The notes under the pieces: model-generated | What the model saw: the letters and a program-made list of their open reading frames with translations, nothing else | Told to the model about the DNA's origin: nothing | Database searches by the model: none | From: an uncultured Gammaproteobacteria bacterium | GTDB taxonomy: Bacteria; Patescibacteriota; Patescibacteriia; UBA9934 | DNA length: 38,365 bases | Assembly (NCBI GenBank): GCA_964644265.1 | Contig: CAZXUX010000002.1 | Span: 1-38,365 of the forward strand | Direction of reading: 5' to 3' | Part shown: piece by piece, positions 1 to 38,365 of the stretch | Layout: the number at the start of each line of letters is the position of its first letter | How positions within the stretch are numbered: position 1 is the first letter of the stretch | Translations under genes and position numbers: made by a program

Positions 1-2
1 CG

Positions 3-1061
3 ACTTACTTAATTCGATTTTCGATTGGACCGTTGCCTACAACGTTGTTAGAAGTTTTCATCCTCGAGCTGGCAATATTTTGGTTAATCAAAAAAAGACA
101 GGTGACGAGGGTTCCCTATCCGTTGATCGCCCTGGTGCTAGTGGCGACGCTGTCGATAGCTTTCGCTCCAGACAAGCTGAGCGCGCTCGGCTTGTGGAGG
201 GCGTATTTCATCGAGCCGATGATGGTGTTCGTGATGTTACGAACGACATTTAGCTCGGCTAAAGACTGGCGGCGTGGGTTGCAGGCGTTGGCTGTCGGCG
301 CTGTGTTGGTTTCGGTAGTAGCGTTGCTTCAATACCTGACCGGCATGGGTATTCCGGTGCCGTGGGACATTGAGAAGCGTGTTACCGGCGTGTTTGAGTA
401 CCCGAACGCGCTTGGCCTGTTTGTAGCGCCGATTGTGGCCGCTCTCATAGTGGCAAGACCCCATGCTTGGTGGCTGACGACCGCACTCGGTGCGATAGCG
501 ATTGTGCTCGCGAAGACAGAGGCAGCGTTTGTAGCCATTCCGGCGGCGCTCGTGGCTGGCTTTGCGCTCATGAAGCCTCAATGGCGAACTGCGCTCGTGG
601 CTCTGGGAGCACTAGGAGCTGCGGCCTGTTTTGTTTTGCCGATGGCGAGAGAGAAGGTCTTGTTACAAGACACCTCGGGCCTGGTGCGCCGAGCGCAGTG
701 GTCGGAGACAGCTGAGTTCTTGAAAGAGCATCCACTGCAAGGTGCTGGTCTAGCCGGTTATCCGACAGCGATTGTTCCCTATCACGATGGGACGCTATAC
801 GAGATTTTTCAGTATCCGCATAATATAGTTTTAAACATTTGGGTTGAGTTGGGATTACTGGGCGTCATAGTTGCCGTTTGGCTGGCCGCCGTTGTTATTC
901 GACACACCTGGCGCAATCGACACGATCCGTTAATAGTGGCTGGCTTCGTGGCGCTTCTTACCATGGCAATTCATGGACTAGTCGATGTGCCGTTTTTCAA
1001 GAATGATTTAGCCGTTCTTACCGTTTTCTTTTTAGCGATGACACTTGAGCGAGAGGAATGA
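3..1061 (+). CDS. O-antigen ligase / Wzy-type polytopic membrane protein, 5'-partial (frame open to window edge)
   Basis: Track ORF 33..1061 has no in-frame stop back to nt 3. Many hydrophobic helices. Motif YPHNIVLNIWVELGLLG is typical of the O-antigen ligase family. Confidence 0.65.
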   Translation, partial: TYLIRFSIGPLPTTLLEVFILELAIFWLIKKRQVTRVPYPLIALVLVATLSIAFAPDKLSALGLWRAYFIEPMMVFVMLRTTFSSAKDWRRGLQALAVGAVLVSVVALLQYLTGMGIPVPWDIEKRVTGVFEYPNALGLFVAPIVAALIVARPHAWWLTTALGAIAIVLAKTEAAFVAIPAALVAGFALMKPQWRTALVALGALGAAACFVLPMAREKVLLQDTSGLVRRAQWSETAEFLKEHPLQGAGLAGYPTAIVPYHDGTLYEIFQYPHNIVLNIWVELGLLGVIVAVWLAAVVIRHTWRNRHDPLIVAGFVALLTMAIHGLVDVPFFKNDLAVLTVFFLAMTLEREE

Positions 1062-1065
1062 CCCT

Positions 1066-1498
1066 ATTGTCATCTCGACGCAAGGAGAGATCTTTCTGGA
1101 TGTTTTAGAAATTAGGTTCGGCTTTTTATGTGGGGCCCTGCCCCACCCCACCCCATTAGACAAGCTCAGGGCAGGCCAGATACTTTCTTTCGGAACAAAG
1201 AAAGTATCCAAAGAAACTACGTAGCCGCCTATTCGACTCTACCGGGGATAGGCCGGTCAGTACTCGGGCAGGCCAGAATCCGGCCAATACTCTACTACCT
1301 GAGGATTACATGACCCTTATGGTATTGACCGAATGCTGGCCTGCTATTCCTCGTACTTTTGCCCGGCCATAACCCCGGCAGATTCGACGGCGGCGTGAAC
1401 CTGAGTGAAGGCTCAGGGTGAGTAACCTCTCGTTGCAACCTATCGAAAGCCACCAAACGAACCCCTCGCTGTCGCTCGGAGTCGCATCCGAACGAGCC
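1066..1498 (+). repeat. Structured dispersed repeat, copy A (5' leader tcatctcgacg..gagagatctttc plus ~340-nt body)
   Basis: Body from gatactttc (1179) to gtcgctcgg (about 1480) is nearly identical by eye to 6622-6927 and clearly homologous to 12202-12508. Leader 1069-1096 recurs at 6374-6400. Confidence 0.85.
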
Positions 1499-1545
1499 AA
1501 TCTGTGTAAATCCGTGAAAAAATCTGTGTAAAATCTGTGTTTAAA
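1499..1545 (+). promoter_or_regulatory. Three direct copies of an AATCTGTGTAAA iteron-like motif
   Basis: aatctgtgtaaa at 1499-1510 and 1521-1532, atctgtgtttaaa at 1533-1545. The same motif clusters at 31858-31974 and occurs once at 36911-36921. Confidence 0.5.
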
Positions 1546-1602
1546 AAGAAGAACCGGCCAATCGACGTCTCACTTTCGAGTGAGAGCAATCGATCGACCG
1601 GT
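1543..1602 (-). terminator. Compound rho-independent terminator of the 708-aa gene; also the left inverted repeat of the GC-rich cassette
   Basis: On the minus strand, outer stem accggtcgatcgatt/cgtcgattggccggt encloses hairpin tctcact-cgaa-agtgaga and is followed by tcttcttttt. It lies 16 nt after the stop at 1618. Confidence 0.6.
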
Positions 1603-1617
1603 CAGAGCCGAACCGCG

Positions 1618-3744
1618 CTACTTGTTGGCGATTGCGGCGTTCTGCAGCTCGGGGTGCCTGGCGAGCACCTCGGGCGGGAGCTTTGCCGTGCAGTCGCAGG
1701 GGAACGTGTCGGGGTTGAGCTTGCACACGGTGCCCGGCGAGAGCTCCTGAGCACGTTCGTGCTTGGAGATCTTCGCCTGGTACTCGTAGCAGACCCGTTC
1801 CCGAACGGTGAGCGGGACGTCGATGGCCTTGGCGGTCTCGACCACGGCCTTCTCGCTCGCGCCGCGGGCCAAGGTGACGGTCTGAGCGACCGCCACGTCA
1901 CCCATGACAGCGTGAGCCGCGTACGAGGTGCCGCCAACGCCGATTCCGAGAGTCAGCAGCAGCGCCGCCAACACAGAACCGGCGGTGATCATGCCCTTCA
2001 ACGCGCGCCGTCGGAAGTCGACCGAGAGCAGGCGACGATCGTCGTGCTCGGAGGTCAGGTTCCACCCCCGCACATACAGCTCCCCGACCATGAGGACGAG
2101 GAACCCGGCGGAGGCGAAACAGACCGAGACGAAGATGTTTCCCCGCCCGATCAGCATCCAGACGTTGCCAGCAGCGGCAACGACCGTGGAGACGATGGTG
2201 ACCGTCAGCGCCCGTTGGCGCAGGAACGACACCGGCTCCTTCTGCTGGACGAGGTCTTCGACCGCAGCGGTCGAGCTTCGCTCTCTGAGCGGAAGCCCGC
2301 CCAACTTCCTGAAGTAGTTGCCGATGTCGAGCCCCGTGCCTCCGATGAGGCCGGTGCCGTCAGCCGGATCCAGGAAGTTCTTGAGCTTCTTGAACAGGGT
2401 CGGGACCCCGTCCAAGGCAACGATCAGCAGCCGCGACACGCAGATGCCGACGATGCCCGCGTTGAGCCAGAAGTAGCTCCCGTCCCTGAACCCCCACAGA
2501 AGGGTGGCCAGGCCGGATAAACCAGCGAAGCCAACCAGACCCATGAACAGGATCACGTAGAGGATCGGCAGACCCAGGAACACCAGGCCGATGATCCAGA
2601 ACGCGACGGTCCTCGGCCACGAGGGCTCGGTGATCAACTTCGGTGCTGCCTCGAGCCAGCCAGTCAGCTTGTTGCGGAAGCTGGCACGTCCGGCGGCCGT
2701 TGACGAGTCGTCGATCCAGTCGCGGGCCGTCAGCGCCATGTAGAGCGGCGTCGAGATCTTGTCGCGTGCTTCCGCACGGAGCAAGACCTCGAACGGAGCG
2801 AAGATGTCGATCACGTCCTCGACGCAGTCGAGGTACCTCCGACGCTGCGCGTGCAGGGGGTGATCGCCGTCGATCGCGACGTTGGAGCGCTCCAGCCACT
2901 GCAGCGCCTCGATGCAGTCGGGGAACTTGTCCTCGTCGGGAGGCTCGATGTCCGACAACGCCTTGAGCGCGGCCGGGCACACGTTCAACCGTTCCAGCGC
3001 CGCCTTCAGGGCGTGCGGCTGGCGCGGCCGATCGATCTTGTCCTCGAGCCGGGCGTTCAGGATGCGCCAGAACAGCGCCAGCTTCCGCTGGTCGTCCGGG
3101 CTCATGGAGCCGAAGTCGACCTTGCTCGGCTTCGCGGTGTTGTCGATCTCGACGACGCCGTGTTTGCGCCATTTCGGGAAGCAGTCGGGGCACAGGGTAA
3201 CCCAGCCATCCTCGATGGCATCCTTGTCCCATTCGATTACCGACAGCAGGTTATGCATCTCCACTCCCTTCGGGAGTTGGGTGGAGCAACCTTTACGGTG
3301 AATCGTCCGACTTACCGGATCCTTCCAACCGTTCTTGTCCTCCAAGTCCTGCTCGACCTTGGCCTGGCTTGCCGCCAGGGGATCCCGCACCACGACCTCG
3401 ACCTCTTCCGCGGTCTTCGCGTTCTCGATCATGCGCCTCATGCCATCCGGCAAGCCGCGCAGCATCGGGGGAACAGCGAACCGAAACAGGTAGGGCAACT
3501 TGTGGTTGCGTTCGATCGCCTCTGCCAGCATCATCGCGGCACCGACTCGCATCGGCTCCGGGATGTTGAACAGGATGCGGGCGATCGTGCCAGCCGTGGT
3601 TTCCTTGGTCAGGAGCACGGCGGGGTTGATCTGAGCCAGGAGTGCTTCGAAGCCCTCCTCGGACATCTCGCGAACCACGTCGGCAATGAAGCCGATACCC
3701 TTGTTTTCGAGCGCCTCGGAAGAGGACAAAGCGTAACGAGCCAT
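1618..3744 (-). CDS. Hypothetical large polytopic membrane protein (ORFan). Soluble N-terminal ~380 aa with a Cys/His cluster (HRKGC...CPDC), then >=7 TM helices, then a Cys-containing C-terminal tail
   Basis: Long GC-rich ORF. Start moved to ATG 3742-3744 because GGAGG lies 6 nt upstream (ggaggccaccATG). No family recognised by eye. Confidence 0.75.
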   Translation of the reverse strand: MARYALSSSEALENKGIGFIADVVREMSEEGFEALLAQINPAVLLTKETTAGTIARILFNIPEPMRVGAAMMLAEAIERNHKLPYLFRFAVPPMLRGLPDGMRRMIENAKTAEEVEVVVRDPLAASQAKVEQDLEDKNGWKDPVSRTIHRKGCSTQLPKGVEMHNLLSVIEWDKDAIEDGWVTLCPDCFPKWRKHGVVEIDNTAKPSKVDFGSMSPDDQRKLALFWRILNARLEDKIDRPRQPHALKAALERLNVCPAALKALSDIEPPDEDKFPDCIEALQWLERSNVAIDGDHPLHAQRRRYLDCVEDVIDIFAPFEVLLRAEARDKISTPLYMALTARDWIDDSSTAAGRASFRNKLTGWLEAAPKLITEPSWPRTVAFWIIGLVFLGLPILYVILFMGLVGFAGLSGLATLLWGFRDGSYFWLNAGIVGICVSRLLIVALDGVPTLFKKLKNFLDPADGTGLIGGTGLDIGNYFRKLGGLPLRERSSTAAVEDLVQQKEPVSFLRQRALTVTIVSTVVAAAGNVWMLIGRGNIFVSVCFASAGFLVLMVGELYVRGWNLTSEHDDRRLLSVDFRRRALKGMITAGSVLAALLLTLGIGVGGTSYAAHAVMGDVAVAQTVTLARGASEKAVVETAKAIDVPLTVRERVCYEYQAKISKHERAQELSPGTVCKLNPDTFPCDCTAKLPPEVLARHPELQNAAIANK

Positions 3745-3928
3745 GGTGGCCTCCATCCCTACGCCTTACGGGCAGGGAGAATGGGTTGTTTTCTCTAGTA
3801 ACCTAGATTGTTAGAGAACGTGCTCCAAAAGGCCATCCTCCTTCGCTAAAGCTACGGAGGACATGCACTTCAGAACGTGGAACTATAGCATTTTTTGGCC
3901 AAAAAGTCAATTGCTCTCTATTGGGCTC

Positions 3929-4768
3929 TCATAACCCACCTGGAACAACGACAAGAGAAGATTGTAGATATGTTAGCGGATTTCTAAACATTTGAGGAGT
4001 GTTAATGCGTGCCTCTATTTCCCACAGGAGTTGTGGCAGGTGTTCTTTCCAGACATGGTGATAAGTTCTTCTAATGTGGCGTTTAAGAATAGACCAGATA
4101 CCCTCGATCCTATTAGTCGGTCCAAAGACGAATTTAGAGTGGTTGCAAGCCTCATGGATGTAGCCGAAGAACTCATCTATACCCTCGTAACATGTGGCAC
4201 TATCCGTGTAGACCGTTGAGCCTTCGTTGATATGCTCCAGTAGAAACCTGTCGGTAGTTCCCTGGCTTCTATTTGGCACTATTCTGAGAATCACTTTCTC
4301 CTCTTCTCGACACCATGCTCCAAGCACAATTCTCTGGTTCTTGTACCGTCTCCTGCCCACAAACGACTCATCTACCTCGACCTCTCCTAGGAATTTCTCT
4401 GGTGAAACATAGACAAGATGACGACGAAAGCGCCCATACCAGCGTCTTACTGTGATGATGGACACAGAAGCCATACTGGAGGCTGCAGGCAGCGTGTATT
4501 GAGCCTGCCAACACTGTAGAAGGATCCAGATCTGTCGCAATGAGAGTTTGGTGCAACCAAGCCAGGAAACTGAGAAAAGACTGAATGGTCGACGACACTT
4601 AGGGCACCGATACCGCGCTTCCGACTGCTTTATATGGCTAGTACCACAGCGCGGACAAAACACACGTTTTCCAAAGGTTGCATGACGGAAAAGTGAACGC
4701 AACTTGGCGTTTGAGGGAACCTCATCTATTCTAAACATATGGAACAGCTCGATTGAAGAGTAAAGCAC
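3929..4768 (-). CDS. IS1595-family (ISXO2-like) DDE transposase with N-terminal zinc ribbon
   Basis: CPRCG...CPKCRR zinc ribbon. Motifs VEVDESFVG, VYTDSATCY and ACNHSKFVFGPTNRIEGIWSILKR match the IS1595 DDE transposase family. Confidence 0.9.
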   Translation of the reverse strand: MLYSSIELFHMFRIDEVPSNAKLRSLFRHATFGKRVFCPRCGTSHIKQSEARYRCPKCRRPFSLFSVSWLGCTKLSLRQIWILLQCWQAQYTLPAASSMASVSIITVRRWYGRFRRHLVYVSPEKFLGEVEVDESFVGRRRYKNQRIVLGAWCREEEKVILRIVPNRSQGTTDRFLLEHINEGSTVYTDSATCYEGIDEFFGYIHEACNHSKFVFGPTNRIEGIWSILKRHIRRTYHHVWKEHLPQLLWEIEARINTPQMFRNPLTYLQSSLVVVPGGL

Positions 4769-4811
4769 TTCAATCTTACCGCTGTTCCATTTGGTTTCTA
4801 AAAGCCCTCTA

Positions 4812-4830
4812 TTGGCCTTTGGCTATTGGC
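4812..4830. repeat. Three phased TTGGC heptamers upstream of the transposase start
   Basis: TTGGC at 4812, 4819 and 4826 (7-nt period). Same array type as at 9727-9761 and 20629-20647. Confidence 0.6.
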
Positions 4831-5039
4831 TTTTAGAAGTTGTCTGGGGTAGCTAGTCTTAGCTAAATTGGCTAATATTAGCAAAATAATGCTATTATGA
4901 GGCTTGACAGGATGGGGAAAATATGCTATTGTTAAGTGTTACTAGGTAGGGCAAAAGTAACTTAGTTAGGCCTTGCCAGTAGCTAGTGTCTTTCACAACC
5001 AACCACCCCGACGCTACGGTCGGGGTACAGGAGGTGCCA

Positions 5040-5747
5040 ATGCGCACCATCGTCATGCTGTTCGGCCTGTTCTGCCTGGTGCTCCTCGGCGCCCCCGCCT
5101 TCGGGCAGGAGGCGCCCACGCCGACGGCGGAGGAGTTCCGCCAGCAGGCGGAGACCTTGAAGCTGATCGCCGACGCCAAGGCTCAGCTCGCCGCCCTCGA
5201 GGCGGCCAAGGTGGCCGAGCCGGTGCACGTCAACAGCCCCCGCCGGCACCACGTCTACGTGGACGCCTGCGGGGTACAGATCCTGAACCAGCCGGCCAAT
5301 GGTCGGCACACGGAGAGGATGATGGCGCAGAGCAACGACTGCGCCCGCACCCAGGTCGCCCAGACCGACGCCGACACCCGACGGGTGGAGGTGCTCGACC
5401 GCGGAGACCAGGGAGACACGATGACCGCGGCCATGGCTGCGGCCATCGTGGACAGCAAGGGCGCCGCCAACACCTACGCGGACACCCAGAACGGGCAGTA
5501 CGCAACGGGCGCGGCGGCCGTCCAGGCCGCCCGAGGCTTCAACAGCTTCGACGGATCCAGCTTCAACGGCTGGGTCGAAGGCCAGGCCTGGGCCAACCAG
5601 CTGCTGAACGGCAGCGCTCCCGCGCCGGCACCCGTGGTCACCAACCAGGCGCCGGCGCCCAAGAAGGTCGTCACCGTCCCCTCCACCCCCACCCCGAGCG
5701 CCAAGGACAAGGCCGACAAGGCCCTGGCCGACGCGCTCAAGGAGTGA
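5040..5747 (+). CDS. Hypothetical secreted protein (Ala/Pro-rich, ORFan)
   Basis: GGAGG 5 nt upstream of ATG 5040. Signal peptide MRTIVMLFGLFCLVLLGAPAFG/QE. GC-rich codon usage. Confidence 0.7.
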   Translation: MRTIVMLFGLFCLVLLGAPAFGQEAPTPTAEEFRQQAETLKLIADAKAQLAALEAAKVAEPVHVNSPRRHHVYVDACGVQILNQPANGRHTERMMAQSNDCARTQVAQTDADTRRVEVLDRGDQGDTMTAAMAAAIVDSKGAANTYADTQNGQYATGAAAVQAARGFNSFDGSSFNGWVEGQAWANQLLNGSAPAPAPVVTNQAPAPKKVVTVPSTPTPSAKDKADKALADALKE

Positions 5748-5749
5748 GC

Positions 5750-6289
5750 ATGTTCCACCTGTTCACGTTCGTGGTCCTGTTCTTCATCGGCTCGGCCTAC
5801 GCGGTCGACCCGACGGCGCCCCTCGCACCCGGCACGTTCGTGCTCGGGAGCCTGCCGCCGGACATGAGTCCGAACTGCAAGGAGGGCGTCAACAAACGCC
5901 CGTACTTCATCTCGCCAACCGTCGTCGGCGTGGCCACCCACCAGGTGTGGGACGGCAAACCTCCGAACGAAGGTGGTCACATGGTGGTGATCCGGCAGGG
6001 TGATAAGCTCGTGCCGGTCATTCCCGCAGCGGCAGTCCTCAAGCGGGATAGCAGCGGCAAGCCGATCGAAACGGATCCAGTGCGCTTTTGGTACTGCCTG
6101 AGCGCGACCAGGGTCAACTTCGGTGGCACGGTCCTCTCGGGGCCGAACAACAATCCCGTGACGGATGGTCCCGTCACTCTCTACCTGGGTGAGTTTCACG
6201 AAGTAGGGGCCTGCGGCAACATCTTCGTCGACCAGGCCGATCCGCGCCACAGCAGCGTGGAGTTCAACTCCACGCGCTGCGGGCCCTGA
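5750..6289 (+). CDS. Hypothetical secreted protein, 4 Cys (ORFan), translationally coupled to 5040..5747
   Basis: GGAG overlaps the upstream stop (ggagTGAgcATG). Signal peptide MFHLFTFVVLFFIGSAYA/VD. It is the in-frame tail of spurious track ORF 4973..6289. Confidence 0.7.
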   Translation: MFHLFTFVVLFFIGSAYAVDPTAPLAPGTFVLGSLPPDMSPNCKEGVNKRPYFISPTVVGVATHQVWDGKPPNEGGHMVVIRQGDKLVPVIPAAAVLKRDSSGKPIETDPVRFWYCLSATRVNFGGTVLSGPNNNPVTDGPVTLYLGEFHEVGACGNIFVDQADPRHSSVEFNSTRCGP

Positions 6290-6312
6290 CGAGCCCAAAC
6301 CAATCGTCACGC

Positions 6313-6352
6313 ACGGCCGGATCTTTCATGATCCGGCCGTTCTTCTTTTTTT
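6313..6352 (+). terminator. Rho-independent terminator; also the right inverted repeat of the GC-rich cassette
   Basis: cggccggatc-tttcat-gatccggccg followed by ttcttcttttttt, 24 nt after the stop at 6289. Confidence 0.8.
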
Positions 6353-6403
6353 ACGCGTTGTCTCTACCGCGAGTCATCTCGACGTTAAGGAGAGATCTTT
6401 CAG

Positions 6404-6429
6404 GACACGTCAGTCGCGACTGACGTGTC
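6404..6429. repeat. 26-bp perfect palindrome
   Basis: gacacgtcagtcg/cgactgacgtgtc is exactly self-complementary. Confidence 0.9.
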
Positions 6430-6469
6430 AGGTTGCTCGTATCTGCGATCGGCTAAGCCCGAGCCGTAA

Positions 6470-6545
6470 CTGAGTGGCAGCGACCCCGACGTACGTCGGG
6501 GCAAGTGGTGGCACTTGATAGGTTGCGACGTGAAACTTGGCCACT
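6470..6545 (-). repeat. Inverted, diverged partial copy (3' module) of the structured repeat (copy E)
   Basis: ccccgacgtacgtcgggg-N5-GGTGGC-N7-AGGTTGCGACG parallels copy D (ccctgagcgacagcgaaggg-N7-GGTGGC-N7-AGTTTGCGTCG) and the reverse complement of copies A-C. The hairpin is replaced by a different but still self-complementary sequence. Confidence 0.55.
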
Positions 6546-6596
6546 TCGAACGAAGGTGAGAAGCTAGGTTCCAGGGCAAATATTTCTGTTTATTTT

Positions 6597-6940
6597 GGTG
6601 GGACTTCGCCCCATCCCCCCTGATACTTTCTTTCGGAACAAAGAAAGTATCCAAAGAAACTACGTAGCCGCCTATTCGACTCTACCGGGGATAGGCCAGG
6701 CAGAACTCGGGCAGTCCATATTCCGGTCAATACTCTACTACCTGAGGATTACATGACCCTTTTTGTATTGACCGGAGATGGCCTGCGTTGCCTCGTTCTA
6801 TTGCCTGGCCATAACCCCGTCATATTCGAGGACGGCGTGAACCAATGCGTGAGGGCTCATGTGACGCAATCTCTCGTTGCAACCTGTCGATTGCCACCAA
6901 ACGGACCCCTCGCTGTCGCTCGGGGTCTGGCTCGTGAGAT
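6597..6940 (+). repeat. Structured dispersed repeat, copy B (its 5' leader is displaced to 6374-6400 by the 6401-6590 insertion)
   Basis: Nearly identical to copy A through most of its length. All helices are intact (12-bp hairpin 6622-6651, 12-bp helix 6722-6733/6765-6776). Confidence 0.85.
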
Positions 6941-7057
6941 ATGACGCTCCCTGGCCTTACGGCCTTGAGGGTATCCGTCATAAGTTTTTATTGACGCTTA
7001 CGCTTCGCGTTCCCTGAGCTGAGCCCCCGCCCTTACGGGACGGGGTTTCAAGTGGAA

Positions 7058-7090
7058 GTAATAAAAAAGACTCCCGTGAGAGAGTCTTGC
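7058..7090 (-). terminator. Rho-independent terminator of the pilin-like operon
   Basis: Minus strand reads aagactc-tctcacgg-gagtctt followed by ttttttatt, about 15 nt after the stop at 7106. Confidence 0.75.
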
Positions 7091-7105
7091 TGCTTTGAAA
7101 AATGT

Positions 7106-7489
7106 TTACCCTGTGCCTGTTGCGGTGGTGAGTTGTTCGATGACGAAACTTGAGATGGCGTAGGCAGAGAGCAGGATTACTAGACCAACAACCGAGGTGG
7201 TCATGATGCCCCTGGCTGTCTTTACCTTGCCGTCATCGCCAGCGGCGGTCATCCAGAGGAAACCGGCGTAGATGATGAGAACCAAGAAAATGATACCCAG
7301 CAAGCCGAGGAACACGTTGATCAAAGTACCGATCGTCTGTTCCAATGGCTGGTTGCCGAAGCCGGCGGTATCGTTTACGTCTTCAAGCGCTCCGGTGATG
7401 TCTACCTGCGCATTGGCGCGAGGCGCGACTAAACCGCTAAGAGGTAGAGCCAGCAACGCTGTGCCGACCAAAAGGTGTTTCAGTTTCAT
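7106..7489 (-). CDS. TrbC/VirB2-like 'T4SS pilin' family small membrane protein (paralog 6)
   Basis: Signal peptide MKLKHLLVGTALLALPLSGLVAPRANA. Shared core LINVFLGLLGIIFLVLIIYAGFLWMTAAGDDGKVKTARGIM..GLVILLSAYAI (two TM helices around a short charged loop). Start trimmed to M14. Confidence 0.8.
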   Translation of the reverse strand: MKLKHLLVGTALLALPLSGLVAPRANAQVDITGALEDVNDTAGFGNQPLEQTIGTLINVFLGLLGIIFLVLIIYAGFLWMTAAGDDGKVKTARGIMTTSVVGLVILLSAYAISSFVIEQLTTATGTG

Positions 7490-7558
7490 AATAGGCATTT
7501 GATTTGTTAAAAGTATACACGACTCCACTGCTAACTCATTTAACTAGTGTGCATAGGT

Positions 7559-7939
7559 TTATATCCCCGTCCCTGTAGTTGCCACACCAAGAGCACCGAC
7601 AATGAATTCGGCGATGGCGTAGGCAGAGAGCAGGATTACTAGACCAACAACCGAGGTGGTCATGATATTCTTAGCTGTCTTTACCTGGCCGTCATTGCCA
7701 GCGGCGGTCATCCAGAGGAAACCGGCGTAGATGATGAGAATCAGGAAAATGACGCCGATGAGACTAAATAGAACATTGATCAATGTACCAATAATTACAG
7801 CAAGGTCGGTTTGTGCACCAGGACCATAGGAAGCCTTCCCGGCATCATCAAGGCCGGTATCAAAGACTTGTGCAGCCACCGCTCCCGGAGCGGCCGTTAG
7901 TACTAGCAGAAAAAAACTGAGAGCTATTTTTTTTAACAT
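7559..7939 (-). CDS. TrbC/VirB2-like 'T4SS pilin' family small membrane protein (paralog 5)
   Basis: Same core (IIYAGFLWMTAAGNDGQVKTAKNIM). Start trimmed to M12 (ATG 7937-7939), which removes the overlap with the upstream gene. Confidence 0.8.
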   Translation of the reverse strand: MLKKIALSFFLLVLTAAPGAVAAQVFDTGLDDAGKASYGPGAQTDLAVIIGTLINVLFSLIGVIFLILIIYAGFLWMTAAGNDGQVKTAKNIMTTSVVGLVILLSAYAIAEFIVGALGVATTGTGI

Positions 7940-7943
7940 AAAA

Positions 7944-8318
7944 CTAAGCGCCGGTAGCTGGAGAGAGCGCATTAATTACCGTATTGGTAATTACGTAGGC
8001 CATGGCCATCAATACTGCCCCGGTTATCGAAGCGATCAAAATATCTTTCGCGTGCTTTACCCGGCCTGAGTCACCCTGCGAGGTCATCCAAAGGAATCCG
8101 GCGTAAACGGTAAGTACCAAGAAGATAAGTCCGGTCAAGCCCAAAACGGGTGCGATGATATAGGTTCCGATAAAGGTAGCAATATTGAGATCGCCCGGGG
8201 TACCAAAGACCTCATCACCGGTGGCTGTTAAGCCACTGGAATCAGCATTGAACTGCGCCAAAGCCATGCCAGGCAATAATAGCTGTATGGCGATAGCCAG
8301 AGCGACCAGTTTTCGCAT
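7944..8318 (-). CDS. TrbC/VirB2-like 'T4SS pilin' family small membrane protein (paralog 4)
   Basis: Signal peptide MRKLVALAIAIQLLLPGMALA. Core VYAGFLWMTSQGDSGRVKHAKDIL. Confidence 0.8.
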   Translation of the reverse strand: MRKLVALAIAIQLLLPGMALAQFNADSSGLTATGDEVFGTPGDLNIATFIGTYIIAPVLGLTGLIFLVLTVYAGFLWMTSQGDSGRVKHAKDILIASITGAVLMAMAYVITNTVINALSPATGA

Positions 8319-8388
8319 AGTGCAGGCCCCCACTTCGCTCTAAGTCTGCAACCTAGAGCTACGTTGGGGGTCCTCAGCGTGAGAAAAC

Positions 8389-8784
8389 CTATTGAGTAGC
8401 TTCGATGAGCGATGAGATGACGAAGCTAGCAATGGCGTAGGCGGACAAGATGATTGCCAAGCCAATGATGCCGGCAATAATCAGACGCTTTGCTTCTGCC
8501 ACCTTCTCATCATTACCGCCAGCTACCATCCACTTAAAGCCACCGTACAAAATGATGACTACCGCGATTACACCCAAGAAACCAAGGGCGACGCGAATGA
8601 GCTGACCAATGGTGTCCTGAAGATCTGCCTGACCGAGTCCGGTGGTGTCACCGAAATTCGAGTTCAGAATGTCTTCTGCCTCAAGCGGTTGGGCGTGGAC
8701 AATGGGCGACAAGCGAACGAAGGGCAAGACAAGTGCCAAGCCTAGAGCGACGCTGACGCCAAAACGAATGAGTTGCTTCACCAT
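8389..8784 (-). CDS. TrbC/VirB2-like 'T4SS pilin' family small membrane protein (paralog 3)
   Basis: Signal peptide, then core ILYGGFKWMVAGGNDEKVAEAKRLI..GLAIILSAYAI. Confidence 0.8.
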   Translation of the reverse strand: MVKQLIRFGVSVALGLALVLPFVRLSPIVHAQPLEAEDILNSNFGDTTGLGQADLQDTIGQLIRVALGFLGVIAVVIILYGGFKWMVAGGNDEKVAEAKRLIIAGIIGLAIILSAYAIASFVISSLIEATQ

Positions 8785-8825
8785 AGTGAAAAGTTGAATT
8801 AAATACTTCTAAAATTGTATCACGC

Positions 8826-9194
8826 CTAAGGCGCGGTAGTGGCACTGCCTGTGGTCAAGGCTTGGATAACTGCGTTAACCACCACATACGAAGCGGCAAT
8901 CATGGCCAAGCCGAGCACTGCCCAAACCAAAATCTTCTTACCTTTATCAATCCTAGCCGACTCCCCCATCGACGTAATCCAGAGCACTCCGCCGTAGACG
9001 AACATAAGAAGAGCAATAGAACCGACCACGGAAAGTATGGCTTGAATGAGGCGACCAATTAGCAGACGGGGGTCGGTAGCCTCTGGGCCTGAACCCAAGG
9101 GATTGATTAGCTCGACTGCTTTGACGGCGTGCGGTAAAGCGCCAAGCAAGGCGATGGCTAAGTAAGCCGAAAAGTATGACAAATATCTATTCAT
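8826..9194 (-). CDS. TrbC/VirB2-like 'T4SS pilin' family small membrane protein (paralog 2)
   Basis: Signal peptide, then core FVYGGVLWITSMGESARIDKGKKIL..GLAMIAASYVV. Start is 2 nt after the upstream stop. Confidence 0.8.
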   Translation of the reverse strand: MNRYLSYFSAYLAIALLGALPHAVKAVELINPLGSGPEATDPRLLIGRLIQAILSVVGSIALLMFVYGGVLWITSMGESARIDKGKKILVWAVLGLAMIAASYVVVNAVIQALTTGSATTAP

Positions 9195-9196
9195 AA

Positions 9197-9697
9197 TTAA
9201 GGACTGAGCGAATCTGTATTGTCTTGAGCGTTATTTATGGTGTCGTTGATCGTTCCGGCTGGCCTATCGCCGGCGACAGAGGCGATCACGAAGTTCATAA
9301 TTGCGTACGCGCCCAAAACTAAAGCCAAGCCGATAATGGCGTTTACTACGGTTTGTTTACCTCGATTAACGCGCTCTGGATCACCTTCTGAGGTAATCCA
9401 GACAAATCCACCATAAACAAACATAAGTAAAACTACCGAGCCGATAATGCCCAAGATGCCGGTGCTGATGTTTACAAAAATCTGAAGCACTTGATCAACT
9501 GAACACTGACCAGAATCCCGACACGGGCAGTCAGTAGAAGTGCAGTCTGGCATGTTGGCGAAAATCAAACCGTTATCCATGATTGACTGATAGCCGCTCT
9601 CGACGTCTGACTGTGCAAATACTGGCACTGCACTGAAAAAAAAGAGTGACAAAAAAGCGCTGGCTAGAACTATGGTTAACGCCAAGCTGCGGAACAT
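9197..9697 (-). CDS. TrbC/VirB2-like 'T4SS pilin' family protein, Cys-rich variant (paralog 1, first gene of operon)
   Basis: Signal peptide. Insert CTSTDCPCRDSGQCS. Core FVYGGFVWITSEGDPERVNRGKQTV..GLALVLGAYAI. Extra polar C-terminal tail. Confidence 0.8.
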   Translation of the reverse strand: MFRSLALTIVLASAFLSLFFFSAVPVFAQSDVESGYQSIMDNGLIFANMPDCTSTDCPCRDSGQCSVDQVLQIFVNISTGILGIIGSVVLLMFVYGGFVWITSEGDPERVNRGKQTVVNAIIGLALVLGAYAIMNFVIASVAGDRPAGTINDTINNAQDNTDSLSP

Positions 9698-9705
9698 ATG
9701 GCGTT

Positions 9706-9714
9706 AGTATAGCA
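9706..9714 (-). promoter_or_regulatory. Extended -10 (TGCTATACT) 8 nt upstream of the pilin-operon ATG (leaderless-type)
   Basis: Minus strand reads tgctatact-aacgccat-ATG. No Shine-Dalgarno. Confidence 0.5.
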
Positions 9715-9726
9715 CGTGCGTTTATT

Positions 9727-9866
9727 TTGGCCGTTGGCTTTTGGCTGGTGGCCATTGGCCGTATACATTGCGATGCAGCCTTTAGCCGTTAGCCTTTTAC
9801 ATAGCCGTTAGAATTTAGCTATTAGCTCCTGTACGCTCAGATGAGCCGCCAACAGCCAAAGGCCAA
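9727..9866. repeat. Inverted arrays of phased TTGGC heptamers flanking TTAGC heptamers
   Basis: ttggccg|ttggctt|ttggctg|gtggcca|ttggccg (9727-9761). TTAGC units at 9782-9828. Inverted ccgccaa|cagccaa|aggccaa (9846-9866). Arms ggccgttggcttttggctg / cagccaaaggccaacggcc can pair (19 bp, 1 mismatch). Confidence 0.8.
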
Positions 9867-9885
9867 CGGCCTCGCAATATATGCG

Positions 9886-11265
9886 CTAGTATGTTTCCGA
9901 CACTGCGTCAGCGGCCTTCTCGATGGCTTCTACTGGGTCGGCGCCAGACAAAACCTCGTCGGTAAAGGCATTTAGCGCAGCCTCGGCAACGTCGGCATCG
10001 CTGCCCTTGTACCAGCTTTCGGCGGTCAAAACCTGTTCAACGGCCGAACCGATCTGCTCGTCGTTCAACTGACTATTTATTAGACCGCGCAAAGCAGTTG
10101 GTTTATTTGCTTGCTCTAAATAGGAAACAACTTGTTCTTGAGAGGTAGCAAACTGCACAAAATCCCAAGCGTAATCTTGGTGCTTACTAGACTTAGACAC
10201 GCTTTCTACCCAGTAATTAGCGAAATTAACCTGCTTGCCGCCAGCAATCTGCGGAACTTTGCTTATTGAGTAATCAAGCCGCGGCGCAGCAGCCTCTAGC
10301 AATGGAATGTGGTAGCTATAGCCAAAGAAGAAGGCGGTTTGACCGTTAGCGAAAGCCTCAAAGGAATTTGGGAAGGTGTCGTTCCAGGTATAAACGTCCT
10401 TAATCGGGTTGGCGAAATCGGTCAAAAAGCGAGCTGCGTCTAGCCCGGGGAAAATTTCTCGCGGCAGGCCATCGGGAATGGTGTGAAAGGCTACTCGGCC
10501 ACGCTCGTCGGTCATTTCTGTACCGTTCTGCAGCATCAACAAAGACAAAATGTCTGAAGACCGCTCAACATTGGCCGACGTCCCAAGAGCTGCAGCCGAT
10601 TGACTAATACCGCCCTGATCGTTGTAAACCGTAATGGCTCTAACAGCACTCTGAAAATCATCCCAGGTGACTGGCGCAGCTGCTACGCCGGCGGCATCGA
10701 GCAAGTCCTTGTTAGCAAACAAGACCAAGCTATCGACCGAGAGAGGCAGGCCGAAGATGCGCTTTTCTGGGTCTAACTTAGGATCAGGACGATAGTTGCG
10801 AATGACGTCCGAAGCCACGACATCGACAAAGCGCTCTTTTAGGGCTTTTTCGCTCAACGTTGGTTCGACACGCTCAACTAAGGTGGTCTCTTTGCGAATA
10901 GTTCCCTTGGTCTCTAAGTATGCAACGTTGACCGATGGCGGCATGGGCGCCATTAAACTTTCGAATTCACCAATCTTGGTGTTGTGGACCGAAAACATAT
11001 CCGGCCCCTTGCCTTCAGCAATTGCCCGCACTAATTCGCCTTCGTATTCATCTGAGCGCAGTTTGCGGTAGTGAATAACAATGTTCGGGTGTAAAGCCTC
11101 GTAGGCATCGATAATATCTTTAAAAGTATCGTCCTCGTCGTAAACGCGCCAATAGTCAAGGGTGATTTCTTCTATGTTAGACGTTGTGCCGCCGCCAAAA
11201 CAACCGGCGCCAAACGACAGAAGGAGGAGCAGAGACAAGGCGCGCAGGCCGAATTGCTTGGTCAT
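9886..11265 (-). CDS. ABC-transporter-type extracellular solute-binding lipoprotein (sugar-type)
   Basis: Lipobox LLSFGAGC. Size and overall pattern fit family-1 solute-binding proteins. No permease or ATPase gene adjacent. Confidence 0.7.
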   Translation of the reverse strand: MTKQFGLRALSLLLLLSFGAGCFGGGTTSNIEEITLDYWRVYDEDDTFKDIIDAYEALHPNIVIHYRKLRSDEYEGELVRAIAEGKGPDMFSVHNTKIGEFESLMAPMPPSVNVAYLETKGTIRKETTLVERVEPTLSEKALKERFVDVVASDVIRNYRPDPKLDPEKRIFGLPLSVDSLVLFANKDLLDAAGVAAAPVTWDDFQSAVRAITVYNDQGGISQSAAALGTSANVERSSDILSLLMLQNGTEMTDERGRVAFHTIPDGLPREIFPGLDAARFLTDFANPIKDVYTWNDTFPNSFEAFANGQTAFFFGYSYHIPLLEAAAPRLDYSISKVPQIAGGKQVNFANYWVESVSKSSKHQDYAWDFVQFATSQEQVVSYLEQANKPTALRGLINSQLNDEQIGSAVEQVLTAESWYKGSDADVAEAALNAFTDEVLSGADPVEAIEKAADAVSETY

Positions 11266-11268
11266 ATA

Positions 11269-12147
11269 TTATTCGCAAAAAGCTTTCAAAAATGCCTTTA
11301 GATCGTCTTTGACTTCGGGGTGCTTTAAGCCCAATTCAATTTGCGCCACAATAAACTGAAACTTATTGCCGCAATCATAACGAATACCGTCAAACTTGCA
11401 GCCGTACATGGCATTGCCATTCTTTAGATGCGTAGCGAAGGCGTCGGCCAGGCGAATTTCGCCATCTTTGCCGGGCTCTTGGCTTTCTAAAAGACGTAGA
11501 ATTTCTGGCGTAATAACGTAGCGACCAACAGCTGCTAAGTTTGATGGCGCTTCGGCTGGGTCTGGTTTCTCGACAAATTCTTTAACTTGCCAAGTGGCAT
11601 CATCAATCTCCGCCCCGCCGATGACTCCGTAACTGCCAACCTTTGACTTGGGCACTTCTTGAATGGCAACAACTGGATCGTGATATTTTTCGAACGTAGA
11701 AATAAGCTGACCAATGGCTGGAATTTCGCCCGAAATAATATCGTCGCCGAAAAGCACGGCTACCGACTCGTCGTCGCCCACAAATGGCGCGGCCGCCAAA
11801 ATAGCGTGACCATCACCAAGCGGTTTAGCCTGCCGCACGAAAGCAAATTTTGCTAAATGGCCGATGGCCTCAATTGAGGCCAGCTCTTTCATCTTTTTCT
11901 TTTGTTCCAGGCGGTACTCAAGCTCAAAGTTGCGATCGAAATGATCCTCGATGGCTCGTTTGCCCATGGCGGTGACGAAAATTACCTCCTCGATTCCGGC
12001 CGCCACGGCTTCTTCGACAATATATTGAATCACCGGCTTATCAACCACCGGTAACATCTCTTTTGGCTGCGCTTTGGTGGCAGGCAAAAATCGAGTACCC
12101 ATTCCGGCAACAGGAATAATTGCCTTGCGAATACGAGAGTCGGGCAT
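11269..12147 (-). CDS. galU: UTP--glucose-1-phosphate uridylyltransferase
   Basis: N-terminal IPVAGMGTRFLPATKAQPKEMLPVVDKPVIQYIVEEA and VGRYV motifs are typical of GalU. Confidence 0.9.
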   Translation of the reverse strand: MPDSRIRKAIIPVAGMGTRFLPATKAQPKEMLPVVDKPVIQYIVEEAVAAGIEEVIFVTAMGKRAIEDHFDRNFELEYRLEQKKKMKELASIEAIGHLAKFAFVRQAKPLGDGHAILAAAPFVGDDESVAVLFGDDIISGEIPAIGQLISTFEKYHDPVVAIQEVPKSKVGSYGVIGGAEIDDATWQVKEFVEKPDPAEAPSNLAAVGRYVITPEILRLLESQEPGKDGEIRLADAFATHLKNGNAMYGCKFDGIRYDCGNKFQFIVAQIELGLKHPEVKDDLKAFLKAFCE

Positions 12148-12156
12148 AGCTGGCTT

Positions 12157-12165
12157 ATTATAGCA
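12157..12165 (-). promoter_or_regulatory. Extended -10 (TGCTATAAT) 9 nt upstream of the galU ATG (leaderless-type)
   Basis: Minus strand reads tgctataat-aagccagct-ATG. Confidence 0.5.
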
Positions 12166-12177
12166 CTTTGTGTTTGT

Positions 12178-12592
12178 GGGGCTTCGCCCCTACCCTAAAA
12201 AATACTTTTCTTTCAATCACCAAAGAAAAGTATCCAAAAGAAGTCTCTGCCGCCTTTCGAATCTGGCCGGGGATAGGCCAGGCAGAACTCGGGCAGAACT
12301 AAATCTAGCCAATTCTTATTCCTGAGGATTACATGGCTCTAGTTGTATTGACTAGATGTAGTTCTACATTCCTTCGTTCTATTGCCTGGCCATAACCCCG
12401 TCATATTCGAGGGCGGCGTGAACCGATGCGTGAGGACTCAGGGTGAGTAACCTCTCGTTGTAACCTAACGATTGCCACCAAACGGACCCCTCGCTGTCGC
12501 TCGGGGTCGAGCTCGTGCAGGTGTGCGATGGACGCGAGACGACCCTGACCCCGCACCTTTTGACTTTGTCGACTGAAAAAGGTGCGGGGGAA
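12178..12592 (+). repeat. Structured dispersed repeat, copy C (most diverged full copy) with an extra 13-bp 3' hairpin
   Basis: Collinear with A and B from ggggcttcgcccc (12178) to tcggggtc (12508). Carries compensatory changes in helices. Extra hairpin ccccgcacctttt..aaaaggtgcgggg at about 12548-12590. Confidence 0.85.
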
Positions 12593-12624
12593 GGGTCTAT
12601 CATGTGGTGTATTGGAAATTAGAG

Positions 12625-13503
12625 CTACTGTTTTCGAGCGAGAAGCATGAAACTCAGTATCTCCATCTGCGCCTCGGGCTTGCGGAAGTGACGAGCTAGA
12701 CCAGGCTGATCGCGTTTGAGGATTTTGTCAGTTACCGAAGTAACAGGAATGACTCGGATGTCCCGCCAACCGAGGTTTTCGAGTACTTCTTTGTAAATGT
12801 GCGGGCGAATTCTGTTGGGGATGCCAGAAAATTTGGCTAAACGATACAGCAAACGCGAGTAGCGGTAGATATTCAGCGGATCGCGGTCGCGGATGACTCG
12901 TGTATGTGTTTGCAAGTCGACATGAAGGCAAGCAACTCCCCCGCTGGCCGTGACTCGATCTATTTCGCGGAGCGTTTTTGGCACGTCATCAACGTGCTCA
13001 AGGGCGGCATTACTCACTACCCGATCAAACGAGGAGTCAGCAAAGTCTTTAAATGAAAAGAACTGATCGTGGACATAGCGAATTTTACCGGTGTGACCGA
13101 TTGTGAAGTCGTCGAAGGCCTGACGAGCTACGCGGCTATCCAAGCGTCGCATGGAAGCAAAAAGATCTTCGTATAAAGCACGTGGCGTCTGCGCTATGAG
13201 ATTGTTAATATCAATAGCTGCGTACGATTGTGCACCTTCTTCTGCTAAAAGCATAAGCGCCACACCCAAGTCGGCGCCGGGGCCAATTTCAAACACACGT
13301 TTGGCACTAAATACAGCGCCTTCGCCAAGATAATCTTCGAGCGCCTGGCGCCAACGATCTACGACTTCGCGGTCGTAGGCGATAGCTTTTTTAGTATTGG
13401 TGACTGAAAACTCGCGTGGTCGACGATAACCGGCGATAGCGTAACGAACTTTATTGGCAAACAAGATGCCTAGACCGAGCCAGTAATAAAATATCCGCCG
13501 CAT
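12625..13503 (-). CDS. Class I SAM-dependent methyltransferase
   Basis: Motif I VFEIGPGADLGVAL, and downstream FDRVVSNAALEHV, typical of Methyltransf_11/25-type enzymes. Confidence 0.75.
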   Translation of the reverse strand: MRRIFYYWLGLGILFANKVRYAIAGYRRPREFSVTNTKKAIAYDREVVDRWRQALEDYLGEGAVFSAKRVFEIGPGADLGVALMLLAEEGAQSYAAIDINNLIAQTPRALYEDLFASMRRLDSRVARQAFDDFTIGHTGKIRYVHDQFFSFKDFADSSFDRVVSNAALEHVDDVPKTLREIDRVTASGGVACLHVDLQTHTRVIRDRDPLNIYRYSRLLYRLAKFSGIPNRIRPHIYKEVLENLGWRDIRVIPVTSVTDKILKRDQPGLARHFRKPEAQMEILSFMLLARKQ

Positions 13504-13512
13504 ATTGGCCGA

Positions 13513-13518
13513 AGTATA
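13513..13518 (-). promoter_or_regulatory. -10 box TATACT 9 nt upstream of the methyltransferase ATG (leaderless-type)
   Basis: Minus strand reads tatact-tcggccaat-ATG. Confidence 0.4.
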
Positions 13519-13522
13519 GCCT

Positions 13523-13550
13523 AAAAAAATAAGGGGCTCGACTCGCCCCT
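13523..13550 (-). terminator. Rho-independent terminator of the small GC-rich gene
   Basis: Minus strand reads aggggc-gagtcga-gcccct, then tta, then ttttttt. The stem overlaps the stop codon. Confidence 0.7.
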
Positions 13551-13738
13551 CACACCATGGTCAGCTTGTCGTCTCGCCGCTGCTGCGCCAGCTGGTACTG
13601 CCGCATAGCCAGGCGCCGCAGGCGCGCGTCTTCGCGCTCTTCGTGACCCAGTCGGAGCCACAAATGCAGCAGCCCGAGGAGCGACCGCGGCACGACGAAG
13701 ACCAACACGATCACCAGCAAGGCAATGATCGTCTGCAT
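13550..13738 (-). CDS. Hypothetical 62-aa single-TM peptide with an Arg-rich tail (GC-rich patch)
   Basis: AAGGAGG 6 nt upstream of ATG 13736-13738. MQTIIALLVIVLVFVV TM segment. Own terminator. Confidence 0.5.
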   Translation of the reverse strand: MQTIIALLVIVLVFVVPRSLLGLLHLWLRLGHEEREDARLRRLAMRQYQLAQQRRDDKLTMV

Positions 13739-13788
13739 AGCCACCTCCTTGTGCGGCAGACAATAAAACAAACCCCTTCACTTGGCAA

Positions 13789-14112
13789 TCAATCGGTTGA
13801 TTCTAAAAAGATTCGTTGCTCAAAACCGCCGCGCTTGGCCTTGCGCTCTTCTTTGACGCGACCAATCTCTGCTTTGTCTAGCTGGTAGCTAGCAACAATG
13901 GCGTCAATGACCTCTAACACGTCGCCAATTTCTTTAATTAGCTCTTGATTGTCGTCGGCAGCTGCCAGAACTTCGTTGGCTTCTTCGACGATTTTCTTGG
14001 CTAATTCCTGGCGATACTCTGCCACGTCTAAAATCCTGGAACTATATGCAGTGCCTTCTTGAGCAATGATTTCTGGAATTTTATCGCGTACGAGCTTATT
14101 AAACGTTTTCAT
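13789..14112 (-). CDS. MazG-like / PRA-PH-like nucleoside triphosphate pyrophosphohydrolase
   Basis: MKTFNKLVRDKIPEII...EEANEV...EIGDVLEVIDAI pattern typical of small all-alpha NTP pyrophosphohydrolases. Confidence 0.7.
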   Translation of the reverse strand: MKTFNKLVRDKIPEIIAQEGTAYSSRILDVAEYRQELAKKIVEEANEVLAAADDNQELIKEIGDVLEVIDAIVASYQLDKAEIGRVKEERKAKRGGFEQRIFLESTD

Positions 14113-14121
14113 ATTGCTGCG

Positions 14122-14130
14122 ATTGTAACA
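14122..14130 (-). promoter_or_regulatory. Extended -10 (TGTTACAAT) 9 nt upstream of the ATG (leaderless-type)
   Basis: Minus strand reads tgttacaat-cgcagcaat-ATG. Confidence 0.5.
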
Positions 14131-14160
14131 GAAAGCCCGACCGTGTGGCCGGGCTGAGGG

Positions 14161-14760
14161 TCAGTAGATGATGTAGGCGGATTCGCGCGCCGCGAAAGCA
14201 CGATGATCGGTGGTGGTCATGCCGATTGGGCCCGTGAAGTCCATGAACGGCTCGGCGTTCATGAGCGCCGGACCGCAGATCAAGCGGCCTTGGCGGTCGT
14301 AGGGCAAACGGTCGCCAGGATTCAATGAGCGCTCCGGGTGTTCGCAGTCCAAGGGCACGTGATCGATGCCGAGCGCGTGACCGATCTCGTGCGCGGTAAC
14401 GATCGCCAGTTCGTCATGCGACACTTGTTCGCCGAGCACCGAGTAGAGGCACTGGGAGTAGACGATGACATCGCCGCTAACAGACATGGCCACGATCTCG
14501 CCGCTGTCTGTAAAGCACCCGAACCCGTCATTGACATAGACGTCAATGTCAGCCGAGTTGGGATTAGGCGACCGCCGACAGGCAGCGCCTTCCGGCGACC
14601 ACAGTCTACAGCCGTGCATGATGGCGCTAGGCACCAGTACGTCGTCGGCCTGGATGTAGATGCCGATCTCGGTCGTGACGTCCGGTTCGTGATCGTAAAG
14701 GCGGTAGTCGTAGGTCTGACACCCCGCCAACAACCAGGCCGCAAAACAAGGCGTTTTCAT
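14161..14760 (-). CDS. Matrixin-like (metzincin) zinc metalloprotease lipoprotein, GC-richer paralog
   Basis: Lipobox LLAGC. HEIGHALGIDH (HExxHxxGxxH) and a downstream ALM Met-turn candidate. GGAG 6 nt upstream of ATG 14758-14760. Confidence 0.75.
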   Translation of the reverse strand: MKTPCFAAWLLAGCQTYDYRLYDHEPDVTTEIGIYIQADDVLVPSAIMHGCRLWSPEGAACRRSPNPNSADIDVYVNDGFGCFTDSGEIVAMSVSGDVIVYSQCLYSVLGEQVSHDELAIVTAHEIGHALGIDHVPLDCEHPERSLNPGDRLPYDRQGRLICGPALMNAEPFMDFTGPIGMTTTDHRAFAARESAYIIY

Positions 14761-14854
14761 TGGCAACTCCGGGGTGAAAGATCGACACGGCAATGTAGCA
14801 CAGCTGTAAAAAAAAATAAAAGATGCCGGCAATAGCAGGCATCGGTGGCGAGAC

Positions 14855-15481
14855 TTAGTAAACAGCGTATTCCTTGTCTCGCACCATGTAGGCTTGATGA
14901 TCTGCCATGGTTTCCTGTGTTGCGTCAGGAAGGTATGGATTGGGTGCGGCGTTCATAATGGCCTGGCCGCAGATCATTTCGCCGTTTTCGGTGTACAGAA
15001 CCTCGTCGTCTTCGTTAATCGACCGTTGAGGATCGATGCAGTCCATCGGTACATGCTGTACACCTAGAACATGACCGAACTCGTGCGCCGCGTAGGTTTT
15101 CAGTTTTTCTGCGGATACCCGTTCACCAAACTGATAATGCAGGCAGGCGGAGTAAAAAGCGATCATGCCCCGCTCGCTCCCGGTCCAGGCCTTAGCGATG
15201 ATCGATTGCCCATTATCAGTTAAGGAACACCACTCGTCTGTGGTATCCATCCGTACCAACACTTGAGCCAGCTCTCGATCCGGCGTAAGTTTGCAGCTAA
15301 CGCCTTCAGACGACCACAGCTCGCAGCCGTCAATGATGACCGCGGGTAGAAGTTCTGGATGCGGCTCGATGTAAACGCTCAGATAACCAGTAGCTCTTTG
15401 GCGCGGCCAGAGCTTGTCGCCTTCACGATGCATGCAGCCCACGGCGAACACCGTGAGCAGCAACCACAGCCACTGCTTCAT
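14855..15481 (-). CDS. Matrixin-like (metzincin) zinc metalloprotease lipoprotein, paralog
   Basis: Lipobox FAVGC. HEFGHVLGVQH and AIM Met-turn candidate. Collinear with 14161..14760. Confidence 0.75.
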   Translation of the reverse strand: MKQWLWLLLTVFAVGCMHREGDKLWPRQRATGYLSVYIEPHPELLPAVIIDGCELWSSEGVSCKLTPDRELAQVLVRMDTTDEWCSLTDNGQSIIAKAWTGSERGMIAFYSACLHYQFGERVSAEKLKTYAAHEFGHVLGVQHVPMDCIDPQRSINEDDEVLYTENGEMICGQAIMNAAPNPYLPDATQETMADHQAYMVRDKEYAVY

Positions 15482-15558
15482 GGGGTCCCCCTTGTAGTAA
15501 CAATACTATGCTACACAAAAATAACTTAGTTCAAAAGGCTAGGTTAGGCTAGACCATG

Positions 15559-15564
15559 TAAAAT
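15559..15564 (+). promoter_or_regulatory. -10 box TAAAAT 8 nt upstream of the ATG (leaderless-type)
   Basis: taaaat-agataaat-ATG. Confidence 0.35.
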
Positions 15565-15572
15565 AGATAAAT

Positions 15573-16076
15573 ATGACAAAAAATATTGATGGCTTCTTTG
15601 CGGCTTCCGAGGAATTCATAAACTACTTTAACACTTGGATCGAGAGCTATTCCCCGGCCGCCACAGCCGACCATATTTGCTATAAATGTTCATCGAACGA
15701 AGAATTTGAAACTCTGCGGTCGATTTTTGAACATGAAAGTCAGTTTGTTTATCAATCGATCATTTCTAAACGACGTATTGCGGTAATTAAATTTTTGCAA
15801 CCGCTCAAAAGCTCGCTCGGCGATATTTGGTATTTAGAATTATCCGATCAAAAACCCGATGGTAGTCAAACATCTGGCTTTGATCATATTGAGGTTTATC
15901 CGATTGAAGGCTCAATGGATGCTCTAGCCGACGCCCTCGCCTCACAAGGCGTTGCTATGGAAAAAATCACTCGCCCGCACCACACGACTTACGATATTTT
16001 TATTGAGGGAGAGTTTAAAGTTAGGATTGAGCCAGAGAAACTTTTACTAAAAATACAGCGTGAGGAGATGACCTGA
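15573..16076 (+). CDS. YecM-like VOC-superfamily protein
   Basis: ADHICYKC and GFDHIEVY segments parallel the ADHISLRC / GWEHIEIV segments of E. coli YecM (from memory). Confidence 0.5.
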   Translation: MTKNIDGFFAASEEFINYFNTWIESYSPAATADHICYKCSSNEEFETLRSIFEHESQFVYQSIISKRRIAVIKFLQPLKSSLGDIWYLELSDQKPDGSQTSGFDHIEVYPIEGSMDALADALASQGVAMEKITRPHHTTYDIFIEGEFKVRIEPEKLLLKIQREEMT

Positions 16077-16100
16077 GGCTTTGCCTGCGATATGCAAACA

Positions 16101-16128
16101 AAAAGACGACCTTGCAGTCGTCTTTTCG
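16101..16128 (+). terminator. Rho-independent terminator
   Basis: aagacgac-cttgca-gtcgtctt followed by a short T tract. Confidence 0.6.
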
Positions 16129-16233
16129 TGGCGGTGCACCTGGGTTCAGTACCACGTTCGAGGGGTATTCTAAGGGTTTTTCACGCATCTATCCACGGAT
16201 GATTTCCAGGCACGTGGGTTGGCTGCGCTAAGT

Positions 16234-16491
16234 CTACCAATCACAGTGTGCATTATATTTCTCTTCTGTGGTTATAGGATTATTAATACCAACCCCATAG
16301 TCTTCTGGATCGTAACCAAGATCACGGAATATGGGATAGGTATATTGTCTCTCTGCATTTATTCCGGATCCAATGTCGCACTCGAGCTGTCGAACCTCGC
16401 GCTTCAAGAACACGACTTCTAGAAGCAAAACTACTGACACTAAACAGGAGATAACTGCAATCATGACAACTCTTTTATTTCCAACAATCAT
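16234..16491 (-). CDS. Hypothetical small single-TM protein
   Basis: ORF with N-terminal TM (VVMIAVISCLVSVVLLL). Low-GC islet. No family recognised. Confidence 0.4.
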   Translation of the reverse strand: MIVGNKRVVMIAVISCLVSVVLLLEVVFLKREVRQLECDIGSGINAERQYTYPIFRDLGYDPEDYGVGINNPITTEEKYNAHCDW

Positions 16492-16604
16492 ATCTTGGTC
16501 TCAATTATACAATTTTCTTAATCGTATGATAGGAGTAGCCACCGAACTGTATAGCCCTGCTCTCCAGCAGCATGCCGTCTTGCAACTTCGTAAGCCCGAT
16601 TCAC

Positions 16605-17243
16605 TTATCCCGAAGGTGGACTGTTATGTCCATAATATCGACGCACACTCGCATTGGCAGGCACTAATACGTCGGGGAGCCTAGCTGAAGTCATATTTTG
16701 AAAGACACTATAAAGACGTCTGTCGTCATACTCTCGCACGCAGATGATCGCAGAGAGCAGACCGTCCAAAAATTTATCATCTTGACGCATACGTTTTTTT
16801 GCATGCAAGCCACGATAACCGCTGTAAATAGTCCTATCATCCTGACCGATTACTGTTATCAATGGACCAAAAATTGCCCAAGCGATTACTTCATCATCTG
16901 TAAATGAAGCATCACAAACAAGGTATAAAACCCGCGGAAGATCTGTCTCCCTCGATCGCAGTTGCTTTTTCGCTTTGCTTATTTGTCTTCGTACTGTGTC
17001 ATGGGTTGTAATGCTTCTAACGCCAGTAAAACGCGGGGACTGATACTCAACCATTTTAACTTCAGCAAGAGCAATATGTTTTCCATCAAAATGAACCCAT
17101 GCGTCAGGGTGATTGCCGTTGCCCTGCGGATTAATAATCTCGAAGCAAAGTCCGAATTCTTTGGATAGGTTATTATAAAGCTCCTCGGCCGCGAAATTCC
17201 CCTTACGCTTGTGCCAGCTAAACTTATTTACCACTCGATACAT
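16605..17243 (-). CDS. Hypothetical protein with a PD-(D/E)xK-like nuclease motif
   Basis: HPDAWVHFDGKHIALAEVK gives PD ... E-V-K at canonical spacing. Start set to the second ATG (17241-17243), which has TATACT 13 nt upstream; 17276 is also possible. Confidence 0.5.
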   Translation of the reverse strand: MYRVVNKFSWHKRKGNFAAEELYNNLSKEFGLCFEIINPQGNGNHPDAWVHFDGKHIALAEVKMVEYQSPRFTGVRSITTHDTVRRQISKAKKQLRSRETDLPRVLYLVCDASFTDDEVIAWAIFGPLITVIGQDDRTIYSGYRGLHAKKRMRQDDKFLDGLLSAIICVREYDDRRLYSVFQNMTSARLPDVLVPANASVRRYYGHNSPPSG

Positions 17244-17276
17244 ATTTAAGTGAAGAAGTATATTCCAATCTAGCAT

Positions 17277-17302
17277 AAAAGCGACCCACGTGGGTCGCTT
17301 TT
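17277..17302 (-). terminator. Hairpin terminator directly 3' of tRNA-Ser
   Basis: aaaagcgaccca-cg-tgggtcgctttt, symmetric with a T run on both strands. Confidence 0.7.
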
Positions 17303-17305
17303 ATG

Positions 17306-17395
<90 letters not shown>

Positions 17396-17401
17396 TTGCC
17401 T

Positions 17402-17526
17402 AGAAAACGTATCCAAGTTCGACGATCTTCTTCGTTGCGGCTCCGATCCTCATTCACCGTACGTTGCAGTACGCCTCATTCGGTTCTCGCCGCTCCTCGA
17501 ACCTCGCCGAACTTAATACGTTTTCT
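17402..17526. repeat. ~125-nt long-hairpin element abutting the tRNA-Ser 5' end
   Basis: Arms agaaaacgtatccaagttcg / cgaacttaatacgttttct. Apex cctcat..cgtac-gttgca-gtacg-cctc is shared with the element at 24197-24323. Confidence 0.7.
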
Positions 17527-17612
17527 TGGTCACCAATCGCAAGCAGAGTATAGAAAAAATGAGGAAAAAGCAACTTTGTTGCTATCCACTTCTAGCAATC
17601 CATTCTAATCGC

Positions 17613-17618
17613 TATACT
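17613..17618 (+). promoter_or_regulatory. -10 box TATACT 9 nt upstream of the ATG (leaderless-type)
   Basis: tatact-ttattcact-ATG (17628). Confidence 0.4.
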
Positions 17619-17627
17619 TTATTCACT

Positions 17628-18044
17628 ATGTCATCAATCGAAATGAGTCCGGTGCCAGCAGACGCTCGGGAATGGAAAGCGCCAAAGAAAGAAGCGGAAA
17701 AACATTGGGAAAACCTTAATCACGATGTGTTGAATCCTTTTTCTTCGGTTAAGGGAATTGCTGAGTATTTAGACGAACTTAAAGAAGACCCTTCGGCGGC
17801 AGATGAAATGGCTGAAGTCGTAGATACACTTCAACCGCTACCAACGTTCGAAGCTTATGTACGAAGCTTGGGTCACGGAGATCCAGAACAAAAGATTAGA
17901 GAGACTGATCCTAACCAAGTAGCTGAGTATGATGCCTTGGTAGCGGAGTTCAATGAAGACTTGCCGCGCATGAAGGCAGAAACAGATACCGCAGCGATGG
18001 TTGATTTCGTTGATCGTGCTACTAAACTAGTTCGTTCGGAATAA
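17628..18044 (+). CDS. Hypothetical acidic protein
   Basis: Start trimmed to ATG 17628 because upstream track-ORF codons run through the hairpin element. No family recognised. Confidence 0.5.
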   Translation: MSSIEMSPVPADAREWKAPKKEAEKHWENLNHDVLNPFSSVKGIAEYLDELKEDPSAADEMAEVVDTLQPLPTFEAYVRSLGHGDPEQKIRETDPNQVAEYDALVAEFNEDLPRMKAETDTAAMVDFVDRATKLVRSE

Positions 18045-18053
18045 CTGAAAACT

Positions 18054-18082
18054 AAAAATACCGCCTCGTGGGCGGTATTTTT
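18054..18082. terminator. Bidirectional terminator between convergent genes
   Basis: aaaaataccgcc-tcgtg-ggcggtattttt. Confidence 0.8.
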
Positions 18083-18090
18083 GTTGACCT

Positions 18091-19167
18091 TTATTTCTTC
18101 ATCCTCTCTTTCAACTCATCGACGAAAGGGATGGCCATGGTGTTAGCCTTGTTAAGCATGGCCATATACCAAGCTACGTAGCTGGCAAACTGGAAAATCT
18201 CCCCCACTTCTTCAAGCTTAGTCTTGCCAGCGCTTACATACTCAACAACCGATGTGCCTTGGCGCTCGCACAATTCGGCTGTTAGTTTAACGCGCAACTG
18301 AGTGCGCTCGTTATAAAGTCCTGACGACAGCATGACTACCTTGGTTTTTGGTCCGAAAAACTTTGGGTTAGTAAAACCCTCCAACAAGTGATGATTCATT
18401 TCTGGCAAGGCGAAATATGTGGCAAAATGTTTGGCTGTTTCGTTAAGGGCGTTGGCCATTACGTGAGCTACACCGGTCAAATGTTCGGCGGCAAAAATCA
18501 AAACAATATTGCCTACCAACTCTTCGGCCACGGTCTTGGCTGGATTTTCTTTGGTTGGTACATCAACCGCAGAGGAATCGATAACTTCATGCATGGCCTG
18601 CATCATGGCCTGAAGTTCTTTTTCGGTAACTTTTAGTAAACCCGTTCGTTCCAATAAGCCAATTACACCACCAAATGACAGACCTATACCAAAACGCGGT
18701 TGCTTGGCTAGCTCGCCTGGTACAAATTCGTAAATCGGCCATTTTTCTTTCTTAGCTAATGCAGCGAGAGTGCCGCCAGCACAAATAACAAATACTTTTG
18801 CTCGGCGTTTTTTTGCTTCTGCAGCGGCAGTTAGCACTTCTTCTGTATTGCCAGAAAAACTAGAGAGGATAACTAACGATTTGGAGTCGACCCAGCCCGG
18901 TAAGGCGTAGTCGCGCAAAGCAAAAAACGGTATTTTCAATCGATCTGGTAAGGCTGCTTCTAGTAGATGAGCCCCTAGCCCAGAGCCACCCATACCAGCC
19001 AACAAGATATTCTGCACTTTGCCTGCTAGACGCGGGATCTCGAGCTCGCGGGTGTCGCGCCAGGCCATGCGAATTTGCTCGGGTAGGTTTTCAATGCCAA
19101 AACCGACGTCGCTGGCATCGTATTTGCTGTAAACTTTTTGGTCGTCAAGCGTCATAGCGTTGGCCAA
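18091..19167 (-). CDS. Bifunctional phosphoglucose/phosphomannose isomerase (SIS domain)
   Basis: Length, GMGGSG SIS motif and overall pattern match the PGI/PMI family. Confidence 0.75.
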   Translation of the reverse strand: MANAMTLDDQKVYSKYDASDVGFGIENLPEQIRMAWRDTRELEIPRLAGKVQNILLAGMGGSGLGAHLLEAALPDRLKIPFFALRDYALPGWVDSKSLVILSSFSGNTEEVLTAAAEAKKRRAKVFVICAGGTLAALAKKEKWPIYEFVPGELAKQPRFGIGLSFGGVIGLLERTGLLKVTEKELQAMMQAMHEVIDSSAVDVPTKENPAKTVAEELVGNIVLIFAAEHLTGVAHVMANALNETAKHFATYFALPEMNHHLLEGFTNPKFFGPKTKVVMLSSGLYNERTQLRVKLTAELCERQGTSVVEYVSAGKTKLEEVGEIFQFASYVAWYMAMLNKANTMAIPFVDELKERMKK

Positions 19168-20344
19168 TTGCTGCCACTAGGGTACCACGTTTGGTTAAAT
19201 CGCCAAGTAAAACTGCGCCGACCAGCTTGCCGTTGCGAATGAAATGCTCCTCACTAGACTTTGGCGACAAACTCACCAGCTTAACTTCGTCGGCTGCCTG
19301 ACGACTGACATCACCAATGAAGACGATGTGTAAACCAAGAAGATTAGTAGAATATTGAGAAACTAAGCGAAACGGTACCCGCTCCCCCTTGTCCGACGAA
19401 GCTTTAGCGAAGGTGGACGCCATGTTTTGGCCGGCAATACGACCTTGCGTCTGAGCATGCTGCCAGTTGCCATAGCGCAAGCGACGTCCGACCGCCGTAT
19501 CTTCGATAGCTGTGGCATCGCCGGCGGCCCAAACGTTTTCTAGATTGGTCTGCAAAAATTCATTCACCGCAATGCCGTCGGCTAGCTCCAACCCCGCGTC
19601 AAGCAGTAACTGATCGTCGCTCGTAGAGCCAATGCCCACACCAAGCAGGGCAGCCTTGAACTCTTCTCCATTGGCCCGAACAGCACTTAGGGCATTGTCT
19701 CCGAGTAACTCTAGTTGCTCGACACCGGTTACCAAGCGAACTCCTAGACTAGCGGCATGCTGACGCAGTATCAGCTGACTGTCTGGACTTAGAGACTTAG
19801 ACCAAAAACCGCGACTTTTCATTAATAACGTAAAGGCTATTCCGTAATGCTGGAAAATATTTGCGTACTCGCAGGCTATAAAGCCACCACCGTAAACCGC
19901 GGCCTGACGCTCGGCCTTGGGTCGCGTAGCCAGCTCGCCCAAAAGCTTTAGCAAGTGATCGGCATCGTCGATCGAATGCAAATACGACACCCCACGCTGG
20001 TCGTCGTTAATCAATGCTGGTTCGCCGCCGGTGGCAATAAGCAGCTGGTCAAAAGGATGTTCGCGGCCATCGGTAGTGGCTACGAATTTGTTTTTGGCGT
20101 CGATAGATAAAACCTGTAGACCCGTGACTAATTCAATGCGCTCCTTGGCGTACCACTCTGGCGAGCGCAAAAAAACGCGTTCACGAGTAACTTTGCCTTT
20201 CACGTAATGAGGCAACAGCACTCGCGAATAAAGCGCGTGCTGTTCTTGTTCCAAAATAGTAATCGTGGCCTCGGGCAGGCGCTTGCGAATTTCTTCTGCG
20301 GCCGATGTTCCGGCAATGCCACCACCGACTATGACGATGTTCAT
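19145..20344 (-). CDS. FAD-dependent pyridine nucleotide-disulfide oxidoreductase (ferredoxin-reductase-like)
   Basis: IVIVGGGIAGTSAA dinucleotide-binding motif, second GGGFIACE motif, AAGD motif. Adjacent to a ferredoxin gene. Confidence 0.8.
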   Translation of the reverse strand: MNIVIVGGGIAGTSAAEEIRKRLPEATITILEQEQHALYSRVLLPHYVKGKVTRERVFLRSPEWYAKERIELVTGLQVLSIDAKNKFVATTDGREHPFDQLLIATGGEPALINDDQRGVSYLHSIDDADHLLKLLGELATRPKAERQAAVYGGGFIACEYANIFQHYGIAFTLLMKSRGFWSKSLSPDSQLILRQHAASLGVRLVTGVEQLELLGDNALSAVRANGEEFKAALLGVGIGSTSDDQLLLDAGLELADGIAVNEFLQTNLENVWAAGDATAIEDTAVGRRLRYGNWQHAQTQGRIAGQNMASTFAKASSDKGERVPFRLVSQYSTNLLGLHIVFIGDVSRQAADEVKLVSLSPKSSEEHFIRNGKLVGAVLLGDLTKRGTLVAAIGQRYDA

Positions 20345-20347
20345 AAC

Positions 20348-20611
20348 CTACAAAGGATACAACTGCGTTCCCTGCTCATCGTAAACCATGATAGCTAGGG
20401 TCGGGCACGACTTAGCGCCTTCGATGATTTGCTCTTTTTCTTGTTCGGTGACTTCGACAATTCGTTCGTAGGCGGGGCCGTCCGGTGCCTGGCCGTGATC
20501 AAGAACTTCAGCTTTATTTTCAACGTTTAACGTAAAAACATCGGGCGCGATGGTAACACAACTGGCAGCGCCAATGCAGAGGTCGGGATCGATGACAATG
20601 CGGAGTTTCAT
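20348..20611 (-). CDS. Small ferredoxin (single-cluster type)
   Basis: IDPDLCIGAASCVTIAPDVF ... AKSCPTLAI pattern. Confidence 0.8.
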   Translation of the reverse strand: MKLRIVIDPDLCIGAASCVTIAPDVFTLNVENKAEVLDHGQAPDGPAYERIVEVTEQEKEQIIEGAKSCPTLAIMVYDEQGTQLYPL

Positions 20612-20628
20612 ATGATATTAGGGGGCTA

Positions 20629-20656
20629 TTGGCTTTTGGCTGTTGGCCAGCTTAGC
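20629..20656. repeat. Three phased TTGGC heptamers plus a TTAGC unit upstream of the ferredoxin operon start
   Basis: TTGGC at 20629, 20636 and 20643. TTAGC at 20652. Confidence 0.6.
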
Positions 20657-20676
20657 TGAGTTTACAGGGCGCTGGA

Positions 20677-21855
20677 TTATTTAGCTAAGGCACTGGCCAG
20701 CTTGGCGACAATTTTAGCGGCGCGGCGAGCTTCGCGCACGCTCATGGTATGCAAAAACGAAAATCGTAAAGTAGAACGAACCTCAGCTTCCGACAAACCG
20801 ATAGCTCGCAGCACGTGACTCGGGTGATCGGACGTGCGGCAGGCAGAGGCGGCCGAGGCGGCGATACCTTTCGCATCAAGGCGGAGCAATAACTCTTCGC
20901 CATCGATTTCGCTGAAAGTAATACTAACGATCGACGGCGCGGTCGAGGCGCCCTCGCCATTAACGCGATAAACGATACCTGCGTGATGGAGCTTTTTTAA
21001 AAATACTGTCTTGAGACGCGCCAGGTGATGCTCGTAGCGAGTGCGGTTGCGCTTGGCCAGAGCTGCGGCTGCGCCAAAGCCAATGATACCCGGCACGTTT
21101 TCTGTGCCGGCGCGCAGTCCGCTTTCTTGATTGCCGCCAGACAACAATGGCTGTAAACGCGTTCCTTTTTTTACGTAAAGAGCACCGATGCCCTTGGGGC
21201 CATACATTTTACTGGCGGTAAAACTGAGTAAGTCGACATGAAGTTTCTCGACATCGACAGCCAAGAGCCCCGCTGCCTGCGATGCATCAGTATGCAACAG
21301 CGGATAGAGAGCACGGTTATCTTTGCGCAAACGCGCAATCGCTTTGCCGATCTCGGCCATGGGCGCTATGACACCTAGCTCGTTGTTGACCAGCATGAGA
21401 GTAACCAAAATCGTGTCAGGACGAATGGCGGCTAGCAACTGCGTAGGATTAACCGAGCCATCTTTACCCACCGGCACAAAAGTTACCGTAAAACCTTCGC
21501 GCTTAAGCGTTTCTATGGTAGCCGCGTGTTCAGTAGCAACGGTCACCACATGATTGCCGTGGTTGCGTAGAGCGCGGGCTGAGCCCAGCAGGGCCAGGTT
21601 AACCGATTCGGTAGCACCGCTTGTAAACACGATTTCCTCGGGGCGAGCAGCAATCAAATCAGCTACCTGACGACGAGCTGCGTCGACAGCCTTACGAACC
21701 ATGACTCCCCCACGATGAATGCTGGAAGGATTAAAAAAACTTTCAACAAAGTATGGCTGCATGGCGCGCAGCACTTTTAAGTCGAGCGGCGTAGCCGCTG
21801 CGGCGTCTAGATAATATCGACTAGGCTTCTTCGCAGCCACCAAAGGTAAACGCAT
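20677..21855 (-). CDS. Cysteine desulfurase (class V aminotransferase, NifS/IscS-like)
   Basis: YLDAAATTPL-type N-terminus, HTDASQA, and PLP-lysine segment SFTASKMYGPKGIGALYV. Confidence 0.85.
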   Translation of the reverse strand: MRLPLVAAKKPSRYYLDAAAATPLDLKVLRAMQPYFVESFFNPSSIHRGGVMVRKAVDAARRQVADLIAARPEEIVFTSGATESVNLALLGSARALRNHGNHVVTVATEHAATIETLKREGFTVTFVPVGKDGSVNPTQLLAAIRPDTILVTLMLVNNELGVIAPMAEIGKAIARLRKDNRALYPLLHTDASQAAGLLAVDVEKLHVDLLSFTASKMYGPKGIGALYVKKGTRLQPLLSGGNQESGLRAGTENVPGIIGFGAAAALAKRNRTRYEHHLARLKTVFLKKLHHAGIVYRVNGEGASTAPSIVSITFSEIDGEELLLRLDAKGIAASAASACRTSDHPSHVLRAIGLSEAEVRSTLRFSFLHTMSVREARRAAKIVAKLASALAK

Positions 21856-22822
21856 AAAGGCGGAGATTACCGGAGGCCGTGCGAAGCTTCAAGGTGCCAC
21901 GATGATACAGGCTAGCATTTACTAGCTTGTATAAACGTGGCTCTTTGATGGTCACGGTGGCTCGTCCGTCTTTCTCTATTCGCACATCTGAGCCGGCAAA
22001 ATCCTTGGGCACGGGGCGACCATCTAACTCAAGTTCTAAAGTTGCCGATCTGCCGTCTGAAGTCGACATTACCAGATTCACCGAGAAAGCACTGTACTTT
22101 AGTACTAAATATTCGTTTGGCAGGGCCAACTTGCGGCTGTGCTCAAGATACTCTCCACCGACCTTCCAATGACCGTGGAGGTACGGAATATCGTCTTCGT
22201 GCTTGGTGGGGTCTTCAAAAGACTCTTCGCTGTCCGGTAAAAATTCCTTGCGATTGCCAAGCACGCCGCGTAAAAACCCTAAATATATTTCGGGAGTGGT
22301 TCTATAACACACCTGGCCGCCAAGTGAACTGTCTGGCCCAATGGCTGGCAGATCTTTGGCACCAAGCTCTTTTAAGGCCTTCTGAATGTGCATTTCGGTT
22401 TCGGCGTAGCCACCCTCGCCGGCGTGATCGTAAACAATGTAACCGTTTTTATCTATTAGGTAATGGTGCGGCCAGTGTTGATTGCCATAAAGTTCCCACA
22501 CCTTAAAGTCTGGGTCGAGCACCACCGGATAGGTCAAACCAAACTCTTTAATGGCTGCCGCAACGTGCGCCGAATCTTTTTCAAAGGCAAACTCCGGACT
22601 GTGCACACCAACAATCTCTAGTCCCTTGCCTGCATAAGCCTTGTGCCAGCGCTTAAGGTGCTCGAAGGTGCGCTGACAGTTAATGCATGAATAGGTCCAA
22701 AAATCTATCAGTACAACTTTTTTTCCACGCCAAGATTTTAGGCTTTGTGGCGAGGCATTCAACCACTCTAGGCCCTTAGGAAACTCAGCGGCTCGAAGAT
22801 TTCGCAAGCGACGAAAAAACAT
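21821..22822 (-). CDS. Thioredoxin-fold redoxin-domain protein (DipZ-C-terminal-like)
   Basis: VVLIDFWTYSCINCQRT CxxC motif. Start trimmed to ATG 22820-22822, 4 nt after the upstream stop. Confidence 0.7.
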   Translation of the reverse strand: MFFRRLRNLRAAEFPKGLEWLNASPQSLKSWRGKKVVLIDFWTYSCINCQRTFEHLKRWHKAYAGKGLEIVGVHSPEFAFEKDSAHVAAAIKEFGLTYPVVLDPDFKVWELYGNQHWPHHYLIDKNGYIVYDHAGEGGYAETEMHIQKALKELGAKDLPAIGPDSSLGGQVCYRTTPEIYLGFLRGVLGNRKEFLPDSEESFEDPTKHEDDIPYLHGHWKVGGEYLEHSRKLALPNEYLVLKYSAFSVNLVMSTSDGRSATLELELDGRPVPKDFAGSDVRIEKDGRATVTIKEPRLYKLVNASLYHRGTLKLRTASGNLRLYAFTFGGCEEA

Positions 22823-22826
22823 ACGT

Positions 22827-23540
22827 CTAAACTCCCGTAGGGAACGACGGCAAAATGCCGCTTGTAACTCGCCCGATGATAATACCAAGCAAAGCAGCGC
22901 TCAAAGAAACCGTGACCATTTCTATGGCGCTTCGAATTTGCGATACGCCAGTAACCCTGCCCTTCCAAATGCCCAGGGCGAACAACCCGACCAAGGCTAA
23001 AACAATGGCGGTAACAAAGGCCACGTTCAGAGGCAGAATAGCGTATGGCAAAAGCACTAAACTACCACCTAACAAATAAAAAACCCCCATTACCAACCCA
23101 GCTGAGACCGGGTGTTCGCTCATCGCCGGCAACAAGCGATATTCGCGTCGCCTCACTTCCTGCAGCCAAAGCTTACGTTCACGCATTATGGCCTCAAGTG
23201 CGATCGCTGTTTCTTGTTTGCTAAAGTTTTTACGAGTAAAAAATTCTCGCAAGGTTTCTTGGTCAGAAACCTTGGCGTGCAGAATGCGGCTACCGTCTTG
23301 TCGGGCCCTTTCGTCGTAAAGCTGAGTGGCCGATTTAGATGACAAATAGCTACCCGCAGCCATGGAAACTGCTTCTACAACTACCAACACCATGCCGGCC
23401 AAAAGGACAACATAAGACTGGCCGCTGCCGACGGCAATACCACTAACTGTACCCAGCGTTGAGACCAAACTGTCTTCTAGACCAAAGACAATTTCTCGAA
23501 TATTACTCAACCCGGGCGTGCGCAGACCTCCTCTGAGCAT
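22827..23540 (-). CDS. VIT1/CCC1-family iron/manganese transporter
   Basis: REIVFGLEDSLVSTLGTVSGIAVG and C-terminal TM helices are typical of the VIT family. Start set at ATG 23538-23540. Confidence 0.75.
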   Translation of the reverse strand: MLRGGLRTPGLSNIREIVFGLEDSLVSTLGTVSGIAVGSGQSYVVLLAGMVLVVVEAVSMAAGSYLSSKSATQLYDERARQDGSRILHAKVSDQETLREFFTRKNFSKQETAIALEAIMRERKLWLQEVRRREYRLLPAMSEHPVSAGLVMGVFYLLGGSLVLLPYAILPLNVAFVTAIVLALVGLFALGIWKGRVTGVSQIRSAIEMVTVSLSAALLGIIIGRVTSGILPSFPTGV

Positions 23541-23557
23541 AGCCTTGTGTTTAGTGA

Positions 23558-23580
23558 ATTGTAACACGCGGTGTTACAAT
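23558..23580. promoter_or_regulatory. Palindromic pair of extended -10 boxes (divergent promoters)
   Basis: attgtaacac-gcg-gtgttacaat: each strand reads TGTTACAAT pointing outward toward 22827..23540 and 23664..24086. Confidence 0.5.
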
Positions 23581-23663
23581 AGACCCGACTTTAAAAATAC
23601 GATGACTTTAACTAGTGCTTCGTTGCGGTGCACAACTTATTGGTTGAAGGTTTAAACTTTAGT

Positions 23664-24086
23664 ATGCAAATCTCCGATCACTATCGACCCTTTGTTGAAA
23701 AAACTTTAATTGTAGTAACAAATAACGAGCGAGCACGCTTACTATCGGCTATCGATCGCGAAGTCGAAGAAATTGAAATCATCGAAACGCCAGGGATGGA
23801 AATGCGCGAACGGATTACCGGCCAATACGCATCAACGCAGCCTGATTTCGACGCCATGAAACAGCACCGTTTGATTGAGCTATACAAGCAGCTAGCAGAG
23901 CGCATGCAGACCCTATTACACGATGGCAAGTTTAAAACTGCGATTGTCTGCGTTCCCGAGGTCAACAAAAACATCTTTACCGAACAACTGACTGACGAGT
24001 TACAAAAAAAGATTTCTGAAGTAGTGCCCAAAAATCTGGCTTCCATGGAAATAGGGCACATTATTCGCATTCTGCTTGAAGGCTAA
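23664..24086 (+). CDS. Hypothetical protein (possibly host-attachment / baeRF-like)
   Basis: C-terminal pattern TAIVCVPEVNKNIFTEQLTDELQKKISEVVPKNL resembles the family by eye only. Confidence 0.45.
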   Translation: MQISDHYRPFVEKTLIVVTNNERARLLSAIDREVEEIEIIETPGMEMRERITGQYASTQPDFDAMKQHRLIELYKQLAERMQTLLHDGKFKTAIVCVPEVNKNIFTEQLTDELQKKISEVVPKNLASMEIGHIIRILLEG

Positions 24087-24116
24087 GGCGCTTCCTGCTA
24101 ACATCCCTGGCGAGTT

Positions 24117-24193
24117 GGCCACGTGGCGAAGTTGGTTAACGCAGCGGTCTGCAAAACCGCTATGCACCGGTTCAAACCCGGTCGTGGCCTCCA
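24117..24193 (+). tRNA. tRNA-Cys (anticodon GCA), encoded CCA
   Basis: GGCCACG..GCGGT-CT-GCA-AA-ACCGC..ACCGGTTCAAACCCGGT-CGTGGCC-T-CCA. Confidence 0.93.
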
Positions 24194-24196
24194 TAT

Positions 24197-24323
24197 ATAA
24201 AACCTGTTTATTCGGTCTATTTTCGTCTCAGGGGACCCGAATTTTTCCTCATCGTACGTCTTTAGTACGCCTCGGAAAAATTCACCCCTTTAACGAAACT
24301 AGCCACGAATAAACAGGTTTTAT
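24197..24323. repeat. ~127-nt long-hairpin element abutting the tRNA-Cys 3' end
   Basis: 18-bp perfect arms ataaaacctgtttattcg / cgaataaacaggttttat. Inner stems ttttcgt/acgaaa, agggg/cccct, gaatttttcc/ggaaaaattc. Apex cctcat-cgtac-gtcttta-gtacg-cctc. Confidence 0.75.
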
Positions 24324-24374
24324 GTTTTATGAGATGTGTTTTTTGTTTTTTTGTGAATGTCTTTGCCTTTCGAT

Positions 24375-24980
24375 TTACTGGGCGTTGACGTTTATGTCGA
24401 CGTCGGCGCCAGTGTGAACGGTTACCACCTTGGCCGAAGAGATGATATTTTCTGCTTCTTTGCGAGTGATGTTATAGGTGATAAACTTGTACTTAGCGTT
24501 GTTGATTTCTAAATAGAAATCGTAATTCAATCGCCCGCCGACCTGACATTCGCCGCCGTCATCGCACAGCTTGATTTGCGAAATTCCGTGGCCGATATCC
24601 TCGGCTTCGCTAGGTATTAAGCGCCGCTCGTCTAATTTCGTGACCTTGATCAGGCCCTGATCAACCACGGCCTTGTTCTCGTTGACTAAATTACTAATAG
24701 CCTCAGGAGTCTCGCCGGAAGATAGATAGATTGGCTTGTCCGAAGCCTGCAGATAAATCTCGCTATCGGCCTGAGTTACTTCTTTCAAAGAAAATTTAAC
24801 GCTTTCTAATTCGTCATTGTCGTATGGTGCGGCTAGAGTCCAACCACTTGGTAAGTCGAAGGCTAGGTCCCAAGCGCCCTCAACAGCAGCTTTTTCACCC
24901 AAGTTAAATGGCAATTTGCTAAGGCAGCCAGCACCAAGCAAAACAATTGCGCAAAGGCTAAATAAAAGTGTTTTTTTCAT
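24375..24980 (-). CDS. Hypothetical lipoprotein
   Basis: MKKTLLFSLCAIVLLGAGC lipobox. Start trimmed to ATG 24978-24980. Confidence 0.6.
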   Translation of the reverse strand: MKKTLLFSLCAIVLLGAGCLSKLPFNLGEKAAVEGAWDLAFDLPSGWTLAAPYDNDELESVKFSLKEVTQADSEIYLQASDKPIYLSSGETPEAISNLVNENKAVVDQGLIKVTKLDERRLIPSEAEDIGHGISQIKLCDDGGECQVGGRLNYDFYLEINNAKYKFITYNITRKEAENIISSAKVVTVHTGADVDINVNAQ

Positions 24981-25023
24981 ACTACAAAAATAAAGAAGGC
25001 TACCAATTGATGGTAGCACTTCT

Positions 25024-25551
25024 TTAAATATTCTGGTAGATGTGAATTTCGACGGATTTACGACCGAAGGCGCGGGCCTCGCTAACGCTTTCCATCCAGA
25101 TATCAACGTTATTGCGGTAACGAGAGTTCATGCGGTCTTCAACCACGAAAACTTCGTCACCATAAAGATCTGGGATGGTAATAAGGGTACCAATAGGCAA
25201 GAAGTTAGCAGCGACCACACCACGACGTACAGTGGTTCCAGAAGCCGTAATAAACGGCGTGCTATCGGTCTGACCAGGAACACTGTTATAAGCAGATGCC
25301 TGAACCGTAGCCACCGAGTACGAACCTGAAAGCTTAGACTGCGGCAAAACACCAAACGGCACAGACTCGTTCAACATAGCCTGAGCAGTCAGGCTAGCGG
25401 CACGGTCTTCGGCCACAGGTACCTTGGCATCCACCAAGCCATCAAGAGGGGCCAATACGTAAAACGTGGCAACCAAAATGGTAGCAATAAGCACGCTTTC
25501 TACCGGCGACTTCTCAAGGAAGTCCTTGATGTTTTTCCAGGTGTTTTTCAT
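25024..25551 (-). CDS. 3D-domain (MltA/RlpA-like double-psi beta-barrel) cell-wall protein
   Basis: SAYNSVPGQTDSTPFITASGTTV..VAAN..LPIGT..V.DRM....VDIWM pattern of 3D domains. N-terminal TM anchor. Confidence 0.75.
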   Translation of the reverse strand: MKNTWKNIKDFLEKSPVESVLIATILVATFYVLAPLDGLVDAKVPVAEDRAASLTAQAMLNESVPFGVLPQSKLSGSYSVATVQASAYNSVPGQTDSTPFITASGTTVRRGVVAANFLPIGTLITIPDLYGDEVFVVEDRMNSRYRNNVDIWMESVSEARAFGRKSVEIHIYQNI

Positions 25552-25714
25552 AATAAAATAGGAGATTTCTCCTAAATTGGTAACGACCTATTATAGCATT
25601 TTATGGCTTTTTTGTCAACCCAAAATAGGCTCTAAAATTAGCCCTTTATTTTGCTGTTTTTTAACCCGTAAAGTATGATAAAAGGGAATCTTTTTGTTCG
25701 CTCATAGCCTATAT

Positions 25715-28594
25715 ATGCAACGCTATCTTCAGGGTCGGCACACCAAACTTAAGGCACACCTGGCAGGCCTAAGGCCATGGTTCAAAAAAGTCACCTCAGG
25801 GTCGACTTTAAAAAACCTTGCCTTGCTAGCCGTGGGTTGTGTGCTTTTTGGAGCAATTGTCCTACTAGGGCTTTTTGCCTGGTATTCGCGCAGCTTGCCT
25901 AATCCAGACGAAATCTTGGCGCGCGAGGTTTCGCAGTCGACTAAGATTTACGACCGTACCGGCACGCATCTGTTATACGAAATTGCGCCCGATCAAAAGC
26001 GGACCTTGGTTACTATTGAGGACATTCCTGACTATGTTGAAAAGGCTACAATAACCGCTGAAGATCGTAGTTTCTACGAACACAGCGGAATAAGCATTAA
26101 AGGCATCGTTCGAGCTCTACTTTCTAACCTTATTCACCTTGATCCCACTGGTCAGGGAGCATCAACGATTACACAGCAGTTTGTTAAAAAAGCTATCTTG
26201 ACCGACGATCAAACTATCGCTCGCAAGGTTAAAGAGATCATCATTGCTCTGGCGCTAGAAAAGAAATTCGAAAAGGATCAAATTTTACAGCTATATCTAA
26301 ACGAAATTCCCTACGGCGGAACTAACTATGGTATTGAAGCTGCGGCTCAAGCGTACTTCAATAAACCGGTACAAAATCTAACCCTTGGTGAAGCCGCTAC
26401 TTTGGCCGCTATTCCAAACCGACCGAGTACTTTAATTAATAACCCCGACCTGTTGCTGGATCGCAAAAATTGGATTCTTGACGGTATGGTCGAGGAGGGC
26501 TACGCCAGCCAAGAACAAGTCGATGCCGCCAAGGCCGAAGACAATCACATTACCGTTTCGCTAAACAATATCGAGGCGCCACACTTTGTGCTGTGGGTTA
26601 AGGAATTGCTAGAAGAAAAATATGACCCGCGAATAGTAGAAACTGGTGGACTAAAGGTTATTACTACCCTGGACTACGACAAACAAAAAATAGCCGAAGA
26701 GGCGGTTAATAATGGCGTCGCGGCCTACGGAGCTTCTTATAACTTTAACGATTCTGGCTTGGTGGCCATGGATCCAAAAACCGGACAAATTTTATCGATG
26801 GTCGGCTCGCCCGATTACTGGAATGACGAAGCCCACGGACAGGTAAATGTAACACTGCAAGCTCTACAGCCAGGCTCTAGCATTAAACCGATCGTGTACG
26901 CGGCGGCCTTTGAGCGTGGCTACACGCCAAACACGCTGTTGTGGGATGTGAAAACAACCTTCCCCACGGCGACTGGCCCATACACGCCAAACAACTACGA
27001 TTTTGGTGAGCATGGCGTTGTTTCAATGCGAAAGTCATTGCAGGGATCGTTAAATATTCCGGCGGTAAAAACGCTTTACTTGGTGGGCATTGAAAATGCC
27101 ATGAAGTTTGCCCAAAGGTTGGGATACACCACACTTAACGATGCTTCAAAGGTTGGCCTGTCTATGGTTTTGGGCGGGGCAGAAGTTAAGTTGCTAGACC
27201 ACACAGCGGCTTATGCAGTTTTTGCCAACAATGGTACCTATCGAGAGCCGGTCGCGGTACTGAAGGTCGAAAAGCCCAATGGCGAAGTACTTGAAGAATG
27301 GAAAGCCGAAGAACACGCCGGTAATCAGGCCATCTCGGCCAATCTGGCAGCCACTGTGTCTAACGTGTGGTCAGACAACGGTGCTCGAGCGTACGTTTTT
27401 GGACCCAACAATTACCTCACACTTGGCACTCGCCCAGTGGCAGCAAAAACTGGTACCACCAACAATTACGGCGATGCCTGGACTATGGGCTACACGCCAT
27501 CTTTGGTGGCCGGTGTTTGGGTGGGTAATGCCGACGGCTCAGACATGAACCGCGGAGCGGATGGTTCAAAAATTGCCGCTCCGATCTGGAACGAGTTCAT
27601 GAGTCGATCTCTAAAGGGAACGCCTATTGAAAACTTCCCTGCTGCCCAGATCCCCACAACTGGTAAAGCAGTAATTGATGGACTGCTGCCAGCAACCACA
27701 GTAACCATCGATACAAATACCGGTAAATTAGCTACTGACCGCACACCTGAACGCTACAAAAAAACTGTGCAGTGCGGCGAATACCACACGATTCTTCACT
27801 ACGTAAGCCGCCAGGATCCGCTAGGCTCACCACCTACCAACCCAGCTGGCGACTCAAACTACAATGCCTGGGAGGGCGCGGTGCAAGATTTTATCGTTCG
27901 TCATAACGCCAATCTAAAAGAAGGCGAGGTGCCGTATGAATCGTGCAGCGTACCAACCGAAGAAGACGACGTGCACACCAAGAAAAATCAGCCCGATATT
28001 ACAATTGAGGAGCCGTCGAGCAACCAGGATGTTGGCAGAGTTTTTGCCACCAAGTTGGACGTGCGTCTGGAGCGGCCCTTTGGTCGAGTTGAATACAGCG
28101 TAGATGGTACGTTTATAGTTAGTTCAGCTAGTACTAACGGAGCAACCCTGACCCTGCCTTCTTGGGTGGGTAAGGGAAAACATACACTAAAAGCCACTAT
28201 TTACGACGACGTAGATAATAGTGACTCTGATGAAGTCGAAATAAATGTAACGGAGGGTGGCACCTCCGCCAACTTTCGAATCACCAACCCGTTCAGCGGG
28301 CAGACCATCGAGAAAACCTCGCCGACATACGCCATAGCGCTAGAAATTCCGCACCCAGAAGATTTGGTTTCAATTCATGTAACGGCCACAAATCTCTGGA
28401 CTGGCGAATCGATGGTAGCTGGCGAATCCAACGATCCGCAGTCGGTAACAACGGTAAACTGGACACTGCCGTCGGCGGCGCAGTACTCGTTATCGGCAAC
28501 TGGTACCACCAAAGACGGGGACACCATAGAAAGCATGCCTATAAGCGTAATAGTTAAAGAACCGCTATTACCGATTGGCATTCCAGTTTTATAA
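25715..28594 (+). CDS. Penicillin-binding protein 1A (glycosyltransferase + transpeptidase) with a long C-terminal extension
   Basis: ED..FY.H.G, GASTITQQ and RKVKE GT51 motifs. SSIKP, SLN and KTGTT transpeptidase motifs. Start set to the first ATG (25715). Confidence 0.9.
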   Translation: MQRYLQGRHTKLKAHLAGLRPWFKKVTSGSTLKNLALLAVGCVLFGAIVLLGLFAWYSRSLPNPDEILAREVSQSTKIYDRTGTHLLYEIAPDQKRTLVTIEDIPDYVEKATITAEDRSFYEHSGISIKGIVRALLSNLIHLDPTGQGASTITQQFVKKAILTDDQTIARKVKEIIIALALEKKFEKDQILQLYLNEIPYGGTNYGIEAAAQAYFNKPVQNLTLGEAATLAAIPNRPSTLINNPDLLLDRKNWILDGMVEEGYASQEQVDAAKAEDNHITVSLNNIEAPHFVLWVKELLEEKYDPRIVETGGLKVITTLDYDKQKIAEEAVNNGVAAYGASYNFNDSGLVAMDPKTGQILSMVGSPDYWNDEAHGQVNVTLQALQPGSSIKPIVYAAAFERGYTPNTLLWDVKTTFPTATGPYTPNNYDFGEHGVVSMRKSLQGSLNIPAVKTLYLVGIENAMKFAQRLGYTTLNDASKVGLSMVLGGAEVKLLDHTAAYAVFANNGTYREPVAVLKVEKPNGEVLEEWKAEEHAGNQAISANLAATVSNVWSDNGARAYVFGPNNYLTLGTRPVAAKTGTTNNYGDAWTMGYTPSLVAGVWVGNADGSDMNRGADGSKIAAPIWNEFMSRSLKGTPIENFPAAQIPTTGKAVIDGLLPATTVTIDTNTGKLATDRTPERYKKTVQCGEYHTILHYVSRQDPLGSPPTNPAGDSNYNAWEGAVQDFIVRHNANLKEGEVPYESCSVPTEEDDVHTKKNQPDITIEEPSSNQDVGRVFATKLDVRLERPFGRVEYSVDGTFIVSSASTNGATLTLPSWVGKGKHTLKATIYDDVDNSDSDEVEINVTEGGTSANFRITNPFSGQTIEKTSPTYAIALEIPHPEDLVSIHVTATNLWTGESMVAGESNDPQSVTTVNWTLPSAAQYSLSATGTTKDGDTIESMPISVIVKEPLLPIGIPVL

Positions 28595-28597
28595 GAA

Positions 28598-28633
28598 ATC
28601 AAAAAATCGAGGCTAGACCCTCGATTTTTTGAT
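28598..28633 (+). terminator. Rho-independent terminator of PBP1A
   Basis: aaaaaatcgagg-ctagac-cctcgatttttt. Confidence 0.85.
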
Positions 28634-28791
28634 TTGTATCAATTCGGCTCCGTAGTCTTGCTCGCTAACCACATGGATGCACAAGGTGATTAAACGGCGC
28701 AGGGTCGTTCGCAACCGGTAACAGGTTCCGTAATACGGTTTAGCTGTCAGCAGCGCACCACGGCGACTTTAAAAGTCACTAGCCGCAACAC

Positions 28792-29928
28792 CTACTGCCG
28801 AATTGGCATGACGATGTAAAGGTAATTCTGCTCTGCGCCCTCCTGCGGAGCCACTACACACGGATTTACGCCATCTATAAGCTTCATGACCACATGATCG
28901 GTCGACATGGCGTTAATGCCGTCTAGCAGGTAGCGGTAGTTTAGCGTTACGGCGTTTTCTTTTCCTTTAACCTCAGCCTCTAGGGTAACAACGTTCTCAC
29001 CACGACCAATATCGTTGGCAGAAAGAGTTATTTCCTTGGAATTTTCTTTCATTTCTAACTTAACATCGAACAGACCTTGCTTTGAAAACAGACTGGTACG
29101 GCGAATGGCCTGAGCCAATGCTTGGCGACTAACGGTGATTTCTGTAGACGATGTTTTGGGGATAATTTGTTGGTAATCCGGATAAACACCGTCGATGGTG
29201 CGTGAAGAAATTTCCGCGTTGCCATAACGGAAAGCGATTTGGTTTTCCGCTACTTCAATTTCGATTTTTTCTGGTATTTCTGCCGAATCCTTCAAGATAC
29301 CAATTATTCGACGTAGCTCTGCCAACGTCCTAGATGGAACGATGACCTTACGCTCGCCCATTACAGCATCACCAATGAGCGGCACTGAGCTTTCGGCTAG
29401 GCGATAGCTGTCGGTGGCGGCTACGGTGACTGATTTTTTGTCACCAGAAAAAGACAGGTAAACGCCGGTTAACACCTGGCGAGCTTCACTTGTAGCTACA
29501 GCGAACAGTACCTTGCCCAAGGCTGCGTCTAGGTGCATTACCGGCAATTCATACTTAGTGCCGCCAGTAATTTGCGGCACAAGGGGAAACTCCCCGGCCG
29601 GCAAGCCATTAATCTTGGTCTTAGAAGAACCGCAAACAACGGCCATGGAGCTGTCTAATAGATCTAAGTCTACCCGCTCATCTGGCAATAAACTTACGTA
29701 ATCTGAAAAAAGTCTGGATGGAATTGTGTATTCACCGGGTTGATCAACCTTCCCTCGAACCTGGCAGGTTACGGTAATGTCTAGATTTGTGGCTGTTAGC
29801 TTGAGTCCGCCTACGTCTGCCCTTAAGAGAACATTGTTCAATATAGGAAGGTTGGCGTTTTTGGTGCTTATGTGACTGGCAACGGAGAGTCCTTGGTGGA
29901 GATTCTCTTTAGTGCAGGAGAGCTTCAC
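28792..29928 (-). CDS. dnaN: DNA polymerase III beta sliding clamp
   Basis: Three-domain length. N-terminus MKLSCTKENLHQGL..V......N.PIL..VL and position downstream of dnaA. GTG start. Confidence 0.92.
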   Translation of the reverse strand: MKLSCTKENLHQGLSVASHISTKNANLPILNNVLLRADVGGLKLTATNLDITVTCQVRGKVDQPGEYTIPSRLFSDYVSLLPDERVDLDLLDSSMAVVCGSSKTKINGLPAGEFPLVPQITGGTKYELPVMHLDAALGKVLFAVATSEARQVLTGVYLSFSGDKKSVTVAATDSYRLAESSVPLIGDAVMGERKVIVPSRTLAELRRIIGILKDSAEIPEKIEIEVAENQIAFRYGNAEISSRTIDGVYPDYQQIIPKTSSTEITVSRQALAQAIRRTSLFSKQGLFDVKLEMKENSKEITLSANDIGRGENVVTLEAEVKGKENAVTLNYRYLLDGINAMSTDHVVMKLIDGVNPCVVAPQEGAEQNYLYIVMPIRQ

Positions 29929-30269
29929 AGAAAAATTTATTTTAATTTATAAACCAGTAATAATAGTAAGCTTGTGGATGGTGTGGAAAAGCCAATTTGG
30001 TTCTGTGTTTGTTAATTTTTTATGTTCTTATGGGTGTGGAAACTTGCTGCGTTCGGACGTGGAGTGAATTGGGATAAGTGGTTATTCGTGGCGGGTCCTA
30101 TTTTAACCCACAAGTTTTCCACGCGGATATCCTCCCTGTTATCCATCCCCTTGTCCACGGAGTTGTCCTCACTATGTGCACAATTAAGATTAAAGTATTA
30201 AAGTTGGAAGTATTAAAGCCGCGATTCGTTCGTGCCGAGCTTTAATCTTTAATACTTTTCTCTTTAATC
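29929..30269. other. Candidate oriC: DnaA-box cluster plus AT-rich repeated TTAAAG segment
   Basis: DnaA-box-like 9-mers at about 29972, 29982, 30035, 30116, 30139, 30151 and 30163 (tgtggaaaa, ttttccacg, ttatccatc, ttgtccacg...). AT-rich 30181-30269 with repeated attaaag/ctttaat. Confidence 0.7.
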
Positions 30270-31658
30270 TTAGCCGCCAACGTACAGCCTTTGCTTAATA
30301 AGCTCAAGGTCTTTTTGCAGCTTTTCGTCACTGTCGATGAGGTTCATGATCTTGGAGTGGGCGTGCATGGCGGTCGTGTGGTCGCGGCCGCCAAGTTCTG
30401 CGCCAATGGTGGGATACGAGCTTTTCATTTCTTCGCGTAGCAAGAACATGATTATTTGGCGCGGAAAAGCTAGTCGTTTCTCGCGGCTCTTGCCAAGAAC
30501 ATCGTCGATTGAGATGTCGAAATACTCGGCAACTATATGAATGACTTGTTTGGGTGTGACGGTTTTCTTTACGTTTTCGGCTTCAAAGCTGGCCAAGATT
30601 GGTTTGATTGTTTCTAGGCTTGGAGTGATATTACGGAACTGGTGAACGGCGATGATTTTGTTTAGGGCGCCTTCTAGTTCGCGGATGTTAGAAGCAATGG
30701 TTGAGGCCACGTATTGAAGAGATTCGCGATCGAGCTCTAAGCCCCGTTCTTGGCACTTTTTTTGCAGAATAGCGATGCGCGTTTCAAGGTCGGGAGTGCC
30801 GACGTCTACTAACATGCCCCATTCTAGGCGCGATTGAAGGCGCTTTTCTAGTCCGGCGATAGACTTTGGCGGGCGATCAGAAGACACGACAATCTGCTTG
30901 TTGTCTTGGTGCAAAGTATTAAAGGTATGGAAGAATTCTTCTTGAGTCCCCTCTTTGCCGGTAATGAACTGAATGTCGTCGATGAGTAGCAAATCGACAT
31001 TGCGATAGCGATCTTTGAATTCCTTGCCTCTTCCGGTGCGAACTGAGTGAATGAAATCGTTGGTGAAGTGTTCGCAGGTTACGTACATGATGCGAACTGT
31101 CTGCCAGCGGCGACGAATGTCGTTAGCAATGGCGTGCAAGAGATGGGTTTTTCCTAGTCCTACGCCACCGTAGATGAATAGTGGATTATAGGTTCCTCCT
31201 GGTTGCGATGATACGGCCTGTGAAGCTGCGTGAGCTAGTTCGTTTTGTTTGCCAACGACAAAGGTTTGAAAGGTGTATAGAGGATTTACTGTGATGTTGC
31301 CGGTTGGGGCTGCTACATCGGAGCCGTTGGTGGTTACAAAGCCGTAGTCTTCGACCGCGTTTGTGACGGGTTTTGGTTGGTCTATGACTATTGGTTGGGG
31401 TCCATTACTCTTGGTTTCAACACGATAGGTAAGACTGCGGATTGGTTGATTGGTAATGTTTTGAAAGGCCTCAAGGATGTCCCTGTAATATTTTTTCTCT
31501 AACCACGATTGGGCGATTGAATTCGGCACTGCAACTACAATGGTTCCGGCGCGGTAATCGCTAATGAAGGTATTTTTAAACCAGGTCGTGAAGTGTGCTC
31601 GGCTGATTTTCAGCTCTATTTGACCTAGTACCGCTTCCCAGAGCTCGTGTGTATTCAT
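30270..31658 (-). CDS. dnaA: Chromosomal replication initiator DnaA
   Basis: Walker A GGVGLGKTHL, LLIDDIQF, and C-terminal DnaA-box-binding segment RDHTTAMHA. Start set to MNTHELWE (ATG 31656-31658). Confidence 0.95.
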   Translation of the reverse strand: MNTHELWEAVLGQIELKISRAHFTTWFKNTFISDYRAGTIVVAVPNSIAQSWLEKKYYRDILEAFQNITNQPIRSLTYRVETKSNGPQPIVIDQPKPVTNAVEDYGFVTTNGSDVAAPTGNITVNPLYTFQTFVVGKQNELAHAASQAVSSQPGGTYNPLFIYGGVGLGKTHLLHAIANDIRRRWQTVRIMYVTCEHFTNDFIHSVRTGRGKEFKDRYRNVDLLLIDDIQFITGKEGTQEEFFHTFNTLHQDNKQIVVSSDRPPKSIAGLEKRLQSRLEWGMLVDVGTPDLETRIAILQKKCQERGLELDRESLQYVASTIASNIRELEGALNKIIAVHQFRNITPSLETIKPILASFEAENVKKTVTPKQVIHIVAEYFDISIDDVLGKSREKRLAFPRQIIMFLLREEMKSSYPTIGAELGGRDHTTAMHAHSKIMNLIDSDEKLQKDLELIKQRLYVGG

Positions 31659-31667
31659 AGCGTGGCG

Positions 31668-31676
31668 ATAATGCCA
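31668..31676 (-). promoter_or_regulatory. Extended -10-like TGGCATTAT 9 nt upstream of the dnaA ATG
   Basis: Minus strand reads tggcattat-cgccacgct-ATG. Confidence 0.35.
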
Positions 31677-31820
31677 GATCACTTTGCTGAGGGTAGTTAA
31701 ATCCCCCAGCTATCAACGATTTGCCACATCATAGTGCATCTGTCCACAGGCCACAATGGCCAGAAAATCCGCTAAAAGTGCGCAAAGAGTGGATGGTGCT
31801 GGGGATAAGTGCTTAGGTAG

Positions 31821-31829
31821 TGTGGATAA
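31821..31829. promoter_or_regulatory. Consensus DnaA box TGTGGATAA
   Basis: Exact match to the reverse complement of TTATCCACA. Weaker boxes at 31741-31748 and 31788-31796. Confidence 0.7.
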
Positions 31830-31857
31830 CCTTACCTGACCTTTATATTGCACTCAA

Positions 31858-31974
31858 TTTACACAGATTGTTTATTGGGTAATTACAGATTTTTCACAGA
31901 TGCTTTTAAGGTTTACAGAGACTGGGCTCTTCTGTGTGTAATTTGTAAATTGCTTCCTTTACTGTCTGTGTAAA
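31858..31974. promoter_or_regulatory. Cluster of six (A)TCTGTGTAAA-like motifs in the dnaA/rpmH divergent region
   Basis: tttacacagat 31858, aattacagattt 31881, ttcacagat 31893 and gtttacagag 31911 (reverse orientation). tctgtgtgtaa 31931 and gtctgtgtaaa 31964 (forward orientation). Confidence 0.5.
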
Positions 31975-32005
31975 TAATGTTTTTTAGCTTAAGTATGAGA
32001 AAAGT

Positions 32006-32034
32006 TTGACGAATTTAGGGGTAAGAGGTAGTAT
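32006..32034 (+). promoter_or_regulatory. Sigma-70-type promoter of rpmH (TTGACG-N17-TAGTAT)
   Basis: -35 at 32006-32011, 17-nt spacer, -10 at 32029-32034, 18 nt before the ATG. Confidence 0.6.
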
Positions 32035-32052
32035 CACCCTACTGTTTAATCT

Positions 32053-32205
32053 ATGCCAAAGCGCACATATCAGCCCAAAAAGCGCCGTCGTGCCAAGGTA
32101 CACGGTTTCCGTGTCCGCATGCGCACCAATAACGGTCGCTCAGTGCTTAAGCGCCGTCGTGCCAAGGGTCGCAAGCGACTCACTGTAATGGCTCGTCCGC
32201 GTTAA
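32053..32205 (+). CDS. rpmH: 50S ribosomal protein L34 (below the ORF-track size cutoff)
   Basis: Manual translation gives [50 protein letters not shown], the canonical L34 sequence and synteny. Confidence 0.93.
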
Positions 32206-32209
32206 GCTG

Positions 32210-32237
32210 AAAACCCGACTGTAAGGTCGGGTTTTTC
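32210..32237 (+). terminator. Hairpin + T tract between rpmH and rnpA (terminator/attenuator)
   Basis: aacccgac-tgtaag-gtcgggtt followed by tttcg. Confidence 0.6.
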
Positions 32238-32246
32238 GTTGATACA

Positions 32247-32723
32247 ATGCTTTCTATGTTAGCTGCGAAGTATCGATTACAAAAAGATGTAGACATTGAG
32301 CGCGTTTTAAAAACAAAACGCGGTGTTTTTGATACTGCTTGTGGCATTAAGTACGCAAAGAATGCTTTGCCTAACTCTCGTTTTACAGTAGTTGCTGGAG
32401 TTAAGGTAAGCAAGAACGCGGTAGATAGAAATCGAATGAAACGGCAGTATCGAGAGATTTTGCGAAAGCTCTTGCCGCGGATTACTGCTGGTTACGACAT
32501 TATGTTGCTTATTGGTAAACCAGCACTCACGCTTACCTATGACGAAAAAGAACAGCGACTCAGCCGAGTCTTCGCTAAAGCCGGGCTCTTGGTCCCTCCC
32601 TTCGCGAAAGGAGGAACGGCTTCTGCGCTTCGCCCGGCAACTGGCCGGACTGGCTCGACAACTGGCAACAGCACCAATCGTTCTGTATCAGCACACCCTG
32701 TCGCCCGATCACGGGCCAAGTAA
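32247..32723 (+). CDS. rnpA: RNase P protein component with an unusual ~45-aa low-complexity C-terminal extension
   Basis: KYRLQKDVDIERV, SRFTVVAGVKVSKNAVDRNRMKRQYREILR (RNR motif). Synteny after rpmH. Confidence 0.85.
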   Translation: MLSMLAAKYRLQKDVDIERVLKTKRGVFDTACGIKYAKNALPNSRFTVVAGVKVSKNAVDRNRMKRQYREILRKLLPRITAGYDIMLLIGKPALTLTYDEKEQRLSRVFAKAGLLVPPFAKGGTASALRPATGRTGSTTGNSTNRSVSAHPVARSRAK

Positions 32724-32883
32724 GGCGCTTTACCCGTACGGTTTTTGTAGATTTTATCCGAGCTGTTCGGAATACACTCGTTTGGCCATACTCAAATACG
32801 GTGTTGTCGTTGGCTATATTATGGGGTTTTGGCGAGTTTTGCGTTGCAATCCATTTTCAAGAGGTGGTATAGATAAGCCTTGA
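32539..32883 (+). CDS. yidD: Membrane protein insertion efficiency factor YidD (start uncertain)
   Basis: IVLYQHTLSP....CRFYPSCSEYTRLAILKYG..G......RVLRCNPFSRGGIDKP is the YidD signature. First ATGs are at 32512 and 32539. Confidence 0.85.
   Translation: MTKKNSDSAESSLKPGSWSLPSRKEERLLRFARQLAGLARQLATAPIVLYQHTLSPDHGPSKALYPYGFCRFYPSCSEYTRLAILKYGVVVGYIMGFWRVLRCNPFSRGGIDKP
32862..32879 (+). repeat. 18-bp direct repeat, copy 1 (last codons of yidD)
   Basis: aggtggtatagataagcc is identical to 34521-34538. Confidence 0.9.
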
Positions 32884-32891
32884 GAATAAAT

Positions 32892-32921
32892 AAAAAAAGG
32901 GCAAGGCTGGCGCTTTGCCCT
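32892..32921 (-). terminator. Terminator of the GNAT gene (convergent with yidD)
   Basis: Minus strand reads agggcaa-agcgccagcc-ttgccct followed by ttttttt. Confidence 0.65.
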
Positions 32922-32929
32922 CTAGAGTT

Positions 32930-33733
32930 CTACTCAATTTTTTCCGGATTTTGCCAGTACATGAGAGCGCCGTTGTCTAGACTCTCTGCGTCGATCATGT
33001 AGTTGGGTATATGGCCGACAACCGCAAGCGGTCGACCTAAATGTCTGGCTCGCGACCAGGGCCTGAGTCCGCGGTCGAGCGGTGGATACTTGAGTATGGT
33101 GCCGATTGCCTCACGCGCGGTGGTGGGGCCGGAACCATCGTAGGGGTGCAGACGTTGGCCGCGCTGGATTGCATCAACGACCCTTCGGAAGTCGAAGTTT
33201 CGAGTTTCTCCGTTTGGCGTCACAAGGTGCAGCCCTTCGGGGCTCATGCGCAAGTGAACGTAGTGTTCGGGAGAAAAGATTTCGTTGAACCGATGGTAGT
33301 CAGGTAGGCGACCGGCGGCGTAGAACGCGTTGAGTTCCAGCTGCACTGTGAGTTTCAGGGCAGTTTCGATGGCAAGTCTGCCAGCGCCGCGTCCGCGATA
33401 GAATGGATGACAGCCCAGGTTTACACCGTAGAGATGTTCGCCGTTAAGGTTGTGGCTGCGGCTAGCCCAGCCATTGCCGCTAACGATGGGCCAGCTGAGT
33501 TGATCGTTCGGATTGTAGTGAATCCGCACGGTATTGAACATGGCGGCCAGAGCGTTTGACTGGCTGTCGATCACCAGGATCTGACCGGCCGGAAAAACTC
33601 TCACGGCATCTTGAAATTGTTCGAGGGTGTAGGTGTAGTCGTCGGCAATTCCAGCCCAGGCGGCTTGTTCCATCTGCAGCATGAGCGGTTCGTCGCCCGG
33701 TTTTGCTGCGCGTGCGTAAAATTGTTGACTCAC
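32930..33733 (-). CDS. GNAT-family N-acetyltransferase with a C-terminal extension
   Basis: LGCHPFYRGRGAGRLAIE matches the acetyl-CoA-binding R/QxxGxG/A motif. GTG start with GGAGG 5 nt upstream. GC-rich. Confidence 0.65.
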   Translation of the reverse strand: MSQQFYARAAKPGDEPLMLQMEQAAWAGIADDYTYTLEQFQDAVRVFPAGQILVIDSQSNALAAMFNTVRIHYNPNDQLSWPIVSGNGWASRSHNLNGEHLYGVNLGCHPFYRGRGAGRLAIETALKLTVQLELNAFYAAGRLPDYHRFNEIFSPEHYVHLRMSPEGLHLVTPNGETRNFDFRRVVDAIQRGQRLHPYDGSGPTTAREAIGTILKYPPLDRGLRPWSRARHLGRPLAVVGHIPNYMIDAESLDNGALMYWQNPEKIE

Positions 33734-33856
33734 GTTTGCCTCCGATTCTCGCTACGAGAAAAGTTGTGATGGCTGCGGGAATAGTATACCTTGTAGTACT
33801 TGTAATTTTTTTTGTTTTATTTAAAATTGCGTGCAAGTCCAAAAATTGGAGGTTCA

Positions 33857-34462
33857 GTGGATCTTTATGCTTGGTTGGGGGTAGTCGCCGGCCTTGTGGG
33901 ACTGTTGGCCTTTGGGCCGTACATCATGGCAACGCTGCTTGGTGTTACGCGCCCGAATCGGGCTACTTGGGCCATCTGGAGTCTGGTTGGGGTGATGTTG
34001 GCTACGAGCTATTTCTCCGCGTCGGGAGAGAGGGTTACTATCTGGGTTCCGATCAGCTACGTGATCGGGCCGATTGTGACCGCGTTGTTGTCCATCTGGT
34101 ACGGGGTTGGTGGGTGGACGAGGCTTGATAGGCTCTGCTTGATCATTGCCGCGATTAGTGCGGTGATGTGGTGGTTGACGGGGCAGCCGGTCTTGGCTCT
34201 GCTGCTCAACTTGCTGGTTGATTTGGTTGGGGTAATCCCCACTCTAAGGAAGGTTTATAACGAGCCCGAGAGTGAGGATCGACTGGCGTGGTCGATGTCC
34301 TGCCTGGCCAACGGCTTGAACGTTCTGGCGCTTAATCCGTTCAGGATTGCAGAATGGACGTTTGCCGAGTCGGTATACCCGCTCTACATGTTCGTTGCGG
34401 TTGGTCTGGTGACCTTTTTCATCTACGTACGTGGTTACCAGCTTCGTCCCCCTGCGGTATAG
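33857..34462 (+). CDS. Hypothetical ~6-TM membrane protein
   Basis: GTG 33857 preceded by GGAGG (33849-33853). About six hydrophobic helices. No family assigned. Confidence 0.6.
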   Translation: MDLYAWLGVVAGLVGLLAFGPYIMATLLGVTRPNRATWAIWSLVGVMLATSYFSASGERVTIWVPISYVIGPIVTALLSIWYGVGGWTRLDRLCLIIAAISAVMWWLTGQPVLALLLNLLVDLVGVIPTLRKVYNEPESEDRLAWSMSCLANGLNVLALNPFRIAEWTFAESVYPLYMFVAVGLVTFFIYVRGYQLRPPAV

Positions 34463-34520
34463 GTAGTTGATTACCTGGGGGATTTTTGTTATGTGTTAAT
34501 TGGTCATAGGTTTTTTCTAA

Positions 34521-34538
34521 AGGTGGTATAGATAAGCC
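34521..34538 (+). repeat. 18-bp direct repeat, copy 2 (duplicate of the yidD 3' end)
   Basis: aggtggtatagataagcc. Upstream ttttctaa also resembles ttttcaag before copy 1. Confidence 0.9.
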
Positions 34539-34564
34539 GTGATACATTTGGTGTGAGGTGAAGA

Positions 34565-35041
34565 ATGAGTGACAGTGAGTCTGGTAAGAAGCGGGTGGCG
34601 GTGCTGTTGGGGCTGCTGGCGATGTCGCTTGTGGCTTTGGGGCTGACCGTCAGCTGGCGAGTTGGTTGGTGGGAGTTTGAGGTCGAGCAGCCTAGATCGG
34701 CACTGCTGGCCAGTAGCCACAAGGAAGCCTTGCGGCAGCTGGTTACGCAGCATCCGGATCCGCGGATCTCCGCCGATTTGGTGGCCGAGTGGAACGCGGG
34801 AACCATTTGGGTGCTGCCGGCCGATCTACTGGACGGCCAGGTGGCCGTGTTTCAGGAGCTCGATACGCGCGAGGCTTACGCGCGATATCGCAGGCGACCG
34901 GAAACTGGCGTGCAGACGGTGCTACTTGTGTCCACGCAAGAGATCGATGCCGCACAGAGCGATCCGTTGGCCAGGCAAGGCCTGGAGGCTGATCTGCTCA
35001 AGACTTACGAAAGCTTTGTGCTTCGTGACAGCGCCCGGTGA
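34565..35041 (+). CDS. Hypothetical N-terminally anchored protein
   Basis: GAGGTG upstream of the ATG. Single TM (VAVLLGLLAMSLVALGLTV). GC-rich. No family recognised. Confidence 0.55.
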   Translation: MSDSESGKKRVAVLLGLLAMSLVALGLTVSWRVGWWEFEVEQPRSALLASSHKEALRQLVTQHPDPRISADLVAEWNAGTIWVLPADLLDGQVAVFQELDTREAYARYRRRPETGVQTVLLVSTQEIDAAQSDPLARQGLEADLLKTYESFVLRDSAR

Positions 35042-35080
35042 TATGGCTAGCCATTGCCGGGTGTTTTTATTGAATTTTGT

Positions 35081-35109
35081 TTAAAAAAATACCCCGCGTG
35101 TTGCGGGGT
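35081..35109 (-). terminator. Rho-independent terminator of the aminotransferase gene
   Basis: Minus strand reads accccgc-aacac-gcggggt followed by attttttt. Confidence 0.75.
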
Positions 35110-35121
35110 GGGAGGTGTGCG

Positions 35122-36450
35122 CTACTTGAGCGAGTCGAGGCCGGCGAAGAAGCGGTTGAGGCCGCGTTCGATGTAGTCCGGCTCGACGGCGACGGAGATG
35201 CGGACCCAGTGGGGCTGGCGGAAATCACCACCGGGAACGATGGCGACGCCACAGCTTTCGGACAGATATAGGCTGAGATCCTTTACGTCCATGATGTTCG
35301 CATCGATCCAGTCGGCGACGTTGACGAAGACGTAGTAGCCTTGGCCGCTGATGAAGCGAAATCCACGCTCCCGCAGCATGCGGATCGCGAGGTTCCGACT
35401 CTTGTTGGTCGGCACCGTAACGCGGAGGCGCCAGGGGTGCTGCCAGGGGTCCGGGCTGCCGTAGAAACTCAGGGCGACGGCTTCGCCGAGCGGGGCCGGC
35501 ATGGTGACATGCGACGGCACGGCGCGCATGGTGTGGGCCAGTTCCGGGTTGCAAACCACCAGGTGAGCATCGCGCAGGTTGCTGCCGCCGATCACCTTGG
35601 CGGTGCCATCCATAGCCGTCACGGCCAGCCGAGCTTTGTCGCTCAGGCTGGCGAGCAGACGCGGCAGGTTGTAGCGCGGTGCATCATCGTCGATCACCAT
35701 CTGGTAGATGAGATCGAGAAGGACGTGCGGAATGCCGCACTTCACGGCGTGCTCGATGAGGTTCCGAAGTTCTTCTTCGGTGTGATAGTGGCCCGTCGGG
35801 TTGCCCGGCGAAGTCAGGACCATGGCCGCAATCGGTCGGCCATCGCTGCGAGCCTTGTGCGCGCAGGCGTTGATGCCTTCCTCGGTCAAGCAGAAGCTCT
35901 GCTCTTCTTTGCCCGGAGCCATGAGCACGTTGCGTCGTGCCTGGTAGAACAGCTGACCATAGCTCGGCCAGGGTGCTGCCGTGGTCACGACGTACTCACC
36001 GATGCTCGGCACGATGCAGGTGGCCCAGCGGTAGAGCGCTTCGCGCCCGCCGCAGGTGATGATGACTTGATCCAGCGTAGGCTGACCGGGTTCTCCGGTG
36101 AAGCCGTAGTAGTTCCGGTACAAGGCATCGCGCAGCCGCGCGTCACCGTGCGGATGCTTGCTGTACTTGGTGCAGTGGTGGTCCGGCAGGAATCCCGACA
36201 GGCTCTCGATCAGTTCCTGCTTGGAGATCCCCGGCAGGCTCATGCCGCCGTCTCCCTGGGACAGGTTGTAGACCACGTCGTTCTGGTTGCGTTCCAGGTA
36301 GCGATCGAGACCGCCGCTGATCAGGAACATCTGGGAGGTCGCGATGTTGCGAACACCGTCGAAGTCGTCGAGATAGTCGAAGTTGATGTAGGGCACCCGC
36401 TGCTCGGGTTTGTCGAACGGCTGAGCTTCCCAATCCGAATCTTCGGACAT
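35122..36450 (-). CDS. PLP-dependent aminotransferase, class I/II fold
   Basis: LTSPGNPTG motif and lysine segment DGTAKVIGGSNLRDA (SxxK..G..R pattern). Start set to ATG 36448-36450 with AGGAGA 5 nt upstream. Confidence 0.75.
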   Translation of the reverse strand: MSEDSDWEAQPFDKPEQRVPYINFDYLDDFDGVRNIATSQMFLISGGLDRYLERNQNDVVYNLSQGDGGMSLPGISKQELIESLSGFLPDHHCTKYSKHPHGDARLRDALYRNYYGFTGEPGQPTLDQVIITCGGREALYRWATCIVPSIGEYVVTTAAPWPSYGQLFYQARRNVLMAPGKEEQSFCLTEEGINACAHKARSDGRPIAAMVLTSPGNPTGHYHTEEELRNLIEHAVKCGIPHVLLDLIYQMVIDDDAPRYNLPRLLASLSDKARLAVTAMDGTAKVIGGSNLRDAHLVVCNPELAHTMRAVPSHVTMPAPLGEAVALSFYGSPDPWQHPWRLRVTVPTNKSRNLAIRMLRERGFRFISGQGYYVFVNVADWIDANIMDVKDLSLYLSESCGVAIVPGGDFRQPHWVRISVAVEPDYIERGLNRFFAGLDSLK

Positions 36451-36651
36451 GAGGTCTCCTGTAGTTGGGGTGAAAGAACCGCGTAGGAAGATAGCAAGTC
36501 GGCCTAAAAACGTCCATATAGGAAAGGCCGCCCGAGGGAATTCCCGGGCGGCCAGTACGTACGTTGCGGTCACTTGATGGATGTCTCAAGTGAGGTAATT
36601 ATGGCAAAAAGCTTAAAATTTGGCAATGTTTAAAATGAATATAGGAAGATT

Positions 36652-36900
36652 TTAACGCAATTTACTTACATCTGTTCCATCGGGGATTTCGAGGTGCTTG
36701 ACCTTGCTGGAGTGGCCGCGGCGTAGAACAACAAAAGTTTTTGGAATCCCCAAGTTTTTAGCGACAAGATTTATAAGTTCTTGGTTGGCTAGATTGTCGC
36801 GGGCTGGTGCGTGAAGAGTAGCCACGAAGGTTTGTCCATCGAGGGATGAGATGATTTGAGATGTTTTGGCGTTTGGTTTGCAGTGGAAGACGAGGATCAT
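36652..36900 (-). CDS. DUF167 (YggU-like) protein
   Basis: Pattern V.V.P.AK...I......G.....L.APA..G.AN..LI..LAK.LG...S.V...RG..S..K is typical of the family. Confidence 0.7.
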   Translation of the reverse strand: MILVFHCKPNAKTSQIISSLDGQTFVATLHAPARDNLANQELINLVAKNLGIPKTFVVLRRGHSSKVKHLEIPDGTDVSKLR

Positions 36901-36923
36901 AGTGCGAGCGGATCTGTGTAAGC

Positions 36924-36996
36924 GTCCCTGAGCGACAGCGAAGGGTCCGTTTGGTGGCGGTCGTTAGTTTGCGTCGAGAGGTTACTCGACCTGAGA
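36924..36996 (-). repeat. Inverted partial copy (3' module) of the structured repeat (copy D), overlapping the dcd-like stop codon
   Basis: gtccctgagcgacagcgaagggtccgtttggtggcggtcgttagtttgcgtcgagaggttactc is the reverse complement of the 3' module of copies A-C, with few changes. Confidence 0.8.
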
Positions 36997-37353
36997 AAAA
37001 ACTATTTTTACAAAAGTTTGCTCCGCCTTAAAAGTAACAACTTCTTGCGAATTATTGATAACAGAAAGTTTTAGCTTGCCCTTAAATCCTGGTTCTACAA
37101 AACAGTCGGTCATCAGAGCGTCGACTCCCCTTCTGGCGATGCTGCCTCGAGTAAACAATATGCCGCAGATGCTTGAGCCAAGACCCAGCTTTTCATTGGT
37201 TTCGACCACAGAAAAGACTCCTGGTTCGAGCGTAAGGTCACGATCGATCGACAAGGTGTAGCTGGCCTCTTTGAGGCGATCCTCGGAGAAAGGCTCAATT
37301 GTTATCTCACCAGCTTTGATGCGTTCGATGATTGAGGAGGCTTTGAGGGCCAT
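36982..37353 (-). CDS. Compact dCTP deaminase / dUTPase-superfamily protein
   Basis: MALKASSIIERIKAGEITIEPF...SYTLS...LEPG.F....T.E...L......G.L..R.S.AR.GV......V.PGFKG.L.L...N pattern. Start set to ATG 37351-37353. Confidence 0.7.
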   Translation of the reverse strand: MALKASSIIERIKAGEITIEPFSEDRLKEASYTLSIDRDLTLEPGVFSVVETNEKLGLGSSICGILFTRGSIARRGVDALMTDCFVEPGFKGKLKLSVINNSQEVVTFKAEQTFVKIVFSQVE

Positions 37354-37452
37354 AATTTGAGGTGTTATCGAGATTCTTCGAGTCATCACTCCCCCACGCC
37401 ACCACTTGAGGGGTCCTTCGTTGTCACTCAGGAACTGGATGCGCGTCAAGCG

Positions 37453-38307
37453 TTATTTTTTGCGGAAGCTCTTGAGCAATTCCAAATCGGCGATGCGAGG
37501 GTCGTTTTTTTGCCCCTCTTTTTCGTAAGGAGTCTCAAGAATTAGATCGATGTGTTTGAGTTTGGGGTGTTGGACAATGAATTTGAAAGCGTCCTCCCCC
37601 ATTGTTCCTTTGCCGAGGTGTTCATGGCGATCTTTGTGACTTTCGAAATCGACTTTGCTGTCATTGCAATGACTGGCGACAAGTTTTTTCAGGCCGATTA
37701 TTTTGTCGAAGAGTTTGAAAGTAGCTTCGACGTCAGTTTTTTTGCGCAGGTCGTAGCCAGAAGCAAAAGCGTGTTGCGTGTCGAAGCAGATGCCGATGTC
37801 TTTGCCGCGTTTAGCGCCGTCTATAAAGGCGGCGAGTTCTTCGAAGGTGTCCCCCATCACTGCTCCTGCGCCGGCGGAGATCTCGATTAATAACTGACAG
37901 CTACCGTCATAGCCATCCATGATTCTATTTAAGCCATCGACTACTAACTCGACACCTTTTTCTTGCCCGACATCTTTGGCCGAACCTGGGTGAAACATCA
38001 TGGCGCTAACGCCGAGCTTGGTGCAGCGTTCAAGCTCTTGGCGGAGCATGGTGATGGAGCCGAAACGAGTTTTATTGTTCGCCGAGGCTAAGTTAATAAG
38101 ATACGGAGCGTGGACGTAAGCGCGCTTTAAACCGCTTTCTTTCATGGCGGCTTTAAACTTGGCTGCATCGTCATCAGTAATTGTCTTAGCCGCAAAGCTG
38201 TGTGGCGGGCGCGTAAAGAATTGAATAACTTCGCAACCAAGGTTTTTGCCGTAGACCGGGGCGTGCCATTGACCACCAGCGGCTGATACGTGAGCTCCAA
38301 AAAGCAT
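37453..38307 (-). CDS. nfo: Deoxyribonuclease IV (endonuclease IV, AP endonuclease family 2)
   Basis: MLFGAHVSAAGG, YVHAPYLINLAS, FHPGS, LIEISAG, ICFDTQHAFASGYD, HCNDSK and HEHLGKG motifs. Confidence 0.92.
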   Translation of the reverse strand: MLFGAHVSAAGGQWHAPVYGKNLGCEVIQFFTRPPHSFAAKTITDDDAAKFKAAMKESGLKRAYVHAPYLINLASANNKTRFGSITMLRQELERCTKLGVSAMMFHPGSAKDVGQEKGVELVVDGLNRIMDGYDGSCQLLIEISAGAGAVMGDTFEELAAFIDGAKRGKDIGICFDTQHAFASGYDLRKKTDVEATFKLFDKIIGLKKLVASHCNDSKVDFESHKDRHEHLGKGTMGEDAFKFIVQHPKLKHIDLILETPYEKEGQKNDPRIADLELLKSFRKK

Positions 38308-38315
38308 ATGTGAAT

Positions 38316-38324
38316 AGTGTAACA
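38316..38324 (-). promoter_or_regulatory. Extended -10 (TGTTACACT) 8 nt upstream of the nfo ATG (leaderless-type)
   Basis: Minus strand reads tgttacact-attcacat-ATG. Confidence 0.5.
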
Positions 38325-38331
38325 GTGAACC

Positions 38332-38358
38332 AAAACACGAGCCAGGGGCTCGTGTTTT
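38332..38358. terminator. 12-bp hairpin with flanking A/T runs (terminator of the neighbouring unit outside the window)
   Basis: aaaacacgagcc-agg-ggctcgtgtttt. Confidence 0.55.
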
Positions 38359-38365
38359 GTGAGGT

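Follow-up and report, generated by a model that had tools for sequence, protein, structure and literature searches.

The structured repeat that recurs in the 38,365-nt stretch of DNA analysed here (the window), which comes from an ultra-small Patescibacteria species, is probably, on balance, a foldback (MITE/REPIN-like) mobile element, non-autonomous and restricted to its lineage. A mobile element whose single strand must fold is more likely than a free-standing RNA gene. The first-pass annotation had pointed to selection on an RNA (or single-stranded DNA) fold and had named a MITE origin as the alternative to test. An old, conserved RNA locus is not supported: the insertions are restricted to one species, the same sites are empty in relatives and copies lie behind terminators. 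The MITE origin accounts better for the data, and terminal inverted repeats were found.

A complete unit spans ~460-490 nt, with a module M on the left, a diverged and inverted module M' on the right and a passenger between them. The usual passenger is a 170-nt imperfect hairpin with two small hairpins, and in one case a small dCTP-deaminase-like gene. In this species alone, units have entered intergenic spacers that follow terminators, and pairing of M with M' closes the complete ones. An enzyme encoded elsewhere in the genome may recognise the folded ends, with movement or copying via a single-stranded intermediate. Such an intermediate is our proposed reason for the conservation of one strand's fold, which compensatory and G.U-type changes maintain on that strand only. 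Copies resident at fixed sites swap segments and lose the M' end.

The annotated three full, collinear copies were borne out (nhmmer E = 1e-113 to 1e-122; 78% mean column identity in the alignment), and repeat search combined with gene calls in the window placed copies A, B and C all in intergenic sequence. The core unit of copy A (1125-1500, minus strand; nhmmer E = 8e-119, alignments) lies between the terminator of a 712-aa ORF and the end of the Wzy_C gene. It is laid out as M, small hairpin, long hairpin, H1 with a 25-nt insert, and H2, and in the window strain its M' end is absent. Copy B has its core unit at 6593-6944 (minus strand; nhmmer E = 1e-122) and together with M' (6455-6545) forms a complete unit of ~490 nt (6455-6944), flanked by two convergent intrinsic terminators at 7067-7088 (minus strand) and 6313-6340 (plus strand). 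The core unit of copy C (12171-12520, minus strand; nhmmer E = 2e-113) is located between a methyltransferase gene and galU, where its 3' end adjoins the galU TGCTATAAT box. Since copies A and C are both without M', most copies are one-ended. Two partial copies had also been reported. The lone module near 36924-36996 was recovered at 36922-36995 (plus strand; nhmmer E = 3e-15, sequence); the other, at ~6455-6545, is weak by profile (nhmmer E = 0.097) and is supported by a sister-strain counterpart, by alignment and by an inverted repeat.

Module M is 75-90 nt long and stands at the opening of each copy. In copy B it occupies 6850-6943 (minus strand) and comprises helices 1-2 of the consensus structure; a fuzzy search located all M hairpins, including the equivalents at ~1405-1500 in copy A and 12430-12520 in copy C, both on the minus strand. 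It consists of a two-part GC hairpin, CGAGC..GACCCC-GAGCGACAGCGA-GGGGTC.GTTTG, followed by GGTGGCAATCGACAGGTTGCAACGAGAG. Helices 1 and 2 are 100% and 90% paired, and every one-sided change in them proceeds via G.U. The M' of copy B (6455-6545, plus strand), recognised from alignments and the inverted repeat, is a diverged M in inverted orientation that closes the unit. The two modules have CTGAGYGRCAGCGA and GTGGTGGCAcTTGATAGGTTGC in common and differ in the small hairpin, which in M' reads CCCCGACGTACGTCGGGG. The M' of the window is 91% identical to positions 19770-19851 of sister-strain contig L085, where it comes after copy A instead. Terminal inverted repeats, one of the marks of a MITE, are present in both complete units: 6506-6544 / 6861-6899 in the copy B unit (39 nt, 74% complementary) and 19399-19424 / 19808-19833 in L085 (26 nt, 73%). 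M was paired with M' when the whole unit was folded (6440-6960), with z = -8.2 as DNA and -11.8 as RNA. Two inverted modules and a spacer that together form a compensated hairpin are also a mark of REPINs, here at 4-5 times the size of those described. The subterminal hairpins share one strand, with the M hairpin on the left and the H2 or M' hairpin on the right.

The helices named in the first-pass annotation were recovered by RNAalifold: the 12-bp hairpin at 6622-6651, GCCGCC/GGCGGC, CCGGGG/CCCCGG, GGCCAGGCA/TGCCTGGCC, the 8-bp and 12-bp helices and the small GC hairpin. The fold was better than that of shuffled sequences on both strands (z -5.5 to -7.6). Across six distinct copies, three from the window and three from the sister strain, 97.1% of pair cells were paired, compared with 28-46% when partners were slid, and a covariation score as high was reached by 0 of 500 shuffles. 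The compensatory differences between copies are real, with 8 pairs (21 cells) changed on both sides; few independent events lie behind this covariation, as only about three haplotypes exist. Most double changes are in the apical helix, and nearly all double compensatory changes fall in the central long imperfect hairpin (6667-6836 in copy B, minus strand; helices 5-8 of the consensus structure). This hairpin has ~58 pairs in copy B, matches its own opposite strand (nhmmer E = 1e-5 to 1e-7) and ends in an apical loop of ~35 nt that contains AATCCTCAGG. All six copies keep this decamer unchanged amid loop positions that vary; a purely structural requirement leaves its invariance unexplained, which counts against our preferred explanation. 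A further apical-loop sequence reported as invariant, CCTGAGGATTACATG, is so in all window copies, but one sister-strain copy has CCTGAGGATTTTATG. Hairpins H1 and H2 of copy B (6600-6651, minus strand; inverted-repeat search, consensus structure) complete the core: H1 is an A/T-rich 12-bp hairpin at 6622-6651 and H2 is GGGGCGAAGYCCC at 6600-6612, with an A-rich tract following. In the sister-strain copy B, an unrelated hairpin sequence takes the place of H1.

The annotation had described the fold in the opposite orientation. The reverse complement, the minus strand of the window, folds better and tolerates G.U pairs, which occur in 17 pair columns compared with 3 for A.C (p = 0.0026). Mutational strand bias was rejected as the source of this G.U excess, local GC skew being ~0. 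The fold thus belongs to the minus strand. Judging from the skew minimum at ~27-28.5 kb and from four TTTACACAG boxes at 31858-31974, oriC lies at ~28-32 kb, and with this origin the folding strand is the lagging-strand template in all four cases, copies A-C and the lone M. The folding strand is co-oriented with the upstream genes in the full copies, and antisense to the local genes at the lone M. For all three full copies, a reading based on RNA and one based on single-stranded DNA call for one and the same strand; it takes a fragment to tell them apart.

A functional structured RNA may instead be the point of the element, with mobility or duplication merely spreading the gene, a reading that we consider possible though doubtful. 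In cis, the RNA might be a 3'-UTR element or a processing/stability module, transcribed by read-through of the gene upstream; a role of this kind has been proposed for REP, ERIC, BOX and Correia elements. Alternatively, it might act in trans, through pairing of the anti-Shine-Dalgarno-like apical loop AAUCCUCAGG with ribosome-binding sites. The preference for G.U over A.C on the strand co-oriented with upstream genes, the very stable fold as RNA (z -7.4 and -7.6) and the loop decamer kept amid variable neighbours are all consistent with such a role, and for many bacterial repeats both transcription and RNA-level action are documented (PMC3184786). However, canonical intrinsic terminators precede copies A and B, with B between two convergent ones; no conserved promoter or terminator was found inside the element on either strand; the lone M runs antisense to its neighbour genes; and an RNA-gene model assigns no function to the M/M' ends or to the alternative passenger. 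Absence of the element from close relatives, described below, is a further argument against it. The first-pass annotation had found no match to known RNA families, and Rfam scans agreed. Three scans, including one of the element alone with lax filters, gave no family at gathering score, and at E <= 10 returned only noise (top match Flavivirus-5UTR, 19.5 bits against a gathering score of 80). No covariance model for 6S, OLE, ROOL, GOLLD, HEARO/omega RNAs, group I/II introns, ribozymes, tmRNA, RNase P or SRP scored near its gathering threshold, and ARAGORN detected no tRNA or tmRNA in the element.

Comparison with related loci identified the copies as insertions. In the relatives L094 and L095 the gene order galU-SBP-six pilins-two ORFs-large ORF-Wzy_C is kept, but the spacers measure 135, 110 and 78 nt, as opposed to 477, ~795 and ~556 nt in the window. 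Sites A (78-nt spacer) and B (110-nt spacer) are empty in both, and nhmmer found no copy in the L094/L095 locus. Site C is empty in L094, L095 and L096 and also in a closer relative, L091 (87-nt spacer). An nhmmer profile, used here rather than a full-length covariance model, detected copies in this species only over 1.45 Mb of fetched loci, and none in the 96 fetched loci from outside it. Exact-pattern scans of genome, metagenome and viral contigs and blastn against plasmids and phages also returned no copy. The pilin gene adjoining copy B had no exact protein on record. Relatives at 81-94% DnaA identity lack the element, which therefore has no conserved cellular role; "old conserved RNA locus" does not describe an insertion that is present only in this species.

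The documented insertions number only three or four, and every one falls in the 37 kb around the origin. Three of the invaded spacers lie within 12 kb beside the replication origin, in a strain-variable island of cell-surface genes. No target-site duplication is visible at sites A, B or C or at the unit carrying the dCTP-deaminase-like gene, with ends that are not fixable to the base, since the relatives that supply the empty sites are diverged (79% and 72% identical in galU DNA). The left end is preceded by the four bases ATCT in copy B of both strains, CCTG in C and CACA in A, with a boundary uncertain by a few bases, and no conserved target motif was found at the insertion sites.

The copies are recombinant mosaics between strains, and segments have been swapped both between copies and between sites in two strains. 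As read from the sequences, this mosaicism indicates recombination among members of the family. Part of it could come from chimeric metagenome assembly, although the arms of the covarying apical helix lie no more than 77 nt apart. Short-read contigs from other samples (L086, L087, L089) break inside copy C, which is repeat-like behaviour and consistent with a mobile element.

We searched for an enzyme that might mobilise the element. In ~60 kb read from this species, there was no transposase or recombinase with matching ends, and no HUH or Y1 protein among the annotated ORFs. Pfam, NCBIfam and PADLOC searches of all the larger ORFs found no transposase besides that of an IS1595 element, nor did they turn up a recombinase, reverse transcriptase, HUH or Cas-like protein. 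Derivation as an IS1595 MITE was rejected, since this IS (~3925-4803), the only one in the sequence read, has its own inverted repeats, a clean duplication and unrelated ends.

The second passenger lies near the far end of the window. The lone M is located directly after a dCTP-deaminase-like gene on the opposite strand (36982-37353, minus strand, 123 aa; Pfam DCD/dUTPase, gene calls) and supplies its stop codon. The gene's opposite flank carries, in the reverse orientation to the lone M, a degenerate M'-type module, CCTGAGTGACAACGA...CAAGTGGTGGCG (37397-37432, minus strand; sequence, alignment), which has ~30 of 31 conserved positions in common with the M' of L085. An M/M' pair therefore brackets two different passengers, the hairpin core and the dCTP-deaminase-like gene. 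The gene is missing between the same neighbour genes in the relatives L092 and L093. At the position orthologous to the lone M, L092 has a related hairpin, CCCCGAACGAAAGTGAGGGG, the only match with no more than 3 substitutions outside this species in the 1.45 Mb searched. The dCTP-deaminase-like cargo was also tried as a route to related elements and abandoned, the protein being an orphan in the protein search.

Two passengers bracketed by the same inverted pair would also be expected if M and M' were folded-DNA sites for a site-specific recombinase, comparable to integron attC or to inverted Xer-site modules, and the passengers were exchanged cassettes. The location of modules at the 3' ends of genes, a strand-specific fold like that of attC bottom strands and the segment swaps seen in two strains are consistent with this. 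We nevertheless regard it as quite unlikely, as no integrase or recombinase gene was found in the window or the sister-strain loci, copies A and C carry one module only, and inspection of the sequence at the helix bases revealed no R''/R' (RYYYAAC/GTTRRRY) cores. Known attC sites are 57-141 nt, carry these cores and stand in an array beside intI, whereas the hairpin here is 170 nt and the unit, at 350-490 nt, is 3-4 times longer than such sites.

We also considered whether the plus strand codes for a small peptide such as a type I toxin. Its ribosome-binding site and start codon would then be the invariant GAGGA-N4-ATG of the apical loop, with the fold serving as mRNA structure and the opposite strand as antisense regulator, a layout known from LDR and SIB repeats. 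The Shine-Dalgarno-like sequence and ATG are kept in all six copies, one of which has three nearby substitutions, and the locus is multicopy, structured and intergenic. However, the sole candidate ORF is frameshifted in two of six copies, and as a result of frameshifts the ORF lengths are 20, 63, 20, 20, 20 and 38 aa. The two 20-aa types share only ~9 of 20 residues, there is no hydrophobic stretch of transmembrane length, and substitutions track base-pairing, not codons. The LDR/SIB repeats of E. coli, a type I toxin-antitoxin family, have by comparison a conserved small hydrophobic ORF, which was not found here. The frameshifts and low identity largely refute a peptide or toxin, which we judge highly improbable. 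The annotated constraint on a single-stranded fold rather than a peptide is supported by the compensated pairing.

In a further reading, which we hold to be very unlikely, the one-strand fold would be an RNA needed for the spread of the element itself. The repeat would then be a protein-less satellite with a guide- or bridge-like RNA, which a nuclease or recombinase encoded elsewhere (TnpB/IscB-like, IS110-like or other) would use to home or recombine the M...M' unit; specificity would be set by the invariant apical loop together with the paired internal loops. If so, an RNA-guided mobility system of this CPR bacterium would be carrying an RNA-only hitch-hiker.

Returning to a mobile foldback element, we compared the repeat with described families. 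REPINs, which are mobilised by RAYT (Y1 HUH) transposases, are mobile repeats that form hairpins in single-stranded DNA or mRNA, and compensatory changes are common among them (PMC3116915). Like the repeat described here, they are protein-less and intergenic, consist of two inverted modules and a spacer in a long hairpin, leave singlet remnants and depend on an enzyme presumed to lie elsewhere (PMC3116915). They differ in being ~70-110 nt long, with REP ends of 20-25 nt and tens to hundreds of copies, whereas this element is 350-490 nt, has 75-90-nt ends and an extra 170-nt internal hairpin, was seen in 3 full copies and has no sequence similarity to them. The active strand of IS200/IS605 elements is on the lagging-strand template (PMC5027513). 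Non-autonomous derivatives of that family (palindrome-associated transposable elements) resemble the repeat in their one-strand hairpins near both ends, the lack of a visible target duplication and the lagging-strand orientation (four of four here). In contrast, that family lacks the mutually inverted ends seen here, and its left end always follows one set tetra- or pentanucleotide, where the bases preceding ours differ; no TnpA was found.

MITEs such as Correia, ERIC, RUP, MaeMITE and Nezha are likewise small, non-coding, multicopy and intergenic, with terminal inverted repeats and long stem-loops, and often lie beside terminators or promoters. The size of the element falls within the 100-435-nt range given for MITEs (PMC3184786). 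MITEs mobilised by DDE enzymes have short direct target duplications and ends shared with a parent IS, neither of which was found here, and the one-strand G.U bias is unexpected for recognition of double-stranded DNA. BOX of pneumococcus and BIMEs of E. coli share with our repeat exchangeable hairpin modules in fixed order that are lost or swapped between copies, but their sequences and sizes are unrelated, they number tens to hundreds of copies, and they have no long terminal inverted repeats. The element thus cuts across known classes: its long inverted ends are MITE-like, while the lack of visible target duplication, the compensated one-strand fold and the lagging-strand orientation are like those of single-strand transposons and REPINs.

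Genomes of CPR/Patescibacteria are ~1 Mb with very short spacers. A literature search for MITE- or REPIN-like repeats in these bacteria found no description. If the mechanism is confirmed, the element would represent a new end architecture among folded-DNA mobile elements and would make it possible to follow rearrangement at the strain level in a lineage that is uncultured. It also holds a caution for RNA discovery, as compensatory changes and a very good folding energy alone did not signal a conserved RNA gene here.

Similarity between sites extends beyond the M' end of copy B. Self-BLAST and alignment of the downstream regions identified shared segments at 6373-6454. They comprise GGCTTAGCCGATCGCAGAT, a palindrome that is perfect over 26 nt (6404-6429) and AAAGATCTCTCCTTnnGTCGAGATGAC; of these, AAAGATCTCTCCTTnnGTCGAGATGAC recurs at 1069-1100, beside copy A. 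This suggests, from the sequences compared, that the ancestral duplicated unit was ~600 nt long and decayed differently site by site.

The three copies reported in the first-pass annotation, of a hairpin-rich, protein-less repeat, were confirmed by repeat search, which linked direct repeats at 1176-1484, 6619-6936 and 12267-12517. A profile built from the copies recovered copy A at 1125-1500, copy B at 6593-6944 and copy C at 12171-12520 (E within 1e-113 to 1e-122). All three are intergenic, and their three-way alignment has a mean column identity of 78%. On either strand, every copy folded into a far more stable structure than its dinucleotide shuffles (z -5.5 to -7.6). The description of the family as unclassified also held: Rfam returned no family at gathering thresholds, relaxing the cutoff to E <= 10 gave nothing but noise, for the element alone as well, and ARAGORN found only two ordinary tRNAs in the window, both outside the repeat.

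All three sites are also occupied in a sister strain (ENA contig k141_1081852, loci L082 and L085; housekeeping genes 96-98% identical), giving six distinct sequences for covariation analysis. Standard pairs occupied 97.1% of pair cells in the RNAalifold structure, against only 28-46% in a control with partners slid by 1-3 columns, and eight pairs (21 cells) had changed on both sides. In 500 column shuffles, neither the observed covariation score nor the observed percentage paired was ever reached. The compensatory changes proposed earlier are thus borne out, and the evidence that the fold is under constraint is good, with few independent events behind the covariation, since the six copies represent only about three haplotypes and the apical helix accounts for six of the eight doubly changed pairs.

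The fold had originally been described on the plus strand. This was incorrect, as the conserved fold is that of the reverse complement. The three-copy consensus fold reached -143 kcal/mol on the minus strand compared with -116 kcal/mol on the plus strand, and pair cells held 43 G.U and 5 A.C on the minus strand versus 15 and 13 on the plus strand. Across six copies, G.U occurred in 17 pair columns and A.C in 3 (binomial p = 0.0026), and pairing was 96.9% on the minus strand versus 88.9% on the opposite strand. GC skew near the copies is approximately zero, so mutational bias does not explain this asymmetry. Read in the folding sense, the repeat opens with M, a two-part GC hairpin module followed by GGTGGCAATCGAnAGGTTGCAACGAGAG, and continues with a small hairpin, an imperfect hairpin of 170 nt whose apical loop spans ~35 nt, the 12-bp A/T-rich hairpin H1 and the GC hairpin H2, ending in an A-rich tract.

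The segment at ~6455-6545, previously reported as a partial copy, is indeed related to M, but is a diverged inverted form (M'). Both modules carry CTGAGYGRCAGCGA and GTGGTGGCAnTTGATAGGTTGC and differ in their small hairpin. In the window M' comes after copy B. The sister strain has a 91%-identical counterpart after copy A and a degenerate version after copy B. Repeat search detected terminal inverted arms of 39 nt and 26 nt (74% and 73% complementarity), and when the whole unit including M' was folded, M-M' pairing closed it (z = -8.2 as DNA, -11.8 as RNA). Segments beyond M' recur beside copy A (1069-1100 matches 6373-6405), which indicates an ancestral unit of ~600 nt that would have decayed differently site by site.

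The same modules bracket a gene. A lone M (36922-36995, sense plus) lies directly after a dCTP-deaminase-like gene (36982-37353) and provides its stop codon; on the far side of the gene, 37397-37432 is a degenerate M'-type module facing the opposite way. The M...M' frame can therefore enclose either a hairpin core or a gene, which points to M and M' being functional ends. The two closest relatives (L092 and L093) have no such gene and its two neighbor genes are adjacent there, with only an M-like hairpin at this spot in L092; the event may be a gain in the window species or a loss in the relatives. The 123-aa protein is unusually short, and a search of 5.8 billion proteins found its own cluster only. 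That the repeat is a recombination site of cassette type appears improbable to us, less likely than a mobile element or a functional transcript.

DnaA homologs place the window in Patescibacteria, close to Uhrbacteria, with identities of 100%, 94%, 90% and ~81-83% among relatives. In GCA_049296775.1 (L094) and in L095, from another sample (DnaA 81%, GalU 79%), the gene order galU-SBP-six pilins-two ORFs-large ORF-Wzy_C is kept, yet the spacers at the three sites measure 135, 110 and 78 nt, versus 477, ~795 and ~556 nt in the window, and profile search found no copy in these loci. In the closer relative L091, whose GalU is 90% identical and which shares its sample of origin with the DnaA-94% contig L093, only 87 nt separate the methyltransferase and galU orthologs at the site that holds copy C in the window. 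Sequence comparison indicates that copies A, B and C are insertions. Profile search found no copy in 80 more distant loci or in L091-L096; exact-pattern scans of genome, metagenome and viral collections were likewise negative, as was a blastn search of plasmids and phages. Short-read contigs of other samples end within the repeat, as expected of repeated sequence.

A functional transcript, either a 3'-UTR module or an RNA acting in trans through the invariant AAUCCUCAGG loop, is the leading alternative but doubtful. Canonical intrinsic terminators of the upstream genes precede copies A and B, copy B being flanked by two convergent ones; copy C has a terminator-like palindrome on one side and the galU TGCTATAAT box on the other. 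No conserved promoter-like or terminator-like site was found within the repeat on either strand, and close relatives lack it. The plus-strand apical loop has the sequence GAGGA-N4-ATG. The ORFs from this ATG are 20, 63, 20, 20, 20 and 38 aa long across the six copies and so do not amount to a conserved peptide; a small-peptide model is very improbable, again less likely than a mobile element or a functional transcript.

We lean, with modest confidence, towards a lineage-restricted non-autonomous foldback element, bounded by inverted M and M' modules, that would move or copy through a single-stranded intermediate. Such an intermediate would account for the strand-specific compensated fold. The cumulative GC skew minimum (~27-28.5 kb) and four TTTACACAG boxes clustered at 31858-31974 beside dnaA, DnaA-box-like motifs that probably mark oriC, place the predicted origin at ~28-32 kb. 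Copies A-C (sense minus) lie left of it and the lone M (sense plus) right of it, its folding strand antisense to local genes, so that in four of four cases the folding strand is the lagging-strand template. This bias is known for IS200/IS605 single-strand transposons (PMC5027513). IS200/IS605 derivatives also share one-strand hairpins, but the repeat lacks a fixed target motif, and each of its ends is an inverted copy of the other. It resembles MITEs in its long inverted ends, but no target duplication is visible, and the ~60 kb of sequence covered for its species revealed neither a parent IS nor a mobilizing enzyme. The closest precedent is the REPINs, which combine inverted modules and a spacer, form a hairpin 'in ssDNA or mRNA', commonly show compensatory changes and leave singlet remnants (PMC3116915); the repeat is several times larger. 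It fits no known class cleanly. Separately, copy A is directly flanked at its M end by two exact TTTACACAG motifs (1502-1532), and the lone M by one with a single mismatch (36914-36922).

Copies at orthologous sites of the two strains are mosaics, though some of the mosaicism may be an artefact of assembly. In sister-strain copy A, the left end is that of window copy A and the core is C-type (93% identical to window copy C, 70% to window copy A). Sister-strain copy B has an A-type core, and its H1 is swapped for an unrelated hairpin, CCCCGCACCTTTT...AAAAGGTGCGGGG, also present upstream of copy C. The covarying arms of the apical helix are at most 77 nt apart and hence safe from such artefact. 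Copy types diverge by 20-32%, as much as galU DNA from the nearest insert-less relative (21%), suggesting that the rest of the genome holds a diversified pool of copies. A second hairpin family, CCCCGCACCTTTTT-loop-AAAAGGTGCGGGG, lies at ~12560-12600 in the window and, with a different loop, at ~15215-15255 of L085, where it replaces H1.

At the galU promoter (12148-12180), the -35 region has given way to copy C and the extended -10 box TGCTATAAT alone is left (kept as TGCTATACT in relatives), so the insertion may affect galU expression. The window also encodes dnaN, rnpA, a class A PBP, a bifunctional PGI/PMI, a Wzy_C protein and several unknown ORFs. An IS1595-family IS (3925-4803; transposase 3929-4768, minus strand) is flanked on both sides by duplicated CTCTATTGG; its precise empty site in L085 marks it as a recent insertion specific to this strain, with no relation to the repeat family, and it was rejected as parent IS because its ends are unrelated. 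Between the pilin terminator and copy B, an extra ~125-nt segment with two GC hairpins (6945-7060) is missing from the sister strain, which reads TTTTTTGTATCTCAC at that point; with AT/TAT at each junction, the segment may be a further small insertion. The region 1618-9697, containing copies A and B, encodes six tandem T4SS-pilin-like paralogs and unknown ORFs of 712 aa (no match in Pfam, NCBIfam or PADLOC) and 438 aa. These are 82-91% identical between strains versus 96-98% for housekeeping genes, which identifies a strain-variable cell-surface island. The segment 14827-17271, adjoining tRNA-Ser (17306-17395), may be an integration hotspot; its ORFs differ between strains and parts are only 86-87% identical.

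What the first reader, a model, noticed from the sequence alone, without database searches (positions are those of the whole stretch)
7106..9697. Six tandem TrbC/VirB2-like pilin paralogs with conserved membrane core and hypervariable exposed N-regions
All six consecutive minus-strand genes encode proteins of about 120-165 aa. Each has a cleavable signal peptide, a variable ~30-60-aa segment, and the conserved two-helix core (hydrophobic helix, YAGF/YGGF-x-W-M/I-T, G-x-D/E loop, AK/GK, second helix ending AYAI). This is the architecture of conjugative/T4SS pilins (TrbC/VirB2) and of the 'pilin' family widely annotated in CPR genomes. No VirB4, VirB6 or VirD4 genes are in the window, so the array is uncoupled from an obvious secretion machine here. 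The first gene is a Cys-rich variant (CTSTDCPCRDSGQCS) with an extra tail. The variable parts look like diversification of a surface-exposed epitope or adhesin. The intergenic spacers 8334-8388 and 8785-8825 could allow differential expression, and 8334-8388 contains a ~10-bp stem (aggcccccac/gttgggggtcct).
Basis: partly seen in the sequence, partly recalled or inferred. Interest (0 to 1): 0.6.

Follow-up and report, generated by a model that had tools for sequence, protein, structure and literature searches.

The report
Ordered six-pilin operon of Patescibacteria T4SS
Six neighbouring genes in this ultrasmall (Candidatus Uhrbacteria-like) bacterium encode VirB2-type secretion-pilus subunits, a kind of array already published for this phylum; the six are old, fixed-order subunit types rather than freely varying copies.

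Summary
Six co-oriented genes (7106-9697, minus strand) each encode a signal peptide, a variable N-region and a two-helix core. All six pass the Pfam cut-off for PF18895 (T4SS_pilin). The refutation test fails: the genome has a chromosomal monoderm-type T4SS on contig C20 (PrgI/VirB3, TrsD-like, polytopic VirB6 candidate, and virB4 cut by the contig end), plus two coupling-protein-like ATPases.

Such arrays are already published for Patescibacteria: 441 arrays of 2-11 genes (PMC12102498) and an essential pilin series in Southlakia epibionticum (PMC10633639). This scan has also noted them on other DNA (1,221 notes). This is therefore a new member of a known kind.

What I add:
- The six genes are six ancient types in a fixed order. 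T1, T2 and T3 form a conserved head; T4-T6 form a tail of variable copy number.
- N-regions are paralog-specific, not hypervariable.
- A covarying RNA structure follows T3 and reaches into the first codons of T4.
- An orphan solute-binding lipoprotein gene precedes T1 in most arrays.
- T5 carries a gene-conversion tract from T6.

I infer that T3 is the major pilin; this is untested.

The parts
9886..11265 (-). Orphan solute-binding lipoprotein gene (SBP_bac_1, 459 aa, L-x-G-A-G-C lipobox-like N-terminus). It is the conserved upstream partner of the pilin array.
   Evidence: Pfam SBP_bac_1 at 91.5 bits. A homologue lies directly upstream of the first pilin in 44 of 64 arrays, often with overlapping stop and start codons. 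No ABC permease (PF00528) was found in the 95%-complete genome.
9698..9885 (-). Promoter region of the array. It holds the extended -10 box TGCTATACT at 9714-9706, 8 nt before the T1 ATG. Upstream lie TTGGC-type repeats and a 24-nt inverted repeat (9729-9752 / 9848-9871).
   Evidence: The box is found at 9 sites against 2.9 expected by chance. The inverted repeat I1 is 92% complementary.
9197..9697 (-). Pilin type T1 (166 aa). It has a 28-aa signal peptide, a 44-aa N-domain with four Cys (C-x6-C-x-C-x6-C), the hairpin core and a 19-aa hydrophilic tail. It is the first gene of most arrays sampled (49 of 64).
   Evidence: PF18895 41.2 bits and PF04956 29.7 bits. The orthologue clade has 100/99 support. 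In a 462-sequence tree, 56 of 61 T1 sequences fall in one clade.
8826..9194 (-). Pilin type T2 (122 aa). Its short N-region carries the motif L-I-N-P-L-G...D-P-R.
   Evidence: PF18895 37.3 bits. The clade has 93/93 support. N-region identity among orthologues is 60%.
8814..8822 (-). Extended -10-like box TGATACAAT in the T2-T3 spacer; candidate internal promoter for T3.
   Evidence: A box of this type lies before T3 in all six genomes of the genus. The pattern is enriched in the window.
8389..8784 (-). Pilin type T3 (131 aa), the most conserved type and the candidate major pilin.
   Evidence: PF18895 40.6 bits. The clade has 100/100 support. Core identity among orthologues is 78% and N-region identity 61%. 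The AF2 model shows helices at 55-87 and 92-130 with pLDDT above 90.
8308..8391 (-). Intercistronic structured RNA. The outer helix pairs the bases right after the T3 stop (AGUUUUC) with codons 2-4 of T4 (GAAAACU).
   Evidence: MFE -34.5 kcal/mol, z = -3.6. Across 16 genomes 89.7% of cells are paired against 74.7% in shuffles (0 of 500), and 10 of 13 pairs show compensatory changes. Across 64 arrays the 70 nt after T3 fold at -22.5 kcal/mol, against about -10 after other internal genes. No Rfam family matches.
7944..8318 (-). Pilin type T4 (likely start ATG at 8318, giving 124 aa; the longest ORF starts at 8333).
   Evidence: PF18895 27.0 bits. The orthologue alignment starts at M-R-K-L.
7559..7939 (-). 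Pilin type T5 (likely start ATG at 7939, giving 126 aa; the longest ORF starts at 7972). Its core was recently converted by T6.
   Evidence: PF18895 31.2 bits. Its core is 72% identical to T6 of the same genome but about 50% to T5 orthologues, with runs of identical codons. The direct repeat 7154-7333 / 7613-7792 is 86% identical.
7512..7519 (-). -10-like box (TG)TATACT before T6; candidate internal promoter. It lies inside the over-long ORF call of T6.
   Evidence: A TAnAnT box, with TG directly before it or one base upstream, lies before T6 in all six genomes of the genus.
7106..7498 (-). Pilin type T6 (likely start ATG at 7489 or 7498, giving 127-130 aa; the longest ORF starts at 7528).
   Evidence: PF18895 38.6 bits. 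NF045849 (Mycoplasma ICE pilin-like) scores 46.3 against a cut-off of 40.
7067..7088 (-). Intrinsic-terminator-like hairpin with a U-rich tail. It closes the operon 18 nt after the T6 stop.
   Evidence: 9-bp stem followed by TTTTATTACT. Across 64 arrays, hairpins after the last gene have mean MFE -21.2 kcal/mol and median z -3.08.

Best explanation
The region is the pilin operon of the chromosomal, monoderm-type (MPF-FATA-like) type IV secretion system that most Patescibacteria carry.

Shown:
- Six genes of the PF18895 / VirB2-like family. Each encodes a cleavable signal peptide, an extracytoplasmic N-region and a two-helix membrane hairpin.
- The T4SS genes lie elsewhere in the genome.
- The six genes are six old types in a fixed order. 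T1 (Cys-rich N-domain plus tail), T2 and T3 form a conserved head. T4-T6 form a tail whose copy number varies from 2 to 9 between lineages.
- An orphan solute-binding lipoprotein gene usually precedes T1.
- A covarying RNA structure follows T3 and pairs with the first codons of T4.
- A terminator-like hairpin follows T6.

Inferred:
- The pilins are inserted by Sec and cut by signal peptidase I. They wait in the membrane with both ends outside and the loop in the cytoplasm.
- The VirB4/VirB6 machine extracts them and polymerises them into a surface filament or stalk, in which the N-regions and C-tails face outward.
- T3 is the major subunit. It has its own -10 box, it is the most conserved type, and the hairpin after it would stabilise or end its transcript and gate T4 translation.
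- T1 and T2 are low-copy specialist subunits (tip or adaptor).
- T4-T6 are the host-facing, faster-evolving subunits.
For: Family membership: all six above the Pfam cut-off; NF045849.

Architecture.

T4SS in the genome:
- PrgI at 40 bits.
- TrsD-like N-domain hit.
- the virB4 fragment is found in 19 of 19 genomes of the genus.
- the full-length orthologue scores 98.9 bits on P-loop_TraG and matches PDB 4AG5 at E = 8.7e-48.
- the VirB6 candidate has 8 TM-like segments.

Old types: clade supports 100/99, 93/93 and 100/100; 56 of 61 T1 and 59 of 62 T3 in single clades.

Fixed order. Thirty of 42 arrays run T1, T2, T3, then tail, against 0.2 expected from shuffles.

RNA element.

Promoter boxes and terminator.

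SBP linkage.

Literature: PMC12102498 (arrays of 2-11 VirB2-like pilins), PMC10633639 (essential pilin series within the S. epibionticum T4SS cluster) and PMC12857230 (six divergent VirB2-like pilins; potential to elaborate pili).
Against: - No T4SS pilus has been seen in any patescibacterium.
- The array lies more than 100 kb from virB4 in this genus.
- virB4 of this genome is incomplete in the assembly.
- The fold search could not tie the hairpin to solved VirB2 or TraA pilins (best E = 0.9), and a sequence profile found none.
- The VirB6 candidate has no profile hit.
- The roles assigned to T1-T6, including T3 as major pilin, rest only on conservation, position and RNA signals.
- The type HMMs came from one genus, and the 80 loci are related, not independent.
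Confidence: 0.75

Rival explanations
1. The six genes are interchangeable alternative pilins kept for antigenic or host-range variation. This is what is proposed for the VirB2 paralogs of Bartonella and Anaplasma, and it is what the first reader and PMC12102498 suggest. Any one of them could build the filament, and diversity is the point.
For: - Paralog N-regions share only 16% identity.
- Tail copy number ranges from 2 to 9.
- T4-T6 N-regions are the least conserved among orthologues, at 31-39%.
- There is a gene-conversion tract between T5 and T6.
- G006 has a T2 duplication and G007 a fused double T5.
Against: - T1, T2 and T3 are single ancient clades with conserved N-motifs and a fixed order across Uhrbacteria, Magasanikbacteria, Paceibacteria and others.
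- Orthologue N-regions of T1-T3 are nearly as conserved as the cores: 48/58, 60/61 and 61/78%.
- No invertible segments or silent cassettes were seen.
- The rival can hold at most for the T4-T6 tail.
Confidence: 0.15
2. The proteins are not pilus subunits. They are two-helix membrane modules of an envelope complex built around the orphan solute-binding lipoprotein, such as a surface receptor or uptake scaffold. That complex would act independently of the T4SS.
For: - The array is tied to the SBP gene rather than to virB4.
- The genome has no ABC permease, so the SBP needs another partner.
- The same PF18895 hairpin also sits at the N-terminus or in the middle of large surface proteins of 431-3073 aa, where it looks like an anchor.
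- No T4SS pilus has been visualised in this phylum.
Against: - In S. epibionticum the pilin series lies inside the T4SS cluster and is essential like the machine (PMC10633639).
- In 1,135 of 1,948 assemblies a pilin gene is near virB4 (PMC12102498).
- The family relates to TrbC/VirB2 and to a Mycoplasma ICE pilin-like protein.
Confidence: 0.1

Closest known systems
VirB2-like pilin arrays of the Patescibacteria chromosomal T4SS (PMC12102498; the S. epibionticum ML1 essential pilin series, PMC10633639 and PMC12857230)
   Same: - Same Pfam family (PF18895).
- Same phylum.
- Tandem array of divergent paralogs: six here and six in S. epibionticum.
- Same monoderm-type T4SS (VirB4 of the FATA kind, TrsD, PrgI/VirB3, polytopic VirB6-like protein).
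- T4CP-like ATPases encoded elsewhere.
   Different: - Here the array is 122-157 kb from virB4, while in S. epibionticum it is inside the cluster.
- The fixed type order, the T3-T4 RNA element and the SBP partner are not mentioned in the 2025 survey (term search).
- Whether the S. epibionticum six correspond to T1-T6 was not tested.
TrbC/VirB2 conjugative pilins of diderm T4SS (PF04956; A. tumefaciens VirB2, RP4 TrbC, F TraA)
   Same: Signal peptide, two hydrophobic helices joined by a short charged loop, and small size. T1 passes the PF04956 cut-off.
   Different: - The mature proteins are about 100-140 aa with a 18-44 aa N-extension.
- The host is a monoderm.
- There are six types instead of one.
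- They are not encoded in the machine's cluster.
- No structural or sequence link to solved pilins could be shown.
- Cyclisation and lipid binding are unknown.
Mbov_0395 family pilin-like conjugal transfer protein of Mycoplasma ICEs (NCBIfam NF045849)
   Same: T6 scores 46.3 bits against a cut-off of 40. T3 scores 38.3 and T1 34.4 over the whole 80-position model. The host is also a wall-poor monoderm with an MPF-FATA system.
   Different: It is a single gene on a mobile element that does conjugate. Here there are six chromosomal genes, and no relaxase search was done in this genome.
Major-subunit genes of fimbrial operons followed by an intercistronic stem-loop (for example papA in the pap operon; from general knowledge, not tested here)
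   Same: A strong hairpin directly after one subunit gene inside a multi-subunit operon would give that subunit's mRNA a stable 3' end and lower expression of the downstream genes.
   Different: The protein family and the machine are unrelated. Here the outer helix also covers the first codons of the next gene, and no expression data exist.

Membership tests
PF18895 T4SS_pilin / Patescibacteria VirB2-like pilins | Profile match above the curated cut-off | tested here: met
   All six score 27.0-41.2 bits against a cut-off of 26.6.
PF18895 T4SS_pilin / Patescibacteria VirB2-like pilins | Signal peptide followed by a two-helix hydrophobic hairpin with a short charged loop | tested here: met
   Three hydrophobic segments in each protein. 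AxA|Q cleavage sites. The AF2 model has helices at 55-87 and 92-130 with pLDDT above 90.
PF18895 T4SS_pilin / Patescibacteria VirB2-like pilins | A T4SS (VirB4 plus partners) in the same genome | tested here: met
   PrgI at 40 bits. A TrsD-like protein. The N-terminal 125 aa of virB4 sit at the C20 contig end. The orthologue is a true VirB4: 4AG5 at E = 8.7e-48 and P-loop_TraG at 98.9 bits. The rest of virB4 is missing from the assembly.
PF18895 T4SS_pilin / Patescibacteria VirB2-like pilins | Assembles into an extracellular filament in a T4SS-dependent way | not testable with these tools
   This needs microscopy or proteomics. It has not been shown for any member of the phylum in the papers read (PMC11665869, PMC12857230).
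TrbC/VirB2 (PF04956) conjugative pilins | Profile match above the curated cut-off | tested here: inconclusive
   T1 scores 29.7 against a cut-off of 27.9 and passes. T3 scores 17.6 and falls below. The other four give no hit.
TrbC/VirB2 (PF04956) conjugative pilins | Fold like solved VirB2 or TraA pilins | tested here: inconclusive
   Foldseek against the PDB gave only generic helical hairpins, with best E = 0.9. A profile against PDB sequences found nothing.
TrbC/VirB2 (PF04956) conjugative pilins | [quoted passage not shown] | tested here: not met
   No T4SS gene is in the window. In four congeners virB4 is 122-157 kb away on the same contig.
Antigenically varying VirB2 paralog sets (Bartonella or Anaplasma type) | Lineage-specific turnover of paralogs without stable orthology | tested here: not met
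   T1-T3 are stable orthologue clades in a fixed order. Only the T4-T6 tail shows turnover and conversion.

The most novel reading that the evidence does not exclude
The operon encodes a heteropolymeric T4SS filament with division of labour, and this design is ancient in Patescibacteria. An orphan sugar-binding lipoprotein would act as its ligand or host-glycan sensor or cargo receptor. T1 and T2 would be tip or adaptor subunits. T3 would be the major subunit. A covarying RNA gate would tie T4 translation to T3 and so set the stoichiometry. The expandable T4-T6 tail would tune host specificity.
Probability: 0.25. Interest if true: 0.65.

Novelty: new member of a known kind. Interest (0 to 1): 0.38.

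Why it matters
The T4SS and its pilin series are essential for the epibiotic life of the one genetically tractable patescibacterium, and reviews call their role completely unknown.

This window adds no new kind of system. The comparative results do turn 'six divergent pilins' into testable roles:
- a candidate major subunit (T3);
- two conserved specialist subunits (T1 and T2);
- a variable tail (T4-T6);
- an RNA element that should set their ratios;
- a conserved solute-binding partner.

They also suggest that VirB2-like pilins are not foreign to monoderm (FATA-type) systems, because the family also matches a Mycoplasma ICE pilin-like protein.

Tried and rejected
- Pfam VirB4 (PF03135) and TrbL/VirB6 (PF04610) found nothing in this genome. 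PF03135 also found nothing in 30 relatives. That model is insensitive to this lineage, and the VirB4 was found by other routes, so this does not show absence.
- The AAA_10 and DUF87 hit on C11 is an FtsK-like protein next to recA, not a VirB4.
- The C16 (862 aa) and C10 (676 aa) ATPases are TrwB/TraD-like coupling proteins, not VirB4.
- No contig end carries the rest of virB4.
- The fold search and the PDB profile search were uninformative for a 75-aa hairpin.
- The idea that the post-T3 hairpin is a canonical terminator was rejected: only 5% have a U-tract by my crude rule. Only 11% of end-of-operon hairpins have one either, so a terminator role is not excluded.
- SBP-pilin fusions were looked for and not found in my 64 arrays.
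- I did not test whether Saccharimonadia arrays hold the T1-T3 types.
Full report
**Observation**

Six co-oriented minus-strand ORFs fill 7106-9697. I number them T1 to T6 in the order of transcription: T1 is 9197-9697, T2 8826-9194, T3 8389-8784, T4 7944-8333, T5 7559-7972 and T6 7106-7528. The alignment shows the conserved core with invariant Y, G, W and G residues. Each protein has three hydrophobic segments, a signal peptide and two helices, and an AxA|Q-type cleavage site. T1 carries four Cys in a 44-aa N-domain and a 19-aa hydrophilic tail, and both are conserved in the genus. Orthologue alignments and the position of a -10-like box indicate that T4, T5 and T6 start at internal Met codons (8318; 7939; 7489 or 7498). 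This removes the apparent T4/T5 overlap.

**Family**

All six pass the Pfam gathering score for PF18895 T4SS_pilin (27-41 bits against 26.6). T1 also passes TrbC/VirB2 PF04956. T6 passes NCBIfam NF045849, a pilin-like protein of Mycoplasma ICEs. A homologue search with T3 found 1,682 proteins at E <= 1e-5. Some are already named 'pilin [Patescibacteria group bacterium]', and the nearest named organisms are Candidatus Uhrbacteria. An AlphaFold2 model of T3 gives a confident helical hairpin at 55-87 and 92-130. Foldseek and a PDB profile search could not link so small a hairpin to solved pilins specifically.

**Is there a machine?**

The genome is 956 kb in 79 contigs and 95% complete. It holds 10 PF18895 hits. 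The Pfam VirB4 and VirB6 models find nothing here, and the VirB4 model finds nothing in 30 relatives either.

A weak hit of a Mycoplasma VirB4 model led to the start of contig C20. That contig carries, on the minus strand:
- a 970-aa polytopic protein with 8 TM-like segments, the VirB6 candidate;
- a 526-aa protein;
- PrgI/VirB3, at 40 bits against a cut-off of 27;
- a TrsD-like protein;
- the first 125 aa of a gene that runs off the contig.

All 18 other genomes of the genus have the full 640-655 aa orthologue of that last gene. The G014 copy scores 98.9 bits on P-loop_TraG and matches the solved VirB4 structure 4AG5 at E = 8.7e-48. An M23 peptidase and a weak VirB8-like protein lie beside it there. 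The remainder of virB4 is not in this assembly. Two further ATPases, on C16 and C10, are TrwB/TraD-like coupling proteins. This fits the roughly two T4CP homologues per genome reported in PMC12102498. The array is indeed far from the machine: 122-157 kb in four congeners where both lie on one contig.

**Already known**

PMC12102498 reports 441 arrays of 2-11 VirB2-like pilin genes in 383 Patescibacteria assemblies, with mean identity of 25%. PMC10633639 shows that the pilin series of S. epibionticum is essential. PMC12857230 counts six divergent pilins there. PMC11665869 calls the role of the system completely unknown. The scan's own notebook holds 1,221 notes of this kind on other DNA.

**What the comparison adds**

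*Orthology.* The array is syntenic in five well-assembled congeners. A tree groups the genes by type, not by genome: T1 has 100/99 support, T3 100/100 and T2 93/93. The only local changes are a T2 duplication in G006 and a fused double T5 in G007. N-region identity among orthologues is 48, 60, 61, 39, 31 and 33% for T1 to T6, against 16% among paralogs. Cores are 49-78% against 41%.

- Sixty-four loci hold arrays of at least four small pilin genes.
- T1 is the first gene in 49 of these 64.
- Of the 42 arrays that hold T1, T2 and T3, 30 are perfectly ordered T1, T2, T3, then tail. Within-array shuffles give 0.2 on average, with a maximum of 3 in 2,000.
- Head copy numbers are mostly 1-1-1, and the tail holds 2-9 genes.
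- An HMM-independent tree of the 462 small pilins in those arrays puts 56 of 61 T1 sequences and 59 of 62 T3 sequences in single clades. T2 splits.

*Gene conversion.* In this genome the T5 core is 72% identical to T6 but about 50% identical to T5 orthologues. It has long runs of identical codons, and its N-region is untouched.

**Non-coding signals**

The box TGnTAyAmT occurs at 9 sites in the window against 2.9 expected, including before T1 and T3. All six genomes of the genus have a -10-like box before T3 and before T6. A terminator-like hairpin follows T6.

Across 64 arrays the 70 nt after T3 fold as strongly as the ends of the operons: mean -22.5 kcal/mol, median z -3.35, and 70% with z < -2. 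After T1, T2 and tail genes there is no signal: about -10 kcal/mol and z near 0.

In 16 genomes the T3-T4 junction forms an outer helix between the bases just after the T3 stop and codons 2-4 of T4, around variable GC-rich inner stems. There, 89.7% of cells are paired against 74.7% in shuffles (0 of 500). Ten of 13 pairs show compensatory changes, and slid controls fall to 36-59%. No Rfam family matches.

**Partner gene**

A homologue of the window's SBP (9886-11265) lies directly upstream of T1 in 44 of 64 arrays. Of the other 20, 14 are arrays at a locus edge, and several of those have an extra pilin before the SBP. Three more are overlapping ORF calls. The stop and start codons often overlap. 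The genome has no ABC permease, so the SBP is an orphan. The 2025 survey does not mention an SBP or a hairpin.

**Interpretation**

The family, the architecture, the presence of the machine, the orthology, the order, the RNA structure and the SBP linkage are shown.

The rest is inferred:
- membrane insertion and signal peptidase processing of the pilins;
- extraction and polymerisation by the VirB4/VirB6 machine;
- T3 as the major subunit, with the hairpin acting as a transcript stabiliser or attenuator and as a gate on T4 translation;
- T1 and T2 as specialist subunits;
- T4-T6 as the faster-evolving host-facing subunits.

The rival 'free antigenic variation' fits at most the tail. The rival 'SBP-centred membrane complex unrelated to the T4SS' is not excluded, but the S. 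epibionticum data speak against it.

**Limits**

- The type HMMs come from one genus.
- The loci are related to one another, not independent.
- The RNA alignment was made by MAFFT.

**Verdict**

This is a real and correctly read feature of a published kind, with some new comparative detail. Interest is moderate to low.

Noticed in passing
G000:C13:5716-16727 (outside the window); also G000:C27:2544-3839 and G000:C73:1827-3206: The PF18895 pilin hairpin also occurs fused to large surface proteins. One case is a 595-aa protein (pilin plus Big_5 Ig-like domains) directly followed by a 3,073-aa giant with an N-terminal pilin domain. This ~600-aa protein plus a much larger neighbour recurs in ten other loci (for example L033, L040, L054, L087). 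Two Cys-rich proteins of 431 and 459 aa carry the hairpin in the middle. These may be pilin-anchored adhesins.
   Followed up: partly
G000:C20:1-6197 (outside the window): The T4SS cluster sits at a contig end and virB4 is cut after 125 aa. The missing part is not on any other contig end.
   Followed up: yes
G000:C16:4345-6933 and G000:C10:6194-9833 (outside the window): There are two TrwB/VirD4-like ATPases. One (862 aa) is fused to a ~430-aa membrane-anchored N-domain. At the other locus that N-domain is a separate 533-aa gene directly upstream of the ATPase. This is a split/fused paralog pair of unknown role, far from the T4SS cluster.
   Followed up: partly
window 7106-7528, 8389-8784 and 9197-9697: The pilins match NCBIfam NF045849, a pilin-like protein of Mycoplasma ICEs, and T6 scores above the cut-off. 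This suggests that VirB2-like pilins are native to some monoderm MPF-FATA systems. Recent papers state that such systems lack them outside Patescibacteria (PMC12102498, PMC12857230).
   Followed up: no
window 1500-6400: A GC-rich stretch (0.58-0.69 against about 0.50 for the genome) with overlapping ORFs on both strands and an IS1595-family transposase (3929-4768) lies just beyond the array's terminator. The flank on this side differs between congeners. It is likely a foreign island or a variable region.
   Followed up: no
window 9727-9871: TTGGC/TTAGC-type short repeats and a 24-nt inverted repeat (9729-9752 / 9848-9871, 92% complementary) lie between the SBP gene and the first pilin gene. 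This may be an operator-like region.
   Followed up: no
L009:2930-3634 (G007): One congener has a 234-aa ORF holding two complete pilin hairpins in tandem, a fused double type-5 pilin.
   Followed up: partly
L013, L015, L019, L021-L024 and many other loci: Many public MAG records that carry these Patescibacteria-type SBP-pilin arrays are titled 'uncultured Gammaproteobacteria bacterium', and one 'Acutalibacteraceae'. These are probably wrong taxonomic labels in the records.
   Followed up: no

Follow-up and report, generated by a model that had tools for sequence, protein, structure and literature searches.

We observed that the 3' end of yidD is present twice in the window (the whole 38,365-nt stretch of DNA that was analysed), and that this repeat genuinely records the insertion of a two-gene module between yidD and the gene that formerly followed it. 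The earlier note had read the duplication as the scar of a site-specific integration, an interpretation that is partly supported: the duplication itself is real. The 18-mer AGGTGGTATAGATAAGCC occurs exactly at 32862-32879 and at 34521-34538, in both cases on the plus strand, and these were its only two copies in the whole 955,678-bp (0.96-Mb) assembly, even with two mismatches allowed. A chance origin was rejected by this genome-wide uniqueness and by shuffling the window, where 0.01 matches to the 18-mer with up to three mismatches were expected and two matches were obtained in 0 of 100 shuffles.

The full repeat is 30 nt long, with 27 of 30 positions identical between 32854-32883 and 34513-34542, and it is imperfect, the exact 18-nt core standing between diverged arms with the reading frame preserved. 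Copy 1 (32854-32883, plus strand; core 32862-32879) consists of the last nine codons and the TGA stop of yidD. Copy 2 (34513-34542, plus strand; core 34521-34538) is an orphan fragment of the yidD 3' end, 1.66 kb downstream of yidD and in direct orientation, in the spacer between a gene for a seven-helix membrane protein (7-TM) and p158. In the yidD register copy 2 reads F S K G G I D K P stop and copy 1 reads F S R G G I D K P stop, the three nucleotide differences being TCA/TCT, AGA/AAA and CCT/CCG. Just 5' of copy 2, in the same frame, is a TAG stop codon (34507-34509), and copy 2 ends with a stop codon 22 nt before the start of p158. An assembly artefact could be rejected, because the same structure with both copies recurs in independent same-species assemblies from other samples, on at least six independent contigs. 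Exactly two haplotypes were found and the duplication is present in both; flank position 34515 of copy 2 is polymorphic between them, while the core is invariant.

The yidD reading frame (32512-32883, plus strand; open from 32512) overlaps the tail of rnpA and carries the YidD domain at residues 50-122 (Pfam PF01809, E 1.4e-21), and the order rpmH-rnpA-yidD is kept in 12 relatives. The two copies bracket exactly a GNAT-fold gene and a membrane-protein gene, as had been proposed, but the bracketed 1.66 kb is not the whole GC-rich insertion: the GC-rich tract measures 3.7 kb rather than 1.6 kb and runs past copy 2 to about 36550 (lineage-specific GC-rich segment, 32884-36651). A GC-rich hairpin at 32898-32921 (fold -18.2 kcal/mol) is the left edge of the module and the terminator of the GNAT-fold gene, because its minus-strand T-run extends as far as the stop codon of yidD; this layout of stop, A-run and hairpin recurs in the closest relative (L027). 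The GNAT-fold protein (267 aa; 32930-33733, minus strand) had been called a GNAT from the sequence. Taken alone it stays below the Pfam cut-off (18.5 against 20.7 bits), but the call is borne out by its family of 421 homologues at E<=1e-3, in which 10 of 29 homologues match Acetyltransf_1. The family profile matched the PDB entries 7ucl, 2ree (CurA) and 6mfc (GphF) at E 6e-19 to 3e-14, which confirms the GNAT fold, the CurA/GphF loading-module type being nearest.

The second module gene (33857-34462, plus strand), described earlier as encoding a 6-TM protein, models as seven long transmembrane helices (AF2 model, pLDDT 92.8). The best Foldseek matches of this model were KDELR, cystinosin and SWEET (TM 0.54-0.66), suggesting a PQ-loop/SWEET/KDEL-receptor-like fold and a putative small-molecule transporter. 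Its 48 homologues stand in varied genomic contexts, and a terminator-like hairpin lies 3' of the gene. Beyond copy 2 comes p158 (34565-35041, plus strand), which encodes a 158-aa, N-terminally membrane-anchored protein to which no function is assigned. The protein has homologues in p161 of L027 (32% identity, E 6e-17) and in p237 of another relative, G004 (21% identity, E 1e-5), and a search of 5.8 bn proteins returned no homologue beyond these two. The GC-rich variable segment also holds, outside the repeat pair, a gene for a class I/II PLP aminotransferase (35122-36450, minus strand; Pfam PF00155, E 1.2e-21; all NCBIfam matches below cut-off), found in only one of 40 relatives and there at another locus. 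The conserved right flank is a DUF167/YggU gene (36652-36900, minus strand; Pfam PF02594), convergent with yidD.

Comparison with relatives places the footprint. Members of the genus without the GNAT-fold and membrane genes have a single yidD end, which is compatible with the single-copy expectation of the earlier note; no near-identical strain with an empty site was found. In G004, which has no module, yidD is directly followed by the p158 homologue and then by the convergent DUF167 gene; therefore copy 2 lies where a displaced original yidD end is expected, and copy 2, taken together with the 22 nt that separate it from the p158 ATG, resembles the former yidD-p158 junction. p158 is thus probably the ancestral downstream neighbour of yidD, on the basis of one outgroup and a homology of 21% identity.

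The two genes had also been taken for recent foreign DNA, a view that the closest relative contradicts. L027 has both module genes at the same junction, as GC-rich as in the window and at 56% and 66% amino-acid identity, a divergence similar to that of rnpA, yidD and DUF167. There is no second yidD end in L027, and a module without the repeat is a donor-type layout. A search for a degenerate attR in its spacer gave a best ungapped match of 15/30, which is not significant (p about 0.08). Silent sites between the window and L027 are saturated (dnaA, 34.6% identity at 188 four-fold sites), yet the two copies agree at 27 of 30 positions, and the duplication is therefore young; the orphan matches the L027 yidD end at 21 of 30. 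The duplication is much younger than the presence of the module at the locus: only the joint is young and the cargo is old.

How the joint was made is less certain, since the footprint by itself cannot tell one-sided recombination from integrase-mediated integration. We tentatively favour, at somewhat less than an even chance, homology-facilitated illegitimate recombination (HFIR), in which a near relative would have supplied the module anew through homologous recombination on one side and an illegitimate end-join on the other, orphaning the yidD end of the recipient. Copy 2 would then be the recipient's original yidD 3' end, left behind when the module was spliced between yidD and p158, long after the split from the module-bearing L027 and before the two sampled haplotypes diverged. 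DNA already carrying yidD-GNAT-7TM would have been taken up from a near relative, with a RecA-dependent crossover anchored in the conserved rpmH-rnpA-yidD flank. For want of homology on the hypervariable p158 side, the far end would have undergone an illegitimate join at the T-run 34511-34516. With the joint 30 nt before the recipient's yidD stop, those 30 nt would stand twice, the donor or hybrid copy completing yidD and the recipient copy standing before p158. The donor, the one-sided crossover and the microhomology joint are what we infer here.

Several observations are consistent with this proposal. Homology to L027 is conserved on the left side of the insert only: the left flank has 68-76% nucleotide identity as far as the GNAT gene, and to the right of copy 2 the hypervariable flank gives p158 at 32% amino-acid identity, not alignable at the nucleotide level, followed by non-homologous genes. 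The T-run at the left edge of copy 2, set against TTTT in yidD, is compatible with microhomology but not diagnostic of it. Profile matches to ComEC, DprA and RecA are above cut-off, so that uptake and recombination genes are present. The difference of 10% between the copies matches allelic divergence at the locus, rnpA differing by 7.7% between the two haplotypes. The density of SNPs between haplotypes changes sharply at 32616 and again at about 37390, and the nearer relative is G004 for DUF167 (80%, L027 63%) but L027 for dnaA (94%, G004 86%); together these indicate that homologous recombination is active at the locus.

Other observations weigh against HFIR. Two of the three differences fall in the 8-nt stretch that leads from the proposed joint to the exact core, where the simplest form of the model expects identity, so that later mutation must be invoked (34515 is polymorphic). 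The model predicts a donor-type allele, with yidD ending in ...CCT TGA followed by the GNAT terminator and no orphan, and a recipient-type allele, with yidD ...TCT AAA ... CCG TGA followed directly by ...CCGTGATACATTTGG-p158 or TACATTTGG-p158; neither the donor nor the recipient-type (empty) allele was found in the collections scanned. Neither p158 homologues nor contigs with identical rpmH led to an empty-site strain, and orphan gene ends are not enriched genome-wide (13 at gene ends against 10-15 at control positions).

The main rival is an att scar, which we consider unlikely, though worth serious consideration. Here a 1.66-kb integrase-less (cis-mobilisable) element would have integrated into the yidD 3' end by a recombinase supplied in trans, the 18-nt core being the segment of attB/attP identity and the element bringing the replacement gene end; the cores would stay identical through repeated cycles of excision and re-integration. 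An exact core, diverged arms that preserve the frame and a regenerated stop codon are the classic layout of such an event, the repeat brackets the module exactly, and relatives without the module are single-copy. Some members of the genus have extra, clustered tyrosine recombinases, so that integrase-bearing elements circulate, and one phage-like contig (L037) terminates exactly with a 23-nt match to copy 1; no relatives of L037 were found that would extend it.

Against the att scar stands the absence of the enzyme and of its sites. No recombinase domain was detected in the four genes, and a profile search of the 95% complete assembly with PF00589 and PF00239 gave no match, so that the earlier statement that no integrase remains in the module holds for its surroundings and for tyrosine and serine recombinases across the assembly. 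Just one recombinase is typical of the genus, a conserved, syntenic Xer-like gene 14-16 kb away. We predicted the empty site as ...CCATTTTCAAG-core-GTGATACATTTGG... and the circle joint as ...GGTTTTTTCTAA-core-TTGAGAATAAAT..., and scans of metagenome, genome and viral contigs with the 18-mer and with the 30-mer (flank positions free) returned unrelated sequences only; several of the off-target 18-mer matches are coding coincidences of GGIDKP in other proteins. Neither an attP-like core on a free element nor a core flanking the same cargo in other hosts was found, and blastn of the module against phage and plasmid records gave nothing. The search for the 18-mer elsewhere, suggested in the earlier note, thus yielded no further copy in the assembly and no attP-like copy in the collections. 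The two observations that the note would have counted against an insertion were not made, as module-less relatives are single-copy and the 18-mer is not a common genome-wide repeat. The 30-mer shows no recombinase-type dyad symmetry common to the two copies, and L027 has the module without an attR. Site-specific integration is left with no positive evidence, and nothing shows an integrase to be the cause of the module insertion.

A transposon target-site duplication was rejected as well, the repeat being 30 nt and imperfect, with neither a transposase nor terminal inverted repeats. This candidate was dropped together with a Xer/dif-like site and an integron cassette for wrong symmetry, length or genomic position and for missing enzymes.

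Local copying unrelated to the arrival of the module was also considered, and we regard it as rather improbable. A templated patch or slipped-strand repair would have put 30 nt of yidD 1.66 kb downstream, or copy 2 would be the residue of a mostly deleted tandem duplication. Both flanks of copy 2 have counterparts in the L027 spacer (the T-rich terminator tail and the TTTGG-GTGAGGTGA leader), and the difference between about 50 nt in the window and about 16 nt in L027 resembles a small indel; copy 2 is also young relative to the module. However, the two spacers aligned poorly with MAFFT, and no known bacterial process commonly puts a 30-nt direct copy 1.66 kb away. Local copying would also leave unexplained the position at the module/p158 boundary, the direct orientation and the stop 22 nt before the p158 start.

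A function that would have kept copy 2 in place, for example as a p158 promoter, operator or RNA-binding site that happens to fall within the yidD end, appears very improbable. With a terminator-like hairpin behind the 7-TM gene, p158 must have a promoter of its own, and -10-like boxes are seen in or next to copy 2, namely TGGTATAGA and TGATACATT (34540-34548, plus strand), the latter read from the sequence as a candidate extended -10 box that overlaps the TGA stop of the orphan. The core is invariant in both haplotypes while the left flank varies. Still, a consensus promoter scan did not call TGATACATT or any promoter at copy 2, there was no Rfam match, and its fold was no better than that of shuffles (z -0.64). 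L027 and G004 express the homologous gene without such a copy, and core identity at six silent codon positions cannot come from independent coding and regulatory selection.

The cargo of the convergent yidD/DUF167 junction differs between nearly all species of the genus: the junction is empty in three (DUF167 abuts yidD in G014, G002 and G018), measures 0.5-1.2 kb in five and reaches 3.7 kb here. At this hotspot in G013 a one-gene insert of 810 nt is bracketed by an orphan 3' end of DUF167, which is 76 nt long, identical over 31 nt and then continued by a diverged tail up to a stop. This similar gene-end duplication could be counted in favour of an att scar, but its target sequence is different, and different targets at one site (the yidD end and the DUF167 end) argue for a homology-driven rather than a sequence-specific process. 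Searches for repeats at this site in G004, G005, G003 and G006 brought up nothing of relevance; G005 has a perfect pair of 55 nt, apparently a k-mer artefact. There is a slim chance that this junction by oriC is served, in this CPR genus, by tiny integrase-less cassettes of one or two genes that carry replacement 3' ends and orphan the old ones. The window and G013 give two cases with different targets, and a possible carrier is the phage-like contig whose end falls exactly on the core.

Among the closest known systems is HFIR in natural transformation (Acinetobacter, S. pneumoniae, P. stutzeri), together with the arrays of orphaned 3' regions at Rhs/CDI/T6SS effector loci that have been attributed to it. 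HFIR, defined in PMC3240628, was proposed to explain strings of orphaned 3' regions and is rare where measured (PMC5361080). Shared with our locus is the presence of competence and RecA genes (PMC5361080; PMC3240628). Entry in all these cases is beside an anchor gene that is conserved, homology is missing at the far end, a piece of the former gene end is left displaced downstream and an integrase is not needed. In contrast to the arrays, the anchor here is the housekeeping gene yidD beside oriC instead of a toxin gene, the orphan has a length of just 30 nt, and the imported module is an enzyme plus a transporter. To our knowledge, HFIR has never been shown in CPR bacteria, and the present data do not show it either.

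Integrase-driven integration into gene 3' ends and its cis-mobilisable derivatives share the flanking direct repeats, with the target gene completed by one of them, and the exact core between diverged arms; unlike them, our locus has no integrase, no attP and no core beyond the pair, and in the sister species the cargo occurs without the repeat. IMEX are Xer-dependent integrative elements that lack an integrase and are flanked by dif-like repeats of 28-30 nt. They resemble our case in having no integrase in the element, repeats of about 30 nt and a Xer-like recombinase across the genus, but the site here adjoins dnaA/oriC and not the terminus, and the 30-mer, as read from its letters, has no arm dyad around a central spacer common to both copies. 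Flexible genomic islands at conserved hotspots, which are exchanged by recombination in the conserved flanks, likewise show variable cargo, as at yidD/DUF167, and SNP and phylogenetic mosaics; however, their two-sided replacement leaves no duplication, and this locus has one.

These results carry a caution for genome scans, since GC-rich composition together with a repeat at the flanks pointed to newly arrived foreign DNA, although the cargo is old at this locus. In practical terms the value is limited, as there is no new enzyme or system and the mechanism is inferred. If the cassette reading were true, ultra-small bacteria would have an insertion mechanism that targets gene ends and has not yet been described for them. 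If re-import by one-sided recombination is true, the locus offers a clean, datable joint, and it would mean that ultra-small uncultured bacteria remodel a variable site next to the replication origin by uptake and one-sided recombination, with no mobile-element enzymes.

We observed both copies of the 18-mer AGGTGGTATAGATAAGCC, which the earlier note had described as an exact duplication of the yidD 3' end, at 32862-32879 and 34521-34538, each on the forward strand. Across the whole assembly (955,678 bp in 79 contigs, 95% complete, the window being contig C2), these were the only two occurrences, even with two mismatches allowed. Shuffled windows gave a mean of 0.01 matches at up to three mismatches, and none of 100 shuffles contained two. 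The repeat was longer than the 18-mer: copy 1 (TTTTCAAGAGGTGGTATAGATAAGCCTTGA, 32854-32883, forward strand), the end of the Pfam-confirmed YidD ORF, and copy 2 (TTTTCTAAAGGTGGTATAGATAAGCCGTGA, 34513-34542, forward strand) were identical at 27 of 30 positions. In the yidD register they read FSRGGIDKP-stop and FSKGGIDKP-stop, respectively; of the three differences, one gives the R/K exchange and the others are synonymous. Since a TAG lies two codons 5' of copy 2, this copy represents a fragment rather than a gene. Its stop codon lies 22 nt before the ATG of p158 (a 158-aa gene), overlapping a candidate -10-type TGATACATT box; that the repeat is a functional motif seems to us very improbable. An assembly artefact was ruled out as its source, as other samples yielded at least six contigs with the same structure.

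The yidD/DUF167 junction is a variable hotspot. The order dnaA (reverse), rpmH-rnpA-yidD (forward), DUF167/YggU (reverse) is conserved in genus relatives (12 loci). In three genomes (G014, G002 and G018) yidD and DUF167 meet, or nearly meet, at their 3' ends, and unrelated cargo of 0.5-1.2 kb lies between them in other species. In the window, all of 32884-36651 is lineage-specific, and carries a GNAT-fold gene (32930-33733, reverse), a membrane-protein gene (33857-34462, forward), p158 (forward) and a PLP aminotransferase gene (reverse). A GC-rich 1.6-kb island bracketed by the repeat had been proposed earlier. The two bracketed genes are indeed GC-rich, but the GC-rich segment is larger (55-67% along 32884-36651 versus ~47% in the flanks) and continues past copy 2, which therefore lies mid-tract and not at a tract end. 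Between DUF167 and dcd (36922-36995) there is also a ~73-nt dispersed structured repeat, with copies 82-86% identical at 1412, 6868 and 12437 of the same contig and on contigs C8 and C31.

The GNAT-fold protein had 421 remote homologues, and its family profile matched the loading-module GNAT domains of CurA and GphF; it resembles these decarboxylating domains more closely than ordinary N-acetyltransferases. The membrane protein, previously counted as 6-TM, has seven helices in a high-confidence model, and the predicted fold resembles PQ-loop/SWEET/KDEL-receptor (KDELR) proteins. Members of its family occur in a scattered pattern among CPR genomes, in many different gene neighbourhoods, and contig C19 carries a paralogue with 30% identity.

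Besides that of the window, only one GNAT homologue exceeded 50% identity, on the Logan contig L027, whose source is the closest known relative (dnaA 94% at the amino acid level). The order there is yidD, GNAT (reverse), 7TM (forward), p161 (forward), p178, p93 and DUF167 (reverse). The GNAT and 7TM proteins were 56% and 66% identical to those of the window, comparable to the flank proteins (rnpA 67%, yidD 62%, DUF167 63%). The nucleotide alignment extended without interruption across rpmH-rnpA-yidD and into the GNAT gene, and both genes were equally GC-rich in L027 (57-60% versus 47-50% in the flanks). The module was thus already at this relative's yidD junction, and is older at the locus than a recently foreign island would be. 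L027 had no second yidD end, the best spacer match being 15/30 (p ~0.08). Its p161 is a diverged p158 homologue (32%). In the next relative, G004 (dnaA 86%), yidD is directly followed, in the same orientation, by p237, a further p158 homologue (E 1e-5); an N-terminal anchor and an HPDxR[IV]SxD motif are common to p237 and the p158/p161 homologues. This adjacency suggests that yidD-p158 is the older gene order, and that the GNAT/7TM pair was later inserted at this junction. Copy 2 lies exactly at the module/p158 boundary, where that insertion would end.

The duplication itself arose long after the module was in place at the locus. Silent sites are saturated between the window and L027, with 65 of 188 four-fold degenerate dnaA sites identical (34.6%). 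As the orphan copy retains its 27/30 identity to the present yidD end despite this saturation, it would not date from before the window-L027 split, if neutral. Between the L027 yidD end and either copy there are 9 differences in 30 positions. Both sampled haplotypes carry the duplication, which therefore predates their divergence; copy 2 differs between them at one flank position, 34515. The close comparison material consists of these two haplotypes and a single close relative. A single ancient integration leaving an att scar does not fit the difference in age between duplication and module.

The repeat layout would also fit a trans-mobilised element flanked by att sites, but we consider this unlikely. 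For the site-specific, integrase-mediated integration suggested earlier we found no evidence: the 95% complete assembly contained no tyrosine or serine recombinase, and no attP-like or empty-site sequence was found in viral, metagenome and genome contigs or phage/plasmid records. Nor is this model supported by the one Xer-like tyrosine recombinase gene of the genus, which was found in 25 of 25 relatives searched and is syntenic: in the eight genus genomes with both genes placed, it shares a contig with yidD at a distance of 14-16 kb. This gene was absent from the window's own assembly, and probably lies just past the end of contig C2.

Separately, a 12-kb phage-like contig (L037, IMGVR_UViG_3300046001_006175; GC 41%, with major head and tail-fibre-like genes) ends at 12243-12265 with exactly TCAAGAGGTGGTATAGATAAGCC, identical over 23 nt to window 32857-32879. 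The match stops at the base from which copies 1 and 2 differ, and lies within a 3'-open ORF reading ...VLRNSRGGIDKP. No contigs related to L037 were found; the match could be a coincidence or an att-related graph branch.

Our tentative preference is that the module was re-imported, with a near relative as donor; homologous recombination would be anchored in rpmH-rnpA-yidD and the far end would be joined illegitimately on the p158 side. The right flank is hypervariable, as p158 had no homologues outside its own cluster among 5.8 bn proteins. Recombination is visibly active at the locus, and ComEC, DprA and RecA are all present. The haplotypes differ by 7.7% in rnpA (32357-32615) versus 0.27% over 32616-37390 (yidD, the GC-rich segment and DUF167), a pattern pointing to a sweep that recombination recently carried through the island region. 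Divergence rises again at ~37391, and a small cluster of 7 SNPs in 262 nt ends at the left flank of copy 2. DUF167 (36652-36900) is 80% identical to that of G004 and 63% to that of L027, the reverse of dnaA (86% and 94%); the two hotspot flanks differ in ancestry. The two copies differ by 10%, a magnitude similar to that of the divergence between alleles at this locus. A local templated copy as the origin of the repeat seems rather improbable.

Also in favour of re-import, the same kind of footprint was present at this hotspot in another relative (G013), on the other flanking gene, as an orphan of the DUF167 3' end. A 76-nt direct repeat (contig C59, 5854-5929 and 6664-6739) brackets an 810-nt insert there; the copies are 80% identical overall, with 31 exact nt at the start and then a tail that is diverged but coding-like, and both end in a stop. 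The only ORF in the insert encodes 186 aa and is GC-rich; it matched no family, and the genus contains no homologue of it. As orphan gene ends were not enriched genome-wide, we claim no general mechanism.

Two more orphan 3'-end fragments were seen in the window's assembly, on C18 (6466-6614 versus 6960-7100) and C56 (2527-2654 versus 2977-3104), of ~135 and 127 nt, 78-87% identical and 450-490 nt downstream of the intact gene. Both parent proteins carry a similar W..D....F/V..LR motif at the C-terminus, and one of the pairs spans an N-gap; displacement of C-terminal modules, or scaffolding of mixed strains, may explain the fragments. Perfect 55-nt repeats exactly 155 nt apart (C1:25335/25490 and C17:2386/2541, and 5510/5665 on a contig of the relative G005) look like k=55 assembly artefacts, not biology.

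With the readings united, the repeat is probably the footprint of an insertion joint. The insertion at the yidD end that the earlier note took it to mark thus holds as to the joint, but the island exceeds the earlier description in both size and age. For Rhs and T6SS loci, homology-facilitated illegitimate recombination, a process defined in PMC3240628, has been proposed as a source of orphaned 3' regions (PMC5361080). The yidD repeat is a new example of an already known type of footprint.
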